64,000 nucleotides of DNA. Origin: Thermoplasmatota archaeon. GTDB taxonomy: Archaea; Thermoplasmatota; JAKEGO01. The notes under the pieces were generated by a model. It did no database searches. It was not told where the DNA came from and saw only the letters and a list, made by a program, of their open reading frames with translations. Location of the stretch: the NCBI GenBank assembly GCA_028279595.1, contig JANQNK010000013.1:53682-117681 (forward strand), read 5' to 3'. The position numbers were made by a program, and so were the translations under genes. Below are positions 1 to 64,000 of the stretch, in pieces. Every line of letters starts with the position of its first letter. Within the stretch, counting starts at the first letter, position 1.

Positions 1-1554
1 GAGCGACCCCATCCTCACGGTGCTGCCGATCTCCTCGAGGACCTCTATGTCCCCGGGATCGCCGTTCCCGTCGCAGATCCTCTCGAGAATGTCCTTCATC
101 TTCTTGGTGCCGATGCGGCACGGAGGACATTTCCCGCACGACTCGTACTGTGTGAAACTAATGAAGTAGCGGGCGACGTCGACCATGCACGTCTCCTCGT
201 CCATGACGACCATCCCGCCGGAGCCCATTATGGCCCCCGCCTGCTGGAGTGATTCGAAGTCCACGGGCAGATCGAGCATTGATTCCGGGATGCAGCCCCC
301 GGACGGCCCCCCGGTCTGGACGGCCTTCAGCTTCCCTCCGTCGGGGACGCCGCCGCCTATGCCTTCGACGATCTCCCTTATCGTGGTCCCCATCGGGACC
401 TCGACGAGCCCTGGATACTTCACCTTCCCGGTGAGCGCGAAGACGGCCGTGCCCTTGGTCCCTTCCGATCCGATGGACGCGAAGTGCTCCGCGCCGAGCC
501 TCATGATCGCGGGGACGCTGGCGAGCGACTTCACGTTGTTGATGACCGTCGGTTTTCCCCAGAGCCCTTCCTGGGCGGGATACGGAGGCCTGGGACGGGG
601 CATTCCCCGCTTCCCCTCGATCGAGGCCAGCAGGGCGGTCTCCTCCCCGCAGACGAACGCCCCTGCTCCCTCCTTGATGTGGATGCTGAGGCTGAAACCG
701 CTGCCCATGATGTCCTCTCCGAGGAATCCGACCTCCTCCAGCTTCGCGATGGCGATCCTGAGCCTCTTGATCGCGAGGGGGTATTCGGCCCTCGCATAGA
801 TGTAGGCCTCGTCGGCCCCGATGGCGTAGGAGGCTGTCGTGAGTCCCTCGAGCAGTCGGTAGGGATCTCCCTCGAGGATGCTCCTGTCCATGAACGCCCC
901 CGGGTCGCCCTCGTCGGCGTTGCACACCATGTAGCTCTTGTCGGTCCTGTTCTGCCTGCACATCTGCCATTTCCTTCCGCTAGGGAATCCGGCACCGCCG
1001 CGCCCCCTCAATCCGGACTCGAGGACGGTCTCGATGACCTCATCGGGGGTCATCGCCAGGGCCTTCTTCAGTCCCTCGAAGCCGCCCTGGGAGATGTAGT
1101 GTTCGAGCTCGACAGGGTCGATTATCCCGTTGTTCTCGGTGATTATCCTCTTCTGGGTCGCGGTGACCGGATGGTCCCAGATGCTGGGGACGTCGCCAAA
1201 TGCGTCGCCTATCGAACCGAGCAGGGCCTCGGTGGGATATCTCTTGTGAGTTATGATCGAGTCAAGGAGCCCGCCCATGGTCCTGCCTTCCACCGGTCCG
1301 TAGGCCACCGGGGGATTGCCGTGGACCTGGATGGACACCAGCGGCTCGAAGCAGCATGTGCCTATGCATCCGACCTCCGAGAGCCTCAGGTCCGCACCGT
1401 TCTCGGCCATCCATCGCTCCGTCTCGCGCTTCACCTCGCCGATGCCCGCGGCGATCCCGCAGGACGCGGTCCCCAGATAGACCACCCCATCGGTCGACTG
1501 GAGGTCGTCCCAGACCTTATCGGCCTCGGCCTTGAGCACGTCGAAATCCGTCAT
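1..1554 (-). CDS. nuoF: NADH-binding flavoprotein NuoF/HydB-type subunit with N-terminal thioredoxin-like [2Fe-2S] domain (runs off window start)
   Basis: Not in the ORF track; translated by hand from ATG at 1554, which overlaps the nuoE TGA (ATGA): MTDFDVLKAEADKVW...GTASCGIAAG...GLRGRGGAGFPSGRKW...CNADEGDPGAFMDRS...FVCGEETALL...QTGGPSGGC...SCGKCPPCRIG. Confidence 0.93.
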   Translation of the reverse strand, partial: MTDFDVLKAEADKVWDDLQSTDGVVYLGTASCGIAAGIGEVKRETERWMAENGADLRLSEVGCIGTCCFEPLVSIQVHGNPPVAYGPVEGRTMGGLLDSIITHKRYPTEALLGSIGDAFGDVPSIWDHPVTATQKRIITENNGIIDPVELEHYISQGGFEGLKKALAMTPDEVIETVLESGLRGRGGAGFPSGRKWQMCRQNRTDKSYMVCNADEGDPGAFMDRSILEGDPYRLLEGLTTASYAIGADEAYIYARAEYPLAIKRLRIAIAKLEEVGFLGEDIMGSGFSLSIHIKEGAGAFVCGEETALLASIEGKRGMPRPRPPYPAQEGLWGKPTVINNVKSLASVPAIMRLGAEHFASIGSEGTKGTAVFALTGKVKYPGLVEVPMGTTIREIVEGIGGGVPDGGKLKAVQTGGPSGGCIPESMLDLPVDFESLQQAGAIMGSGGMVVMDEETCMVDVARYFISFTQYESCGKCPPCRIGTKKMKDILERICDGNGDPGDIEVLEEIGSTVRMGSL

Positions 1555-2018
1555 TCCGACACCCCCTTCGAGACCGTCCTGTCGACGATCTCCTTGGCAG
1601 TGCCGGGAGCCATCTTCCCGTGGATCTCGTCATCGACGACGATCACCGGTGCGACAGCGCAGCATCCCATGCATGCCACCCTCTCGAGGGTGAACTTACC
1701 GTCGGGTGTGGTCCCGCCGGCCTTGACCCCGAGGTCATCCTCGATGATGTCCATTATGGCCGCGCCTCCCTTGACGTGGCACGCGGTTCCCAGACAAACC
1801 TTGACCTCGTGCTCCCCGGGCTTCGAGAACCTGAACTGTGAATAGAACGTGGCAACACCATACGCTTCGTTCCGGGAAATCCCGAGGACGTCCTCGATGG
1901 TCACGAGTGATTCTGGCGAGATGTACCCCTGTGCTTCCTGGACCGCCTGGAGAGCGGGTATTATCGCGCCCTTCCGGTCCTTGAACGATTCGATTATCTT
2001 CCTGATGTCAGTTACCAT
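1551..2018 (-). CDS. nuoE: NuoE/HydC-type [2Fe-2S] subunit
   Basis: VATFYSQF, VCLGTACHVKG and ACMGCCAVAP motifs; translationally coupled to nuoF. Confidence 0.93.
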   Translation of the reverse strand: MVTDIRKIIESFKDRKGAIIPALQAVQEAQGYISPESLVTIEDVLGISRNEAYGVATFYSQFRFSKPGEHEVKVCLGTACHVKGGAAIMDIIEDDLGVKAGGTTPDGKFTLERVACMGCCAVAPVIVVDDEIHGKMAPGTAKEIVDRTVSKGVSE

Positions 2019-2189
2019 CCTTCAAACCCCTCCCAGCAGCTCCTCTTCGCTTGCGAGTAGAACGATTTTATAGATAAGGATTGTGGGTCTCGCACGCCCC
2101 ATCCGACCGGTCATCGGCGGCTGTCACCGTCCCCTCGTTGTATCGGTAGAGCCATCGCTGTTCGTTAGCATTATGATAACAGATGCCCG

Positions 2190-3326
2190 TCAGATCTCGA
2201 ACTCTTCCTGGGGCATCTCCTTCTTCTGCTCACCCGCCTCGTAGTCCTTCACGGTCTTCTCCGAGTCCTCGTCGAGCTCCTTGATCTCGAAGTCCTCGTC
2301 GTGCTGGACGTGGAGTTCCTCCACCTTGTCGTCGAAGATGACGCCCTCGGGTTCGAAATCGACGGTATCGTCGGATTCGGTCTTGAACTCCATCTCCTCG
2401 TCAGGTTCGAACTCCATCTCCTCCTCGGTCTCGAACTCCATCTCTTCCTCGGGTTCGAACTCGGTCTCCTCGTCATCAGCCTTGAACTCCATCTCCTTTT
2501 CTGGTTCGAATTCCATTTCGGCACCCTCCGGCTCGAACTCCGTATCCCCCGACTCGAAATCGACCTGGTCGGGGATGATCTCCATCTTCTCGCCCTCCTT
2601 TTCCCTCGTCTTCTTGACGACCCTCTCAAGGGCCACCGCCGACTGCTTGTAACGAGCATCCTGCTCGGTGATCGTGTGGTGATACTCCGCGGGCCTCTTG
2701 TCCGTGGTACCCATGTATATCGAGAAATCGAAGGCGTCCGGATCGAGGCATCCCTCGGCCACGGCCGCGACGATGAGCCCGAAGAAGAAGATAGCGATCA
2801 GGAGGAACGGTATACCGAAGGCGATCGGCGGAAAGAAGGACAATACGGTCGGGATGAGGATGGCGCCCGAGGCCAACCGGAACATATGATTGCTCTTGTC
2901 GAACTCGTTTATCGCCGTGTAACTCAATCCCATGATAGCCATTATCAGGATGATGAAGAGGAGGAGTATCAGAAGGCTCCGCGCATAGAATGGGAGGAAG
3001 TAGAAGAGGGCTAGGGGGACGGTGATCGCGATCAATGCCCCGATCATCATCATGAAGACCGCACCTAGGAACAGGGCCGACCCCTTCCTGCTCACCTGCA
3101 GCGAGGTCTCGATGCGTCTGCCCATACCACCTATCTTGATGTACAAGGGTTCGATGCGCCTCCATATCGGATCGAGGAGCATCTCTATCTTCAACCATAC
3201 GAAATTGAACCTGATTCGGATGGGGGCGAGCTTTGCCCACACTCTCGAGAGAGCCTCCCAGATGGTCAACACGACCTTGGCGAAGAGAACGGCGGTCTTC
3301 GTCATGCCATCGGAAGCTCCCATCAC
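2190..3326 (-). CDS. Hypothetical membrane protein, ~4 TM helices, acidic repetitive C-terminal tail
   Basis: Hydrophobic stretches, then EMEFEPE-type repeats; GGGGTGG SD-like motif before GTG-ATG. Confidence 0.75.
   Translation of the reverse strand: MMGASDGMTKTAVLFAKVVLTIWEALSRVWAKLAPIRIRFNFVWLKIEMLLDPIWRRIEPLYIKIGGMGRRIETSLQVSRKGSALFLGAVFMMMIGALIAITVPLALFYFLPFYARSLLILLLFIILIMAIMGLSYTAINEFDKSNHMFRLASGAILIPTVLSFFPPIAFGIPFLLIAIFFFGLIVAAVAEGCLDPDAFDFSIYMGTTDKRPAEYHHTITEQDARYKQSAVALERVVKKTREKEGEKMEIIPDQVDFESGDTEFEPEGAEMEFEPEKEMEFKADDEETEFEPEEEMEFETEEEMEFEPDEEMEFKTESDDTVDFEPEGVIFDDKVEELHVQHDEDFEIKELDEDSEKTVKDYEAGEQKKEMPQEEFEI
2340..2570 (-). repeat. Coding tandem repeat, ~7-8 aa unit E(M/T)EF(E/K)P(E/D)E
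   Basis: Recurring GAACTCCATCTC on + strand, about 8 degenerate copies. Confidence 0.8.
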
Positions 3327-3777
3327 GACCCACCCCGAGTTTCATGGGGATTGCCCTCAGTATATAAAACGATTGCCCAATGGTCATCTGATGGACGGTT
3401 TTCCGGTAATGGGAATGACCGCTCCACCGCCGATGAATTATCTGTTTCTCAAGGAAGGTAGGATCAGTGAACGCCCGGAATTTTAATCAGAAAAAACCGA
3501 CGGATCCGTCGACTCACTTTATTCCGCTTTTTTTCCAGAACCTGCTAGCCCGGAAACCGGAAAATCGTCCTGCCAAAATGAAATTTTTTTCCCGCAGGCC
3601 GCAGGAAAACAACAGGCACTGGCTATCAGAAAAACAGTTGAGTTTCTCAGTTTTCATCCCGTGGATATATCCTGTGATGACCGAAATAAAAACCTCGAAA
3701 ATCCGATGATTATCACCTTCGGTTTTTTGGTGTTTTCCCAGTTATCTTTAAATATCATCCAGACAATCTGCCGTAGG

Positions 3778-6700
3778 GTGGTCGGAATCGTCGACAAACG
3801 GCGGATGGCGGTAGAACGGATAACCTATTCGAGGGATCTCATACAGGGATTCCAGAAGAAGGGTGTTGTGTTACCGTCATCGCTCAAGCTCCTCAAGGAG
3901 GCTGACGAGGAGCTGTCGTCGCGGCATTTTGAGAAGGCTATCGAATTGGCGAAGAGTTCGCAGGATGACGCCAAGGCGATCTATCGGGACCACCTCCGTT
4001 CCGAGGACCTCAAGAAGAAGATCAAGAACATCCGGAAGAGCGCTCCGACCGATGTATCGGACACGATCGATGCCTCCATGGACGAGTACGGCAAGCACCT
4101 TAAGGCGGGCAAGTACAAGGAGTTCAACAGGGAGGCCGAGGACCTCATCCGTCAGCTCAAGTCCGGAGCGGACGCGGGCGTCAAGAAGCGCCCCGCGATC
4201 AAGAGGAAGAAGAGCGTGACCCGCGAGGATGCGGCTTCCTACCTGCAGGCCATCGCGCTCGAGACCCTCGAAGCGCAGAAGTCCGGACTTCCGACATCGG
4301 ACATCGAGGAGATGCTCCGGGATTCACGGGACCTGATCGAGGGCGGTTTCTTCCGAGAATCGATGAACACGGGCAAGGAGGCCATGGCCCGGATCGACGA
4401 GCTCCGCAAGCAGCACGAGGAGTACGTCCATCAGGTGGCCGCAGCGACCGAGGCGATACAGTCGCTCAAGGCCCAGGGACTGAAGACCGGAAGCCTCGAG
4501 AAGCTGCTTGCCAAGGCGAGGAAGGCCCTTGACGGAGTGAACTACCCCCAGATGACCGAGCACCTCAACCGGCTCTACGAGAAGATGGAGGACTCGAAGG
4601 ACCATCACGGGGAGTCGCTCGAGATCATCGCATCCACCGAGACGCTCATCAAGGAGGCGGGACAGGCGGGCGCATCGCTCGGCTTCGCCACCTCCCTGCT
4701 GGAGGAGGCCAAACAGCTGGCCGACAAGGGCGACTACGCCCAGGCAAAGAAGATCGGCAAGGAGGCCCACGACGAGGCCGTCAAGTCGATACAGATATCA
4801 CTGGAGAAGATCAAGCGTGAGGAGGCGGACGTAAATCAGATCAAGACCCTCATGGACGAGGCCCGCGAGGCGATCGCCGAGACCACGCAGTACGTACCCA
4901 TCCCCGCCGCGGGCGAGATGCTCGAGAAGGCGGAGGACCTTCTGAAGGACCACGACTCCATAGACGAGGCGAGAAGGCTCGCCACGGACGCGAAGGCGAT
5001 GGCCCTGGAGACGAAGAAGCAGTACATCGAGACCACCGAGAAGGTCCAGGAGGCGAACAAGATCCTGTCGAGGCTTCGGGAGGCGGGTCTGCGACCCCAG
5101 TCGCAACAGGACATGCTCGTGCAGGCCCTGGGCGCCATAGACGAGAACAATTACCTCGAGGCACTCAGGCTCTCGAAGAAGGTCCTGAAGGACCTCAGCG
5201 CGATGGACAACGAGCGGATGAACGCCGAGGAGTCCCTGAAGAAGGCCCGCGGAATGGTCAACGACGTCGTGGGTATCCTCGAGACCGAGGAGATCGACGA
5301 GATGAACTCGACCCTCGACAGGGCCGACTCATCCGCTGCCAACGGTTCGTTCAAGGAGGCCTCCACCGCGGCCGGAAAGGTCATCGAGAAGCTCGAGGAC
5401 ATGGTCTCGACCAATCGGGACGAGTTCATCAAGGCCAAGGAGAAGCTCTCCGAGGTGAAGATGGCGGTTCAGCTCCTCAAGAAGGAGGGCGTCGTAACCG
5501 ACCAGCTCACCGAGATACTTGCCTCTGCCGAGGACGAGCTCCGCGGCAAGGAGTTCAAGAAGGCAATGGATGCCCTCGGGATACTAGACGAGCTCATCTC
5601 GGCCCTGAGGGACGCCTATGACAGGTCCAAGACGATGCTCACGGCCGTGCAGATGGTCCTTGACGGGATGAAGGAACGCGGCCTCGATGTCACAAGGTTC
5701 GAGGAGACCTACAAGCAGGCCAAGGAACTCTTCGACAAGGGAGATTACGAGTCTGCCTTCGGGATCGCCGAAGGAATACAGAAGGAGAGCATGCCCGACC
5801 TCGCGAGCTATGAGACGATCGAGGACGCAAGCGCCTACATCGCAGAGATCAGGCGCAACATGCACATGATCCGGGAGGGTCTTCCCGAGGTCGTCGACGT
5901 CGAGGAGAAGCTCGGGATCTCTGGGATCTTCAAGGAGTACTACAGGCGCCTGCTCTACAGTGTGATAGACGGCGCGCTGCGCGACGTCGAGAGGGCTGAC
6001 GGACTCATCGCCGAGGGCAAGACCGGCGAGGCGAAGGACCTCGCTGAAAAGGCCATGAAGATGTCGGAGAACGTCGGCGCCCGCTACCGCGACGCGCTCG
6101 AGTTCCTCTATCAGGCGAAGACGATCATAAACGAGGTCGAGGGCCCGGAGCTCTCGAAGCTCGAATCCATATACAAGCAGGCGAAGGCCGCGATGGAACA
6201 GGCCGACTACGACAGGACCATGCGCCTGTCCGAGGACGTCGTGAAGAGAGCCGAACCGCTCATCGAGAAGTTCGGGTCCTCCGTCAAGCCGCTTGACGGT
6301 TCCGATGTGGCCATCAAGCCGCTGGACGCGGACGGGGACATCCCCGTCGCAACACCGGTCCCGGAAGAGTCCCCTGACGAGGACGCGAGGGCAACGGTCG
6401 ACTCGTCCTGGGCAATACTCAGGGAGTTCGAGAAGATCGGACTGGACATCAGGGAGGAGAAGGAGCTCATGCAGGCCGCCGAGGACGCTGTCCAGGCAGG
6501 TCAATACATCGAGGCCATGAACCTCTCTGAGCAGGCCAAGCTATCGGTCGTCCTGAAGGGCGAGACCCTGCTCAGCTCCGAGGCCGAGGCGGATCCCGAG
6601 GCCACGGTCGCCCGAGACACGCTCGACAAGTGTCAGGTGCTGGTCGAACACATGGCCGAGAACGAGATCACCCACAAGTCGGTCGACCTGCTGATGTCAC

Positions 6701-7359
6701 GTGGCGAGGAGGCCTTCGACGAGGGCCGGTTCTCCGCCGCCATCACTTTCGCCGAGGAGGCCATCAACAAGGCCGACCGGGTCATCGAGGACTGGCAGAA
6801 GGCCGAGTTCCTCCTCAAGATCGCGGACGAGGAGTCCTCGAAGTCCGACAAGGACGTATCAACCCTCATGCAGAGCGCGGTCACGGAGTTCGAGTCACGG
6901 AACTTCAGGTACGCCATGCGGCTGACCGAGCGGATATTCGACATGCTCGGCACACCGTCGGAAAGGTACGAGTTCTCGCCCACCCCCGTTCCCGGAACGG
7001 GATCGCCAAGGCCGGCTCCCGCCGAGGCCGAGACGGAGGTCGCTCCTGCGCCCGCGCCCGAACCGGAACCTGTGCCGGCACCGGAACCCGAACCGGTCGC
7101 CGAGGAGCCCGCAGAGGACTTCGAGAAGGACTGGGACTCCTTCGAGAGCGAGGGCGGGACCGAGTGGATGGACGGAGAACCGGCCGAGGAGCCCGCACCG
7201 GAGCCGGAGCCAGTTCCGGAGCCCGAACCGGAACCGCTGCCAGTGGCCAAGACGGCACCCGTCGGAGAGGACGGCGTCAGCAAGGAGGAGTGGATGGAGG
7301 AACAGAAGGACGTCACCGACACCCTCATGCGGCTCAAGCAGATGTACCTGAACAAGTGA
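3778..7359 (+). CDS. Large all-alpha helical-repeat/coiled-coil protein with Pro/Glu-rich linker and short C-terminal helix
   Basis: ~1190 aa of recurring 'L..A......G.Y..A...A..A' helical units, no Walker motifs. Start uncertain: GTG 3778, ATC 3787 or ATG 3805; TTTAAATA near 3748-3755. Confidence 0.8.
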   Translation: MVGIVDKRRMAVERITYSRDLIQGFQKKGVVLPSSLKLLKEADEELSSRHFEKAIELAKSSQDDAKAIYRDHLRSEDLKKKIKNIRKSAPTDVSDTIDASMDEYGKHLKAGKYKEFNREAEDLIRQLKSGADAGVKKRPAIKRKKSVTREDAASYLQAIALETLEAQKSGLPTSDIEEMLRDSRDLIEGGFFRESMNTGKEAMARIDELRKQHEEYVHQVAAATEAIQSLKAQGLKTGSLEKLLAKARKALDGVNYPQMTEHLNRLYEKMEDSKDHHGESLEIIASTETLIKEAGQAGASLGFATSLLEEAKQLADKGDYAQAKKIGKEAHDEAVKSIQISLEKIKREEADVNQIKTLMDEAREAIAETTQYVPIPAAGEMLEKAEDLLKDHDSIDEARRLATDAKAMALETKKQYIETTEKVQEANKILSRLREAGLRPQSQQDMLVQALGAIDENNYLEALRLSKKVLKDLSAMDNERMNAEESLKKARGMVNDVVGILETEEIDEMNSTLDRADSSAANGSFKEASTAAGKVIEKLEDMVSTNRDEFIKAKEKLSEVKMAVQLLKKEGVVTDQLTEILASAEDELRGKEFKKAMDALGILDELISALRDAYDRSKTMLTAVQMVLDGMKERGLDVTRFEETYKQAKELFDKGDYESAFGIAEGIQKESMPDLASYETIEDASAYIAEIRRNMHMIREGLPEVVDVEEKLGISGIFKEYYRRLLYSVIDGALRDVERADGLIAEGKTGEAKDLAEKAMKMSENVGARYRDALEFLYQAKTIINEVEGPELSKLESIYKQAKAAMEQADYDRTMRLSEDVVKRAEPLIEKFGSSVKPLDGSDVAIKPLDADGDIPVATPVPEESPDEDARATVDSSWAILREFEKIGLDIREEKELMQAAEDAVQAGQYIEAMNLSEQAKLSVVLKGETLLSSEAEADPEATVARDTLDKCQVLVEHMAENEITHKSVDLLMSRGEEAFDEGRFSAAITFAEEAINKADRVIEDWQKAEFLLKIADEESSKSDKDVSTLMQSAVTEFESRNFRYAMRLTERIFDMLGTPSERYEFSPTPVPGTGSPRPAPAEAETEVAPAPAPEPEPVPAPEPEPVAEEPAEDFEKDWDSFESEGGTEWMDGEPAEEPAPEPEPVPEPEPEPLPVAKTAPVGEDGVSKEEWMEEQKDVTDTLMRLKQMYLNK

Positions 7360-7419
7360 GCCCGATCCCTACCTTAAAACGAATTCTTAGCGAGGTCCAG
7401 TGAGTTTTACGCGTCCGCC

Positions 7420-9282
7420 TCAGTCCTCGGAATGGTCGTTCTTGCTGTCGGGCGCACCGATACCGTCCCTGACCTTCACGACGATCCCCTTCCCGAACCG
7501 CGGAAGCTCCTCCCCGGTCAGAATGGTCCGTCCGACGGCCATAACCTCGTCGTTGCAATTGACGACGATGGTCTCCTCCATCACACCAAGTCCCGGGTCG
7601 GCGTCGATGACGAACTGGGCGAACACGTTCCTTCCGAGCCGATTGTTCTCCGCGGAATCGTCGTTTACTATGACCCGCATCGTCGGAGCCTCCGTACCGG
7701 CCTGGATACGCCGTGCACCCGCGACCTTCAGGCTGAAGAACCCGTCGTTCCGCATCGACAGCACGTGGTCGCCGTCGGCGTGAACGGTCCTGATCCTTCC
7801 CGTCTTGCTGGACGTGACTATCGACAGCCTGCCTGCGAGGACGAGGTCCGCGATCACGGGTCCGAACTGATATGCGGCTACGGTCCTCACGCGCCTCTCG
7901 TCAGGGTCCTCGATGGGGTCCCCCCTCTCTATCGTCACCGACCTGTCCACGGCCTTCCGCCAGAGGGACATCTCTCCGGACGTGTGCACCAGGCCAGCCG
8001 GATAGATCTGGTCCAGCGAATCCGGTATGAACCCGATCGGGTGATGGAAGATGACACGGTCCCTCTCCTGCTGGTTGTCGAAGGGACTCCCCTCCTTGAG
8101 CTGGACCACTGACCAGTCGCCCTTCAGGACGACCCTCTCCTTGAGCCGTTTCCGGTACCTGACGAAGGCGGGCCTCTGGACATCCACCAGGTTCGTGACG
8201 AACTCGCTGGTCCTCGATAGCGGTTCGAACCTCTCCATCTTGTCAGACCATTCGAGCAGATGCCTGTAGGCGGCGTAGAGGTCCGGATGGCACGACGTCC
8301 TCATGGCCACGAACTCCCAGAGACTGCCCTCCGCGATCGCCTGGTGGATGGCCTTGATCTCCTGGAACGACGTCCAGAGGTTGTGTCGCGCAAGGGCCTC
8401 CTGCCTCACATCGGGCTTCTGCTGCATAAGTTCCTTGGGGGTGTACCTGCTGCAGGTCTCGCACGAGCAGGGGAAGGCTGACAGTTCCTTGAGATGCCTT
8501 GTCCCCCACGGGAACATTATCCTGTCGTCGATGGCGTACTTCGCATACGCCGATGAATCGAAGAGGTCCATTCCCATGAGTGTCGCGAGCCCGAACACCA
8601 TGGGATGTCCGGCGCCGAACAGATGTGTCGGCCTCTCCGGAGGGAGGTTGAGCACCGAGGACATCACGACGTCCACGAGCTCGACGTACCTGTAGTCCTC
8701 CATCAGCGGGACGACCCCGCCGATCGGATGGACCTGGAGGTCCATGTCGCGGTAGGCCCTAGCACACCTGGCCCTCTGGTCGGGGAAGATGGATCCCTGG
8801 ACGGGCGCTGCGATGGCACGCCCCTTGCGCCCCTTCGCCGCCTCGCCGGCCCTCTTGACGGTCTCGTCGACCATCGAAATGACTTCCTTCCTCTCCGTGT
8901 CGGGCTCGGTGAAGAGGTCGAGGATCGTCGAGATGTCCGAACCGATCTTCGCCTGGAACCTCATTATATCCTTGGGCTTCACATCGACATGGCCGTAGAC
9001 GTGGGCCTGGAACGTCCCGGAATCTGTCATGATCGGGCCGTCGAAGTTGAGGACCGTGTGGAGCCCGTGCTTCTCGAACGCCTTCCTGTGACGCGCCGAT
9101 CTGAGGATTATGTAAGCGTTGGTGATGAGGCCGTCGGCTCCCATCTTCTTGAAGTCCTCTGGCTTGATGATGAGCTTCAGCGGGTTGACCACGGGCAGCA
9201 GCGTCGGCGTGTTGAGCACGCCGTGCTCGGTGTGGAATGTGCCAAGCCTGGCCAGGCCGTCCCGCTTCTTTATCTCGAACAT
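7420..9282 (-). CDS. tgtA: tRNA-guanine(15) transglycosylase (archaeosine TGT) with C-terminal PUA domain
   Basis: MFEIKKRDGLARLG, MTDSGTFQ, HLFGAGHP, DLFDSSAY, Zn site CSCETC...H, PUA-like C-terminus; TATA-like sequence ~25 nt upstream (leaderless). Confidence 0.95.
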   Translation of the reverse strand: MFEIKKRDGLARLGTFHTEHGVLNTPTLLPVVNPLKLIIKPEDFKKMGADGLITNAYIILRSARHRKAFEKHGLHTVLNFDGPIMTDSGTFQAHVYGHVDVKPKDIMRFQAKIGSDISTILDLFTEPDTERKEVISMVDETVKRAGEAAKGRKGRAIAAPVQGSIFPDQRARCARAYRDMDLQVHPIGGVVPLMEDYRYVELVDVVMSSVLNLPPERPTHLFGAGHPMVFGLATLMGMDLFDSSAYAKYAIDDRIMFPWGTRHLKELSAFPCSCETCSRYTPKELMQQKPDVRQEALARHNLWTSFQEIKAIHQAIAEGSLWEFVAMRTSCHPDLYAAYRHLLEWSDKMERFEPLSRTSEFVTNLVDVQRPAFVRYRKRLKERVVLKGDWSVVQLKEGSPFDNQQERDRVIFHHPIGFIPDSLDQIYPAGLVHTSGEMSLWRKAVDRSVTIERGDPIEDPDERRVRTVAAYQFGPVIADLVLAGRLSIVTSSKTGRIRTVHADGDHVLSMRNDGFFSLKVAGARRIQAGTEAPTMRVIVNDDSAENNRLGRNVFAQFVIDADPGLGVMEETIVVNCNDEVMAVGRTILTGEELPRFGKGIVVKVRDGIGAPDSKNDHSED

Positions 9283-9520
9283 CGGACGTGGATTGACCTG
9301 CCTGTATAAATAAGGGAACGGCGGGGACCTGCCCGATACCCATCCCGGAGCCATCCTCCCCAAGCCGACCGAATGATATGCGAACGGTCCACGGACCCGC
9401 TCGATCCAGGGACGGTCAAAGGATCGACGCGTCTCGCTGGCGTCGATGTGATGGGTCGGGTTGTATTTTCACTCCGCTCCCCGGAAAGGTTAAAATGGAC
9501 GGTCGGCCTATCACCGACCG

Positions 9521-10375
9521 ATGTCAGGCGTCACCGTTGCGAAGTACATAATCGAGGCGGCGCTCTTCTCGGCAGGCAAGTCCATAACGGTCGAGGAGCT
9601 GAGCGAAGCCACAGGACTGGACAGGCGGACCGTTCGCAAGGCCGCCAAGGAGCTCATCGATGAGTATTCCGGCAGGGACACCTCCCTGGTGGTGACGAAG
9701 ACCGCCACCGGGTTCGCCCTCGAGGTCAGGGCGAAGTACGCCAGGTACACGATGAAGCTGGCCGAACAGGAGATCCCGAGGATGGCCCTGAAGACCCTCG
9801 CCATCATAGCGTTCCACCAGCCGATCAAGCAGAGCAAGCTCAAGATGATGATAGGCGGCCGAGCCTACGAGGACGTCAAGGTCCTCCGGGAGATGGGATT
9901 GATAACCGTCAAACCGGACGGGCGGTCCTTCAGGCTCGAGACGTCAGGAAGATTCCCCGATTACTTCGGGATCGACCCCGATCCCGCCGAGATCAAGAAA
10001 CACCTCGCCGACCTCGTCGGTGTCACCCTACAGGTCGTTCCCGAGGGGGACGATGAGGAGGATGAGGCCGCGGAGGCCGAGGAAGAGGCCGCAGAAGCCG
10101 AGGACGGAACGGCCGGGGCTGCTGACGAGAAGGCCGCCGAACAGGAGGTCCAGGACGGAGAACCAGCGGAACCGGTGGTCGACGGGCCTGTTGACGAGCC
10201 CGAGGCCATTGTAGAGGGACCGGAAGACGAACCCGGGGATGAGCCAGACGATGAGGGGCCCGATGACCTACCCGATGAGGAACCGGCGGACGACCTTGAC
10301 GACGAGGACGCCAAGTACGGATCTGACGGGCTGAAGGCGGTCCAGGACGCCCTCCACGACGACGGGGGGATGTGA
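9521..10375 (+). CDS. scpB: SMC-Scp complex subunit ScpB with long acidic tail
   Basis: IIEAALF, LKTLAIIAFHQPI, F.DYFG motifs. Confidence 0.92.
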   Translation: MSGVTVAKYIIEAALFSAGKSITVEELSEATGLDRRTVRKAAKELIDEYSGRDTSLVVTKTATGFALEVRAKYARYTMKLAEQEIPRMALKTLAIIAFHQPIKQSKLKMMIGGRAYEDVKVLREMGLITVKPDGRSFRLETSGRFPDYFGIDPDPAEIKKHLADLVGVTLQVVPEGDDEEDEAAEAEEEAAEAEDGTAGAADEKAAEQEVQDGEPAEPVVDGPVDEPEAIVEGPEDEPGDEPDDEGPDDLPDEEPADDLDDEDAKYGSDGLKAVQDALHDDGGM

Positions 10376-10376
10376 T

Positions 10377-11378
10377 ATGCCCGGGACCTACAGGGAATCC
10401 GGCGTCGACGTGGAGCTCGAGTTCCAGGCGATATCCGGCCTCCTGAGGTCCCTCGAGGACGTCACACCTAGGCACGGCATCATATCAAGCCATTTCACGG
10501 GAATGATCGAGTTCGGGGACTACGCTCTATCACTCTGCACGGACGGCGTCGGCACGAAGGTCATACTCGCCAGGGACGTCGGGAAGCTCGACACCATCGG
10601 GATCGACTGCATCGCCATGAACGTCAATGACATGATATGCGCCGGCGTCAGACCGCTGGCCTTCGTCGATTACCTGGCCATGGAGCGGCCATCCCCCGAG
10701 GAGACCGAGCAGATCGGCAAGGGTCTCGCCAGGGGGGCTGAACTATCCGATATCAGTGTCATCGGCGGGGAGACCGCCTCGCTCCCCGAGATCGTGAAGG
10801 GCTTCGACCTGGCCGGTACCTGTCTTGGCTACGCCCGGAAGGACAGGCTCATCACGGGAGAGAAGGTCTCCGTCGGCGACCTCATCCTAGGCATCGAATC
10901 CACGGGGCCGCACTCCAACGGATACACCCTCATCAGAAAGGTCCTCGGTTCCCGCTACGGCGAGGAGTTCGGGGATTCGACCGTGGGCGAGACGCTCCTC
11001 GAGCCCACCGGGATATATGTCAAGGCGATCTTGGACCTCGTGGAGAAGGTCGATGTCCACGGGATCGCCCACATCACGGGCGGTGGCTACAGGAACGTGA
11101 CCCGCCTCAACCCGGGCCTCGGATACAGGTTCAGCACCCCCATCGACCCTCAGCCCATCTTCGGACTGATAAAGGACGCGGGCAACATATCGACCAGCGA
11201 GATGTACCGCACGTTCAACATGGGGATGGGGATGGCGGTCGTGGTCTCGCCCGAACATGGGAAGAAGGCCCTGAACATCCTCACCGACCATCACAGGGCC
11301 CAGGTCGTCGGAGAGGTGATCGAGGGCGAGGGGATCAGGGTGGAGCCAGAGCTTCTGACGCTTCCGAAGTACATGTGA
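10377..11378 (+). CDS. purM: Phosphoribosylformylglycinamidine cyclo-ligase
   Basis: Y.ESGVD, TDGVGTK, AMNVND, GGETA, HSNGYTL, HITGGG, TFNMGMG. Confidence 0.96.
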   Translation: MPGTYRESGVDVELEFQAISGLLRSLEDVTPRHGIISSHFTGMIEFGDYALSLCTDGVGTKVILARDVGKLDTIGIDCIAMNVNDMICAGVRPLAFVDYLAMERPSPEETEQIGKGLARGAELSDISVIGGETASLPEIVKGFDLAGTCLGYARKDRLITGEKVSVGDLILGIESTGPHSNGYTLIRKVLGSRYGEEFGDSTVGETLLEPTGIYVKAILDLVEKVDVHGIAHITGGGYRNVTRLNPGLGYRFSTPIDPQPIFGLIKDAGNISTSEMYRTFNMGMGMAVVVSPEHGKKALNILTDHHRAQVVGEVIEGEGIRVEPELLTLPKYM

Positions 11379-12127
11379 TTACGATGGCACTCCACATAGT
11401 GGGGATCGGACTGGTCCCGCAGGACATAACCGTCCGCGGAATCGAGACGGCGAAGGCATGCACTAGGGTCTTTCTGGACGGCTACACATCGGTCCAGGTC
11501 GAGGACGGCCTGGTCTCCCTGCTGAAGGAGGACATCGAGACACTTGACAGGGACACGATCGAGTCCGACCAGCTCATCGAGATGGCCAGGGATGAGGAGG
11601 TCTGCCTTCTCGTACCCGGCGACGGGATGACCGCGACAACCCACCTCACCCTGGTGATGGACTGCGAGGAGAAGGGTGTCGACGTGGACGTCGTACCGGG
11701 AATATCCATCGCCACCGTCGTACCGGGCATGCTCGGCCTCCAGTGGTACAAGTTCGGCAGATCGACGACCGTTCCCTTCCCGCAGGAGGGATACGCTCCG
11801 GACAGTCCCTACCAGGCCATCAGGTCCAATCTGGAGACAGGCCTCCATACACTTGTACTCCTCGATATAAGGCCAGATGGGTTGATGACAGCTTCCGAGG
11901 GGCTCCAGCAACTTTTGGACATGGCAGCCAAGGCGGGCGGTACATTCGGGCCGGGAACCATCGTCGCGGCAGTATCGAGGGCCGGTGCGTTGGACCAGAT
12001 CGCCGTCGCCGGCAGTCTGGAGAACGTGATCGCCGCAGAATTGGGAGACCCGCCACACACCGTCGTGATACCAGGCGACCTCCATTTCATGGAGGAGGAC
12101 GCCCTGAAGCGATTCTGGATAGACTGA
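11375..12127 (+). CDS. dph5: Diphthine methyl ester synthase
   Basis: VGIGL, YTS, ATTH, GLQWYKFGRSTT, GLHTLVLLDI, G.PPH..VIPG.LHFME. Confidence 0.95.
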   Translation: MITMALHIVGIGLVPQDITVRGIETAKACTRVFLDGYTSVQVEDGLVSLLKEDIETLDRDTIESDQLIEMARDEEVCLLVPGDGMTATTHLTLVMDCEEKGVDVDVVPGISIATVVPGMLGLQWYKFGRSTTVPFPQEGYAPDSPYQAIRSNLETGLHTLVLLDIRPDGLMTASEGLQQLLDMAAKAGGTFGPGTIVAAVSRAGALDQIAVAGSLENVIAAELGDPPHTVVIPGDLHFMEEDALKRFWID

Positions 12128-12164
12128 ACTCTAGAAGGTTCGTAACTTTTCGATTAACAAGCGA

Positions 12165-12800
12165 TCAGCTGAACTTGGGCTGTCTCACCAGGGTCCAGAC
12201 ATGGTACTCGTCATGCATCCGGACGCCCGTGCCATCATCCTCGAAGCCTATGCCTCGTGACTCTATCCTGATGGTCCAGGTCCCATCCTCAGGTTCGTCG
12301 ATGAAGATCTGTTCCGTGTCCGAAAGGGATTCGTTGTGGCGCCTGTGGGCGGCCACCTTCGAATCTGGTCCCGTCACCCATATCTCGAGGTGCCTGTCAA
12401 GGTTCTTGAGCGCGTGCATGGTCGTGTTGACCTGGTTGTCATCGCCGATCGTGTTCTTGACAAGTGCCTGTATCGCTTCCCATCCGCTCTCGCTCGGGTT
12501 CAGCATGGTCAGGTTGTAGGATACGACCATTCTCGTGGTGCCTTCCTTGACCCTGAAGGATTTCTCGTCCTCCTTGTCGGTGAGGCCTGTCGGGTCGCCC
12601 TCGAGCAATGCGTTGAATATATCGGTAGGTGTGAAGTCGTACTTCCAGAAGTATGAATGGACCTCTACGTCCTCGTAGCCGATCTGCTTCTTCTCCTCTC
12701 CCTCTACGAACCTCTTCCAGAGCTGTACGTCCAGACAGCCCATCGAGGGGAGCAACAGCATCATCACGCAGATGAACGGGACAATGGCACGGCGGCTCAT
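12165..12800 (-). CDS. Putative lipoprotein (possibly Tat-exported) with C-terminal PPC-like beta domain
   Basis: MSRR + hydrophobic segment + SMGC lipobox-like; 'PEDGTWTIRI'. Confidence 0.65.
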   Translation of the reverse strand: MSRRAIVPFICVMMLLLPSMGCLDVQLWKRFVEGEEKKQIGYEDVEVHSYFWKYDFTPTDIFNALLEGDPTGLTDKEDEKSFRVKEGTTRMVVSYNLTMLNPSESGWEAIQALVKNTIGDDNQVNTTMHALKNLDRHLEIWVTGPDSKVAAHRRHNESLSDTEQIFIDEPEDGTWTIRIESRGIGFEDDGTGVRMHDEYHVWTLVRQPKFS

Positions 12801-13011
12801 CGGTACAGTGCTAAGCCTTCAGGGTAAAAAAACGTTCTGGTGTCCATTGCCCCTGCGGAAGACCTCTCTGGACCAAGGAACGGTCCACGTCTTTCCTAGA
12901 AAACGCGCTCGACGACGCTTCATGCTGTCGTCGACGCGTCCCACTGGATCAGGCGTTCATTGTCATCGTCTCCGCAAACGTTTAATCCGGAGATGTCATC
13001 ACCTGGAGTAG

Positions 13012-14190
13012 ATGCTGGACCTCATCGCCATCGCCCTGACCATCGGATTCATCGCCTACTGCGGCCTGTCGTTCATACAGTTCAGGTACCAGAGGTATCT
13101 GGATCGGCACGGTGCGCGGAGGTTCCCGAAGACGAAGCGTTCTGTCAGCGTCGTCATGCCCATCCTCTCCGACGACCCGGAACTCGAGAAGTACATCGTG
13201 AGCGCGTGCGAGCAGGACTACCCCAACTACGACGTCCTGCTGGTGTCGAACGTCGAGGGAGAGCCAGGAGCGAGCGTCGGGATCGATGTGGCCTCCAGGT
13301 ATGACCACGTCCGGCATGTCTTCGTCGGAGCACACGATCCGGCCGAGCGGGTCGGCAAGAACCATGCGCTCCTCGGCTCCCTCGACCATATCGAGGGCGA
13401 GGTGGTCCTCTTCAGCGATGCGGACCTCGAGTTCGAAAGGGACTGGGTCCAGAGGATGGTGTCGCCCATCGGGAGGAAGCACAACGGCAGGGTCATCCGT
13501 GCGGTAGGTGCTCCGGTGATAGTGCTCGGCAGGAACCGCCTCGGCCGGTTCTTCACCCTCTCCTCGAACCTGGTGATGTACCTGGCGGCGTTCGCAAGGC
13601 AGAGCCAGACATTCCCTGCTTACCTTTCCGGGCATTCGATGGCCATAGAGAGGGAATTGGTCGTGAAGGAGGTCGCGCCTTACTGGACGGACACCTACAA
13701 CGACGACCTCATCCTGGCCTACGTCCTCCGCGAGCGGGATCACGCCCTGTATTACAATCCCGGGGTGATACTCCGACCCCAGGAGAACATGGCCTCGTGG
13801 AGCAGGCTGCACAAGAAGATAGTCCGGTGGGGGATCACGGTACGCAGGTTCCAGCACCCTGCGATGAGGAACGAACTGACACGCGGAGGGTTCCTGAACG
13901 GCCAGGTCGCCATAGGCCTTCCACTTTCAGTGGTCCTGTTCCTCCTCGGCTATCCTTGCTTGGCCTTGATCGTTCTGGGGGCATTCTACGTTCAAGCCGT
14001 TGTGTTCAGATACATCATAGCCCGTTCCGCCGGCGAAAGGTTCGGCGCATTGATCCTGGCCACACCGATAAGCTACACGATATTCATGACGGTCTTCGGT
14101 CATTACTACTTCTGGGGACGTCGGTTCACATGGGGCGGACACGACTACTACATCAAGGAGAGCTTCCGGATGGACGGAAGGACCGATTAG
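13012..14190 (+). CDS. Membrane GT-A glycosyltransferase (GT2/GT21, ceramide glucosyltransferase/HpnI-like)
   Basis: N-terminal TM, SVVMP, QDYPNY, GK.HAL, FSDAD, NDD, xxxRW, C-terminal TMs. Confidence 0.85.
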   Translation: MLDLIAIALTIGFIAYCGLSFIQFRYQRYLDRHGARRFPKTKRSVSVVMPILSDDPELEKYIVSACEQDYPNYDVLLVSNVEGEPGASVGIDVASRYDHVRHVFVGAHDPAERVGKNHALLGSLDHIEGEVVLFSDADLEFERDWVQRMVSPIGRKHNGRVIRAVGAPVIVLGRNRLGRFFTLSSNLVMYLAAFARQSQTFPAYLSGHSMAIERELVVKEVAPYWTDTYNDDLILAYVLRERDHALYYNPGVILRPQENMASWSRLHKKIVRWGITVRRFQHPAMRNELTRGGFLNGQVAIGLPLSVVLFLLGYPCLALIVLGAFYVQAVVFRYIIARSAGERFGALILATPISYTIFMTVFGHYYFWGRRFTWGGHDYYIKESFRMDGRTD

Positions 14191-14356
14191 TGCATCACAC
14201 TGATGCGTGTGTGTCTTTCCACACAGGCGATTTGAAGCCGTTTTCGGCACATTTCAAGAATAAACGCGGAAATCCGTGATTGCAAATAACCACAGTGGCT
14301 TTATATACCATAAATGAAAAAATAGGATACAAGGGAAACCGAGTGGTGGTCGGTGA

Positions 14357-14647
14357 ATGCAGTCAAAGAGCCCGAATGGAGGTCGGACGGACGCTCGCAA
14401 ACCCCCCAGCGGGGACAGGTCCCGGATACTGGAACTTATGGCCCAGAACGGCGACTCCATGGTGATGCCAGTCATGGAGTTCCGGCTCGGAAAGCCTTGA
14501 AGCGAGTTCGCGTGCGAAATCTGTGGCCTAGTGAGGGACGGCTACATCTCCCAGGAAGGGACCGTTATCACGGGGGACGTGATGCATCCGATGGTCCCGC
14601 AGTACAGGCTGACTGCGAAGGCGAGGGACGGTCTATCCCGACCGTAG
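14357..14647 (+). pseudogene. Winged-helix protein paralog interrupted by in-frame TGA (14498-14500)
   Basis: Hand translation MQSKS...RILELMAQNGDSMVMPVMEFRLGKP*SEFACEICGLVRDGYISQEG...QYRLTAKARDGLSRP* aligns across the stop with the next ORF. Confidence 0.7.
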
Positions 14648-14938
14648 GTGAACGGAGTGGCGACGAGGAAGCAATTCGCGAAGGAGCATATCGCGATCAT
14701 GGAGATCCTGGCAAATGAGCCGAACGGCTGTATCTACCTGCCGAGGCTCGAGGCCAAGCTCCGAAAACCGGTGACGGACTTCACCGAGATACTCATCGCC
14801 CTCGAGGATGCGGGCATGATCACCCATGACCCGCCGATAGACCTACCGAGTCTGTCGTTCACCATCCTGTTCGAATACCAGATCACCGCGAAAGGACGAG
14901 AGGCCTTCAACGAGGCGAAGAACAACGGCTCCGATTGA
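14648..14938 (+). CDS. Small winged-helix (MarR/PadR-like) DNA-binding protein
   Basis: IMEILA...LEDAGMI...YQITAKGREAF wing motif. Confidence 0.7.
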   Translation: MNGVATRKQFAKEHIAIMEILANEPNGCIYLPRLEAKLRKPVTDFTEILIALEDAGMITHDPPIDLPSLSFTILFEYQITAKGREAFNEAKNNGSD

Positions 14939-14986
14939 CGCGATCTCCACTCCGATGACCACCGCCATCCTCTCAAGAAGCTCGCG

Positions 14987-15646
14987 TCAGTCGGGGCAAA
15001 CATTCTCGAACGGTCTTATGAACTCCAGAATGTCAGACAGGTCGTCGGAGAAGACCGTCCTGTCCGCGCCATCCGAGACCGATTTCTCCCTCGGATTGAA
15101 CGCGATAGAGAGGTCGCTCATGTCGAACATCGGGATGTCCACAGGGCTGTCGCCGATCGATATTATCCTCTCGACCTCTCCGATCCTTCCAAGGATGACC
15201 CTGAGCGGTGCCCCCTTGTTCAGCAGCGGGACCCTGAGGACGCCCCGCCCCGTCAGTTGTCCATCCTCGGTCGTCTCGAGCCCGTTGGCCACCGAATGGT
15301 CGATAGAGAGCTCCTCTGCCAGGCGGTTCGCCAGCAGGTCGAGCCCGCCGGATACGATCACGATGATGTAACCGCAGCCCTGAAGGTAGGATACCACGGT
15401 CTCGGCGCCCTTCATCAGTGGGATGTTCTCGACGATGTGCTCGATCTCGTCAACGGTCTCTATCCCGCGTTCGGACCACAACCTGATGTCCGACGCCATG
15501 AACTCGTGGTCGTCTATGCGCCCGCTCTTGTAGGCCAGATAACCCTTCTCGTTGTCGGTGTCGAGGGCCCGGTGAACGGTGGCCCATGAACTCACGCCCT
15601 GTACCAGAACGCCATCCATGTCGAAAACGGCCACCTTCTCTCCCAT
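14987..15646 (-). CDS. HAD-IB phosphatase (phosphoserine phosphatase-like)
   Basis: FDMDGVL, IVSGG, K, GDS..D motifs. Confidence 0.88.
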   Translation of the reverse strand: MGEKVAVFDMDGVLVQGVSSWATVHRALDTDNEKGYLAYKSGRIDDHEFMASDIRLWSERGIETVDEIEHIVENIPLMKGAETVVSYLQGCGYIIVIVSGGLDLLANRLAEELSIDHSVANGLETTEDGQLTGRGVLRVPLLNKGAPLRVILGRIGEVERIISIGDSPVDIPMFDMSDLSIAFNPREKSVSDGADRTVFSDDLSDILEFIRPFENVCPD

Positions 15647-15692
15647 GTGGCAGTAAGCCTGTATCCTGTTAAATACATTTTCCGCTGAACGG

Positions 15693-18600
15693 TCATTCCT
15701 CGATGACCTCGACGTCTAGAACCTCCACGTCCATGACGTCGCCTGGAGGGGGCGGGAGCACCTGCCCTGGCGGAGGCGGCAACCCCATGTCTGGAGGTGA
15801 CGGAGGCACCGTCATATCGGTCGGTGGAGGCGGCAAGTCCATCTCCCGGATACTCTCCCTCCTTCCCTTCCCTCCGACAAGGCTCAATACCAGCAGGACA
15901 GCCAGACCGATGAATATGAACGCAGCTGCGCAGACAAGGTCATTATCCTCGCCCTTGTCCTCGTCCACGGCCGACCTCACGTTGAACGTCAACATCCCGA
16001 CATCGCTCCCCCCGGAGGCGTCGGTGACGTGTATGTAAAGGATGTACGTACCGGGTTCCAGGTGTCGTGTGTCGATGGAGATCGAGACAGTTCCCGTAGA
16101 CCATGAGAGATCGGTGCTATCCATCTCTAAGACGTGGGTGCCACTTGCGTCCCTCAGGTCCGCCGAGACCGAGACGATGTCCTCGAGACCGTCCAGATCG
16201 TCCACGGTGACCTCGATCATAACTGTCCCTCCCTTTCTGACGTCATCGGGGTCCGTTCCTACAGTTACTGTCGGGCTGTGGTTCACATCTGGCTTCGTGT
16301 TGTTCACCGTGACGTAGAGAGATGTGGAGTTTGTGGCACCGCTATCGTCCTCCACTGTCGCGGTGATAATGATGGTATCGTACAGGATCAGCGATGAGTT
16401 CCAGTCGACATGCCAAGTGGAAAGACCGCTGGTTTCGAGGTCCACATCATCCACGGTGACGGTCACGGTGACCAGTTCCAGGTCACCGCCTGCATATCCC
16501 CATATCGGGACCATGCCGGAGACAGTATCGCCAAGGTTCGGTGACTCGATCCCGATCCACGGGGGTTCCGGGATGTAGTTGTCCACGGTGACGACGATAC
16601 CGTCGCTCCCGGTATCACCCTCCTCATCCTCCACCTGGACCTCTATGGTGACCTCCTCGTTGTCGTTCTTGGACGTATCCCATTCGTAGGACCATCCGGA
16701 GGTCCCGTCGCATAGCTTCCAGGACCCGCCGTCGATCCTGATCCTCACCCTGTCGATGTCGTCGTTCCCGTCCGCGTCGTGGGCGGTCCCGTTGATCCAG
16801 ACGGTTCCGTTGACCGTAGAACCGTTCTCCGGGCTGTCGATGATGATCGTTGGCGCTGTGTTCTCTCCAGGTTCAGGATGTACGATCTTCACCCTTCCGT
16901 CGGAGAACGCATGGGCCTGAGAGCCGTTGGCATCGTCGACGACGGCGTAGATGTAGTATCTCCCTTCCGGGACATCGGTCGTGTCCCAGTCCCATTCCGA
17001 GAGGTCGGCCCTTATCCAGTTGCTCGTGATATTGACCCCGCCTCCGACCTGGTGGTCCTCGTCGTACTGGAGCCTGATGTATACGGTGTCGCCGTCCTCG
17101 TCATCGGCCGTCCACGTGATGGTGAACTCCTCGTTCGCGGTATTGTTCTTCTTCGGATCAGGATCGTGTATCTTGATCGTCGGCCTGTGGTTCTTCGGCT
17201 CCGACCCACCGGGGTGGTCCACCGTCAGCACTCCCGGACTCCAGGCTTCTGCGGTGAAAGCCCCGTCGGTCAGCAGGATGTAAACGTAGTAGTCCCCGTT
17301 CGGAACGCTTCCAAGGTCCCATTCGTACGACCCATCATCGCCGACCCCGGTCTTGACGATCTCGAGGTCCGAACCCGATGTTGATACGTCGAAGTAGATG
17401 TCCACGATAGCTTCTGAGGACGCATTCCCGGTGGTCCATTCGATCGTATACTCTTCGTCGGCCTCGGCACCCCCCTGCGGAGGCGATGTGATCCCTATGG
17501 AGGGAGCCTGATCGACCGTCAAGGGCCCCTCGCTCCACGATGACGCCGAATCCTTTCCGTCAGAGACCTCGATCAGTATCCAGTAATCGCCCTCATCCAC
17601 TCCCGAAACGTTCCAGTGATAGGATGTGACGTTCACCAGACCTTCTGTGACAAGCGTCAGGTTCACCTTGTCCGTCGAGATGAAGATCGAGAACTCGAGG
17701 AGGTCCCCGTCAGGGTCCTGTGCGCTCCATGTGATGTTGTAAATATCATGTGTTACGTCCGAATCGCCGTCGGGCTCAAGGATTTCGATCGACGGCGGCC
17801 TGTTGTTGTCGACGATGATCGTTCGGCTGATGACCTGATGGCTGGCGTTGACCGCCGTGACATTCGCGATGACGACGTAATGGCCGTCAGGGACACCCGA
17901 CACGTTCCATGTGTACCTGAACTCGTTCGATAGTACCGTTATCGCCGTCGCGTTCGCCGTGTCGTTGACCTGTCCATATGACAGGTTCACACTGAGATCG
18001 TCCCCGTCGAGGTCGGTCGCGTACCAGATGAACTCGATCTCGTCCTTCACTGTCACATTTGTCCTGGGGTCGATGAACAGAATCCTCGGTGGATGGTTGG
18101 GACCGGCCGGACCGTCGGAATGCCACGGATCGTATTCGGTGAGGTCGTCCACGGGGTCCCCGCTCCCGGAGCCATGGCCGGACGGTCCATCGGAGGCCCC
18201 CCAGTAGTTCCATCTTGCGTCGGTATAGCCGTTGAACGAGTTAGAGACACCCTCCTCGTTGTTCTGGAACGTGTTGTTCCTGAGGATCATGCTCAGTCCC
18301 TGGTTCTGTCCGTTGTAGTGGGTTATCTTCTGGTTGCCGATGTAGGTGTTGTTCTCCACCCTCGGGACGTCGCCGTTGAATATCGCACCGAAACCGCTGT
18401 TGGCTACCAGGTTATGGTATACAGAAATGTTGGAGTGGTCGGTCTCCGTCATCGCACCGGCACGACATCCGACGTAGATATTATCGTGGATCTCCGCGTC
18501 CAGCTCCTGGAAGACGAATCCTGTTGCCGACTCGTAGCAGACGTTGTCCCTGACCGTTGCGTCCTCGTTTGCCACGTAGGAACTGACGACGACGGCCCCA

Positions 18601-21600
18601 CCCGTCCAGACGTCGCCGATCATGTGGTTCTCGACGAATTCGATGGAGTAGTTGTACAGGCGGACACCCAAAGCGTCGATCTCGACGAAGAGGTTGTTCA
18701 CCAGCTCCATGGTTATCGGGGACCCCTCGTCGTTCCTGCCGGATATCCCCCAACCTTCCGAGGTGTTGAAGGTACAGTTCCTTATCATATCGACGTTGGG
18801 CGAATCGAGGAGCCGGATGTAGAGCGAATCCTCGGCCCCGTTGGTGAACCGGCAGTCCTCGATGACGACATGGGATTGTACGTTCTGGATGCTTATCGCG
18901 GGCAGGGTCGAGCCCGTCGGGACGATCTCCCATCCGCCAATGATGTACGGGTCGCTCTCCGAACCTGACCCGCCTGTGACACCGTTCGCGGGGTTGAGGA
19001 GGTCCGCGTCCGAATTGATCTGGATCGGCGAGTGGGTCGTGTATGTCAATGCTACGAGGACGATATCGAAGGTGTCCGGGGCTTCCGTTGTTAGAAGACC
19101 GTCGGAGACGCGGACCCTCGGGCTGTAGGTCCCTCCATCCAGGCGGTGAGCGTCCCAGAGATGGAACCACTGGGTCCACCCGCTGTACCTTTCGATCTCG
19201 ATCGGCTCGATCCACCCGGAGTCGTATCCGGGTCCTGTGATCCTCATCTCGACCGTGATGGTGTCCCCGTCGGGGTCCCAGGCCCAGCCGGAGAACAGGA
19301 TGCTGTTCTGGACGGTCCCGCGGTAGTCGTCGAGCGTTACCTCAGGGGCGAAGTTCAACAGTCTGCCTTCGCTATCAATGGGAGCGGTCGCCCACGGTTC
19401 GTGAAGGATGTCCCCGTGGATGTTGTCTCCGGACCCTGGGCCGTCCCCTCCCGGGCCGTCATCGGAGTCCCAGTAATTGTAGACGGCGTTCACCCTGTGG
19501 GACCCTGTGTTGCTTATAGCCACATCGTTGTCCCTGAAGTTGTTGTAGTTGATGTGGGCCGAGCCCGTGCTGACCAGTATCGCTGTCGCGGCGTCCTCGA
19601 ACGTGTTGTTGGCTATCACACCTCGTACCGTGCTCAGGGAGAGCCTTGAATTCATGACCGAGTTGTTCCTGAACGAGATGTCCGTCCTCAGTAGCGATAC
19701 AGGGGATCGATCGAGGCCGCTGCGGTGGATGCCTATGTCGGAATTCGTGACCCCTACCGACGATCGCAGCATCTGCACGTCGCTGATCGTTCCGTTGACG
19801 TACGTGAGACCAATGGTACAATCGTCGAAGGAGTTCGATGTTACGGTGGCGTTGGTGCTTGTGAGCTCCACCTCGACGCCATCGAATTCCACTTCGTTCA
19901 GCGAGAGCACGCAGTGGCTGGCGAAGAGTCCCGTGGAATTCGCGTGGAACGTGGAGTTCTCGATCGTCACGTTCCCCTGGTGGATCACAACGCCTTCGCC
20001 GGCCGTGAAGGTGCAGTCGCTGACGGTCCCGTTCGACCGATCGAAGAATATCGCGTAGGTGTCGTTCGACGTGTCGAAATCGATGTCCACGATGGTGGGG
20101 TCCGACATGCCCGACCAGATCAGGGACCTCTGGACCATGGCCCATTGGGTCTCGCTGTTCGGTGCTTCGATGGTAAGGTTCTCGAGGTGGGGCGAACCGA
20201 GGAACGCCAGCACGTTCGCCTCCATTTCGCTGATGGTCATGTCGGCCATGGTGATCGGATCCGAGGAGAGCGCGATCGCGGACCCGTTCTCGATGTTTCC
20301 GGAGGCGGTGAACTCACCGCCGTTCTTGACCCCGATGAAGTATCCGTGAAGGTCGAAAGAGATGTCATCGAATGTCAGGTTCCCGCCGTCCCTGACTATC
20401 CATGGGCCGGTTGCGTTCAATTCCCCCTGATACGTCTCCTGGCCGGTCACGATGTGGGGCGTGAAAGGGTTTTCTGGCGTGGCCGGGTCGTTGGGCGAGT
20501 TCGAGTACGGCTCGTAGTCGACGTTCGGGCCGATGATGCGGTCGCCGTCCTCGTTCGGAACTCCTCCCCAGTAGTTGTTGTCAGCATCTATCCTGCTGTC
20601 GTCATCGACGTTCCAGATCGCGAAGAGGGGATTGTCGTACATATCGTTGCCGCTCATCAGGACGTGAGCGCCTCCGGTGTTCCTCTCGTACGTATAGATG
20701 CCCATCGGGTTGAACCGCATGACGTTGTTCTCGAGGGTGAGTTCCGACCCCTCCGTGATGGCAGCGACCATGACGTTGTTGGCCATCATGTTGTTGCTGG
20801 CCTCGGTCACCGCGGAGTGTCGTGAGTAGAACACGTAGGAGTTGTTGATGATGGTGTTCCTGTAGAACTCCGATGCCGAACCGGTGGTGTACAAGACCAC
20901 GATACATCCCTCGATGTGGTTGTCGTAGATCCTGGCGGACAGGCCGGTGAAGAGGCCTACGGCCCCCCAGCAGTCGATGATGACGTTGTCGTGTATCCTG
21001 GCGGTGCTCTCGGATCCGGGTCCAGGCAGCAGAAAGGCCTCTCCGCACTGTTCGATGTGGTTGTCGTAGGCCTCCACGTCGTTCGTCGTCACTTCGTCCG
21101 TAGCGAGAGCGGCACCGACCTGGAAGAAGGTGTTGCGCCGCACGATGGCGGTGCCCTCCTCCACGACGACGGTCTTGCCGTTCCACTTGAAGTAGTTGTC
21201 CTCGATTGTGGCCGTGGTCTCGTGCACCACGATCGACCTGTCCCCTCTCGTCAACGTGTTGTTGCGGAAGGTCACACCCTCGCATCCGTCGGCAATGATG
21301 TGGAACCACGGATGGTCCACCCTGTTGTCCTCGAAGACGAAGCCGTCGCATGCCGTGAACACGAACGCGTTCGAGGTCATGGCGTCGTAAGTGACGTTGT
21401 TCCCCCTGATCGTGGGAGCGCACCCTATAATGTCGAACCCGGAGTTGTCGAGGTCGGTGAAGTTGTTGTTGATGAAATCGACGTTGGAAGAGAGGACGGT
21501 CACGTCGTCATATCGCCTCATGATCGAATTCTGCATGTCCACCGCTGCGGTGGCGGATATCGTGAGGTCGAAGTAGTAGTCCATGTCATCCGGTGAGATC

Positions 21601-21932
21601 ACGCTCGCGTCGATTGCCGTCGCGTTGTCATCGTCGAGGTCGTAGACATTGAAGGTCCCCGTGACGTTGATGGCGAAGAGGTCCTGGGCGTCCGACTGGA
21701 TCAGCAGTGTGACGTTGTTGAAGGTCAATGAATTCTGAATGATGAGGTTCCCATGGAGCGTTATCGTGCAGCTAGTGTACGAACGGATATCTGTGACGGT
21801 CCAGTCCCCTTCGACGTGACCTCCCTCGGGGGGCGGATCGTTTATGGCGCTGACGTGCTGGACCGTGAGCATCAGAACTGTGATCGATAGGATGGCGAAG
21901 ACCGCTATCCATCTTCCAATACTGAATCTCAT
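15693..21932 (-). CDS. 2079-aa membrane-anchored surface protein: parallel beta-helix (NosD-like) regions, Ig-like domains, TM, polyproline tail
   Basis: Signal peptide; I.NN.F coils; NYWG/GPSG.G.G.GD capping motifs; N..P.I.I..P Ig repeats; TM LVCAAAFIFIGLAVLLVL. Confidence 0.88.
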   Translation of the reverse strand: MRFSIGRWIAVFAILSITVLMLTVQHVSAINDPPPEGGHVEGDWTVTDIRSYTSCTITLHGNLIIQNSLTFNNVTLLIQSDAQDLFAINVTGTFNVYDLDDDNATAIDASVISPDDMDYYFDLTISATAAVDMQNSIMRRYDDVTVLSSNVDFINNNFTDLDNSGFDIIGCAPTIRGNNVTYDAMTSNAFVFTACDGFVFEDNRVDHPWFHIIADGCEGVTFRNNTLTRGDRSIVVHETTATIEDNYFKWNGKTVVVEEGTAIVRRNTFFQVGAALATDEVTTNDVEAYDNHIEQCGEAFLLPGPGSESTARIHDNVIIDCWGAVGLFTGLSARIYDNHIEGCIVVLYTTGSASEFYRNTIINNSYVFYSRHSAVTEASNNMMANNVMVAAITEGSELTLENNVMRFNPMGIYTYERNTGGAHVLMSGNDMYDNPLFAIWNVDDDSRIDADNNYWGGVPNEDGDRIIGPNVDYEPYSNSPNDPATPENPFTPHIVTGQETYQGELNATGPWIVRDGGNLTFDDISFDLHGYFIGVKNGGEFTASGNIENGSAIALSSDPITMADMTISEMEANVLAFLGSPHLENLTIEAPNSETQWAMVQRSLIWSGMSDPTIVDIDFDTSNDTYAIFFDRSNGTVSDCTFTAGEGVVIHQGNVTIENSTFHANSTGLFASHCVLSLNEVEFDGVEVELTSTNATVTSNSFDDCTIGLTYVNGTISDVQMLRSSVGVTNSDIGIHRSGLDRSPVSLLRTDISFRNNSVMNSRLSLSTVRGVIANNTFEDAATAILVSTGSAHINYNNFRDNDVAISNTGSHRVNAVYNYWDSDDGPGGDGPGSGDNIHGDILHEPWATAPIDSEGRLLNFAPEVTLDDYRGTVQNSILFSGWAWDPDGDTITVEMRITGPGYDSGWIEPIEIERYSGWTQWFHLWDAHRLDGGTYSPRVRVSDGLLTTEAPDTFDIVLVALTYTTHSPIQINSDADLLNPANGVTGGSGSESDPYIIGGWEIVPTGSTLPAISIQNVQSHVVIEDCRFTNGAEDSLYIRLLDSPNVDMIRNCTFNTSEGWGISGRNDEGSPITMELVNNLFVEIDALGVRLYNYSIEFVENHMIGDVWTGGAVVVSSYVANEDATVRDNVCYESATGFVFQELDAEIHDNIYVGCRAGAMTETDHSNISVYHNLVANSGFGAIFNGDVPRVENNTYIGNQKITHYNGQNQGLSMILRNNTFQNNEEGVSNSFNGYTDARWNYWGASDGPSGHGSGSGDPVDDLTEYDPWHSDGPAGPNHPPRILFIDPRTNVTVKDEIEFIWYATDLDGDDLSVNLSYGQVNDTANATAITVLSNEFRYTWNVSGVPDGHYVVIANVTAVNASHQVISRTIIVDNNRPPSIEILEPDGDSDVTHDIYNITWSAQDPDGDLLEFSIFISTDKVNLTLVTEGLVNVTSYHWNVSGVDEGDYWILIEVSDGKDSASSWSEGPLTVDQAPSIGITSPPQGGAEADEEYTIEWTTGNASSEAIVDIYFDVSTSGSDLEIVKTGVGDDGSYEWDLGSVPNGDYYVYILLTDGAFTAEAWSPGVLTVDHPGGSEPKNHRPTIKIHDPDPKKNNTANEEFTITWTADDEDGDTVYIRLQYDEDHQVGGGVNITSNWIRADLSEWDWDTTDVPEGRYYIYAVVDDANGSQAHAFSDGRVKIVHPEPGENTAPTIIIDSPENGSTVNGTVWINGTAHDADGNDDIDRVRIRIDGGSWKLCDGTSGWSYEWDTSKNDNEEVTIEVQVEDEEGDTGSDGIVVTVDNYIPEPPWIGIESPNLGDTVSGMVPIWGYAGGDLELVTVTVTVDDVDLETSGLSTWHVDWNSSLILYDTIIITATVEDDSGATNSTSLYVTVNNTKPDVNHSPTVTVGTDPDDVRKGGTVMIEVTVDDLDGLEDIVSVSADLRDASGTHVLEMDSTDLSWSTGTVSISIDTRHLEPGTYILYIHVTDASGGSDVGMLTFNVRSAVDEDKGEDNDLVCAAAFIFIGLAVLLVLSLVGGKGRRESIREMDLPPPPTDMTVPPSPPDMGLPPPPGQVLPPPPGDVMDVEVLDVEVIEE

Positions 21933-21945
21933 TCAATGCCCCTCA

Positions 21946-24900
21946 TCATTCCAGCACCTCCACTTCGTACACCTCGACGTCTATCGGCTCCTCCGGTGGA
22001 GGTGGAACCCAACCAGGGGGGGGAGGAGGTACATCGGTCGGCGGGGGTGGAGGTGGCGGCGGCAGTGGCTGGCCGGGCGGCGGTGGGAGCTGCTGTCCCG
22101 TAACGACGTTGCTCTGCAGCACCTGTGCCCGGACAGGTTCCTCACCCTTCCTGGAGCTCGTGCTCAGCAGGACAAGCAGGGCGACTCCGATGCCGATGAA
22201 GACAGCTGCGCAGACGAGATCGTTGCTGTCGTCCTTGTCATCACTGTCCGCAGCGACGACCTTGAACGACCACGTGTCGTAATCTCCCGCGTCCTGAGAA
22301 TCGACTATGAATATGAACAGGATATAGTTGCCCGTCTCCATGGAGCTCGTATCGATCGAGAAGTAGACCGTCCCAGTTACCCAGTTGAGCTCGGTGTCGG
22401 TGATCTCGAGGACCGTGTTTCCCTCGTTGTCCCTGAGGTCCCCGAACACGGTCACGATGTCATCCCTGCCATCGGGATCGTCCACCGCCGCCACGATCGT
22501 AACGGTTCGACCCTTTCTGACGGACGTCGGACCGGATTCTACGTTGATGGTCGGGTCCTCGTTGACCACGGGAGGGATGTTATCGACGGTGATGTTCATC
22601 GTTGAGGTATTCGTCCTTCCATCCTCGTCCTCGACCGTCGCCACTATGGTAACGCTTTCGTAGAGGATGTGGGACGAGTCCCATTCCCCTTCCCAGAACG
22701 AAAGGCCCGTGACGTCCACGTCGGTACCGTCGATCTCGAGGATGATCCTTTCCAGGTCGAGGTCGCCGCCGGCAGAGCCCCAGATCTCGATGGTGCCGGA
22801 GACAGTCTCTCCCTCGTCGTGGGATATTATGGATATCCACGGCGGCCCCGGGATGAAATTGTCGACCGTCAACGTGATCTGATCGGTGCCCGTATCCCCC
22901 TCCGCGTCCTCGACCTCCACCCTGATGGTGACGTCCCCGTTGTCGGCATTGGATGCGTTCCACTCGTAGGACCAGTCAGAGGTACCGTCGCACGTCCTCC
23001 AGGACCCGCTTCCTATCCGTATCCGAACCCTTTCGATGTCGTCATTGCCGTCGGCGTCGTGGGCCGTTCCGTTGATCCATACGGTGCCGTTCACTGTCGC
23101 TCCGTCCTCAGGGGTAACTATTGTAATGGTGGGGGCGGTGTTCTCTCCGGGTTCGGGGTGGACTATCGTTACCCGTCCGCTCGAGAAATCGTGCGCCTGC
23201 GAGCCATTGGAGTCATCCACGACCGCATAGACATAGTACTTCCCTTCGGGGACATCGGTCGTATCCCAGTCCCACTCCGACAGAGACGCTAGAACCCAGT
23301 CCGAGGTGATGTTCACACCACCGCCGACCTGGTCGTCCTCGTCGTACTGGAGCCTGATGTAGACCTCGTCACCGTCCTCGTCGCTCGCGGTCCATGTGAT
23401 CGTGAACTCCTCGTTCGCCGTGTTGTTCTTGCCCGCTTCCGGAGCGTGCACGGTAATCTTCGGTTTGTGGTTCACCGGCGTCGTGCTCGGGTGGTCGACG
23501 GTGAGCATTCCAGAGCTCCAACCGGTGGCGTTGAACTCGCCGTCCGTCAGGACGATGAAGACGTAGTATTCGCCATCCTGGACAGCGTCCAGGCCCCAGT
23601 CGTACGATCCCGTGTCGTTGAGGCCAGTCTTGACGATCTCCAGGTTCTCTCCATTGGTGTCAACGTCGTAGTAGATGTCGATGATGGCGCTATCCGTGGC
23701 GTTCATCGTCGTCCATTCGATCGAGTACTCGTCCTCGGCCTCCGCTCCCCCCTCTGGTGGGGTCGTGACCTCGATCGAGGGCGCATGGTCCACGGTCACA
23801 GGGCCGTCCGAGTAAGCTGATGCCATACCCCCACGGGAATCCTCCGCTGTAGCGTACACGTAATAATCGCCCTCGTCCAACATAGAGATGTCCCAATCGA
23901 ACGTACCGACGGGATCCATGTCATCAGCCAGAATACTCGTACCGCCAGGGTCATTGTCAACGTCCCAGTAAAGGTCGACAGTGATGTCGTCGCCGTCAGG
24001 ATCTGTTGCGTTCCATATTATCGTGAAAACGTTGTCGGACGTGTCATTGGCACCGTCCGGTTCCGCGATAACAATGACCGGGTCCTCGTTGAACACAACA
24101 GGTTCGGTGAGCCAGGGATCGAACAGGACGTCCTCGCTAACGGCATCTCCGTCGCCGTCACCTTCGCCGGACGGGCCGTTCTCGGCACCCCACCAGTTCC
24201 AGCGGGCGTCTATGGTGATCAGGTCGTCGCCATTCTCCACGCCGTCCCTGTTGCCGAAGATGTTGTTGTCCCTCATGGTCATGTTGGAACGGTCTCCCCA
24301 CACACCCCATCCATTTATGTGATCTACGAGGAGGTTCCTCTCGATCGTGGAATTCCCCCAGTTGAACCATATCCCGGCGGAACCGTAGGCGAACACGTTG
24401 TCCGAGATGTTGAAATAATAGGGGATGTCGCCGCTCATCGATCCGCCGAAGAGTTGCCCGCCGATCATCACGTTGTCCTCGAAGGTCAGGTTGATGTCGG
24501 TCACGAAGAGAGTGCCCGCGGTGAAGAAACAGCCTGAAACACGCGACGGTACCTCCGGCCCCCCTTCCAGGTTGGCGGGATACCCCTCGGTCCAGAAGAC
24601 GGAGTCTGTGATGTTGACCAGGCTGTCCCTCGAATAGATATCATCCCCCTCAGAACCGAGATACATCGACCTGTCCATGTCGACCAGGCTGTCGTCCGCT
24701 ATCCGGATCGCGTAACTGTTCTCGACGAAGCGGCAGTCCTCGACAACGACGTTCCTCGAGTTGACGATGGAGATCCCACCGTTCGAACCGTTGCCATAGA
24801 TGTTGCAGAGCGAGATGACGACATGGGCCGTGGTGTCGCTGATGTCTAGGGCCGTGGAGTCCATCGAGGATATGTTCCACCTCTCGATCATGTACGGGTC

Positions 24901-27900
24901 CTCCGCAGTACCGGATCCGGACCTTACGCCGTTCTCCGAAGTGAGGTCAGAGTTCCCTTCGATAACGATCGGATCATGGTCCTCGATATACGGAGCGACG
25001 ACCGTCACCTTGGTCAACGCGATGGGCGAATGATCGTTCCCGTCATAGCATCTGATCGAGAGGTCGTATTCCCCTTCCATTGCCATCGTGTCGAAGGCGT
25101 GGGAATACCCGCCTCTGTCGAGAACGTCGCGCCATGAGCCGTTCGCCTCGATCCATCCGGAGGAATAGGTCTCATTCTCAAGCATGACCTCCACGCTTCG
25201 GACGATGTCCCCCTCCGGGTCCTCCGTCCTTCCCGATGCGCGGAGGAAGAATCCAGCATCGGTCGGTATTATCACGGTCGGGAGTTTGGGAGCGATGTTC
25301 TGGTAATGGCCGCTGTGGTCGCTCTCGACGAGGAGCCATGGCTCGAACGCCACGTACTCCGACACGTCGTCGCCGTCGCCCGAACCCTCTCCCCCGGGTC
25401 CCGATGCCGAGTTCCACCAATTGAACGTCGCATTGACAAGGGTGGACGAATCATCGTTGTAGACCCCGTACTCGGTATTGTCCTCGAAATTGTTGAACTT
25501 GAGCTTCGGTTGGGCCTGATCCTGGGCGTATACGCCGTACTGGTTGCGGGTGAAATCGTTGTTCACGACGATCGGTGCGCTGTCGTGGACGTACAGGCCG
25601 CGCACGTTCTGATCGAAGGTGTTGTTCTCCATCCTTATGGCATTTCCGACGAGCATGAGTCCAGTTCCACTCGATATCGTGTTTCCTTTGACGATCGCTC
25701 TGGAAGCGTCGAGATATACCCCGTTGTTGGTGACCTCGTTCCCCAGGATCGTAACGTCCTCGATCTCCAGATAGAGGCCGTGGGTGCCGCCGTCTATTGT
25801 GTTGTTAGTGATCGTGATGTCGTGGGGCGTCCCCTCGCCCTCGATCTGCCCGTAGGCGAGCTCTATGCCGATATCGTTGTTCTGGAGATCGCACCCATCG
25901 ATGTCAATGGACATGTTCCCGTATTTCCACCAGTCGTCATCGTTGGCGATCCCTGCCATGGAACAGAGCGATATGGTCAGGCCCTTCAACGTCAGATGGC
26001 CCTCTCTGGCCCCGACCCCGATGTCATTGTTGGTGATCGCAGTGTCGGTGATCCTGGCCTTGCTGTACATAGCATATATGCCGAACCAACCGCCGGTGTT
26101 CAGTGTCCCTCCCTGGATCGTCGCGGTGTCCCTGAAGAGATAGATCCCTGCTCGTCGGATCACGAACTTGATGTGCTCGATGGTACCGCTGGTGTCGAAC
26201 GTCGTGTTATCATTTGTCACCGTGATGTTCCCGATGTATGGGGACGCCCTGTACACGGAGACCGCGGCCGCCATGTTGTCGAATGAAGTGCCCTCGATCA
26301 TCGCATGGTCCGTCGCCAGGGCAAGGGTCAGACCGTTGTCCATGCTTCCCCCGGACGTATTGAGATATGAACCGATCTTTCCTGCGATCCAGTGTCCGGC
26401 GAGGTCGATGTCAGCACCGTCCAGTTCGAACTCCCCTCCCCAACGAACGAAGTAGCTCGTGTTGAGCGTCCTGTCCGAATCGATCGATATGCTCATTCCA
26501 TCGTTCACGATGATAACAGGGGAGGATATGGCCGGGGTCTCTGGATCGTTGGGCGAACCCTGATATCCTCCACCAATGTTGCCATCGAGCAGATCGCCGT
26601 CGATCCCGGGCACCCCGCCGTAATAATTACCGCTGACCTCACCCGGGTAGTTATGGTAAGAGGACATGATGCCGTAATATGCATTGTTGACGATGTCATT
26701 GTCGAGCACCTCGGCAAGTTGAACCCTCTCCCTGTCGGGGTCTATCGTGAATATGCTCCTGAAGGTGAGGCCCCCGAGGTTGTACTTGATCGTGTTGTTC
26801 CGGTATGTCCGGTTGCCGTAGGCCACATCGTCGATGCCCACCGGATTGAATGCGATCGTATTGTTCTCGATGGTATAGTCGGCGTCGTGGGCCAGGTTCA
26901 ATCCCTTGACGATGTTCCTCTCGAAGCGGTTCCCGCGAATGACCGACCAGGACCGCCCCCCGTCCAGGGGTTCGTGCATGAGGGCCACGAACATACCGAT
27001 GTCGTTGTCCCTCACCAAGTTGTCCTCGAAAGTGCAGTTGACGGCCTTGTCGAAGGACTTCCCGAGGGTGCAATGGACCCCATAACTGCAGTCCTTGATG
27101 ACGTTCCCTCGGAACACGCCGGAAGCCGTTCTGAGGTAGATGCCGTTGGCCGCCCCGGAGATGGTGTTGTTCTCAAGCAGGGCGGGATACTTCCACTGAC
27201 CGGACCACCACATACCACCCGAGCCGTCAAGGTTGAATCCGTATGCGCCCGTGTCCCGAAGGAGGTTGCCGATGGCAGTGATACGATTGGTCTCTCCGGA
27301 GACCATCACGCCCCTCGCCTCGATGTCGATTATCCGGTTGTCCCGCAGGAGGAATTCAGCGGCGGAGGCGTGAACTCCGTGGTGCGTGTGGTCGATGTCA
27401 TTGTCCTCGATGGTGATGTTCTCGGCGCTCGTTAGGGAGATCCCCTGGGCCAGCCCGGTGGTGTTGTGGAGGTGGCAGTCGCGGATGATAGCGTATGACC
27501 TCGTGTCCGAGATCGAGATGCAGGTGGAATCGTCCCCCCAGATGTCCCATCTCTCAATGATGTAGGGGTCCGCCTCCGTCCCCGAGCCGGATCGCACGCC
27601 GTTGGCCGCGGTCCATTCCGCGTCGCTGTTGATGTCGATCGGATCATGGGGTTCGCGTTCTCCAGCGCCTCCTGCGGAGGTTCCGATCCCGAACGCGTTG
27701 TCGTTGGTGTCACTGGCCTCTCCGGAGTCAGAGTCAGTGATCGTGATCCTGATGAAGCAGTCGCCGCTGACCTCGTCCGGAACGGCCCACTGGTAGATGC
27801 CTGAATTCGGAAGTCCAGAGTCGATGGACGTCCACGGGCCATCATCTCCGTCCGTCGAGTACTCGAGCTCGATCTCAATCCCGGTGGAGGTCGAGGGGAC

Positions 27901-29166
27901 CTCAGAGAGCCACTTGATGAACCAGGCGCTCTCTCCCAGGAACATCTCGCCTCCGTCCGGAAAGGTGAGCTCGACATCGAGGTCCGATGCTGCTGTCGAC
28001 TCGCGCCAGACGCGTATGCTTCCAGGATAATCGGGTCCGCTGTCCGTCCCGAACCCGGCGACGATGTCGTTGAATCCGTTGTTGTCGAAATCGCCGATAC
28101 CGACGCGCCATCCCTCGCCGTTACCGGTCATGGTGGTCGTATCGGCCTTAACCCAGCTGTTCGCTCCGGTGTAGAGGTGAAGCTCCACCACTCCGGGGTC
28201 GGAATTGATCATCCCGACCATGTCATCGTACTTGTCTCCGTTCATATCGCCCATCGCTATTGACGAGTATGTGTATTGAGGAAGCCCGGCGGACACGTTT
28301 GTCCAGTTCCCCGTTCCATCCCCAGCGTAAGCACGGGTCTCGGATCCCGCCGACATCACGATGTCGGTGAATCCATCGTTGTTGAAATCACCGTAGTTGA
28401 TCCCCCTGCCGAAACCGACGCTCGATCGCGGAAGCCCGGTGCTCGAGTTGGTCCAGGAGCCGTTCCCGTCGCCGACGTAGACCCAATCGCCTCCGCTCCA
28501 TGTCGCGATTATATCGAGGTTGCCGTCCATGTTGATATCGCAGAACATTCCATCCACCCGGGAGCTCCCGTCAGGGAGGTCGGCGGACTGATCGAGCCAC
28601 GTCCCCAGGCCGCTCCCCGCGAACGGCCTCGTGTCCATTCCCCAGAACCCGGTCTCGAGAATGTCCATGTCGCCGTCCGAGTTGTAGTCCCCGAACTCTA
28701 TGTTCCACGCATCCCTCGCCGTGTTCAATCCCGTCGATGAATCCGTATAGGTGGCAGCAGTGAACTTTGAATAGGCATTGACATCGTCCGCGCCGTGGCT
28801 TCCAGCACCGATGTCCCAGTCACCGTCGTTGTCGAAGTCCGCGAAGGCGAATCCGCCGTAACTCGAATGGTCGATCGAGGCCAGCCCTTCGGCCGTGGTA
28901 GCCTCCGACCAGGATGTCCCTGTCCACTTCCAGACGTGCATGTTCTTCGCCGCATTTCCCTTCCTCGGACCAAGCGCCAGGAGGTCCTGGTCCCCATCCT
29001 CGTCGATGTCGAAGAAGACGAGTTTCGTCGTCCAGATGTCCTGGGTCGGAAGACCTGTGGATGACTGTGTATAGGTGGGTACTGTCTGCGCATCGGCATC
29101 CGCTACCACAATACAGAAAAGGAGTGCCAGTGCGAATATCGCTAACGCTGGGCGTAAACCCGCCAT
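21946..29166 (-). CDS. 2406-aa membrane-anchored surface protein: FG-GAP/VCBS propeller, beta-helix regions, Ig-like domains, TM, polyproline tail
   Basis: Signal peptide; ~7 D(F/I)(D/N)xDGxxD repeats; beta-helix coils; C-terminal modules shared with the downstream paralog. Confidence 0.88.
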   Translation of the reverse strand: MAGLRPALAIFALALLFCIVVADADAQTVPTYTQSSTGLPTQDIWTTKLVFFDIDEDGDQDLLALGPRKGNAAKNMHVWKWTGTSWSEATTAEGLASIDHSSYGGFAFADFDNDGDWDIGAGSHGADDVNAYSKFTAATYTDSSTGLNTARDAWNIEFGDYNSDGDMDILETGFWGMDTRPFAGSGLGTWLDQSADLPDGSSRVDGMFCDINMDGNLDIIATWSGGDWVYVGDGNGSWTNSSTGLPRSSVGFGRGINYGDFNNDGFTDIVMSAGSETRAYAGDGTGNWTNVSAGLPQYTYSSIAMGDMNGDKYDDMVGMINSDPGVVELHLYTGANSWVKADTTTMTGNGEGWRVGIGDFDNNGFNDIVAGFGTDSGPDYPGSIRVWRESTAASDLDVELTFPDGGEMFLGESAWFIKWLSEVPSTSTGIEIELEYSTDGDDGPWTSIDSGLPNSGIYQWAVPDEVSGDCFIRITITDSDSGEASDTNDNAFGIGTSAGGAGEREPHDPIDINSDAEWTAANGVRSGSGTEADPYIIERWDIWGDDSTCISISDTRSYAIIRDCHLHNTTGLAQGISLTSAENITIEDNDIDHTHHGVHASAAEFLLRDNRIIDIEARGVMVSGETNRITAIGNLLRDTGAYGFNLDGSGGMWWSGQWKYPALLENNTISGAANGIYLRTASGVFRGNVIKDCSYGVHCTLGKSFDKAVNCTFEDNLVRDNDIGMFVALMHEPLDGGRSWSVIRGNRFERNIVKGLNLAHDADYTIENNTIAFNPVGIDDVAYGNRTYRNNTIKYNLGGLTFRSIFTIDPDRERVQLAEVLDNDIVNNAYYGIMSSYHNYPGEVSGNYYGGVPGIDGDLLDGNIGGGYQGSPNDPETPAISSPVIIVNDGMSISIDSDRTLNTSYFVRWGGEFELDGADIDLAGHWIAGKIGSYLNTSGGSMDNGLTLALATDHAMIEGTSFDNMAAAVSVYRASPYIGNITVTNDNTTFDTSGTIEHIKFVIRRAGIYLFRDTATIQGGTLNTGGWFGIYAMYSKARITDTAITNNDIGVGAREGHLTLKGLTISLCSMAGIANDDDWWKYGNMSIDIDGCDLQNNDIGIELAYGQIEGEGTPHDITITNNTIDGGTHGLYLEIEDVTILGNEVTNNGVYLDASRAIVKGNTISSGTGLMLVGNAIRMENNTFDQNVRGLYVHDSAPIVVNNDFTRNQYGVYAQDQAQPKLKFNNFEDNTEYGVYNDDSSTLVNATFNWWNSASGPGGEGSGDGDDVSEYVAFEPWLLVESDHSGHYQNIAPKLPTVIIPTDAGFFLRASGRTEDPEGDIVRSVEVMLENETYSSGWIEANGSWRDVLDRGGYSHAFDTMAMEGEYDLSIRCYDGNDHSPIALTKVTVVAPYIEDHDPIVIEGNSDLTSENGVRSGSGTAEDPYMIERWNISSMDSTALDISDTTAHVVISLCNIYGNGSNGGISIVNSRNVVVEDCRFVENSYAIRIADDSLVDMDRSMYLGSEGDDIYSRDSLVNITDSVFWTEGYPANLEGGPEVPSRVSGCFFTAGTLFVTDINLTFEDNVMIGGQLFGGSMSGDIPYYFNISDNVFAYGSAGIWFNWGNSTIERNLLVDHINGWGVWGDRSNMTMRDNNIFGNRDGVENGDDLITIDARWNWWGAENGPSGEGDGDGDAVSEDVLFDPWLTEPVVFNEDPVIVIAEPDGANDTSDNVFTIIWNATDPDGDDITVDLYWDVDNDPGGTSILADDMDPVGTFDWDISMLDEGDYYVYATAEDSRGGMASAYSDGPVTVDHAPSIEVTTPPEGGAEAEDEYSIEWTTMNATDSAIIDIYYDVDTNGENLEIVKTGLNDTGSYDWGLDAVQDGEYYVFIVLTDGEFNATGWSSGMLTVDHPSTTPVNHKPKITVHAPEAGKNNTANEEFTITWTASDEDGDEVYIRLQYDEDDQVGGGVNITSDWVLASLSEWDWDTTDVPEGKYYVYAVVDDSNGSQAHDFSSGRVTIVHPEPGENTAPTITIVTPEDGATVNGTVWINGTAHDADGNDDIERVRIRIGSGSWRTCDGTSDWSYEWNASNADNGDVTIRVEVEDAEGDTGTDQITLTVDNFIPGPPWISIISHDEGETVSGTIEIWGSAGGDLDLERIILEIDGTDVDVTGLSFWEGEWDSSHILYESVTIVATVEDEDGRTNTSTMNITVDNIPPVVNEDPTINVESGPTSVRKGRTVTIVAAVDDPDGRDDIVTVFGDLRDNEGNTVLEITDTELNWVTGTVYFSIDTSSMETGNYILFIFIVDSQDAGDYDTWSFKVVAADSDDKDDSNDLVCAAVFIGIGVALLVLLSTSSRKGEEPVRAQVLQSNVVTGQQLPPPPGQPLPPPPPPPPTDVPPPPPGWVPPPPEEPIDVEVYEVEVLE

Positions 29167-29259
29167 GTTCTGTCAATGGCATCGTGAATAATAGGTTTTT
29201 CGGCAGGATGGATAGAGATATAACGTACGTGGGCCATTCTTCAACGAGGGGATGATCGG

Positions 29260-29649
29260 ATCAAGAAGCGCGATGGTCTACTGGTCCTGCTGATCGTTCA
29301 GATCATAGCAGCCCTAGTCATCATGTACTATATCCTTACAAATGAGATCGGCTTCACTCAATGGTTCCGTCTTCTGATCTACGTATCGATCTTCTACGCC
29401 TTCGTAGGAATTGCTTTGGACTCATTATCGGCGTCTTGCCCCAAATGCGGGGAATATGGCAACTTCACCGATGTTCGGGCGAACATCGTAAGGACGACCG
29501 AGGAAGAGGTGGACTCGTATACCAGGACCTATCCATCTTCGATCCTGGTAAGGCGGTCTGTCGGCATCCGGACGGTTGAATGCAATGTGTGCGATGAGAG
29601 ATACTTCATCAGATACCAGTTCATCAAGAAGCTCAGATGGATCCGTTGA
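29260..29649 (+). CDS. Small 2-TM protein with C-terminal Zn-ribbon (CPKC...CNVC)
   Basis: Frame is open upstream of ATG 29323 as IKKRDGLLVLLIVQIIAALV; GAGGGGATGA SD-like motif precedes ATC 29260; start tentative. Confidence 0.65.
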   Translation: MKKRDGLLVLLIVQIIAALVIMYYILTNEIGFTQWFRLLIYVSIFYAFVGIALDSLSASCPKCGEYGNFTDVRANIVRTTEEEVDSYTRTYPSSILVRRSVGIRTVECNVCDERYFIRYQFIKKLRWIR

Positions 29650-29739
29650 GGAATGCCTTTGATGCGATATCCAATTGATATCTTCTAGTTAGTTTCAAAT
29701 AACACCTCATCGATTGCTCAACGAAGAGGAGGCGCTATC

Positions 29740-30519
29740 ATGGACTGGGGAATGAAGAACAGGATGTCGAAGATCATCAAGCCGGATGGCAAGACGGTCA
29801 TGCTGGCGGTCGACCACGGCTACTTCATGGGTCCGACCACCGGACTCGAGAACATAGCCGAGACCGTCGGACCGCTTCTGCCGCACGCGGACGTGCTCAT
29901 GCCCACAAGGGGCGCTCTCAGGCATTACATCCCGGCTGACACGGACGTTCCCATCGTACTACGTGTTTCGGGCGGGACCAGCATCCTCAATCCAGATGTG
30001 CTCCACGAGGGCATCGTCTGTTCCATCGACGATGCTGTCAGACTGAACGTCGCTGGCATCGCGTTCTCCATACTCGTCGGTTCATCCTTCGAGAGGGATA
30101 CGATACTGGGATTCACCGAGATGGTCGACGAGGCCAACGGCCTCGGGATCCCAACGCTCGCTGTGACAGCAGTGGGTCGTGACATGGTCCGAGACGCCCG
30201 TTACATGAGCCTCGCATCGCGAATGGCCGCGGAACTGGGTGCGTCCGTCGTCAAGACCTACTACGTCGATGGATTCGAGAAGGTCGTCGACACCTGCCCT
30301 GTCCCTGTCGTGATTGCTGGCGGGAAGAAGACGCCGGAGGACGAGGCGCTCGAGACAGCGTACAACGCGATGCAGGCCGGAGCCGTGGGGGTCGACATGG
30401 GCAGGAACATCTTCCAGTCCGAGGACCCCGTGGCCATGATCCAGGCGGTCAATTCCGTCGTCCACGACGACCATACCCCGAAGGAGGCCTTCGAGCTCTT
30501 TACCAAGCTGAAGGGCTGA
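29740..30519 (+). CDS. lsrF: LsrF-type class I aldolase/thiolase
   Basis: MDWGMKNR...MLAVDHGYFMGPTTGLE, VKTYY, PVVIAGGKK, GVDMGRNIFQ; SD GAGGAGG. Confidence 0.9.
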   Translation: MDWGMKNRMSKIIKPDGKTVMLAVDHGYFMGPTTGLENIAETVGPLLPHADVLMPTRGALRHYIPADTDVPIVLRVSGGTSILNPDVLHEGIVCSIDDAVRLNVAGIAFSILVGSSFERDTILGFTEMVDEANGLGIPTLAVTAVGRDMVRDARYMSLASRMAAELGASVVKTYYVDGFEKVVDTCPVPVVIAGGKKTPEDEALETAYNAMQAGAVGVDMGRNIFQSEDPVAMIQAVNSVVHDDHTPKEAFELFTKLKG

Positions 30520-30590
30520 GCCTGGACGATCTCACTCAATACGTTCACCAGGGGGATACTTGATCCCCATTCTCAGCGGAGGGAGACAGC

Positions 30591-31673
30591 ATGAAGGTAG
30601 CGATGTACTACAACAACCACGACGTCCGCCTCGAGGAACAGGAGATACCAACGATTGGCGACGACGAGGTCCTCATGCAGGTCATGGCCTGCGGTATCTG
30701 CGGAAGCGACGTCATGGAATGGTACCGCGTCCAGAAGGCTCCTAGAGTGCTTGGCCATGAGGTCGCCGGGATCGTCTCCGACGTCGGAAAGGACGTCAAG
30801 AACTGGGAGCCAGGAGAGAGGATCGTCGCAACCCATCACGTCCCCTGCAATTCATGCAGATACTGTCTTGAAGGCCATCACTCCGTTTGCGACTCGCTCC
30901 GGACGACTAACTTCCATCCCGGAGGATTCTCCGAATACCTTAGACTCCCTGGAATAAACGTCGACAGGGGACTCCTCAGACTCCCGGACGAGCTCTCCTT
31001 CGACCAGGGGACATTCGTCGAGCCCATCGGATGCGCGGTACGGGGACAACGCTTCGCCGGCGTAGCTCCCGGAAAGAGCGTCCTCATCATCGGTTCCGGT
31101 ATCTCCGGACTTCTTCATCTCAAGCTCGCCAAGGCCCAGGGCTGCGGACCGATCTTCGCCACCGACATCCATCCCTACAGAACGGATTTCGCGAAGAGGG
31201 TCGGAGCCGACGAGACCTTCCTGGCCTGCCCCCCCGAGGTCGACCCGGGGACGACTGACCTGGATTCATGCTCGTTCGAGAGCATCAACATCCCGGAGAT
31301 GGTGAAGGAGGCCAATGACGGATGCCCGATCGACGTCGTTATTGTCTGTGCCGGAGCCCCCCAGGCGATGGCACAGGCCCTCGAGTCCGTAGACAGGGGA
31401 GGCACGGTACTCTTCTTCGCCCCTACCCGCCCCGACATCAGGACCGAGATCGACGTCTGGGACCTCTGGAAGAACGAGATCACACTCACAACCTCTTACG
31501 CCGCCTCGGAACGAGACCTTCTCGCCGGTATCGCCCTCCTCAACTCGGGCGAGATCGACGTCACCGACATGATAACGCACAAATTCCCGCTCGCCGAAAC
31601 GCAGAAGGGCTTCGAGCTCATGGACGCCGGCGGAGAATCGATGAAGGTGATCATCGAACCTTGGGCAGAATGA
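30591..31673 (+). CDS. Zn-dependent MDR alcohol/polyol dehydrogenase
   Basis: CGICGSD, GHE, C..C..C...C structural Zn, GSGISG. Confidence 0.92.
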   Translation: MKVAMYYNNHDVRLEEQEIPTIGDDEVLMQVMACGICGSDVMEWYRVQKAPRVLGHEVAGIVSDVGKDVKNWEPGERIVATHHVPCNSCRYCLEGHHSVCDSLRTTNFHPGGFSEYLRLPGINVDRGLLRLPDELSFDQGTFVEPIGCAVRGQRFAGVAPGKSVLIIGSGISGLLHLKLAKAQGCGPIFATDIHPYRTDFAKRVGADETFLACPPEVDPGTTDLDSCSFESINIPEMVKEANDGCPIDVVIVCAGAPQAMAQALESVDRGGTVLFFAPTRPDIRTEIDVWDLWKNEITLTTSYAASERDLLAGIALLNSGEIDVTDMITHKFPLAETQKGFELMDAGGESMKVIIEPWAE

Positions 31674-32051
31674 CTTCGGTAGTGAATAATTCCCAAAACA
31701 TACCGTTCAAAGGAGTGTGAACTGTTAACCATCTTGGGAAATATATAACTAAACTATTCGAAAGGAAGGCAATTATGACTATGGCCAGTGGATTATCTGA
31801 ACTCTCATTAATATTATATACTTACTAATTATAACTAAGAACGCCAAGGGGAGGTTCATCCGACCCGTCCGGGTCGAGGGGACCAAATTCCTTCCATTGG
31901 GACCAAGCGAAAAGCACTTCGGATCAATGGAAATTCTGTCGGCAAATTGAGTTCATTTCTACAACCCAATTCCGGGCGATTTCAAATAACCACGTTAACC
32001 TTTTATAGCATAATTTCAAGAGAAGATTGGGGAGCAAAACGGGGGGACCAG

Positions 32052-32501
32052 ATGAAACATGAAGTACTCAACGAATTAATGGAAAATCCCGCGAGACCGC
32101 TCAGCGAGATCGCCCGCAAGCTCGGCAAGTCGAGAGCCTACGTCGGCAAGGTCCGTCAGAAGATGGAGCAGGATGGGACGATCCTCGGATACTCTACCGC
32201 GGTTAACCCAAAGGCAATTGGAGCGCAGTGTTTTCATCTAAGGATAACGGCTCCCGACCTCGAGGCTGAGAAATTGAAGCGGTTAGCTATTGGATTTCAG
32301 AGAGTTCATCAGTGTCTTCAGTTCAGCTCACTCGACCATGTGCTTCATGGGGAGTTCGATTTTCTAGCAACGGTGATGACGACAGATGCGGAGTGTCTTT
32401 GTCGGTTCAAGAAGATGCTGTTGGAGAACGGGGTCGAGGGGTTTGAGTTTGTACCGGTTTCGAAGTCGTTGATCAAGTTTGGACATATTAACTCACACTA
32501 A
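32052..32501 (+). CDS. Lrp/AsnC family transcriptional regulator
   Basis: PLSEIARKLG...MEQDGTILGYSTAVNP HTH plus RAM-like C-domain; GGGGGA before ATG 32052. Confidence 0.85.
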   Translation: MKHEVLNELMENPARPLSEIARKLGKSRAYVGKVRQKMEQDGTILGYSTAVNPKAIGAQCFHLRITAPDLEAEKLKRLAIGFQRVHQCLQFSSLDHVLHGEFDFLATVMTTDAECLCRFKKMLLENGVEGFEFVPVSKSLIKFGHINSH

Positions 32502-32590
32502 TTAATCTAGTCATTGGTATAATCATTTTATTACCCATTTAGTTGACAACATTTTATAGTGAATTCAATGATTTCAAATTTGGTGTGCCA

Positions 32591-35500
32591 ATGAAAAAAG
32601 AAATTGTATTGATAATAGGATGTCTTCTGATTGCGCAATTAGTACCACTAATTACGAATGATACCAATCGGAATATTGAGAGCCAAGATGCCCAGAACAC
32701 GGGTCAATCAATTGATAATGATATCATTGAGAATATCAACACGTTACTAATGGATGAGAATGAAATCTTAAATTCGGATACTGATGTAGAAATTGACGGA
32801 TTTGGTAATTCGCATAAAGCATTCCATCTGAATGATGGAGAGAATTATCAGATTTATTACTCCAATAATATTTACAATGGCTATGAGTGGAATCCCGCTG
32901 TTCAGATTACAACAAGTACAAGTGACTCAATGTATCCTCAGGTATGTTGGGACGATAACAGTGGTGTGGTATTCATTATTTGGGTTGAATTCGAAGGGAC
33001 AGGCACATATCAATATTCTGTCAGCGATATTAATCAACTTACAAGCACCCCATCAGACGATTGGTTTTTACCAATACAATACAATCATCTCGGATCTATA
33101 AGTGGGACATGGAATGCAATCTATCACGATCCCCAGTTACAGATTATCCTAAACCAAGGTTTACCTGACGAGAAATTAATCTATGACAGTGTCTCTTTGG
33201 ATACAATAATTCAACGGCATATGATACATCTTAACTATAATTTCGACACACGTTACGGTATTGCTGATGTTCCAAATGATTTATTAATCGATTCGTATTC
33301 GAATGGAATTGAAGGATATTATGTTGTACAGCTAAACACATATCCATTTGAACGAGTAATAAATGAAATTGATAAAAGTGGTTGTACGCTGCATTATTAT
33401 GTTCCTCAATTATCATTCATAATAAGTGGAACCAACAATGAGATTGAAAATTTAAAAATGTCAGAATATATCCGGTGGGTGGGATATTATCATCCAATGT
33501 TCCGAATTGACTCACAATTATTATTAAGCTCAAGCATTGAAAGGATTTCAATAAATCTCTTCCGACATGAAGATATTGGAACTGTATCTGAGGAAATTAG
33601 TGATCTCGGAGGAACAATAATCTCACAAAGCATTATTGGAGATATGGGAAGAATCATTTCTTACCTACATTCAGATATGTTCATTGATCTATCATTCATA
33701 AATGGAATTCATTGGATATCTTCAGCTCCTGAAACCACAACTTCATTCAACGATGATGGCACTCCTGCAGTCCAAGTCGGGATTCAAGACACAAATCAAC
33801 ATCGTGAAATTTTTGATAAGGTTACTGGAAAAAAACAGTTAATTGCAGTAATTGATGATGGGTTGGATACAGATCATGAAACTTTCTTCGATAGTACATG
33901 TCAATTGAATTACGATAATGGAAATGGTCAAACAAATGATCATGACCATATATATGCTTACAATACCGAATATGGGGATAGTGACTCAGAAATTGGTGAT
34001 CACGGTACAAAATGCGCTGGTGTCGCACTAGGTAACTCACCTGGGATTGATACATGGGATAAGTATGATGGTCACGCTTTTGGCGCAAGAACAACCTTTT
34101 GGGATATATATGTAAGTGGTCAAGGATATGGTCATGACCGGTATAGCGATTATTATCCCCTTTTTACTAAGGTTCATGATAATTATCCACAGAAATGCCA
34201 TATCGCATCCCATTCTGTAGGTGGTTATGACGATGGTGAAAGCTACAGAATTCCAGCAGAGGACTTGGATAGAGTAATGTGGGAGAATCAGGATTTTCTC
34301 ATAGTTCAAGCCGCTGCGAATGCTGGCGCCCATGGAGAAGGATCATTATGTGAGGAGGCAATTAGTAAAAACGCCCTTGTCATGGGGGCTAGCAACAATA
34401 ATTATCTTAATACAGTAAGAGGAGATAGTAGTCGGGGATATACTGCAGACGGTCGAGTTAATCCAACCGCGATATGTCCAGGTGAGTCCGTTATTACTGC
34501 GTGGTCTGGAAATCACAACGATCGATATACAGATAACAATGATGGTCGAGAATATTTTAAACGTACAAGCGCTGCAACTCCAGCAGCCGCAGGTTCTATT
34601 GCATTAATTCGACAATATCTTACTGAAGGCAGATGGTTTGAGGATAATGGAAATAAAAACGACAACTATAAAATCCAGAATCCTTCAGCGGCGTTGTTAA
34701 AAGGTTGCTTCCTTGCAAGCGCGGTGAGAATGGATGGGGCAGGATCCCAAAGAACTAGTAATACATATCCAAATCAGGATCAGGGATGGGGACGTCCGAA
34801 GCTTCGATCCGTAATGAACTTCGACAATCCAACTTTATCAACACGATTATTTGATCAGACAGGTGGTCTATTAAATAATGAATTCGAAGATTTCCTATTT
34901 AATGTCATTGATGATAATCGGAAATTGGTGATATTTCTAGTTTGGTCAGATCCAGCTGGAAACTCTGGTAGTCCACAATCGAAACAACTTGTTAATAATC
35001 TGAATTTGATACTTGAAGCACCGAATGGTGACGTATATTATGGAAATAATCATAATAATCAGGGTGAATCAAGAACCTATTCCTCTGGTGGATCATCCCT
35101 TGATTCAGTAAACAATGTTGAAGCGATTCATATTCCGTCAGGAAATCTTCAAACAGGTACTTGGAAAATCAGAATTGATGGGGATTTAATCAATGAAAAT
35201 GAAGGTAGGCAACCATATGCAATTGTCGCTCGTGGGAATATTGGTGATTTCCGCCAAGTTGATGTAAGTTCGGTCCGTGCATACGAATATGTTGGTTTCG
35301 ATAATCATAATGGTGCAGGGTTGACGATGACATATTTTGATACTACATCGGATACAATCAAGATGATAGATATTGATAATGATGGAAATCAAGATTGTAT
35401 TGCTGTTGAGATTTTCCGCGATGGTGATTGGAGATATATTCATTACTCAATAGGATGGAATTTACAACAATCTGGGGAATTTGAAAAATGGACACATTAC

Positions 35501-36271
35501 CCAGAGGACCCATATGACTTAGGTATAAGTAATTATGACTTTCGGGATGCCGCTGTAGCAATTGGACACTTTGATCCAGGGGTTGATAATAAACTAGATA
35601 TCATAGTCGCAGCGGTAGAAAATGGTTTTGACAAAATCAGAATCGCATGCGGGCGAGACATTGGTACTGATGGCGAATTTCGAGAATGGGATTGCTATCT
35701 CCAGCAAACTGATGCAATGGGTAATTCCCATGATGGGTTAGGGCTTGTACTCCATGATATTGATAATAACGATAAATTAGATGGCATTTTTATGGTATGC
35801 GATGATCCTTCCGGAAATAATAATTATCGTTATAAAATTGGTTGGGATATTGGAGGAGATGGATCCTTTAGTTCTTTTACGGGCCAAATTGGAAATTCAG
35901 TCGATGCAGATGGACATAATCAAGATGGGGGTGGATTAGCGATATGGGATATTGACGAAAATGGTCTTTATGATGTTCTATTTTATGCCTTAGATACACC
36001 AGGTGACGGTTCTGACAATATCCGATATAGAATTGCATATGACATAGATACTAATGGACATTTTGATCATTGGTCTTCGAAAAAACGGATATCTAAACCA
36101 TTTGGTACACATAGCTCAGGAGGAGGTGTCGGAATTCTTGATATGGAAAATGATTACGAGAGTCACGGGCCTGAGGCATTTTTCATGTCTCTAGACAATC
36201 CTGATGGTGAAGATAATGTTCGAATCAGAATCAGTTATCAATTAACACATGATGGAAATCCAGGATGGTAG
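32591..36271 (+). CDS. Secreted S8 subtilase (KP-43-like) with propeptide, beta-sandwich and C-terminal 5-repeat propeller-like domain
   Basis: Signal MKKEIVLIIG; catalytic D (VIDDG), H (HGTKCAG), oxyanion N (AAANAG), S (RTSAATP); QGWGR, LVWSDP, NNVE. Confidence 0.9.
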   Translation: MKKEIVLIIGCLLIAQLVPLITNDTNRNIESQDAQNTGQSIDNDIIENINTLLMDENEILNSDTDVEIDGFGNSHKAFHLNDGENYQIYYSNNIYNGYEWNPAVQITTSTSDSMYPQVCWDDNSGVVFIIWVEFEGTGTYQYSVSDINQLTSTPSDDWFLPIQYNHLGSISGTWNAIYHDPQLQIILNQGLPDEKLIYDSVSLDTIIQRHMIHLNYNFDTRYGIADVPNDLLIDSYSNGIEGYYVVQLNTYPFERVINEIDKSGCTLHYYVPQLSFIISGTNNEIENLKMSEYIRWVGYYHPMFRIDSQLLLSSSIERISINLFRHEDIGTVSEEISDLGGTIISQSIIGDMGRIISYLHSDMFIDLSFINGIHWISSAPETTTSFNDDGTPAVQVGIQDTNQHREIFDKVTGKKQLIAVIDDGLDTDHETFFDSTCQLNYDNGNGQTNDHDHIYAYNTEYGDSDSEIGDHGTKCAGVALGNSPGIDTWDKYDGHAFGARTTFWDIYVSGQGYGHDRYSDYYPLFTKVHDNYPQKCHIASHSVGGYDDGESYRIPAEDLDRVMWENQDFLIVQAAANAGAHGEGSLCEEAISKNALVMGASNNNYLNTVRGDSSRGYTADGRVNPTAICPGESVITAWSGNHNDRYTDNNDGREYFKRTSAATPAAAGSIALIRQYLTEGRWFEDNGNKNDNYKIQNPSAALLKGCFLASAVRMDGAGSQRTSNTYPNQDQGWGRPKLRSVMNFDNPTLSTRLFDQTGGLLNNEFEDFLFNVIDDNRKLVIFLVWSDPAGNSGSPQSKQLVNNLNLILEAPNGDVYYGNNHNNQGESRTYSSGGSSLDSVNNVEAIHIPSGNLQTGTWKIRIDGDLINENEGRQPYAIVARGNIGDFRQVDVSSVRAYEYVGFDNHNGAGLTMTYFDTTSDTIKMIDIDNDGNQDCIAVEIFRDGDWRYIHYSIGWNLQQSGEFEKWTHYPEDPYDLGISNYDFRDAAVAIGHFDPGVDNKLDIIVAAVENGFDKIRIACGRDIGTDGEFREWDCYLQQTDAMGNSHDGLGLVLHDIDNNDKLDGIFMVCDDPSGNNNYRYKIGWDIGGDGSFSSFTGQIGNSVDADGHNQDGGGLAIWDIDENGLYDVLFYALDTPGDGSDNIRYRIAYDIDTNGHFDHWSSKKRISKPFGTHSSGGGVGILDMENDYESHGPEAFFMSLDNPDGEDNVRIRISYQLTHDGNPGW

Positions 36272-36428
36272 TTATGAAAGAGATAATATAGGTCCGTGAG
36301 TCGATAAGGTGTGAAGATACAATGAATCATCATATGTATGGATTCATTGTATTATCCCTTATTTATCACAAGAATATACGAAAAACAGCTGATGTTTACA
36401 TGTGATTCTGTAACAGAAATTGTAGTAA

Positions 36429-36971
36429 TCAATCGATAGAAAATCTGATATAATGGAGTACTAAACAAATCGATTTATTAACAGATTGACTCAAACCATC
36501 CTGCCTACAAACCGCCTCCGGCTGAACTGCCACAACCCGAATCCGCTTCACAGGCAACTCATCTAGCTTGATCATCATCTTGATCGTCTCGATCACATCG
36601 AACGAATGCATCGAGATCCCAGTCCCCGTCGACTCCACCTCATCCGGATCGAAGGTCACAACTTCCCCAACCTCACCTCCGAAATCAATGGCATCCACGA
36701 CAATGGCTTCATCGTATCCTTCCATGTCGTAGATCGCCCTCAGCATCGACGTGCCGGAGTCAAATGCCTCGATTAGGACCTCCTCGACGCCCGTTTCCAC
36801 CGACTCGTCGAGAAGCCCCTCCTTTCGAAGGATCCCGGGTAGGTCAACGGCTCCGGTCGCCTCTCCGCGGTCCGGCACTCCCATCTCATGAAGCTTCCTG
36901 ATCACGTACGGGCCGATGCCGTCGTCGCCCATGAGCTCGTTGCCGACGCCTACGATGCAGATCCTCTTCAT
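36429..36971 (-). CDS. Hydrogenase maturation protease
   Basis: GVGNELMGDDGIG, VVDAI, SMH; downstream of the hydrogenase operon. Confidence 0.92.
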   Translation of the reverse strand: MKRICIVGVGNELMGDDGIGPYVIRKLHEMGVPDRGEATGAVDLPGILRKEGLLDESVETGVEEVLIEAFDSGTSMLRAIYDMEGYDEAIVVDAIDFGGEVGEVVTFDPDEVESTGTGISMHSFDVIETIKMMIKLDELPVKRIRVVAVQPEAVCRQDGLSQSVNKSICLVLHYIRFSID

Positions 36972-37055
36972 GCAATGCCTCCAATCCCATTGTTGTATAT
37001 TAACCCGGTCACTGTACGGTCTCGATCATTACCGAAAACCTATTGAGCTTCACAT

Positions 37056-37265
37056 TTGTTGGATTCAATGATGGTCGTGAGTCGAAGTGGATTGATCGGT
37101 GTGATTTTCATATCCGCGATTAGTCTGTTGATTTGCTGCATCATATTATTCATTATTGGTTATCACATCGGATGCATTACCGCCTTCATTGGTCTCTGGG
37201 TGATCTTCAATATAGTGACCTACCAGCTGGAATTGAGGAAGGCCGATCTCAGAAAGAGGAATTAA
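37056..37265 (+). CDS. Small 2-TM hypothetical protein (AT-rich)
   Basis: Two hydrophobic segments and basic C-terminus; start could be ATG 37068/37071. Confidence 0.5.
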   Translation: MLDSMMVVSRSGLIGVIFISAISLLICCIILFIIGYHIGCITAFIGLWVIFNIVTYQLELRKADLRKRN

Positions 37266-37292
37266 TTTTTACTGAACTAAAAGAGAAGGAAT

Positions 37293-37328
37293 GAAAAACA
37301 AAATTGCGGAGGGCTTGTCGCCCTCCGC
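37293..37328 (-). terminator. Hairpin + U-tract terminator of hydrogenase operon
   Basis: Minus strand GCGGAGGGC-gacaa-GCCCTCCGC followed by AATTTTGTTTTT, ~22 nt after the hydA stop. Confidence 0.75.
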
Positions 37329-37350
37329 GTTTGTGTGTGGGTTTTCGCGT

Positions 37351-38670
37351 CTACTTCCTGTCCCAGATCACTTTCGTGAAGTGGGTGGAGCAGGAGATGC
37401 ACGGGTCGTACGCGCGTACGAGCATCTCGCACAGGAGCTCCATCTTCGCGTCGCCTACGTCCATGAACTGGGGAACGAGCTTCTCCAGGTCCAGCTGGAT
37501 GTTGGCGTGGTTCTGGTTCGTCGGAATGACGCAGTTCGCCTTCGTGCAGAGGCCGTTCGAGTCGTAGGTGTAGTCGTGTATGAGGATACCTCTGGGCACC
37601 TCAACGACTCCTACGCCCTGTCCAGCCTTGACGTCTATGTCCGGGCTGTGGTACGGCGACTGCGGCTCGAGTCCGCGGGCGTCGATCTTGTCGATCAGTC
37701 CGATGGTGTCCTCGACGCTGTGGACGACCTCCACGAGCTGCGCGATGCTGTTCATGTACGGGTTGTAGCAGATCTCGGGTCCGAGGTCGAACATACCTGC
37801 GACGGTCTTCGCCAGGGGCGAAAGCTTGTCGTAGTTCAGGTTCACCCGGGCGAGCGCACCAGCGAAGTACGAGTCCATCGCGTTCTTGGCGTGCTTCGCG
37901 GTCGAGTGCGGCACGATGAACTCGTGCACGAACTCGAGGTAGTCCTGGTCGTCGATGCGTCCCGCAACGGTCGATCCGATGTCACCATCGTAGAGCGCGA
38001 ACTCGTCGTCCGCAACGAGGCCGATGTATTCGGTCTCCCTGGTGAAGTCGGGTATCGCCCCTGCAAGGGACTTCACGACGCCAGCGACGGCCTTGAGGTC
38101 GTCGACCGATCCTGCTAGGTCGTCCTTCAGCTGATACAGCTCATCCATGGTCGGGATCTTCGAGAAACCTCCCGGGATGATCCTCTGCGGATGGGTCGTC
38201 CTTCCGCATATCAGATCGGACATGTCGTTCGCGAGCCTGTGCAGCCTGATGACCGTCTTGACCTCCTCGGGATGCGAGTCCACGAGTGGTATGACGGACC
38301 CTACGCCGGCGAGGTCCGGTAGGACCAGGTATCCGACGTGGAGCACGTGGCTCTGAAGGTTCTCCGCGTGGATGGCTATCCTGCGAAGCAGGGCGTCCTG
38401 TTCCGATATCTCGATGTCCATCGCGGCCTCCGTGGCCTTGACGGAGGACAGGGTGTGTCCTATCGAGCAGATCCCGCAGATCCTCGAGGTTATGTGGTGG
38501 AGCTCCTTGTAGCTCCGTCCCACGACCATCGCCTCGAAGAAACGGGGCGCCTCGGGGACCTCCCAGAGCACCTTCTCGACGTTTCCTTCTCTCACCTTCA
38601 CGTGTATGTTCCCGTGTCCCTCGACACGGGTTATGTGGTGGACGTTGACGTCCAGGTTCGTTCCGTTCAT
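37351..38670 (-). CDS. hydA: Group 3b [NiFe]-hydrogenase (sulfhydrogenase) alpha/large subunit
   Basis: ITRVEGHG, PRFFE, SRICGICSIGH, EVPRG, RAYDPCISCSTH plus cleavable tail; ATGA overlap with hydD. Confidence 0.95.
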   Translation of the reverse strand: MNGTNLDVNVHHITRVEGHGNIHVKVREGNVEKVLWEVPEAPRFFEAMVVGRSYKELHHITSRICGICSIGHTLSSVKATEAAMDIEISEQDALLRRIAIHAENLQSHVLHVGYLVLPDLAGVGSVIPLVDSHPEEVKTVIRLHRLANDMSDLICGRTTHPQRIIPGGFSKIPTMDELYQLKDDLAGSVDDLKAVAGVVKSLAGAIPDFTRETEYIGLVADDEFALYDGDIGSTVAGRIDDQDYLEFVHEFIVPHSTAKHAKNAMDSYFAGALARVNLNYDKLSPLAKTVAGMFDLGPEICYNPYMNSIAQLVEVVHSVEDTIGLIDKIDARGLEPQSPYHSPDIDVKAGQGVGVVEVPRGILIHDYTYDSNGLCTKANCVIPTNQNHANIQLDLEKLVPQFMDVGDAKMELLCEMLVRAYDPCISCSTHFTKVIWDRK

Positions 38671-39404
38671 TGATCTCCCTCCCATCCGAAATAGGTCTGG
38701 AAGTTCTTGATCACCTCATCGGGTGTGAGGCCGTGCGCTTCCAGGACCTCCATGTGGGCGTTCTTCTCCGGGTCGTCTATCAGACCGCGGCAACCCCAGC
38801 ATTTGGTCCCCTCGTTAACGCAGCAAGAATTGCAGCCGGCACGGGTCACGGGACCCACACAGACCTCGCCCCTGTCGAAGGCGCATACGTTCTCGTTCTT
38901 CTTGCACTCGACGCAGATCGGGTAGTTCGGTATGTCGGGCGTCCTCCCGAGCAGGAGGGTCTTCACGACATGCAGGAACTCGTCCCTGTCGATCGGGCAG
39001 CCAGGCACGGCGGCCTCTATCGGGATGACAGCGCTGATCGGCCTCGCCTTGTAGGTGTCGAACCAGTCAGCCTTGTCGCCGTAGACCTCCGCCCTGTACC
39101 AGGCGGGGTCGAGGTGGTTCTTGAGGCTGTTGATACCGCCGATGGCGGCACAGGAGCCGATCGCTATGACGATCGATGCGCATTCGCGGATGTGCTTGAG
39201 CTTCTCCTCGTCCTCCGGCCTCGTGCACGAGCCCTCGACGATCGCGATGTCGTAATCGTCGGTGCGCTCCTTCATCGCCTCGCGGAAGGTGACCACTTCG
39301 ACGTGACCGAGGAGCCCCAGAAGGGATTCCTCGAGGTTAACGATCTGAAGCTCGTCGCCCTCGCAGCCGGCGAAGTCGAATATTGCCACGCGTGGTTTGC
39401 TCAT
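38667..39404 (-). CDS. hydD: Sulfhydrogenase delta/small subunit
   Basis: C14-E-G-D17, VEGS, GSCA, PGCP, C.EC, C.GP.T..GC...C...C.GC.G. Confidence 0.92.
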   Translation of the reverse strand: MSKPRVAIFDFAGCEGDELQIVNLEESLLGLLGHVEVVTFREAMKERTDDYDIAIVEGSCTRPEDEEKLKHIRECASIVIAIGSCAAIGGINSLKNHLDPAWYRAEVYGDKADWFDTYKARPISAVIPIEAAVPGCPIDRDEFLHVVKTLLLGRTPDIPNYPICVECKKNENVCAFDRGEVCVGPVTRAGCNSCCVNEGTKCWGCRGLIDDPEKNAHMEVLEAHGLTPDEVIKNFQTYFGWEGDQ

Positions 39405-41296
39405 TCTAACGCCTCCGGTACATCCTTGATGTCAGCATAGTTGAACACAGGACCCTCCTGGCAGACGTAGATGCCATTCATCTGGCAGTGTCCGCACTTG
39501 CCGACGCCGCACTTCATCCGCCTCTCGAGGGACACGATGATCTTGTCGTCCGGAACACCCTTCTCCTTCAGGCTCTTGATGACGAACCGGTACATGATCG
39601 GCGGTCCAACGACGATGCAGTACGTGTCCTCGGCATCGATGTCGACGCCCGGTATGAGCGTCGTGATGACGCCGACGTTACCCTCCCAGGTGTCCTCCTC
39701 GGTGCAGGAGTCGACGGTCATGCGGTGGTCGATGTCGTCGCGCGCGTCCCAGTCGGCAACCTCGTTGCCGAAGAGCATCTCGCCGGGCACCTTGCATCCG
39801 TAGAGGATCTTCACATCGGCGTAGTCCGCCCTGTTGTCGAGGACGAAGTTGAAGAACGACCTCAGCGGAGCGAGTCCGAGACCGCCTGCGATGAACAGGA
39901 GGTTCTTGCCCTTGAAGAACTCGGTGTCGAAGCCGACGCCGAACGGTCCGCGTATCCCGACCTTGTCGCCGACCTCGAGAGCATGGAGCTTCGTGGTGAC
40001 GTTCCCGATCTTGCGGACACACAGTTCGAAGGTCCCGCGGTGGGTGGGCGACGAAGACACCGATATCGGAGCCTCGCCGATGCCGAAGGCGGAAACCTCG
40101 ACGAACTGACCGGGCTGGTGGCCCAGTTCCGAGCCGTCGTCGAGCTTGAGCTCGAGGACCATCTCGGTGGTTCCCATCGCGGTCTTGTTGACGACCGTCG
40201 CGTTCCTCGGGACGAAGGAGTACTCCTCTCCCGGGGATATCTCGGCGGGTGTCGACTCGATGGCCTGGGGTTTCGTATCAGCGACCGCCCAGAGGTCGTT
40301 GAAGACCTTGACAGGGTCCGCGATGTCGGGGAGACACTGTGACGAGCAGCGGCCGCAGCCGACACAGGCGGTGAAGCCGAAGCGCTCGTTGAGATAGTCT
40401 CCCTTCTTGTTGTAACGGTGCCTGTAGCGTGCAGCCTTCGTCCCGCGGAAGTTCTCGCCGGACGCGACCGAGGCGAAGTCCTCGATCAGGCAGCCGTCCC
40501 AGGTCCTGTAGCGCTCTCCGCCCTTCAGGTCGAGGTCGGCCTCGTCCTTGACGTCGAAGCAGTAACAGGTCGGACAGACCAGCACGCAGGAGCCGCACTT
40601 GAGGCACTTCTCGGAGTGCTCCTCCCAGAACGCCTCGTTCCCGTAGTGGGCCCGAAGCAGCGCCGGGATCGCGGCGGCATCGAAGTCCAGGGATTTACCA
40701 ACGGGTGCGGAGTAGCTCGAGCAAGCAGCCTGCTCCTCCCCGTTCGCTTCCCTGAGTGCAGCGCCGTGTGTCAGGAGCAGGTTCTCGCCCTTCGAGGAAC
40801 CGACCTCAACCGCGTACGAACCGCCGAGGTCCGTTAGCATGATGTCGTACCCGTCAGAGACGCTCTCCGCGCCCATCGAGGCAGCGAAGTTCCACTCCGA
40901 AGTGTTCACAGCGTTCATTCCGATGATCACCGCGGCCTCACGCTTCTTCATATAGTATGGGTCAGCGTTCGATTCCGCGAACACGGCGTCCATCTGCTGC
41001 AGTGCAGCGATATCGTACGGATGGACACCGATGATCACCATCGGCTCAACATCGACGACGCTCTGCGCAGAATCGTTCGTTCGATCGAAACGCAGGAGCG
41101 TTTCCCGCTGCGGGAAGAAGTACTTCTTCGGCGGCAGCAGGGTCACGTCGTAATCCAGGCGCAATTCGTCCGCAGTGCCGAGATCGCCGAAGGCGAAGGC
41201 ATTTCCCTTCTCCTTGACCCCTACGACCTTGCTGGAACCATCCTGGATCATCCCATTCACGAAACTCGTGAAATCTCCCTTTGAGATGACTTTCAT
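39401..41296 (-). CDS. Fused sulfhydrogenase beta (4Fe-4S dicluster) + gamma (FAD/NAD(P), 2Fe-2S) subunits
   Basis: CLKCGSCVLVCPTCYCF and CVGCGRC...C, then PGQF, GEAPIS, RGPFG, GGLGLAP, GPPIM, ERRMKCGVGKCGHC...VC..GPVF in one frame; SD GAGGAGG before ATG 41296. Confidence 0.92.
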   Translation of the reverse strand: MKVISKGDFTSFVNGMIQDGSSKVVGVKEKGNAFAFGDLGTADELRLDYDVTLLPPKKYFFPQRETLLRFDRTNDSAQSVVDVEPMVIIGVHPYDIAALQQMDAVFAESNADPYYMKKREAAVIIGMNAVNTSEWNFAASMGAESVSDGYDIMLTDLGGSYAVEVGSSKGENLLLTHGAALREANGEEQAACSSYSAPVGKSLDFDAAAIPALLRAHYGNEAFWEEHSEKCLKCGSCVLVCPTCYCFDVKDEADLDLKGGERYRTWDGCLIEDFASVASGENFRGTKAARYRHRYNKKGDYLNERFGFTACVGCGRCSSQCLPDIADPVKVFNDLWAVADTKPQAIESTPAEISPGEEYSFVPRNATVVNKTAMGTTEMVLELKLDDGSELGHQPGQFVEVSAFGIGEAPISVSSSPTHRGTFELCVRKIGNVTTKLHALEVGDKVGIRGPFGVGFDTEFFKGKNLLFIAGGLGLAPLRSFFNFVLDNRADYADVKILYGCKVPGEMLFGNEVADWDARDDIDHRMTVDSCTEEDTWEGNVGVITTLIPGVDIDAEDTYCIVVGPPIMYRFVIKSLKEKGVPDDKIIVSLERRMKCGVGKCGHCQMNGIYVCQEGPVFNYADIKDVPEALE

Positions 41297-41467
41297 TCCA
41301 CATCCTCCTCGCTCTACGATTTGGGTAAGTTCCAAAATAGGGGAAACCTATAAAATGGTTGTGCAGAGGCCGAAGGTCGATATACGATAATGGAAAGCCG
41401 GAACTACCTACCTCTCCTTTTCATTACCTTAAACGAGGTTAATTGTTGTCCCGTTGTCTATTACAGT

Positions 41468-41917
41468 CTAGTATTGCCAATTTCGGAGTACGCTCTTGAT
41501 AACTGTCGGGACCTTCAAAAGGTCCGGGCCGAGCGATACCCGGTAGTTCGCCTTGTCGTGATAGGCGTAGGAGAGCTCCCCCACGCGGAAACCTCCGATC
41601 AGGATGGTCGCGTCCGGCAGTCCTCCGAGCTCGGAGAGGTCGTCCCTTCCGTCGGGGGTCATTGCGATCAACGGGTGCTCGAGGAGGTCGTCGAGGGTCC
41701 CCGGGACCGCCCTTTCCGAGACGTAATCGATGAAGGTCTGGACATCGTCGAACCTCTCGTGCCTTGGCACCTCGAAGACATGTCCGTCCTCCGTGTGCAC
41801 GGAAAGGTCGAAATCATGGTCCCTGAGAAGCTGTGCCGCGCTGAAGGGGATCTCCCAGTCGTCCCCATGTGCGGGAGGTATCGAGACCGTAGTGTTCCCT
41901 AGGACGATACGCGGCAT
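41468..41917 (-). CDS. Short Nep1/Emg1-like SPOUT methyltransferase-fold protein
   Basis: SVHTEDGHVFEV and ILIGGF..G...VSLG resemble Nep1 motifs; start set at ATG 41917. Confidence 0.55.
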   Translation of the reverse strand: MPRIVLGNTTVSIPPAHGDDWEIPFSAAQLLRDHDFDLSVHTEDGHVFEVPRHERFDDVQTFIDYVSERAVPGTLDDLLEHPLIAMTPDGRDDLSELGGLPDATILIGGFRVGELSYAYHDKANYRVSLGPDLLKVPTVIKSVLRNWQY

Positions 41918-41973
41918 CGTTATCCTTACGACCACAAAGCTAATGGATTTTTCCCCTTTCGTTGACGATCGAC

Positions 41974-42047
41974 GGGTTGAACAGGGATCTGACTGTGATG
42001 ATGCTTCGCAAGTCAGAATCCGTTTGAACGGACCGGGCCGTTCAACC
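41974..42047 (-). repeat. Degenerate copy of the tRNA-associated element
   Basis: GGGATCTGACTGTGATGATGCTTCGCA (+, from 41984) vs GGGATTTGACTGTGATGATGCTCCGCA (+, from 42198). Confidence 0.6.
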
Positions 42048-42183
42048 GCAGCCGCCGGGACCGGACGTCGATAGAAATTGACGAGAAGCGAGACGTCCGG
42101 GACAGTCGATTCCGGAGGGATCGACGTATGAAAGCAGATTTCCGCACCATCCTTCGTGGAGTCCTTGAATTGACGTGAGAAGG

Positions 42184-42309
42184 ATGGTGCAAGCACCGGG
42201 ATTTGACTGTGATGATGCTCCGCATCATCCAGGCTCGCGAATGGTCGATTCATGCTTACTTCATTCGCGACCACCCGGTCCAGTCTCGGGTTCGAAACCC
42301 GAGCACCAT
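42184..42309 (-). repeat. tRNA-Gly-associated structured element (inverted + direct tRNA 3' end, two-hairpin T-loop insert)
   Basis: Ends TCAAATCCCGGTGCTTGCACCA, cf. tRNA-Gly TCAAATCCCGGCGCCTGCACCA; see findings. Confidence 0.85.
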
Positions 42310-42342
42310 TCCCTGCATCGAGTGTTCATTGAGAAACGTGAA

Positions 42343-42419
42343 TGGTGCAGGCGCCGGGATTTGAACCCGGGTTAAAGGCTTGGAAGGCCTTGGTCATGGC
42401 CAGGCTAGACTACGCCTGC
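42343..42419 (-). tRNA. tRNA-Gly(TCC), CCA encoded
   Basis: GCAGGCG...AAGGC-CT-TCC-AA-GCCTT...CCGGG-TTCAAAT-CCCGG-CGCCTGC-A-CCA; TATA-like sequence upstream. Confidence 0.96.
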
Positions 42420-42459
42420 ACGCATTCCGCCAATCGCTATTATCTATATTAAACTCACG

Positions 42460-43305
42460 TCACTCGACCCGCAACGATTTCAGGAGGTCGAGGTTCATCC
42501 TGTAACCGCGCTCGCCGTCGTCGAGGGCTGGTGTTTCGAGGTAGCCAGGCACCTCAGCGAACCGGTCGTCGTTCACCAGCATCCTGAACGCCTCGACCCC
42601 GATCTCGCCCTTGCCGATGTGAGCGTGCCTGTCCTTCCGGGACCCCAGCAGCTTCTCAGTGTCGTTTAGATGGAATGCCTTCAATAGATCCAGCCCGATC
42701 GCGGAATCGAACGAGTCGAAGGTCTCGCCATAAACGTCCTCCTTCCGGATGTCGTAACCCGCGGTGAAGGTGTGGCAGGTATCATATGCGACGCCCACCC
42801 TCTCGCTGTCAGAGAGCATCTCGATGATCGTTCCGATCTGCTGGAAGGTGTAGCCGAGGACCGATCCCTGGCCCGCTGTCGTCTCTATGAGTATGTCAGC
42901 ACCGGAATAGTCCACAAGGCACTCGTTCAGGGCCTCGGCGATCCTGGCAAGACCACGCTCCTCACCTGAACCGACGTGTGCGCCGGGGTGGAAGATCAGC
43001 TGGTCGCATCCGATGAACGTGGCCCTGTCCATCTCGTCCCTGAACGCGGAGACCGCGCGCTTCCATTTCCCCTGGTCCGGCTGGGCCAAGTTTATCAGGT
43101 ATGAATCGTGGACCGCGATGTAGGGGAATCCGGAATCGGCGCGGACCGCCTTGAACGTCGCCGCCTCATCTTCCGTTATCGGCCGGGCGTGCCACTGGCT
43201 CGCGTTCTTGGAGAATATCTGGAGCACCTCGCAGCCGTCCTCGAGGGCGGGCGCGAAAGCGTTGTGCAGGCCTCCGGAAATGGATTCGTGGGCTCCGAGG
43301 AGCAT
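42460..43305 (-). CDS. nfo: Endonuclease IV
   Basis: LLGAHES, QIF, H.SYLINL, FHPG.H, ETTAGQG, DTCH, HLND, DRH, LETP. Confidence 0.95.
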   Translation of the reverse strand: MLLGAHESISGGLHNAFAPALEDGCEVLQIFSKNASQWHARPITEDEAATFKAVRADSGFPYIAVHDSYLINLAQPDQGKWKRAVSAFRDEMDRATFIGCDQLIFHPGAHVGSGEERGLARIAEALNECLVDYSGADILIETTAGQGSVLGYTFQQIGTIIEMLSDSERVGVAYDTCHTFTAGYDIRKEDVYGETFDSFDSAIGLDLLKAFHLNDTEKLLGSRKDRHAHIGKGEIGVEAFRMLVNDDRFAEVPGYLETPALDDGERGYRMNLDLLKSLRVE

Positions 43306-43325
43306 AGCACTGGGAAAGCCTCCGA

Positions 43326-43337
43326 CCTTATATAAGG
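43326..43337 (-). promoter_or_regulatory. TATA box for leaderless nfo
   Basis: CCTTATATAAGG palindrome ~25 nt upstream of ATG 43305. Confidence 0.6.
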
Positions 43338-43473
43338 AGCGCCTGAAGACCTGATCCGGGAATTTCATTATCTGGCCCCCTCGCCTGGCCTTATATACCG
43401 TCACCAAAAGTAATATAAAGCCATAAACCGGTGTTGGATACGGTCGCGGGACGCTATGGTGAAGGTGGGTTGA

Positions 43474-46455
43474 ATGTCGGTGTTGGTCCTGAGAACTTTT
43501 GCACTGTTTATGAGCGTAGTATTTCTGTCCGTATTGCTGATCGGAACGACCTCCGGATGGGAGGTCATTATCGACGATCCAGAGGCGGACGACGTCCTAT
43601 CCGGAATATACAACTGTACCGGAAGGGTCGAGGAGGACCTGTTCAACGATACTGGTGAGATACGGTTCGTGAACATCTCCATCGACGGCGGCGGCGAGGT
43701 CCCGGCCAAGGACGGCGGGAACGGCTTCTATGACTGGTACTTCGAATGGGACACCAGCCAGACCAGCGACGGCGACCATACCATGACAGCATATGTCTAT
43801 GTTGCCCGGACCACTGGCGGAGGAGGCGGAAATGGCTCCGGAGAGGAGGAGGACGTAACCCAGGAGGACTACGTCGAGGTCGAGGTCGAGGTCGACAACA
43901 AGATACCGGTTGCCGTCATAGATTCGATCACTCCGAATGCGACCGTTGTCGGCGACGTGGTTTCCTTTGTGGGACACGGTCAACCACCTCTCGGGCGTAC
44001 CATCGTCGATTATATCTGGTGGTCCTATCCGGGAGACGATGATCTGAGCAACAAGTCATCGTTCTCCACTTCTACGCTTTCTGTCGGCGTCCACACCGTT
44101 CGTTTCAAGGTCTGGGACAGCGAGGGAATGGCCTCGGTCCCGGTAACGATGGACATCGAGATCCTGGCGCCGGACGATGACGACTGGCCCACGTTCCACG
44201 GCGATTATTACCGCGCTGGAGCGGTCTCCGACGGTCCCGGTGACGGGAACATCAGGTGGAACTTCTCCACCGACAGCGGAGAGACCGAGTTCTTCGACCC
44301 GGTCATCTATCAGGACCGGGTCTACATCACCGAGAGCGTTGACACTGGAATGACCACATTCGGGGTGATCCACTGCCTCGATGTGAATGGTACCTTCAAC
44401 GACGCCCAGGGCGAGGCCTTCGGCCGTGCCGATCTGCTCTGGAACTTCACACTCCCCGAATATGCCCTGGCAGCGCCCGCAGTAAGGGACGGGAAGGTCT
44501 TCGTGGGTACCCAGTGGTCGAGCACTGAACCCAACTTCTACGCCCTCAACGCCTACAATGGAATGCATATCTGGAACCATACGACCAACGGACACATATG
44601 GTCCTCACCGGCCGTGACGGCGGAGATGGTCGTATTCACCGACTTCGATGGGAAGGTCATCGCCCTCGATCCCCAGGACGGGGACCTGTTATGGAAGACA
44701 GACCTCGAGTACCCGATACTCTCATCACCACTCATCGCCGGGATGAGGATATACATCCCCTCAACGGATGGGGAGCTCCACATCCTCAATGCGGTCAATG
44801 GCGAGAAGATATCCTCGACCGATCTCGGAGCTGGACATACCACTGCCCCAGTCTTTTGCGATAGAATGGTCTACTTCACAGCTCGTGGCGACGGCTCGAA
44901 CGACATGCTCGTAGCTAGGGACCGTTTCAGCATGGATGACGGCCGGCCAGGAGCATGGAAGTACACGCCGGGAGGCCGCATCTACACCACTCCCGTAGTC
45001 ACGGAGGACGCGATATACATAGTGAAGGATGACGGCACCGTCATAGCCGTCGACCTCGAAGGAAGCGAACTCTGGACACTGGAGCTGAACGACTCCGTTT
45101 CCGAGTCGCCAGCACTTGGAGGTTCCACTCTCTATGTCCCGGCCGAATCGGGAAAACTGTACGCTGTCAACATCGACAACGAGTCGGTGGACTGGAGCAT
45201 TGACCTTCCAGGAGAGACCACCTCACCCGCCATCAGCGGCGAATACCTGTACCTCGGCGCAGGCGGTTACGCCTATGCCATATGGGAGACGTCGATCCCC
45301 GAAGCGACCATCGAGGAGATCGAGGTCGCCATCATTCCGGAGGTGCCTCCGACCCAGTTCTGGTACCTGTTCGCGGTCGATTACGATCCATTGACGGTCT
45401 CTGACAACATCACGCTGACGTTCAACGGCAGCGCCACCGACCCCGAGGGATTGGACATCGTCGATCACGAATGGTCCTCGAGCCGGGATGGGATCCTCGG
45501 GAACAACATGACGATAGACGCAGCGCTCTTCCCAGGGACACATTCGATCAAGTTCAGGGCCAAGAACGAGGCTGATGTCTGGTCGTCGTTCGCGACGATG
45601 CAGGTCGTGGTGAACTCCAACATCAGACCCGAGGTGGAGGTCGACATCAACTATCCATACGTCGGCGAGTACACGGCCTTCGACCTGTCCGGGTCCAACG
45701 ACACGGACGGAGGTATCGAGCTCTTCAGACTCGACTTCGGAGACGGTTCCGACGTTGTCTTCTGGACTGACTCAGATTCGGCGGTCAACCACAGGTACAC
45801 CGACGAGGGCAATTACACGCTCACCGTCTGGGCATATGACGATTACGGACTCCTCAGCGAGGAGTACACTAGGAACGTGGCGATATCCGAGAGGGACACG
45901 ACCCCGGATCCCACGAACGGCGGGGAGGACAAGGACGATACCATCGACCAGACACTCCTGTTCGTGGTCGCCGGCGCACTGATCGCGGTCCTCGTCCTCG
46001 TAGCGATCATTCTGTTCGTCGTCCTTCCTGGAAGATCGAAGAAGAAGGACAGCATGGTCGAGTTCGAGGAGGACGAGAAGCTCCGGAAGGTTGGTCCGAT
46101 GATGGACATCGACGAGAAGGAGGAGAAGCTCGCGGCGATCGCTGCCAGGCTCGGAGAGGAGAAGGTCCTCGGAGCCAAGGGTACGGCTCCCCGCGGACGG
46201 AGGAAGGCGGCTCCGAAGAAGAAGCCAGCGCCAAAGGCGAAGCCCGCTCCGAAACCGAAGGCCGAGCCCGCTCCCGAGAAGGAACCTGAGCCGGAGCCAG
46301 AACCCGAACCTGAGCCCGAGCCGGAACCCGAACCTGAGCCCGAGCCTGAACCGGAACCCGAGCCGGAACCGGAGCCCGAGGAGGAAAAGGACCTCTCGGA
46401 GAAGCGCTCATCGCTCGAGGACCTGCTCTCCGACCTCGAAGGCATGCGCAAGTGA
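43474..46455 (+). CDS. Membrane-anchored surface protein: Ig-like, PKD-like, PQQ-like (BamB-type) beta-propeller, PKD, TM, K/P/E-rich tail
   Basis: WPTFHGD, SSPAV...G...W repeats, WSS..DG.LG, DFGDG, TM FVVAGALIAVLVLVAIILFVVL. Confidence 0.88.
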   Translation: MSVLVLRTFALFMSVVFLSVLLIGTTSGWEVIIDDPEADDVLSGIYNCTGRVEEDLFNDTGEIRFVNISIDGGGEVPAKDGGNGFYDWYFEWDTSQTSDGDHTMTAYVYVARTTGGGGGNGSGEEEDVTQEDYVEVEVEVDNKIPVAVIDSITPNATVVGDVVSFVGHGQPPLGRTIVDYIWWSYPGDDDLSNKSSFSTSTLSVGVHTVRFKVWDSEGMASVPVTMDIEILAPDDDDWPTFHGDYYRAGAVSDGPGDGNIRWNFSTDSGETEFFDPVIYQDRVYITESVDTGMTTFGVIHCLDVNGTFNDAQGEAFGRADLLWNFTLPEYALAAPAVRDGKVFVGTQWSSTEPNFYALNAYNGMHIWNHTTNGHIWSSPAVTAEMVVFTDFDGKVIALDPQDGDLLWKTDLEYPILSSPLIAGMRIYIPSTDGELHILNAVNGEKISSTDLGAGHTTAPVFCDRMVYFTARGDGSNDMLVARDRFSMDDGRPGAWKYTPGGRIYTTPVVTEDAIYIVKDDGTVIAVDLEGSELWTLELNDSVSESPALGGSTLYVPAESGKLYAVNIDNESVDWSIDLPGETTSPAISGEYLYLGAGGYAYAIWETSIPEATIEEIEVAIIPEVPPTQFWYLFAVDYDPLTVSDNITLTFNGSATDPEGLDIVDHEWSSSRDGILGNNMTIDAALFPGTHSIKFRAKNEADVWSSFATMQVVVNSNIRPEVEVDINYPYVGEYTAFDLSGSNDTDGGIELFRLDFGDGSDVVFWTDSDSAVNHRYTDEGNYTLTVWAYDDYGLLSEEYTRNVAISERDTTPDPTNGGEDKDDTIDQTLLFVVAGALIAVLVLVAIILFVVLPGRSKKKDSMVEFEEDEKLRKVGPMMDIDEKEEKLAAIAARLGEEKVLGAKGTAPRGRRKAAPKKKPAPKAKPAPKPKAEPAPEKEPEPEPEPEPEPEPEPEPEPEPEPEPEPEPEPEEEKDLSEKRSSLEDLLSDLEGMRK
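46281..46380 (+). repeat. Coding (Glu-Pro)n repeat, ~16 copies
   Basis: GARCCN hexamer array. Confidence 0.9.
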
Positions 46456-46534
46456 TCGGGCCAACGGGCCCACGGACACCCATTTCCTGTAAAGGTTTAT
46501 TTACGGTGATGTATATTATCCGCATCGGGACGGG

Positions 46535-47569
46535 ATGCCCTTGCAGGTCTCAGTGGACGTGGTCTCCGAAACCATCCGGAGAAGGTTCACGCTCTTCATC
46601 ATCATACTCGTAGGTGTCCTTGCTGTTGGCACCACCGGTTACGTGATCATCAAACTCTACTTCGAGGAGTATCATTCATCGGGGATAGAGCTCGCCGTCG
46701 ACGCGATCTACTGGACCATCATCACGCTGACTACGCTCGGATCGTATCCGGCAACAGTGGCACTGACGAGTGTTGTCGGAAAGGTGTTCACCGTCGTCGT
46801 CGTCATCATGGGCATCGTGCTCATCATTGTCGCCTTCCCACTGGCCCTCAGCCCCTGGTTCGAGAGCAGGATGAAGGAGATAATGAGCACGACCCGGGTC
46901 CCGTTGCCAAAGAGCAATCATGTCATAATCATCGGCTACAGCGACGTCGGGAAGGAGGTGGTCTCGAACCTTCGGAACTACGAGATCGACTTCCTCGTGA
47001 TCGAGAACAACCAGGCGAAGGTCAGGGAGATGATCTCGGACGAGGTCCCCGCGGTGATCGGTGACCCGACCAGGGAGGTCGTCCTCGAGAAGGCCCACCT
47101 CGACAGGGCGATAGCGATAATCTCCGTCGAGGACGACAGCGTGAACGCATTCGTCGCCCTCACTGCGAGCAGGCTCAGGCCCGACCTTAGGATTGTCTCG
47201 AGCATTCAGAACATCGGCAACCGCACGATCCTCAAGAGGGCCGGTACCACGCAGGCCCTCGCACCGAAGAGCACGGTCGGGGCGCTCCTCGCGAGCGAGG
47301 CCGTCGGCAGGCGGAAGGGGGAGCTCGCCCTGCCTGCCCAGGTCCTCGGAGACCTGAGCGTCGGGCACTTCCACGTCTCGGGCTCCTCCAACGTGGTCGG
47401 CAAGGGGGTCGGGGACGTAGGCTTCGATTCACTTCAATTGATGGTGGTGGGTGTATGGCGCCACGGGAACTTCGTCGTGGACCCGCACGGATGGACGCTG
47501 AAGGACGGCGATATCATACTGCTCCTCGGTACGGGGGAGCAGCTGGAGTTCGTGAAGAACATGTTCTAG
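46535..47569 (+). CDS. 2TM/1P ion channel with TrkA-N (RCK) and TrkA-C domains
   Basis: TM - YW.IITLTTLGSYP pore - TM, then IIIGYSDVG, GDPT. Confidence 0.88.
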   Translation: MPLQVSVDVVSETIRRRFTLFIIILVGVLAVGTTGYVIIKLYFEEYHSSGIELAVDAIYWTIITLTTLGSYPATVALTSVVGKVFTVVVVIMGIVLIIVAFPLALSPWFESRMKEIMSTTRVPLPKSNHVIIIGYSDVGKEVVSNLRNYEIDFLVIENNQAKVREMISDEVPAVIGDPTREVVLEKAHLDRAIAIISVEDDSVNAFVALTASRLRPDLRIVSSIQNIGNRTILKRAGTTQALAPKSTVGALLASEAVGRRKGELALPAQVLGDLSVGHFHVSGSSNVVGKGVGDVGFDSLQLMVVGVWRHGNFVVDPHGWTLKDGDIILLLGTGEQLEFVKNMF

Positions 47570-47579
47570 GGTGTGAACG

Positions 47580-48251
47580 ATGAGATGCATAGTCTGCGGA
47601 TACGGGGTCGTCGGGCGCAATGTCGCCGAAACGCTTGACCTTTACAGCATCGACTACGTCGTCGTCGAGAGGGACAGGAACGTGAAGGCCCAGCCGGGTG
47701 TCCCGATGATCCACGGGGACGCCAAGGACGAGGACGTCCTGAACAGGGCATCGATAGACGTCTCGGACATCCTGATAGCATGCACCGGCGTTGATGCAGA
47801 GAACGCGTTCATCACCCTCGCAGCGCAGGACCTCAATCCGGAGATCCGGGTCCTCTGCAGGGCCGCGAAGCTCGAGTCCGTCGACAAGCTGTACATGGCG
47901 GGCGCCGATTATGTCGTATCGCTGGCCCAGATAGCCGCGAAGAACCTGGTGCGGCTTGCTGTACTGCCATACAAGTCGGACGTCCAGGACTATCTGACAG
48001 TTACCAAGGAGGTCGTCGTAACGACCATCGAGCTTCCCAGCGGTTCGGAGTACGTCGGCAGGACGATCCACGGGAGCCAGCTGGAGGAGATCACGGGGGT
48101 CAGGATCATCGGGTTCCAGCGATCGGGAGCCATTATCGCCAACCCGACCGGCGACGCCCCGTTCATCGAGGGGGATGTCATGTTCGTCGCGGGGTCCTCG
48201 AAGGACCTCAACACGTTCGGGCGGGTAGTGCGGGGAGAACAGCTTTCCTGA
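47580..48251 (+). CDS. Soluble TrkA-N/TrkA-C (RCK) regulatory subunit
   Basis: VCGYGVVG, HGDA, D.EN, AGADYVV, C-terminal RCK_C. Confidence 0.88.
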   Translation: MRCIVCGYGVVGRNVAETLDLYSIDYVVVERDRNVKAQPGVPMIHGDAKDEDVLNRASIDVSDILIACTGVDAENAFITLAAQDLNPEIRVLCRAAKLESVDKLYMAGADYVVSLAQIAAKNLVRLAVLPYKSDVQDYLTVTKEVVVTTIELPSGSEYVGRTIHGSQLEEITGVRIIGFQRSGAIIANPTGDAPFIEGDVMFVAGSSKDLNTFGRVVRGEQLS

Positions 48252-48310
48252 ACCACTGGCCCTACGTACACATCTATAAATACGGCTGAGCCGAATGGCC
48301 AGAGCGAGGG

Positions 48311-49093
48311 ATTGAGATAAGCGCAACTGGAACCGTACTCCATTCCTTCTACAGGGCATACGCCAACAAGCTCATCAGGGAGGTCAGGAAGGGGCCCATC
48401 CCCGAGCACATAGCGATAATCATGGACGGGAACCGCCGTTTCGCAGAGCGTATCGGCATGAACACCGCACAGGGCCACGCCTTCGGGAAATCCAGGCTCG
48501 AGAAGGTCCTCGAGTGGGCGGAGGAGATCGACGTCAAGATCCTCACGGTCTACGGTTTCTCGACCGAGAACTTCACCCGCACCGAGGAGGAGATCGACGA
48601 GCTCATGGACCTCTTCGAGCGGAGCTTCACGAGCGTCGTCGACGACGAGCGCATCAAGGAGAAGAAGGTCAGGATCACCGCGATCGGCGCTATCGACAGC
48701 CTCCCCGAACGGGTCCAGAAGGCGATCAGGAGTGCGGAGGAGGCCACGAAGGACAACGACAACTTCCGTCTCAACATCGCCATCGCCTACGGCGGACGGG
48801 AGGAGCTGATATCCGCGTTCAAGGCGATCGGGGAGCGGATCGAGAAGGGCGAGATCACGGCCGATTCGATAGACCAGGAGGTCATCGACAACCACCTGTA
48901 CACGCACGGTCTCCCCGATCCAGACCTCGTGCTGAGGACATCGGGTGAGGTGCGCGTCTCGAACTTCCTCCTCTGGCAGCTGGCGTACTCCGAACTCTAC
49001 TTCTCCGACGTCTACTGGCCCGATTTCAGGAGGGTCGACTTCCTTCGGGCAGTGAGGACGTACCAGAAGCGCAAGAGACGATACGGGAAGTGA
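48311..49093 (+). CDS. uppS: cis-prenyltransferase (polyprenyl diphosphate synthase)
   Basis: PEHIAIIMDGNRR, FSTENF.R, YGGR.E, RTSGE.R.SNFL.WQ..Y, RRYG; the first motif begins upstream of the first ATG, so the start is probably ATT 48311 or ATA 48317. Confidence 0.92.
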   Translation: MEISATGTVLHSFYRAYANKLIREVRKGPIPEHIAIIMDGNRRFAERIGMNTAQGHAFGKSRLEKVLEWAEEIDVKILTVYGFSTENFTRTEEEIDELMDLFERSFTSVVDDERIKEKKVRITAIGAIDSLPERVQKAIRSAEEATKDNDNFRLNIAIAYGGREELISAFKAIGERIEKGEITADSIDQEVIDNHLYTHGLPDPDLVLRTSGEVRVSNFLLWQLAYSELYFSDVYWPDFRRVDFLRAVRTYQKRKRRYGK

Positions 49094-49151
49094 ACTCCCG
49101 TACGGAACCTTCTACATATCCGACTAATACCATTCTATCCTAGACATCGAT

Positions 49152-49838
49152 ATGTGCGGACTCTTCGTGCGCGAGCTCCCCGCTCCGGAACGGCCACGGG
49201 AGCGTCTTGTGACATCTGGGGCTGCTAGTCTCAGCGACAGGGAGTTACTAGCGATCATTCTCCTCTCTGGAGGGGCGGACGAATCGGTACTCTCCCTTTC
49301 TGGACGCCTGCTTTCGAACTTCGACGGACGGCTCCGAAGGTTGTTCAATGCAGACGTCCAGGAACTGCTCTCTGTCGACGGTATTGGGATGGCGAAGGCT
49401 TGTCAGCTGAAGGCGGTCGGGGAGTTGGCACGTCGGCTCGACGTGACAGAGGTAACTGATACTATCGTCTCTCCGAGGGACGCCGCCATGCGCCTGATGC
49501 CCCGGATGAGAGACCTCGACCGGGAACGCCTCGTCGTGCTGCCACTGGACGTCAAGAACCACCTGATCGACGGATCGGAGATCGTCGTCTCGGTCGGATC
49601 CCTCGACGGAAGCCCTGTGCGACCAAGGGACGTGTTCAGGATCGCTCTCCTGAAGAACGCCGCCTCGATAATCCTCGGACACAACCATCCCTCCGGTGAT
49701 CCGGAGCCTAGCGGTTCCGACGTCGCCGTCAGCCGGAGGATAGCATCGGTCGGTGACGAACTCGGTATCCAGCTCCTCGACCACCTAGTAATCGGGGACG
49801 GCCGCTACGTCAGCCTCAAGGACAGAGGTCTCTTCTGA
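49152..49838 (+). CDS. radC: RadC-family JAB domain protein
   Basis: RPRERL...LS..ELLAI, HhH GIG.AK, HNHPSG...PS..D, LLDH. Confidence 0.92.
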   Translation: MCGLFVRELPAPERPRERLVTSGAASLSDRELLAIILLSGGADESVLSLSGRLLSNFDGRLRRLFNADVQELLSVDGIGMAKACQLKAVGELARRLDVTEVTDTIVSPRDAAMRLMPRMRDLDRERLVVLPLDVKNHLIDGSEIVVSVGSLDGSPVRPRDVFRIALLKNAASIILGHNHPSGDPEPSGSDVAVSRRIASVGDELGIQLLDHLVIGDGRYVSLKDRGLF

Positions 49839-49887
49839 CAGTCTCAAAAGGTTTTTCTACGGGCTTGGGAATTGCCGTTTCCACCGT

Positions 49888-49958
49888 GCTGAGGTGTCAG
49901 AGAGGCTATGAGCCCGGCTGCAGACCGGCTTACGGGGGTTCAAATCCCCCCCTCAGCT
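49888..49958 (+). tRNA. tRNA-Cys(GCA), CCA not encoded
   Basis: GCTGAGG...CCGG-CT-GCA-GA-CCGG...GGGGG-TTCAAAT-CCCCC-CCTCAGC-T (U73). Confidence 0.93.
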
Positions 49959-49977
49959 CTTATTATCCTCTCATTAA

Positions 49978-50237
49978 CGAGGGGGGATTGTCGAACCCCG
50001 GAATGGGCGGGGTGTTTACGAATGATGTAAGCGAGTGTAAGCCATTCGTAAACCCGAACGATACATAGTATCGTTACGGTCAAATCCCCCCCTCAGCTCC
50101 AATTTTCTTAGAATTATCGAGGGGGATCCCGAACCCCTGAATGGGCGGGGTGTTCGTGATTGATGTCATTATCCTGCAGATCAATCGCGAACCCGGATGA
50201 CTCGCAGCGTCATCAAGGTAAAAAACCCCCCTCAGCT
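49978..50237 (+). repeat. Two tandem tRNA-Cys-associated structured elements (49978-50101, 50118-50237)
   Basis: Each ends in a copy of the tRNA-Cys 3' end (...CCCCCCTCAGCT); 140-nt period; see findings. Confidence 0.88.
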
Positions 50238-50304
50238 CTTCTTCCTTTCCGACCAGACCCAAAATTTCTAGTAGTCCCTCCCAAATCAATTTTTCGGACC
50301 TTCA

Positions 50305-50775
50305 ATGAACTCGAGGAACACGTCAGATAATCGAAGGAGAATAAGAAATCCCGATGCAGAACGAAGATGGAGAACTACTGGAAGGCGGAAATTGTCAAAG
50401 GATATTTACTGGGGAATGCTGATCCTTTCGATCACTGTCATCTTATTGGCAGTCATCATCTCCTTTTATGATCCCCATGAGGAAGAACATGATCCATTGA
50501 ACATTTCAGTTTTTAATCGGTCGAATAGTAATATCGAATATAACCTAACAGTCAACAACTCCAAAGATGAAACAATCTTTCAAATAAACGATTCCTTAGA
50601 GAGAGGTGGTGCCGATTATTATCAGGATTTGACAAAGAAACGCGGTAAATACAATGTGACCATTCGATTAGACGACAATCGAACATATTCGAAAGAGGTT
50701 AAGGTCGGATCACCAATCACAGGGATTTTCATCATAATTTATAATGACAACATTTTAGTTGAGCAAATTGTATGA
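50305..50775 (+). CDS. AT-rich single-TM hypothetical protein with Ig-like C-domain
   Basis: Basic N-terminus, TM, beta-rich domain with NxS/T sequons; low GC. Confidence 0.65.
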   Translation: MNSRNTSDNRRRIRNPDAERRWRTTGRRKLSKDIYWGMLILSITVILLAVIISFYDPHEEEHDPLNISVFNRSNSNIEYNLTVNNSKDETIFQINDSLERGGADYYQDLTKKRGKYNVTIRLDDNRTYSKEVKVGSPITGIFIIIYNDNILVEQIV

Positions 50776-50837
50776 TTACCTACAATTCACTCTTTACATG
50801 CTGGAAAACTATTTATCGGCCAGACATATGTAACCGC

Positions 50838-51719
50838 ATGGAACACGTCATAGGCGTCATAGGTGCGGGCCACATGGGCAAGCGCCACGTGCGGGTATCT
50901 CACACACTGGGGGTCCTCGGACCCGTGTTCGACACGGATCCGGCAGCGAAGGCCGTCGCAGAACAGTACAACGCCGAGTTCTTCACGGATTTCAAGGCGT
51001 TCGACGACCACCTCGATGCCGTGATCATCTCGACACCGCCGCAGAGCCACTTCCCCCTGGCGATGATGGCCATCGAGAAGGGCATGTCGGTCCTCGTGGA
51101 GAAACCCATCACGATAGACCCTGCTGAAGGGGAAAGGCTCGTCGACGCGGCAAAGGATGCAGATGTATCCCTGGCCGTCGGACATGTCGAGCGATTCAAT
51201 CCCGCTTACATGATGCTCAGGGAGAGGATAGAGACCCCTGATTACGTGCTAACTGACCGCCATTCTCCAAGACCGGACCGCATACTTGGTCCAGCACTGT
51301 ACGACATCGGCGTCCACGACATCGACCTGTCCATCGACCTGATCGGCTCCGACCCTGTCTCGATGCACTCCACGATGTCCGAGAACGGCGAGATGGGCCT
51401 GCTGAGGTTCCAGTTCGAGGACGGAGCGTCGACTGTCCGGTTCAACAGGACCTCCATGGTCAAGGTCCGAGAGGTCACTGTCACGAAGGGCAACGACGTC
51501 CTTACCGCGGACATAATGCACCAGGGCGTCTACAGCCCCGACGGGGCGTTCGAGAAGGCCGAGAACGTCATGGAGCCGATAGAGGCCGAGATACGGGATT
51601 TCCTGGACACCATGGAGCACAGGAAGCCCACTGTCTGCGGCGACGTGGGCCTGAGGGCGGTCCGACTGGCGCATCTGGCCGAGAACCGCTCCGGGGACGG
51701 ATGGATAGACCTGGACTGA
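50838..51719 (+). CDS. Gfo/Idh/MocA oxidoreductase
   Basis: IGAGHMG..H, VEKP, GHVERFNP, D.GVHDID. Confidence 0.92.
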   Translation: MEHVIGVIGAGHMGKRHVRVSHTLGVLGPVFDTDPAAKAVAEQYNAEFFTDFKAFDDHLDAVIISTPPQSHFPLAMMAIEKGMSVLVEKPITIDPAEGERLVDAAKDADVSLAVGHVERFNPAYMMLRERIETPDYVLTDRHSPRPDRILGPALYDIGVHDIDLSIDLIGSDPVSMHSTMSENGEMGLLRFQFEDGASTVRFNRTSMVKVREVTVTKGNDVLTADIMHQGVYSPDGAFEKAENVMEPIEAEIRDFLDTMEHRKPTVCGDVGLRAVRLAHLAENRSGDGWIDLD

Positions 51720-51764
51720 GCGTTTCCGTTACCTTATAATACACGTTCAGCATTGGGTGGTACC

Positions 51765-51983
51765 ATGGGGTTCGAAGACCTGACCGAGTTAGACAGGCGA
51801 GTGTACGAGTACGTCAAGAAGTACGACTTCGAGACATACAAGTGGTCGACCCCTGCGGCCGCCCGTGAACTGGGTGCCACGGAGCAGGAGGTCTATCAGG
51901 CCCTCTGCAACCTCGCCAAGCACGTCCGGGACAATATCTGGATACATTACAAGGACGGCGGGATCCGGATCTCGGCAGAATAG
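51765..51983 (+). CDS. Small HTH-like hypothetical protein
   Basis: GGGTGGT SD + ATG; WSTPAAARELG...VYQAL; TTATAA upstream. Confidence 0.7.
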   Translation: MGFEDLTELDRRVYEYVKKYDFETYKWSTPAAARELGATEQEVYQALCNLAKHVRDNIWIHYKDGGIRISAE

Positions 51984-52059
51984 CGGGGTAGGGTAGCCAG
52001 GAAATCCCGACGGGCTCATAACCCGTAGATCAGTGGTTCAAATCCACTCCCCGCTACCA
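51982..52059 (+). tRNA. Initiator tRNA-Met(CAT), CCA encoded
   Basis: A1:U72, anticodon stem ACGGG/CCCGT with three G:C pairs, CT-CAT-AA loop, AGTGG-TTCAAAT-CCACT. Confidence 0.95.
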
Positions 52060-52077
52060 TCATTTTTTCTTAATAAT

Positions 52078-54234
52078 TCACTGCTTCTTGACGATCACCC
52101 TGCGGGTGCGTTCCAGTGCGTCCAGAGCCCTCTGTGCGTCCGTCAGTCCGGGGTCGTTGCTGAGGGCATGGACGAACATCTCGCGAGCGCCTGCCCTGTC
52201 ACCCTTCGATATCAGTAGCAGTCCGAGGTTGTAATGGGCCCTCGACAGGGTCGGGTTGAGCTGCAGTGACTTCTCAAGGCAGCTGATGGCCTCCTCGGGG
52301 TTCGCCGATGCCATCATGGTTCCCCTGTCGTACCATTTGATGGCCATCCGTGTCTTGTCGGCCGTCCGGACCCCCACGACCTCCTTCCTCTTCGTTGGGA
52401 ACATCTTCCGCCGATGGTAGCCGTAGGCGGCCGCTGCGATGACGAGGATACCAAGCACGAGCACCGATCCACCGACGATCGTCAACAGGTCCGGAGGTTC
52501 GTCCACCTCGTCGGTGACCGTTACCTCTCCCGTCACTGACTGCATCAGTCCATCCTCGTTCCTTACTATAAGGCGCACGACATACGTTCCCGGCCTCGAG
52601 TATTCGTGCTCGATCGTCGGGTCCTCCGTCCATCCGGAGTCGGTCCCGTCGCCGAAATCGATCATATACGTCATCCCGACCCCTTCGGACGCCGAGGCAT
52701 CGAAGGTGGTCCGGGCCCCGGTGTCGATCCTGCTGTCGAAATCGAGGTCTGGGTAGAGAAGGATAGTGGTCAGACTGAACGCCGTCCCGTAGATCTTCGT
52801 GTAGACCCTGATCTCCTCGTCCTCCACCTCATCCTCGGTGTAGACGGATGCGGTCGCGAAGCCATTCAAGACCGGAACGTTGATGCTGAGGACCGGTTTA
52901 TCCCTGGAGAACGAGACGCCGTGGTCCGACGGACTGGTGATTATGAAGAGGACCGTCCCGCCCAGTGCTGGCTGGCCGATCAGGTCCGTCACGGATACCG
53001 TCAGGTTGTTCGGCCTGCGGACAAGGCCGTTGATGATGGGCCCGTTGATCGGGATGAGGCCGTAGGGTACTCCCTCGCCCTCGAGGAACGAGACGATCCC
53101 GGGCTCGTCCGGCCTGAACTCGCTCTCGTAGTCCCACTCGTCCGTACTGATCGTGATGATGTGCTCGGCCTCGTGTACGGTGCTCGACTCGTTGAAGTAC
53201 GCGACCGGAACGGATATCAGCGGCGTAAGCCCGTCCGCTCCCGTGACCGCCGAGCCCCTGTCGCAATTGTAGTTCTGAGGATCGCACGAGGTGAGGTTCA
53301 CAACGGCTCCCTCGACCGGATCGCGGTACTCGGGATCCGTCACGACCTCTATCTGGACCATGAACGACACGTTGACCCAGGAGTCGACGAGAACCGTCAT
53401 CTCCGACGATTGGGGGGCGAGGTTGACTATGTTCGCCCTGCTCCTCTCCACCCAGAACAGCGTGGAATTGGATTCGAGGGTAGCATTGTAGACCCATACG
53501 TCGCCGGATGACACGATCTTGATGCACTCGCCGAACGAGATGATGTCGGGGGAATGGAGTCTGACCGTTCCGTTGCAGTCCGTGATTATCACGGCCGGCT
53601 CGCCGGAGCCGTCGGTGGTCGACACGTTCCACACGTCGATATCCCCGGAATCGAACACCTGAAGGAGGCTGAAATCGAGGTCATTTCCCCGAAGGCCGTC
53701 GATCGTCGCGGACTCCGTGCCGTTCAGGATCAGGCCCCAGTAGGTGTGCGTGAGGTGGACGTCGGAGATGTCGATGTCCGCACCGTCGCAATAGACGCCG
53801 AGATAGGAGTTCGGGTTCGAAGCTCCAGTGACCCTTGTGCCAACGTGGTCGAGCCTGACGCCCCTCAGCACCACCGTGCTGCCCGATTTGGCGTAGAACC
53901 TCATCCTCGACGACTCCACCGATGCACTGAAGACCGTCCTGTCGTAGCCGGTGTCCGGATCGCCATCGACGTCGGTCGCCGTGAGCCTACCCCCCTCGTT
54001 CACGATGACCCCCAGGGGCTCGTCCAGAGGGGAGTTGAAGTAGACCGTCGTGTTGATCAATGTCAGATTGCCCGTCGAATTGATCCTGAGGTTCCCTGAG
54101 AGCGTGATGGTGCGGTTCTCGATGATGGTGTCATCCTCGATGGTCCAGGCTCCCTTGTCCGGGGGCTCGGTATGTCCCGCGACCGCGGGAACGAGCAGCA
54201 GTACCAGTGCGAGAACGATCAGTGCCTTGATCAC
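52078..54234 (-). CDS. Single-pass membrane protein: beta-helix, Ig/PKD ectodomain, cytoplasmic TPR repeats
   Basis: Signal peptide, DFGDG PKD, TM, then EAISCLEKSLQLNP...AHYNLG TPRs. Confidence 0.85.
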   Translation of the reverse strand: MIKALIVLALVLLLVPAVAGHTEPPDKGAWTIEDDTIIENRTITLSGNLRINSTGNLTLINTTVYFNSPLDEPLGVIVNEGGRLTATDVDGDPDTGYDRTVFSASVESSRMRFYAKSGSTVVLRGVRLDHVGTRVTGASNPNSYLGVYCDGADIDISDVHLTHTYWGLILNGTESATIDGLRGNDLDFSLLQVFDSGDIDVWNVSTTDGSGEPAVIITDCNGTVRLHSPDIISFGECIKIVSSGDVWVYNATLESNSTLFWVERSRANIVNLAPQSSEMTVLVDSWVNVSFMVQIEVVTDPEYRDPVEGAVVNLTSCDPQNYNCDRGSAVTGADGLTPLISVPVAYFNESSTVHEAEHIITISTDEWDYESEFRPDEPGIVSFLEGEGVPYGLIPINGPIINGLVRRPNNLTVSVTDLIGQPALGGTVLFIITSPSDHGVSFSRDKPVLSINVPVLNGFATASVYTEDEVEDEEIRVYTKIYGTAFSLTTILLYPDLDFDSRIDTGARTTFDASASEGVGMTYMIDFGDGTDSGWTEDPTIEHEYSRPGTYVVRLIVRNEDGLMQSVTGEVTVTDEVDEPPDLLTIVGGSVLVLGILVIAAAAYGYHRRKMFPTKRKEVVGVRTADKTRMAIKWYDRGTMMASANPEEAISCLEKSLQLNPTLSRAHYNLGLLLISKGDRAGAREMFVHALSNDPGLTDAQRALDALERTRRVIVKKQ

Positions 54235-57200
54235 TTCTTGCCTCCATTCTTCGACTTGCTCGCCGGAGGTTCCTTGGCGGGCTCCGGCTTCTTGGGCTGT
54301 TCCTTCGAGAAGAACGAGCTCTTCTTGCCCTCCTTCTCGTCACCCTTCTTGTGCTTCTCGAGCCCGATGATCAGGTCCTCCAGTGTCTCACCGCCCTTCT
54401 TCGGGGCCGCTGCTGCTGGCTTCTCCTTCTCGGGCTCCTCCGGCATCAGTTCGAACTCCTCGCTGTCATCGAAGTCGACGTCCTTCTTCGCCCTCTTGAT
54501 GCGCGGTTTCCTGTCCATGAGTCCCTTCCCCAGGTCGGGCACCATGACCTTGATCGCGAGGATCACTATTATGATGATGAGAACGAACAGCGGGATGATG
54601 AACTGGGTCGCATCGGTCTTGTCACCCTCCTCCTGCTGGATGACGACCTCCGGTTCCTGGACCCTCACGTTCTCGGTCACCGGGTTCGAGATCAGTCCCG
54701 TGTTCGTCATGACCTGCAGGCTCGGCATGAACATACCGGCCTTGTACGAGTGAGTGAAGTACGTGTCCGTGGTCCATCCGGTGTTGGACCCGTCGCCGAA
54801 GTCCAGGAAGTACTGGGCTCCGTTGAGGTCGGTGTCCACGACGAAGACGACGTCGTCACCGATGTAGATGATCCCGGACGTGGAGATCACAAGGTCGAAC
54901 TCGATGTCCTCGGCGACCAGGTCGAATGTCACGTTCTTGATGTCGTCGAGCTTGAGGTAGGCGATGATGGTGAGGTTCGATGCGGTCGAAGGGAGTGTGA
55001 CGTTGCACCTTACGGACCCGTTCACGTCGCTGAGCCCCTCCTTCGGAGATATCTTTGCGTCCGTGCTGTTCGGGGAGATGATCTCCCAGGCGACCGCGAT
55101 GCCCTCCATTTCGCCCGACTTGTCATCCTGGACGACGACCTCGAGCTGTTTCTTCAGCTTCGTTCCGATGAGTCCGGTCTGGTCCCGGCCATCGACGTAC
55201 TTGATGGTCTGGAACGTCGCCATCCCGTACGTGTAGGTCTCGGTGTGGCTGACGTTCATGTTGACACCGTAGTCCTTCATGAACCATCCCGGCATCTTGA
55301 GCTCGACGCCCGTCGTGAAGAATGTCACGCCGGAAGCGGTGTAGGTGGCACTGCGGGCCAGGACCTCGTCCGTGTAACCGCTCTTTCCGGTAGTCGAGTT
55401 CGTACCATTGAAGTAGGGGGTCGCATAGATGTCACCACCGCCGCCGTCATCCCATATCCTGACCTCGCCGGTTCCCATGCCGTATCCCGTGGATTGGCTG
55501 ATTATCCTGACACGGAGGTAATTGCGTACCTCGACCGAGGTGTCCTCTAGGTCCCATGTGTCGAAGGACGTGTCAGTGACGACCACAACGCCCGCGTCGA
55601 ACATGGAGAGATCGAGGTCGTTGTCGGCGAATTCCAGACCGACAATGTGGGGCATGACGGCTGACGTCACGTCTATGGCCACATCGCAGCCCGTGATGGA
55701 GTTGTAGCGGAATGTCTTGACCTCCCCGCCCCTGATATCGACACCCGCCCCACTGTCCACGAGGTCGGTGTTGAGCATCTTCAGGGTCCCTCCCGAGACC
55801 AGGAGTCCGTCCTCAGCTCCCGACAGGGTGCACCTGTCGAGGTCGAGAGCGGTCTTTGTTGCATCCACCGCTGTACCGTCTGCCGACAGGTTCACGTTCC
55901 TGAGTATGAGGCTGCCTCCATCGGATACCATGCAGGCGATGAGCCCACTTGCCGCGATGTTGCGTCCGTAGACGGATGAATCCTCTGTCTCGATTCCCGT
56001 TATCCCGTCCGATAGCAGGGAAACTTGGATGAGGGACGCCGTGGAGTTCGTGATCATCATGTCCGTCTCGAGGCTCAGCAGAGTGATGTTCATGACGCCG
56101 GCCGTCGAGTTGAGGAAACCGAGGCCGACTCTGTTATCCTTCAGGATCGTCGCAGTTATGTTGATGTCCGAGAAAGAGAGCTGGATCCCCTCGCTGTTGT
56201 TGTTGAGGTCTGCGTTCGACACCTGGAGGTAGGATCCGTCCGCAGCACCCAGACCGAGGCCGCTTTCCGATACCGTCAGGTCCGACAAGGTCGCGAGCGA
56301 ACCCTCGAACCAGAGGCCGGAAGAGGAATGGTCGCTGACGGTGATCGATGAACCTGTCATCTCTGTTTCATCACCCGATATCCCTGTATTCCCGCCACCG
56401 AGGTAAGCGTCGAGTATGGTCAGCGTCGACATGTACGAGTAGATCCCGATGTCACATCCGTTCAGCATGACGTCCTCTATCGTTGCTCCCGTATCGTCGG
56501 TGGATATCCCCCGGTAACCGGCGTTGGATACCGTGGAATCCCTGACGAGAACTGGCCCGCCACCTGAAATGTGGATGCCGCCGTCGTAGCGGTCTATGGT
56601 TACCTCGGCTATCGTGACGTTCACCGAATCGATGACATGGAATGCTATGTCGCCGCTGATGGGTGCCCCGATGGGTGAAGTGCTCGTATAGACCGCAGTG
56701 ATGTCCTTGAGTTTGATCTCAGTCGTCCCGTCCAGCTCGATACCGGAGTCGACGTTCTCGATCCTGGTGTCAGCGACGATGGAGGAGTTGACACCCTCGA
56801 ATCTGAGCAGATTCGATCCGCCAGTCCGGGAGGACCCGTTCACGGACACGAAGCTGGAGTCCTTGATGAGGAACCCATCGCCGGTGCCCTCGATAGTGGA
56901 GTCGTGCAGCATGAGCCCGTTGGCCTGTGATGCGATGAGCGCCATTCCGTTGGAGTCGAACTCGCACCTGCTGATCAGCACGTCCTCTCCGCCGTCGAGG
57001 TCGATACCGTAATCGCAGCCACTGAACGTCGCCATCTCGATGATGGTCATGTCCGGGTCGTCGAGTTCGAGGCCCACACCGCAGGATTCGAACACGGGTG
57101 CATCATTGACGGCGGTGGAGAGTCCGGACCCGCCTATCGAGACGACGCCCACGTCACAGCCGACAAGCTCTATTGAGCCAAGCTCCGTGTCCGTACATTG

Positions 57201-60200
57201 GCCGAGGGAGATCCCTGTCGTCGAGTCCTTGACGACACCGTGCTCGAAGATGGTTCCGCTGCTCGCCACTATGCGCATCCCAGTGACGGCGTTCTTGACC
57301 CAGGTCCTCTGGGTGGACGTCCCCTCGAACCTCAGTTTTGTAGCGTTGTAGGCATATATGCCCACGGTGGAGTCCTCCACGCGGATGGCGTCGGCGATCC
57401 TCACCGATACGGAATCGAATATCTCGATGCCGCGGCCGCATTTCCGTATCGTGCCGTTGGCGCCCACGACGATCCTGTTGGACCCGTCGATGGCTATTCC
57501 CTTGTCGGAGTACCAGATGTTCGTGTAGTTGATCTCGATGTCCGAGCAGTTGTCGATGCTGACACCGATGACGTTGTCGGAGAAATCTGTGTCGATGATG
57601 TGTAGGTCAACGGTGTTCAGGGCGTACAGCCCAGCATCCCCGCCGGTGATGTTCGAGTACTGGAACACGATGTCGGAGGAGCAGTTCACGAAAGCGACCT
57701 GTCCGACATTGCTGATGAGGGGTTCGTCGATGATGAGCGAGCTCAGCGAGATGCTCCACTGGTGGTCGTAGTAGAAGGATGTCTTCGCGCCATTCACCCT
57801 GTTCGAGCGTCCGATCGAATTGTATAGCCCGTTGTCGCCGAAGAAGAACGCATAGTTATCGTCGTGCTTATCGATGTTGTTGTCGTCGAGGTCGTTCCCG
57901 TAGGACCTGATGAACTCGATCCCCCGTTCGCACTCCTCGATCGTATTCTCGGTCAGGTCGGAGTTTGATAGACCGTCGAGGGAGATTCCGACGCTTCCGC
58001 TCGTCAGATTGTTGTAGATGAGGGTGTGCCCGGTCCCTGATGCAACGATCCCCGTTCCGAAGTAGGTGATCGTGCACATCTCGAGCGTGGAACCGGACCC
58101 GCCGACGGATACGGCGTCCTCCATGTCGTTGACGGTGACCTCCGAAAGTGTGCAGCCAGTGCCCGAGACGGACATACCCACATCCCCGTCGTCGAAGCCT
58201 GATGCGTTGAGTTCGAGCCCGGCCGTGCCCGACACCAGCAGGCCATTGGTCGTTCCGGATGTATTGATCCCGGTCAGCACGGCTCCCGACCCCCCGGTCA
58301 TGCTGATGCCTGTCTCACCATCGGTCATGTCGATGCCGACGAGTGTGACGTCTGAGGTCGAATCGGTGACGATACCCATGCTTCCGAGGACGCCTCCGAG
58401 CTCCAGGTCCGCGTCCGTGATGGAGATCGAGCTGCCGTCGACCGTGTTGACGACCCTGTAGCAGCCGAGCGAATCGACGTTACGGATGATCATGTTGGTG
58501 CAGTTGTCGAGGTCGAGGCCGTCGACCAGCGATATGAGGGTCAGGTTCGTGATGTTGCCGCGTGGGATGTCGACCATGGATATCCCGGTCTCGGCAAGCG
58601 TTCCGTCTATCGTGATGTTCTCGAGCACAGGTCTCTTGTTGAGGTTCCACAGCTCGATTCCGACCCCGCAGCTGTCGATCTCGAGCTCAGCAGCCGTGAC
58701 ACGGACCGATCCGTCTGCATGGAGTCCAGTGCTGGAATTGATCAGCGAGAGATTGATGAACGACGTCTCGTAGGGTGCGGGGTGCTCTCCCTTCACCCAT
58801 GCGAAGGCCCCTCCGTTGGCGAAGGTCGACCGCATGACGTCAAGGGACCGCAACGAACCTGTCGCGTTCAGGCCAGTGCCGGTCCCGTCGAACTCCGTCA
58901 TATCGATGCTGACGGAGGAGTTCGTCAAAATCGCCCCGGTGTCCATGTCCTCGAAGACCGATCCGGTGATCGTAAGGTTGGTCGTCCGGAATCCATCGAT
59001 GCCGGTGCCGCCCGACTTGAATGTCGAGTCCTCGAAGCCGATGTTCGTGGACGACGTCGAGAGGACGCCGATATCGCAAGAGTAGAAGGTGCACCTGACG
59101 ATCTGAACGGAATCGATGAGATTCAGATTGATCCCGATCCTGCAGTAGGAGAAGTTCATGTCGACGAAGGTCGCATCGTCGGTCTCGACGAGCAGTCCCT
59201 TGTCCCCGATGGCGTCACCGGCGACGCCCAGGCCGGCCAGGATCGAGTTCCTGGCTATCAGCTCGCTGTTCGACCGGGCCCAGAACCTGAGGTTAGGTTC
59301 GATGTCGACGGGCAGTCCGGTGAACGTGCCGTTCCCGAGGGGCGAGATCACGGAGGCATCGTTCATCGTGCCCGCGTTGCCGTCGCCGTCGAGGATGGCG
59401 AGTGTGCCTCCACCCTTCACCTCGATGTGGTTCGCCGTCCCGTTCGAGGCGATCCACAGCTGCGTGTTGGTGAGTGTGAGGTAACCCGTTGGATCGATGG
59501 TCAGGTTCCCGAATACGATGACACTTAACGATGTCCAGTTGGTGACCGAATTGACGGTGACATCACCGTAGTAGACCACGAGAGGATACTGGAACACCAC
59601 CTCGGTGGAGGCGTTGACGATGATCTGAGGGCTTCCCGTACCCAGGTTGACGCTCCCCATGGTGATGTTCGACTCAGCGGTGGAATTCGTCCAACCGAAG
59701 TAGTGGACATCGAAGGTGTGGTTGTGGACCGTCAGGTCGGAGCCGTCGTACTCCCTCGTTAGCACGAGCACCCTCTCCGACCATCCGTCGAGGTCCGTCA
59801 GGTCATCATTGCCGCCGTAGTGGTCCGTGGAGTAGACGGTATCGTTCGAGGAGTCCCAGTGGTCCATCATCTTGACGTCTGCCTCGGAGATCCCGAAGGA
59901 TGTCGGCGGAGCGGTAATGACCCTGACGATCACCCAGTTGCTGACGATCAGCTCGGAATCGGACCCCACGTTCGGTCTCCAGATGGATGTATTGTATACG
60001 TTGAGCTCCGAAAGGACCTCTACCGTAACGTTACCCGGATACGTTTGCGAATCCCATATGTCCACGTCGCGGCTGGTGTACAGGAAGAGGCTCGAGCCGT
60101 CGCCCTCGGAGATGTCGCATCGCCTGATGATCTGGTCGTCGGAGCTGCGGATGTTCACGTTACGTGCATTACCCTTGATGGTGCAGTCCCTGACGCTGTT

Positions 60201-60869
60201 GTCGTCCGAGTTGGAGAACATGTGAATGCCATTGCCGTCGTTGTCAAGGGCCTCCAAGTCCCTGATCGTGTTCCCCGTGCTCTCCTCGAGACTGATGCCA
60301 TGCTGGTCGTTGTACGAGTAGGAACCCTCGCGGATAGTGATATCCTTGCTAGTTCCCAGGTAGATGCCGTCCTGATCGTTGTACTCGGAGGTACAGTCGT
60401 ACATGGTAATGTTGTTCGAGGTAAGGATCCAGATCCCGATATTGGAGTCCGCTATGTCAAGCCTGGTGAGGTCGACCCAATCGGGTCCAGCGATATGGAC
60501 CCCGTGGCTCGCGTTGACGATGGATATCTCGATGATCTCCGCGTAATCCTCGGTGACCTCGAAACCGTAGGAGGAGCCAGGATCTACGGTCACACTGCCG
60601 TTGCCGGTGATCGTGACGGTCTGGTTGACCTCTACGGATTCGTTGTATGTACCATTGGCGATGAAGATCTCGTCGGCGACATATGCGCCGTAGACGGCCT
60701 CCTGGATGGAATCGTAGGGGTGGGCGGCCGTACCGTCCTGTGAAGGATCGGCGGAGTTGGTCCAATCGACATAGATCGTCTTCGCTCCAACGCTCGCTAC
60801 CGCCAAGAGCGAGAACAGAAAGATGACAAAGAATACAAACACTTGCGTCCTACCCGGCCAACCCCTCAC
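54231..60869 (-). CDS. 2212-aa membrane-anchored beta-helix surface protein with Ig/PKD domains and basic tail
   Basis: IYVD...DGT..HPY.SIQEA beta-helix cap, long G.GI coils, PKD DFGDG, TM FIIPLFVLIIIIVILAI. Confidence 0.88.
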   Translation of the reverse strand: MRGWPGRTQVFVFFVIFLFSLLAVASVGAKTIYVDWTNSADPSQDGTAAHPYDSIQEAVYGAYVADEIFIANGTYNESVEVNQTVTITGNGSVTVDPGSSYGFEVTEDYAEIIEISIVNASHGVHIAGPDWVDLTRLDIADSNIGIWILTSNNITMYDCTSEYNDQDGIYLGTSKDITIREGSYSYNDQHGISLEESTGNTIRDLEALDNDGNGIHMFSNSDDNSVRDCTIKGNARNVNIRSSDDQIIRRCDISEGDGSSLFLYTSRDVDIWDSQTYPGNVTVEVLSELNVYNTSIWRPNVGSDSELIVSNWVIVRVITAPPTSFGISEADVKMMDHWDSSNDTVYSTDHYGGNDDLTDLDGWSERVLVLTREYDGSDLTVHNHTFDVHYFGWTNSTAESNITMGSVNLGTGSPQIIVNASTEVVFQYPLVVYYGDVTVNSVTNWTSLSVIVFGNLTIDPTGYLTLTNTQLWIASNGTANHIEVKGGGTLAILDGDGNAGTMNDASVISPLGNGTFTGLPVDIEPNLRFWARSNSELIARNSILAGLGVAGDAIGDKGLLVETDDATFVDMNFSYCRIGINLNLIDSVQIVRCTFYSCDIGVLSTSSTNIGFEDSTFKSGGTGIDGFRTTNLTITGSVFEDMDTGAILTNSSVSIDMTEFDGTGTGLNATGSLRSLDVMRSTFANGGAFAWVKGEHPAPYETSFINLSLINSSTGLHADGSVRVTAAELEIDSCGVGIELWNLNKRPVLENITIDGTLAETGISMVDIPRGNITNLTLISLVDGLDLDNCTNMIIRNVDSLGCYRVVNTVDGSSISITDADLELGGVLGSMGIVTDSTSDVTLVGIDMTDGETGISMTGGSGAVLTGINTSGTTNGLLVSGTAGLELNASGFDDGDVGMSVSGTGCTLSEVTVNDMEDAVSVGGSGSTLEMCTITYFGTGIVASGTGHTLIYNNLTSGSVGISLDGLSNSDLTENTIEECERGIEFIRSYGNDLDDNNIDKHDDNYAFFFGDNGLYNSIGRSNRVNGAKTSFYYDHQWSISLSSLIIDEPLISNVGQVAFVNCSSDIVFQYSNITGGDAGLYALNTVDLHIIDTDFSDNVIGVSIDNCSDIEINYTNIWYSDKGIAIDGSNRIVVGANGTIRKCGRGIEIFDSVSVRIADAIRVEDSTVGIYAYNATKLRFEGTSTQRTWVKNAVTGMRIVASSGTIFEHGVVKDSTTGISLGQCTDTELGSIELVGCDVGVVSIGGSGLSTAVNDAPVFESCGVGLELDDPDMTIIEMATFSGCDYGIDLDGGEDVLISRCEFDSNGMALIASQANGLMLHDSTIEGTGDGFLIKDSSFVSVNGSSRTGGSNLLRFEGVNSSIVADTRIENVDSGIELDGTTEIKLKDITAVYTSTSPIGAPISGDIAFHVIDSVNVTIAEVTIDRYDGGIHISGGGPVLVRDSTVSNAGYRGISTDDTGATIEDVMLNGCDIGIYSYMSTLTILDAYLGGGNTGISGDETEMTGSSITVSDHSSSGLWFEGSLATLSDLTVSESGLGLGAADGSYLQVSNADLNNNSEGIQLSFSDINITATILKDNRVGLGFLNSTAGVMNITLLSLETDMMITNSTASLIQVSLLSDGITGIETEDSSVYGRNIAASGLIACMVSDGGSLILRNVNLSADGTAVDATKTALDLDRCTLSGAEDGLLVSGGTLKMLNTDLVDSGAGVDIRGGEVKTFRYNSITGCDVAIDVTSAVMPHIVGLEFADNDLDLSMFDAGVVVVTDTSFDTWDLEDTSVEVRNYLRVRIISQSTGYGMGTGEVRIWDDGGGGDIYATPYFNGTNSTTGKSGYTDEVLARSATYTASGVTFFTTGVELKMPGWFMKDYGVNMNVSHTETYTYGMATFQTIKYVDGRDQTGLIGTKLKKQLEVVVQDDKSGEMEGIAVAWEIISPNSTDAKISPKEGLSDVNGSVRCNVTLPSTASNLTIIAYLKLDDIKNVTFDLVAEDIEFDLVISTSGIIYIGDDVVFVVDTDLNGAQYFLDFGDGSNTGWTTDTYFTHSYKAGMFMPSLQVMTNTGLISNPVTENVRVQEPEVVIQQEEGDKTDATQFIIPLFVLIIIIVILAIKVMVPDLGKGLMDRKPRIKRAKKDVDFDDSEEFELMPEEPEKEKPAAAAPKKGGETLEDLIIGLEKHKKGDEKEGKKSSFFSKEQPKKPEPAKEPPASKSKNGGKK

Positions 60870-61169
60870 GTAACCACCGTCACCGACATTGATATGAATC
60901 TATATAAAAACTACCGTAAACAGTACTAACGAGTTAAAGAGAGGGTGATTTCGATATATCATCCTATCCGCCTTGTCACGTTCTTCGGATCGAGAGGCTT
61001 CTCTCATTGCCCATGGGATCCTGAATGGTGAGAAATTAATGGAATTAGTGAAATTTCTTCATGAATAATTATCATATTTGCCATATCGGTGAATAAAGTA
61101 TATATATTTCGGAGTACATAGTAATACTATGTGCTTTGCACAATGATGTGCTTTGCATAATATGGAGGC

Positions 61170-62156
61170 ATGAAAATGAGAGGCGCGAAATATGCGGGTT
61201 TCCTGGCGGTCCTCATGGCTATCATGATACTCGGGGCGATACCTGCCGTGGCAGTGCGATCCGAGGACACCGGGGCGAGGGAAGGCGAAGAGAAGGACGA
61301 GAGGGTCAACGACAGGGTCGAGAGCGACGACAGCAACGATGTTCGGGTGGCGCGTAGACCAATCAAGATAGTCCGGGGCAAGTTCATCGGACCCATAACG
61401 GACGAGGATGGCGCGGAGAACGGGAGGATATTCGGATTATATACCCTCTACATGACAGCGGACGGGTCGACGAAGGGTCGTTTCCTGGCGCGCTGGAAGT
61501 ACAACGACATCAAGGGCAAGGCGATGGGGGTCATGAGGAACGGCGAACTCAAGGGTCGCTGGACCGAACTTCCCCAGAGGCCGACCCTGGACGCGGCGAA
61601 CGACGAGCCCACCGATGCCGACGAGAACGAGGTCTGCATCCACTACGGCACCCTGATGGGCAAGTACGAGCTGATGGATGACGGCATCGTCATGCGCGGG
61701 TCCTGGGAGGACAGCGTATCCGGGGAGACTGGATACTTCAAGGCCGAGGAGTACACCCCTGACGAACCGCCCAAGGGCAGGTTCAAGGGAGTTTGGATCT
61801 CCGTCGACACCGAGAACGAGACCCCGGACGTCCGCGGCAAGCTGTACGGGATCTACATCAAGAACCCGAACAGGCCCGGCGGCAGGTTCGCTGGCCGCTG
61901 GACCCTCGGCGACGACGAGAAGGGCACCATTCACGGTCAGTACAGGGGCGGCAACTTCAAGGGAGTCTGGAGGAACGTGAACGGCAATGTCGGTGGATAC
62001 CTCCATGGGACATACGGCGAAGGCACCTTCTCCGGCCGTTGGTTCCACAGGGACGGCACACCCGGCGGCTACCTGAAGGGTGAATACGGCCTCAAGAACG
62101 ACGCTGACGCCTCGGTCGTGGCGACCGAGGACAGACCGGTGGTGGCGGAAGCCTGA
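61170..62156 (+). CDS. Secreted protein built from G(K/R)F.G.W beta-hairpin repeats
   Basis: SD GGAGG, signal peptide, ~8 repeats (GRFKGVW, GRFAGRW, GNFKGVW, GTFSGRW). Confidence 0.8.
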   Translation: MKMRGAKYAGFLAVLMAIMILGAIPAVAVRSEDTGAREGEEKDERVNDRVESDDSNDVRVARRPIKIVRGKFIGPITDEDGAENGRIFGLYTLYMTADGSTKGRFLARWKYNDIKGKAMGVMRNGELKGRWTELPQRPTLDAANDEPTDADENEVCIHYGTLMGKYELMDDGIVMRGSWEDSVSGETGYFKAEEYTPDEPPKGRFKGVWISVDTENETPDVRGKLYGIYIKNPNRPGGRFAGRWTLGDDEKGTIHGQYRGGNFKGVWRNVNGNVGGYLHGTYGEGTFSGRWFHRDGTPGGYLKGEYGLKNDADASVVATEDRPVVAEA

Positions 62157-62183
62157 GACCACAGGGAGGAGGGGTCGGTCCCC

Positions 62184-63410
62184 TTGCCCCTTCTCCAACC
62201 ATTTAATATAATTCAACTCCAATCATCCCGTGGCCCTTGGGTGGGCCGGGGTGTTCCTTTGAAGATGGTGATCGCGTTGGTGGCCTCGATGCTGCTCCTG
62301 GCGCCCTGGACTGGGTTCGCAGGTTCTGTAAAGATCACTGTAAATGAGAATTCTGACGAAGCCTCGGACATCCATATTTTCACGTTATCTGATGGAAATA
62401 ACGAGATCACGGTCGATTTCCCTACCGTTGAACCCTATCATTCACCCTGGGTCGGGATCTCATTCCAACGACCGTTCGGAATAGTGGATGGTAAACTAAG
62501 GTTCGTCGAAAGTATTGTTAGCATCGTCTTTTACGATATCGTCGCATTCAATGATTCGAACGATAACAAATATCTTGACGAGGGTGAGGAGATCGATGAG
62601 ATCGCATGTATCCGAACGTGGAACATGACCGAGGTCGTCGAGGTGGATCCGGGATCGATGGAACCGACATGGGACGGTGCGTGGTCGTTCTCGATCTCAA
62701 GCGAGGGTGGTCAAAGCCAATCCTTCGAAGAGCTGACCATAGGAGTCATAATTATCAGGGAGACCGGGAAGGTTAGTGCCCCAGTCCCGATCTATGACGT
62801 GGTCAAGGACAACGACAACTCGACCTTCAATGTCCATGACATGAAGACAAAGACCCTGAGGAGTATCAACTACTCGATAGAGATCGACCTCTCTGTGGAT
62901 CAATGGGTGCCTGGAAATGGAACCACCAGCTATACGGCTGGGATCGGATTAACTGTCGGCGACTCCCTGGAAGCGATCGGGGATCACGAAAGCCCATTTC
63001 CCGATCAGAGCCACCTCAGATCATGGCCCCACATTGCAGATGGTATTATTGCCTCTCATTTCCCGATCGAAGGACATGGGCTCAGTTCTCAATACTTCAA
63101 CGGCGTTTCAAGTCAACTTGTATGGTCCGATAGACACAATGGATCGATGGTAAACGATTCCGAGGGCTACGTGAGTTGGTTACTTCCAACAGGTTACGGA
63201 CCTTCGCATATCATGTCCATGGTCGACTTCCTCCCAGAAATCGGATCCGATGGGTTCATTCTGAACCTTCATGTCTATTCACTCCAGGATGTGGAGGAAG
63301 AGGACCCCGACCTCAAGCTCGGGTTCACCTTCTATCTCCCGCTCATCTTCATCACCACATTGGTCTCGGCGACGGTCGTGGTCAACTACTACAGGAGGGA
63401 CATGGAATGA
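62184..63410 (+). CDS. Hypothetical secreted protein with C-terminal TM
   Basis: Hydrophobic N-segment (true start likely ~62259-62265), FNDSNDNKYLDEGE Ca-loop-like motif, C-terminal TM. Confidence 0.7.
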   Translation: MPLLQPFNIIQLQSSRGPWVGRGVPLKMVIALVASMLLLAPWTGFAGSVKITVNENSDEASDIHIFTLSDGNNEITVDFPTVEPYHSPWVGISFQRPFGIVDGKLRFVESIVSIVFYDIVAFNDSNDNKYLDEGEEIDEIACIRTWNMTEVVEVDPGSMEPTWDGAWSFSISSEGGQSQSFEELTIGVIIIRETGKVSAPVPIYDVVKDNDNSTFNVHDMKTKTLRSINYSIEIDLSVDQWVPGNGTTSYTAGIGLTVGDSLEAIGDHESPFPDQSHLRSWPHIADGIIASHFPIEGHGLSSQYFNGVSSQLVWSDRHNGSMVNDSEGYVSWLLPTGYGPSHIMSMVDFLPEIGSDGFILNLHVYSLQDVEEEDPDLKLGFTFYLPLIFITTLVSATVVVNYYRRDME

Positions 63411-64000
63411 GGTGTTCAGCCATCCTCATGGTGTTGGTGGTCCTATTGTCCGCTATCGCTCCGGTCGCTGGCGCGCATGGTGCGTCCCAGGTCCAGAGCT
63501 CGGACAATTCGAGCGTCAAGCCACGCCTCGTGAAAGATAACAACGTCGACGGTCGGAACTCGACCTCGGTGGAGATCGGGAGCTCGACCTTCGGTATCCT
63601 GTACGGGACGGAGGGGAGTCCCGGTTTCGTCACCCTCTTCACGAGGACCTCCCGCTATCTCGGCGAGGCGGAGGTCGAGGACAGGGACGGGACATCCCTG
63701 GGGAAGCGTTCGATCAAGGCGCTGTCCTACAGCCAGCACACGATCACACAGCTGGTGGAGTACACCGATTCGAACAGGAACGGATTGTACGATGCCCAGA
63801 GCGTGAGCAATGCGGATGCTTCTGCTGTCAAGAGCGAGAGACGGGTCATGACGGCCGATCTCTCCGTGGCGTGGCATCTCGAGACGGATGAATACGAGGT
63901 CGGGGACACCACCTTCTATCTCTTCACACTTACTGCATGGAACGTTACGGTCCGCGACCGTTCGACAGGAACGGTCCAGGCGAACAAGGTCCTCGGATCG
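63407..64000 (+). CDS. Hypothetical secreted protein (partial, runs off window)
   Basis: Not in the ORF track: GGAGG SD, ATGA overlap, MRCSAILMVLVVLLSAIAPVAGA...FGILYGT...RYLGEA...LVEYTDSNRNGLYD, open to window end. Confidence 0.8.
   Translation, partial: MRCSAILMVLVVLLSAIAPVAGAHGASQVQSSDNSSVKPRLVKDNNVDGRNSTSVEIGSSTFGILYGTEGSPGFVTLFTRTSRYLGEAEVEDRDGTSLGKRSIKALSYSQHTITQLVEYTDSNRNGLYDAQSVSNADASAVKSERRVMTADLSVAWHLETDEYEVGDTTFYLFTLTAWNVTVRDRSTGTVQANKVLGS

Follow-up and report, generated by a model that had tools for sequence, protein, structure and literature searches.

Fold-back modules resembling tRNA tails behind archaeal tRNA genes: a candidate family of small site-specific insertion elements

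What are the gene-less modules of about 150 bases that sit behind the cysteine and glycine tRNA genes of an uncultured Thermoplasmata archaeon, each carrying a spare copy and a mirror copy of the tRNA's own tail around two conserved hairpins? The question was raised by three such copies, Cys-1, Cys-2 and Gly-1, in a 64,000-nucleotide stretch of DNA (hereafter the window; contig JANQNK010000013.1, positions 53,682 to 117,681, assembly GCA_028279595.1), which belongs to a 2.29-Mb, 86%-complete metagenome-assembled genome (G000). The modules look like tiny site-specific insertion elements of an undescribed family, although how they move, or whether they act as RNA, is unproven. The first-pass annotation had proposed either a non-autonomous element targeting the T-loop, mobilised in trans by a tyrosine recombinase or an HUH-type enzyme, or a small-RNA array cotranscribed with the tRNA, in which variable 18-19 nt loops would serve as guides or spacers. 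Its description of the anatomy, i.e., an inverted and a direct copy of the host tRNA 3' third with a fixed two-hairpin insert at the T-loop, is correct, as are its view that the family is not a named one, with respect to Rfam, and its attribution to Thermoplasmatota, whereas its interpretation is only partly supported.

Anatomy of the repeat units

The host tRNA genes were identified with ARAGORN and Rfam RF00005, and the three copies, which belong to one family (type A), were delimited on the sequence (Table 1). The inserts between the T-stem 5' strand plus T and the rest of the T-loop are 66, 67 and 66 nt in Cys-1, Cys-2 and Gly-1, respectively. In tRNA sense, each unit begins with the tRNA's own T-loop-to-3'-end, followed by a few trailer bases that are typical of the module type, and continues with an AT- and T-rich spacer of 16-35 nt. 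Next comes a degenerate inverted copy of the whole T-arm, acceptor 3' strand and trailer, which ends in the invariant GAA followed by CCC or CTC, the complement of the T-stem 5' strand and the start of the T-loop. A loop of 7-11 nt leads to a direct copy of the T-stem 5' strand plus one T, to the family-specific core formed by hairpins P3 (11-13 bp, 17-19 nt loop) and P4 (3+8 bp, one bulged base, triloop), and finally to the T-loop-to-3'-end again.

One correction to the initial picture is that the direct T-stem 5' strand also pairs with the end of the inverted copy to form a further hairpin, P2, and that the inverted copy is a whole inverted target. The element consequently has two alternative predicted folds, a four-helix cloverleaf or two T-arm-like hairpins. 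Each of the three copies folds far better than shuffled sequences as a single strand (z -6.8, -3.0 and -5.4 for Cys-1, Cys-2 and Gly-1). When one repeat unit is folded in silico as a closed single strand, it gives four hairpins that abut with 0-4 unpaired bases in most units, around an almost perfect four-way junction (z -1.6 to -6.9). The branch point coincides with the edge of the direct repeat, which is the presumed exchange point, and the long hairpin is a duplex replica of the target site.

Table 1. Locations of the modules, their host tRNA genes and associated features. Positions refer to the window unless a contig of G000 is given.
Feature	Location	Strand	Description
tRNA-Cys(GCA)	49888-49959	+	Host gene; last 20 nt (49940-49959, T-loop to 3' end) form the proximal direct repeat; no CCA encoded
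Cys-1	49978-50101	+	Inverted arm, core and distal repeat
Cys-1 spacer	49960-49977	+	AT-rich, T-rich trailer; loop of hairpin H0 when the inverted arm pairs with the tRNA end
Cys-1 inverted arm	49978-49995	+	Degenerate reverse complement of the T-arm and the start of the acceptor 3' strand; ends in the family-invariant GAA, complementary to T-loop TTC
Cys-1 hairpin P2	49995-50013	+	Inverted T-stem strand, 7-nt loop, direct T-stem 5' strand plus T
Cys-1 hairpin P3	50014-50053	+	11-bp stem, 18-nt variable loop
Cys-1 hairpin P4	50054-50079	+	3+8 bp, one bulged base, triloop; last base abuts the direct repeat
Cys-1 distal direct repeat	50080-50101	+	T-loop to 3' end of tRNA-Cys, followed by CCA
Cys-2 unit	50102-50239	+	Older second unit: spacer 50102-50117, inverted arm from 50118, core 50131-50226, distal repeat with degenerate T-loop (about 50219-50239); covariance-model hit of 84.6 bits
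tRNA-Gly(UCC)	42343-42419	-	Host gene, CCA encoded
Gly-1 unit	42185-42342	-	Spacer 42310-42342; inverted arm, core and distal repeat 42185-42309; covariance-model core 42200-42293, hit of 91 bits
Type-B module	42048-42184	-	Hairpin of the tRNA end plus trailer with its inverted copy, two further hairpins, copy of T-stem 3' strand plus acceptor
Type-A remnant	41974-42047	-	Decayed; 3' half of P4 and a degenerate T-loop recognisable
tRNA-Met	51982-52059	+	
Repeat-like stretch	46280-46380		Attracts very many unrelated contigs in three coral metagenome runs (depth up to 315, many loose ends); looks like a low-complexity or widely shared repeat inside a coding region
tRNA unnamed by ARAGORN	C7:44983-45061		Probably contains an intron
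Integrase island, tRNA-Pro(UGG)	C7:7343-21950		Distal repeat followed by a small one-hairpin module
Integrase island, tRNA-Arg(UCG)	C14:112203-117640		Carries a reverse-oriented tRNA-Ala; ends in a type-A unit plus a type-B unit
Type-D module, tRNA-Met	C11:169837		
Type-D module, tRNA-Glu(UUC)	C19:33349		
Type-D module, tRNA-Arg(CCG)	C19:78561		
Type-D module, tRNA-Asp	C4:143818		

Distribution, covariation and pairing with the host tRNA

A covariance model built from 11 aligned cores finds 16 strong copies in the genome, at E 1e-19 to 2e-7, and all of them are co-oriented with a tRNA. Fifteen lie in the array directly behind a tRNA gene, namely Cys (two copies), Gly(UCC), Gly(GCC), Leu(UAG), Leu(UAA), Ser(GCU), Ser(CGA), Ser(GGA), Lys(CUU) (two copies), Arg(UCU), Thr(CGU), and two behind the intron-bearing tRNA that ARAGORN could not name. 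The sixteenth lies at the distal seam of an integrase island in tRNA-Arg(UCG). Among 60 relatives examined, only one genome carries the family, that of the same family-level lineage but another genus (G001, 'Thermoplasmata archaeon PMV_4.75'), with 7 copies behind His, Arg(UCU), Arg(GCG), Leu and the same unnamed tRNA, several of them at contig ends. A pattern scan of one genome per species across 185,579 species found only that MAG. A metagenome scan gave 78 loci, of which only one contig (L084) is a true member, others including a set of bacterial terminator hairpins behind tRNA-Ser and a coding sequence. A scan of viral contigs with the P4 pattern gave 3 loci, rejected as chance since they score only 17.7 bits with the model. 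In Rfam 15, only the tRNAs match at gathering threshold, nothing covers the modules except noise of 14.7 bits or less, and no description of such modules was found in the literature searched. The modules also break assemblies in G001, where copies lie at contig ends. In G000, tRNA-Ser(CGA) at the end of contig C1 overlaps in sequence with the type-A core at the end of contig C15, and the two contigs are probably adjacent.

Structural conservation is strong. On 24 copies, 94.6% of cells pair against 78% in shuffles, 17 of 22 pairs show changes on both sides, none of 500 shuffles reaches any of these measures, and slid partners give 33-48%. Non-Watson-Crick stem cells comprise 13 G.T/T.G against 2 A.C, which favours the tRNA-sense strand as the one that folds, although the copies are related and this bias is only indicative. 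The P2 stem follows the host T-stem: hosts with CCGGG (Gly(UCC), His, Arg(UCU) of G001) give 5 of 5 identical bases, and the host with the unusual CGGAG stem gives the matching variant in both genomes. The inverted arm pairs with its own tRNA end at a mean of -26.4 kcal/mol, against -17.7 for other tRNAs' ends, and 11 of 16 arms pair best with their own tRNA, the exceptions being tRNAs that share the same last six bases. The arm pairs at least as well with the proximal copy plus trailer as with the distal copy, and clearly better where the distal one has diverged, as in Arg(UCU) of G001 (-31.5 against -20.1), the second unit of the unnamed tRNA, and Gly(GCC). By contrast, the proposed guide or spacer role of the 18-19 nt P3 loops is not supported, since these loops drift by point changes among close copies and give only chance-level 13-mer matches in the genome.

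Signatures of insertion and possible mobilisation

About 20 of the 42 tRNA genes have downstream copies of their own 3' end, and att-like direct repeats of the host tRNA from the T-loop to the 3' end, plus a few trailer bases, bound every unit. Besides type A, at least two other module types share the same grammar. Type B has a conserved loop motif in its first hairpin, a GTCGAT/ATCGAC hairpin and a third hairpin; it is also confined to G000 and G001 among 401 Thermoplasmatota, and its pattern is absent from viral contigs. The simpler type D (about 85-105 nt, also at L084) consists of a spacer, a 10-11 nt inverted arm, one long hairpin and a repeat starting at the T-stem 3' strand; it often occurs in tandem and, as a closed unit, would fold into a plain rod. 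Arrays are mixed. They run tRNA-A-B at Gly(UCC), Gly(GCC), Leu(UAG) and Leu(UAA), and A-A at Cys, Lys and the intron-bearing tRNA, while B stands alone at Leu(CAG) and a decayed A lies outside B at Gly(UCC). The trailer after each repeat is typical of the module that follows it, and outer copies (Cys-2, Lys-2, the Gly remnant) have more degenerate T-loops, as expected if the newest insert lies next to the gene. For Cys and Gly(GCC), the functional gene lacks CCA while the displaced outer copy has it, as if the 3' end had been replaced.

Occupancy differs between the two genera. tRNA-Gly(UCC) carries A, B and a remnant in G000 but B+B in G001, and tRNA-Arg(UCU) carries unlike type-A subtypes in the two genomes, while the copies of G001 at different tRNAs resemble one another. 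In a same-order genome (G002), tRNA-Cys is essentially empty; this genome, which lacks types A and B, still has behind a tRNA-Gly an 8-bp hairpin between the CCA plus trailer and a sequence about 22 nt downstream, so that the motif of a tRNA end paired to a downstream inverted copy may be wider than the families modelled here. Integrase islands of G000 use the same sublocation, as the 14.5-kb island in tRNA-Pro(UGG) has an 18-bp repeat starting in the T-loop but no inverted copy; the fold-back is therefore special to the small modules.

Altogether, these findings led to a reading, which we consider about as likely as not, in which the modules are gene-less, non-autonomous insertion units of about 140-160 bp that were added one after another at the T-loop of tRNA genes by site-specific recombination. 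In this view, each unit brings its own replacement copy of the T-loop-to-3'-end, so that the gene stays intact, and pushes the previous 3' end outward as a direct repeat. Mobilisation in trans by a tyrosine recombinase specific for the T-arm, either island-borne or host-encoded, is inferred and has not been shown, as is the idea that a folded single strand is the substrate or is needed for propagation. Seven tyrosine recombinases are present in G000, which makes such an enzyme the most economical agent, yet no integrase gene lies next to any type-A copy, none has been tied to the family, and G001, only 73% complete, gave no tyrosine-recombinase hit at all. Neither alternative joints between empty and filled loci nor an excised form were seen in the one metagenome that holds the organism, a coral metagenome whose contigs reproduce the region without differences, but this comparison, made together with two sister runs over 41500-50700, rests on contigs only and is a weak test. 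More than 12 different tRNA species are occupied and both arms match each host, and a simple attP element does not explain how a new target is acquired. Some spread may need no change, because Leu and Gly(UCC) share their last six bases and the same trailer-based stem, and gene conversion against the adjacent tRNA is a possibility. The unnamed tRNA has two adjacent G.U pairs in its acceptor stem and a 3' strand equal to that of the Pro/Met/Ile type, which could be a footprint of a 3' third replaced by an element aimed at another tRNA. Moreover, tyrosine integrases acting on double-stranded attP would need no hairpins, and a 150-bp double-stranded circle is implausibly stiff; the single-strand substrate is therefore an inference from analogy. 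The confinement of types A and B to one family-level lineage is also unusual for freely moving elements. A bolder version, which we regard as unlikely but not excluded, is that the modules are a new class of minimal mobile DNA carrying, instead of a gene, a folded, double-stranded replica of their own target, recombined as a folded single strand into the T-loop by a host or island recombinase and re-tailored to each tRNA.

The main rival is a resident structured RNA, transcribed with or just after the tRNA, released by tRNA-processing enzymes, and serving as a decoy, regulator or chaperone. This possibility, which appears less likely, explains the compensatory covariation and the strand bias equally well, and the intact helices and near-identical repeats could equally reflect a function in place. 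The topology is cloverleaf-like, the helices are intact in all copies despite 30-40% sequence divergence, and a possible orthologous pair at tRNA-Leu in the two genera differs by a compensatory change in P4. It explains less well the turnover between genera and the decay of outer copies. In addition, the closing helix often includes the discriminator, CCA or trailer bases (in Gly-1, Ser, His and Arg), or covers only 4 acceptor pairs (in Cys-1), and so is not an acceptor-like end, while the spacers, on inspection, carry T-runs right after the tRNA and no consistent archaeal TATA box. There is no Rfam relative, and inspection of the sequence gave no support to a ribozyme (a CUGAUGA-like string in P4 is not conserved and lies inside a perfect helix), to a bulge-helix-bulge intron (no such motif at the boundaries of one unit) or to a C/D-box or H/ACA arrangement.

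The remaining possibilities are each contradicted by at least one observation. Inert scars of larger integrase-bearing islands, an unlikely reading, would fit the presence of several tRNA-integrated islands with tyrosine integrases, one of which has a type-A and a type-B copy at its distal seam, and the left ends of two islands by eye loosely resemble type-B spacers; the islands in tRNA-Pro(UGG) and tRNA-Arg(UCG) are related, and their left ends are alike. However, independent deletions would not repeatedly give units of 140-160 bp with the same four helices, neutral scars would not keep such pairing with compensatory changes, and the large islands have plain repeats without an inverted copy or these hairpins. 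A search for a parent type-A element with cargo at the tRNA-Arg(UCG) seam found no second copy of that repeat. Single-strand transposition of the IS200/IS605 or REP/RAYT kind, in which the inverted arm would act as an internal guide, is suggested by the hairpin-rich, strand-biased and orientation-specific organisation and by the internal complementarity to the target. It is nonetheless very doubtful, as no Y1 HUH transposase (PF01797) was detected in the incomplete G000 and G001 genomes while G002, which lacks the modules, has one; those elements make no 20-25 bp direct repeats, and the target-matching stretch here is 8-12 nt or longer, not 4 nt. The spread of a viroid-like or retrozyme-like RNA copied back into DNA seems remote: although the unit folds compactly when circularised in silico and the tRNA 3' ends recall primer-binding sites, no reverse transcriptase (PF00078) was found in G000, G001 or G002, no ribozyme family matches, and the inverted arm pairs with genomic trailer bases beyond the mature tRNA end.

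Comparison with known systems

If the modules are mobile, they would be among the smallest site-specific integrating units known and the first whose arms are copies of the host gene they sit behind, which bears on how tRNA genes become integration hot spots, on how tRNA gene fragments and T-loop interruptions arise in archaea, and possibly on structure-guided recombination as a tool. If they are RNAs instead, they are a new tRNA-linked RNA class. In practice, annotators should mask them so that they are not miscalled as tRNA pseudogenes or as att sites of missing islands.

The tRNA-linked repeats of E. coli tyrT (rtT RNA, RF00391) also lie downstream of a tRNA gene and contain part of the tRNA 3' end, but their architecture and lineage are different, and that case involves one locus, not half of all tRNA genes. 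MITEs and foldback transposons are likewise small, non-coding and repeated, with hairpin-forming inverted arms. Here, however, the arms are copies of the neighbouring host gene and differ from copy to copy, the repeats are 20-25 bp att-like copies rather than short target-site duplications, and location and orientation are strictly tRNA-bound. Like the modules, integron attC sites are probably imperfect palindromes conserved in structure rather than sequence, with strand-specific folding and a bulged base, in arrays that grow at one fixed site with which only the outer ends of the palindrome share sequence. In the modules, the fixed site is a tRNA T-arm, there is no cassette ORF and no R''/R' core motif of the attC kind, and the P3 stem reads with the opposite polarity; no integron integrase was found, the best TIGR02249 hit being 89.7 bits against a cut-off of 265, on a XerA-like gene.

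The folded single-stranded attP of CTXphi and other IMEX elements (PMC5357621), which probably comprises two inverted att-like sites about 90 nt apart and is probably integrated by host Xer, offers another parallel. In the modules, two inverted copies of the target site lie 7-11 nt apart, or about 75-80 nt if the P3/P4 core is counted, arrays are tandem, and the predicted integrated order (hybrid site, element, inverted site, loop, hybrid site) matches what is seen. Yet the target is a tRNA gene and not dif, a 66-nt two-hairpin core sits exactly at the presumed exchange point, and there is no phage genome and no evidence that XerA is involved. Other close systems are integrative elements that appear to use tyrosine integrases at the T-loop sublocation of tRNA genes, and their integrase-less derivatives (cis-mobilisable elements, CIMEs) with tandem accretion, although a review of archaeal integrases mentions no such modules (PMC8371274). 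These share the direct repeat of the tRNA from the T-loop to the 3' end, restoration of the gene by element-borne sequence, tandem elements at one tRNA with the newest next to the gene, and the absence of an integrase inside the unit. The modules differ from them in that units are only about 150 bp, that every unit carries an inverted copy of the target and covarying hairpins, and that one core family occupies more than 12 different tRNA species.
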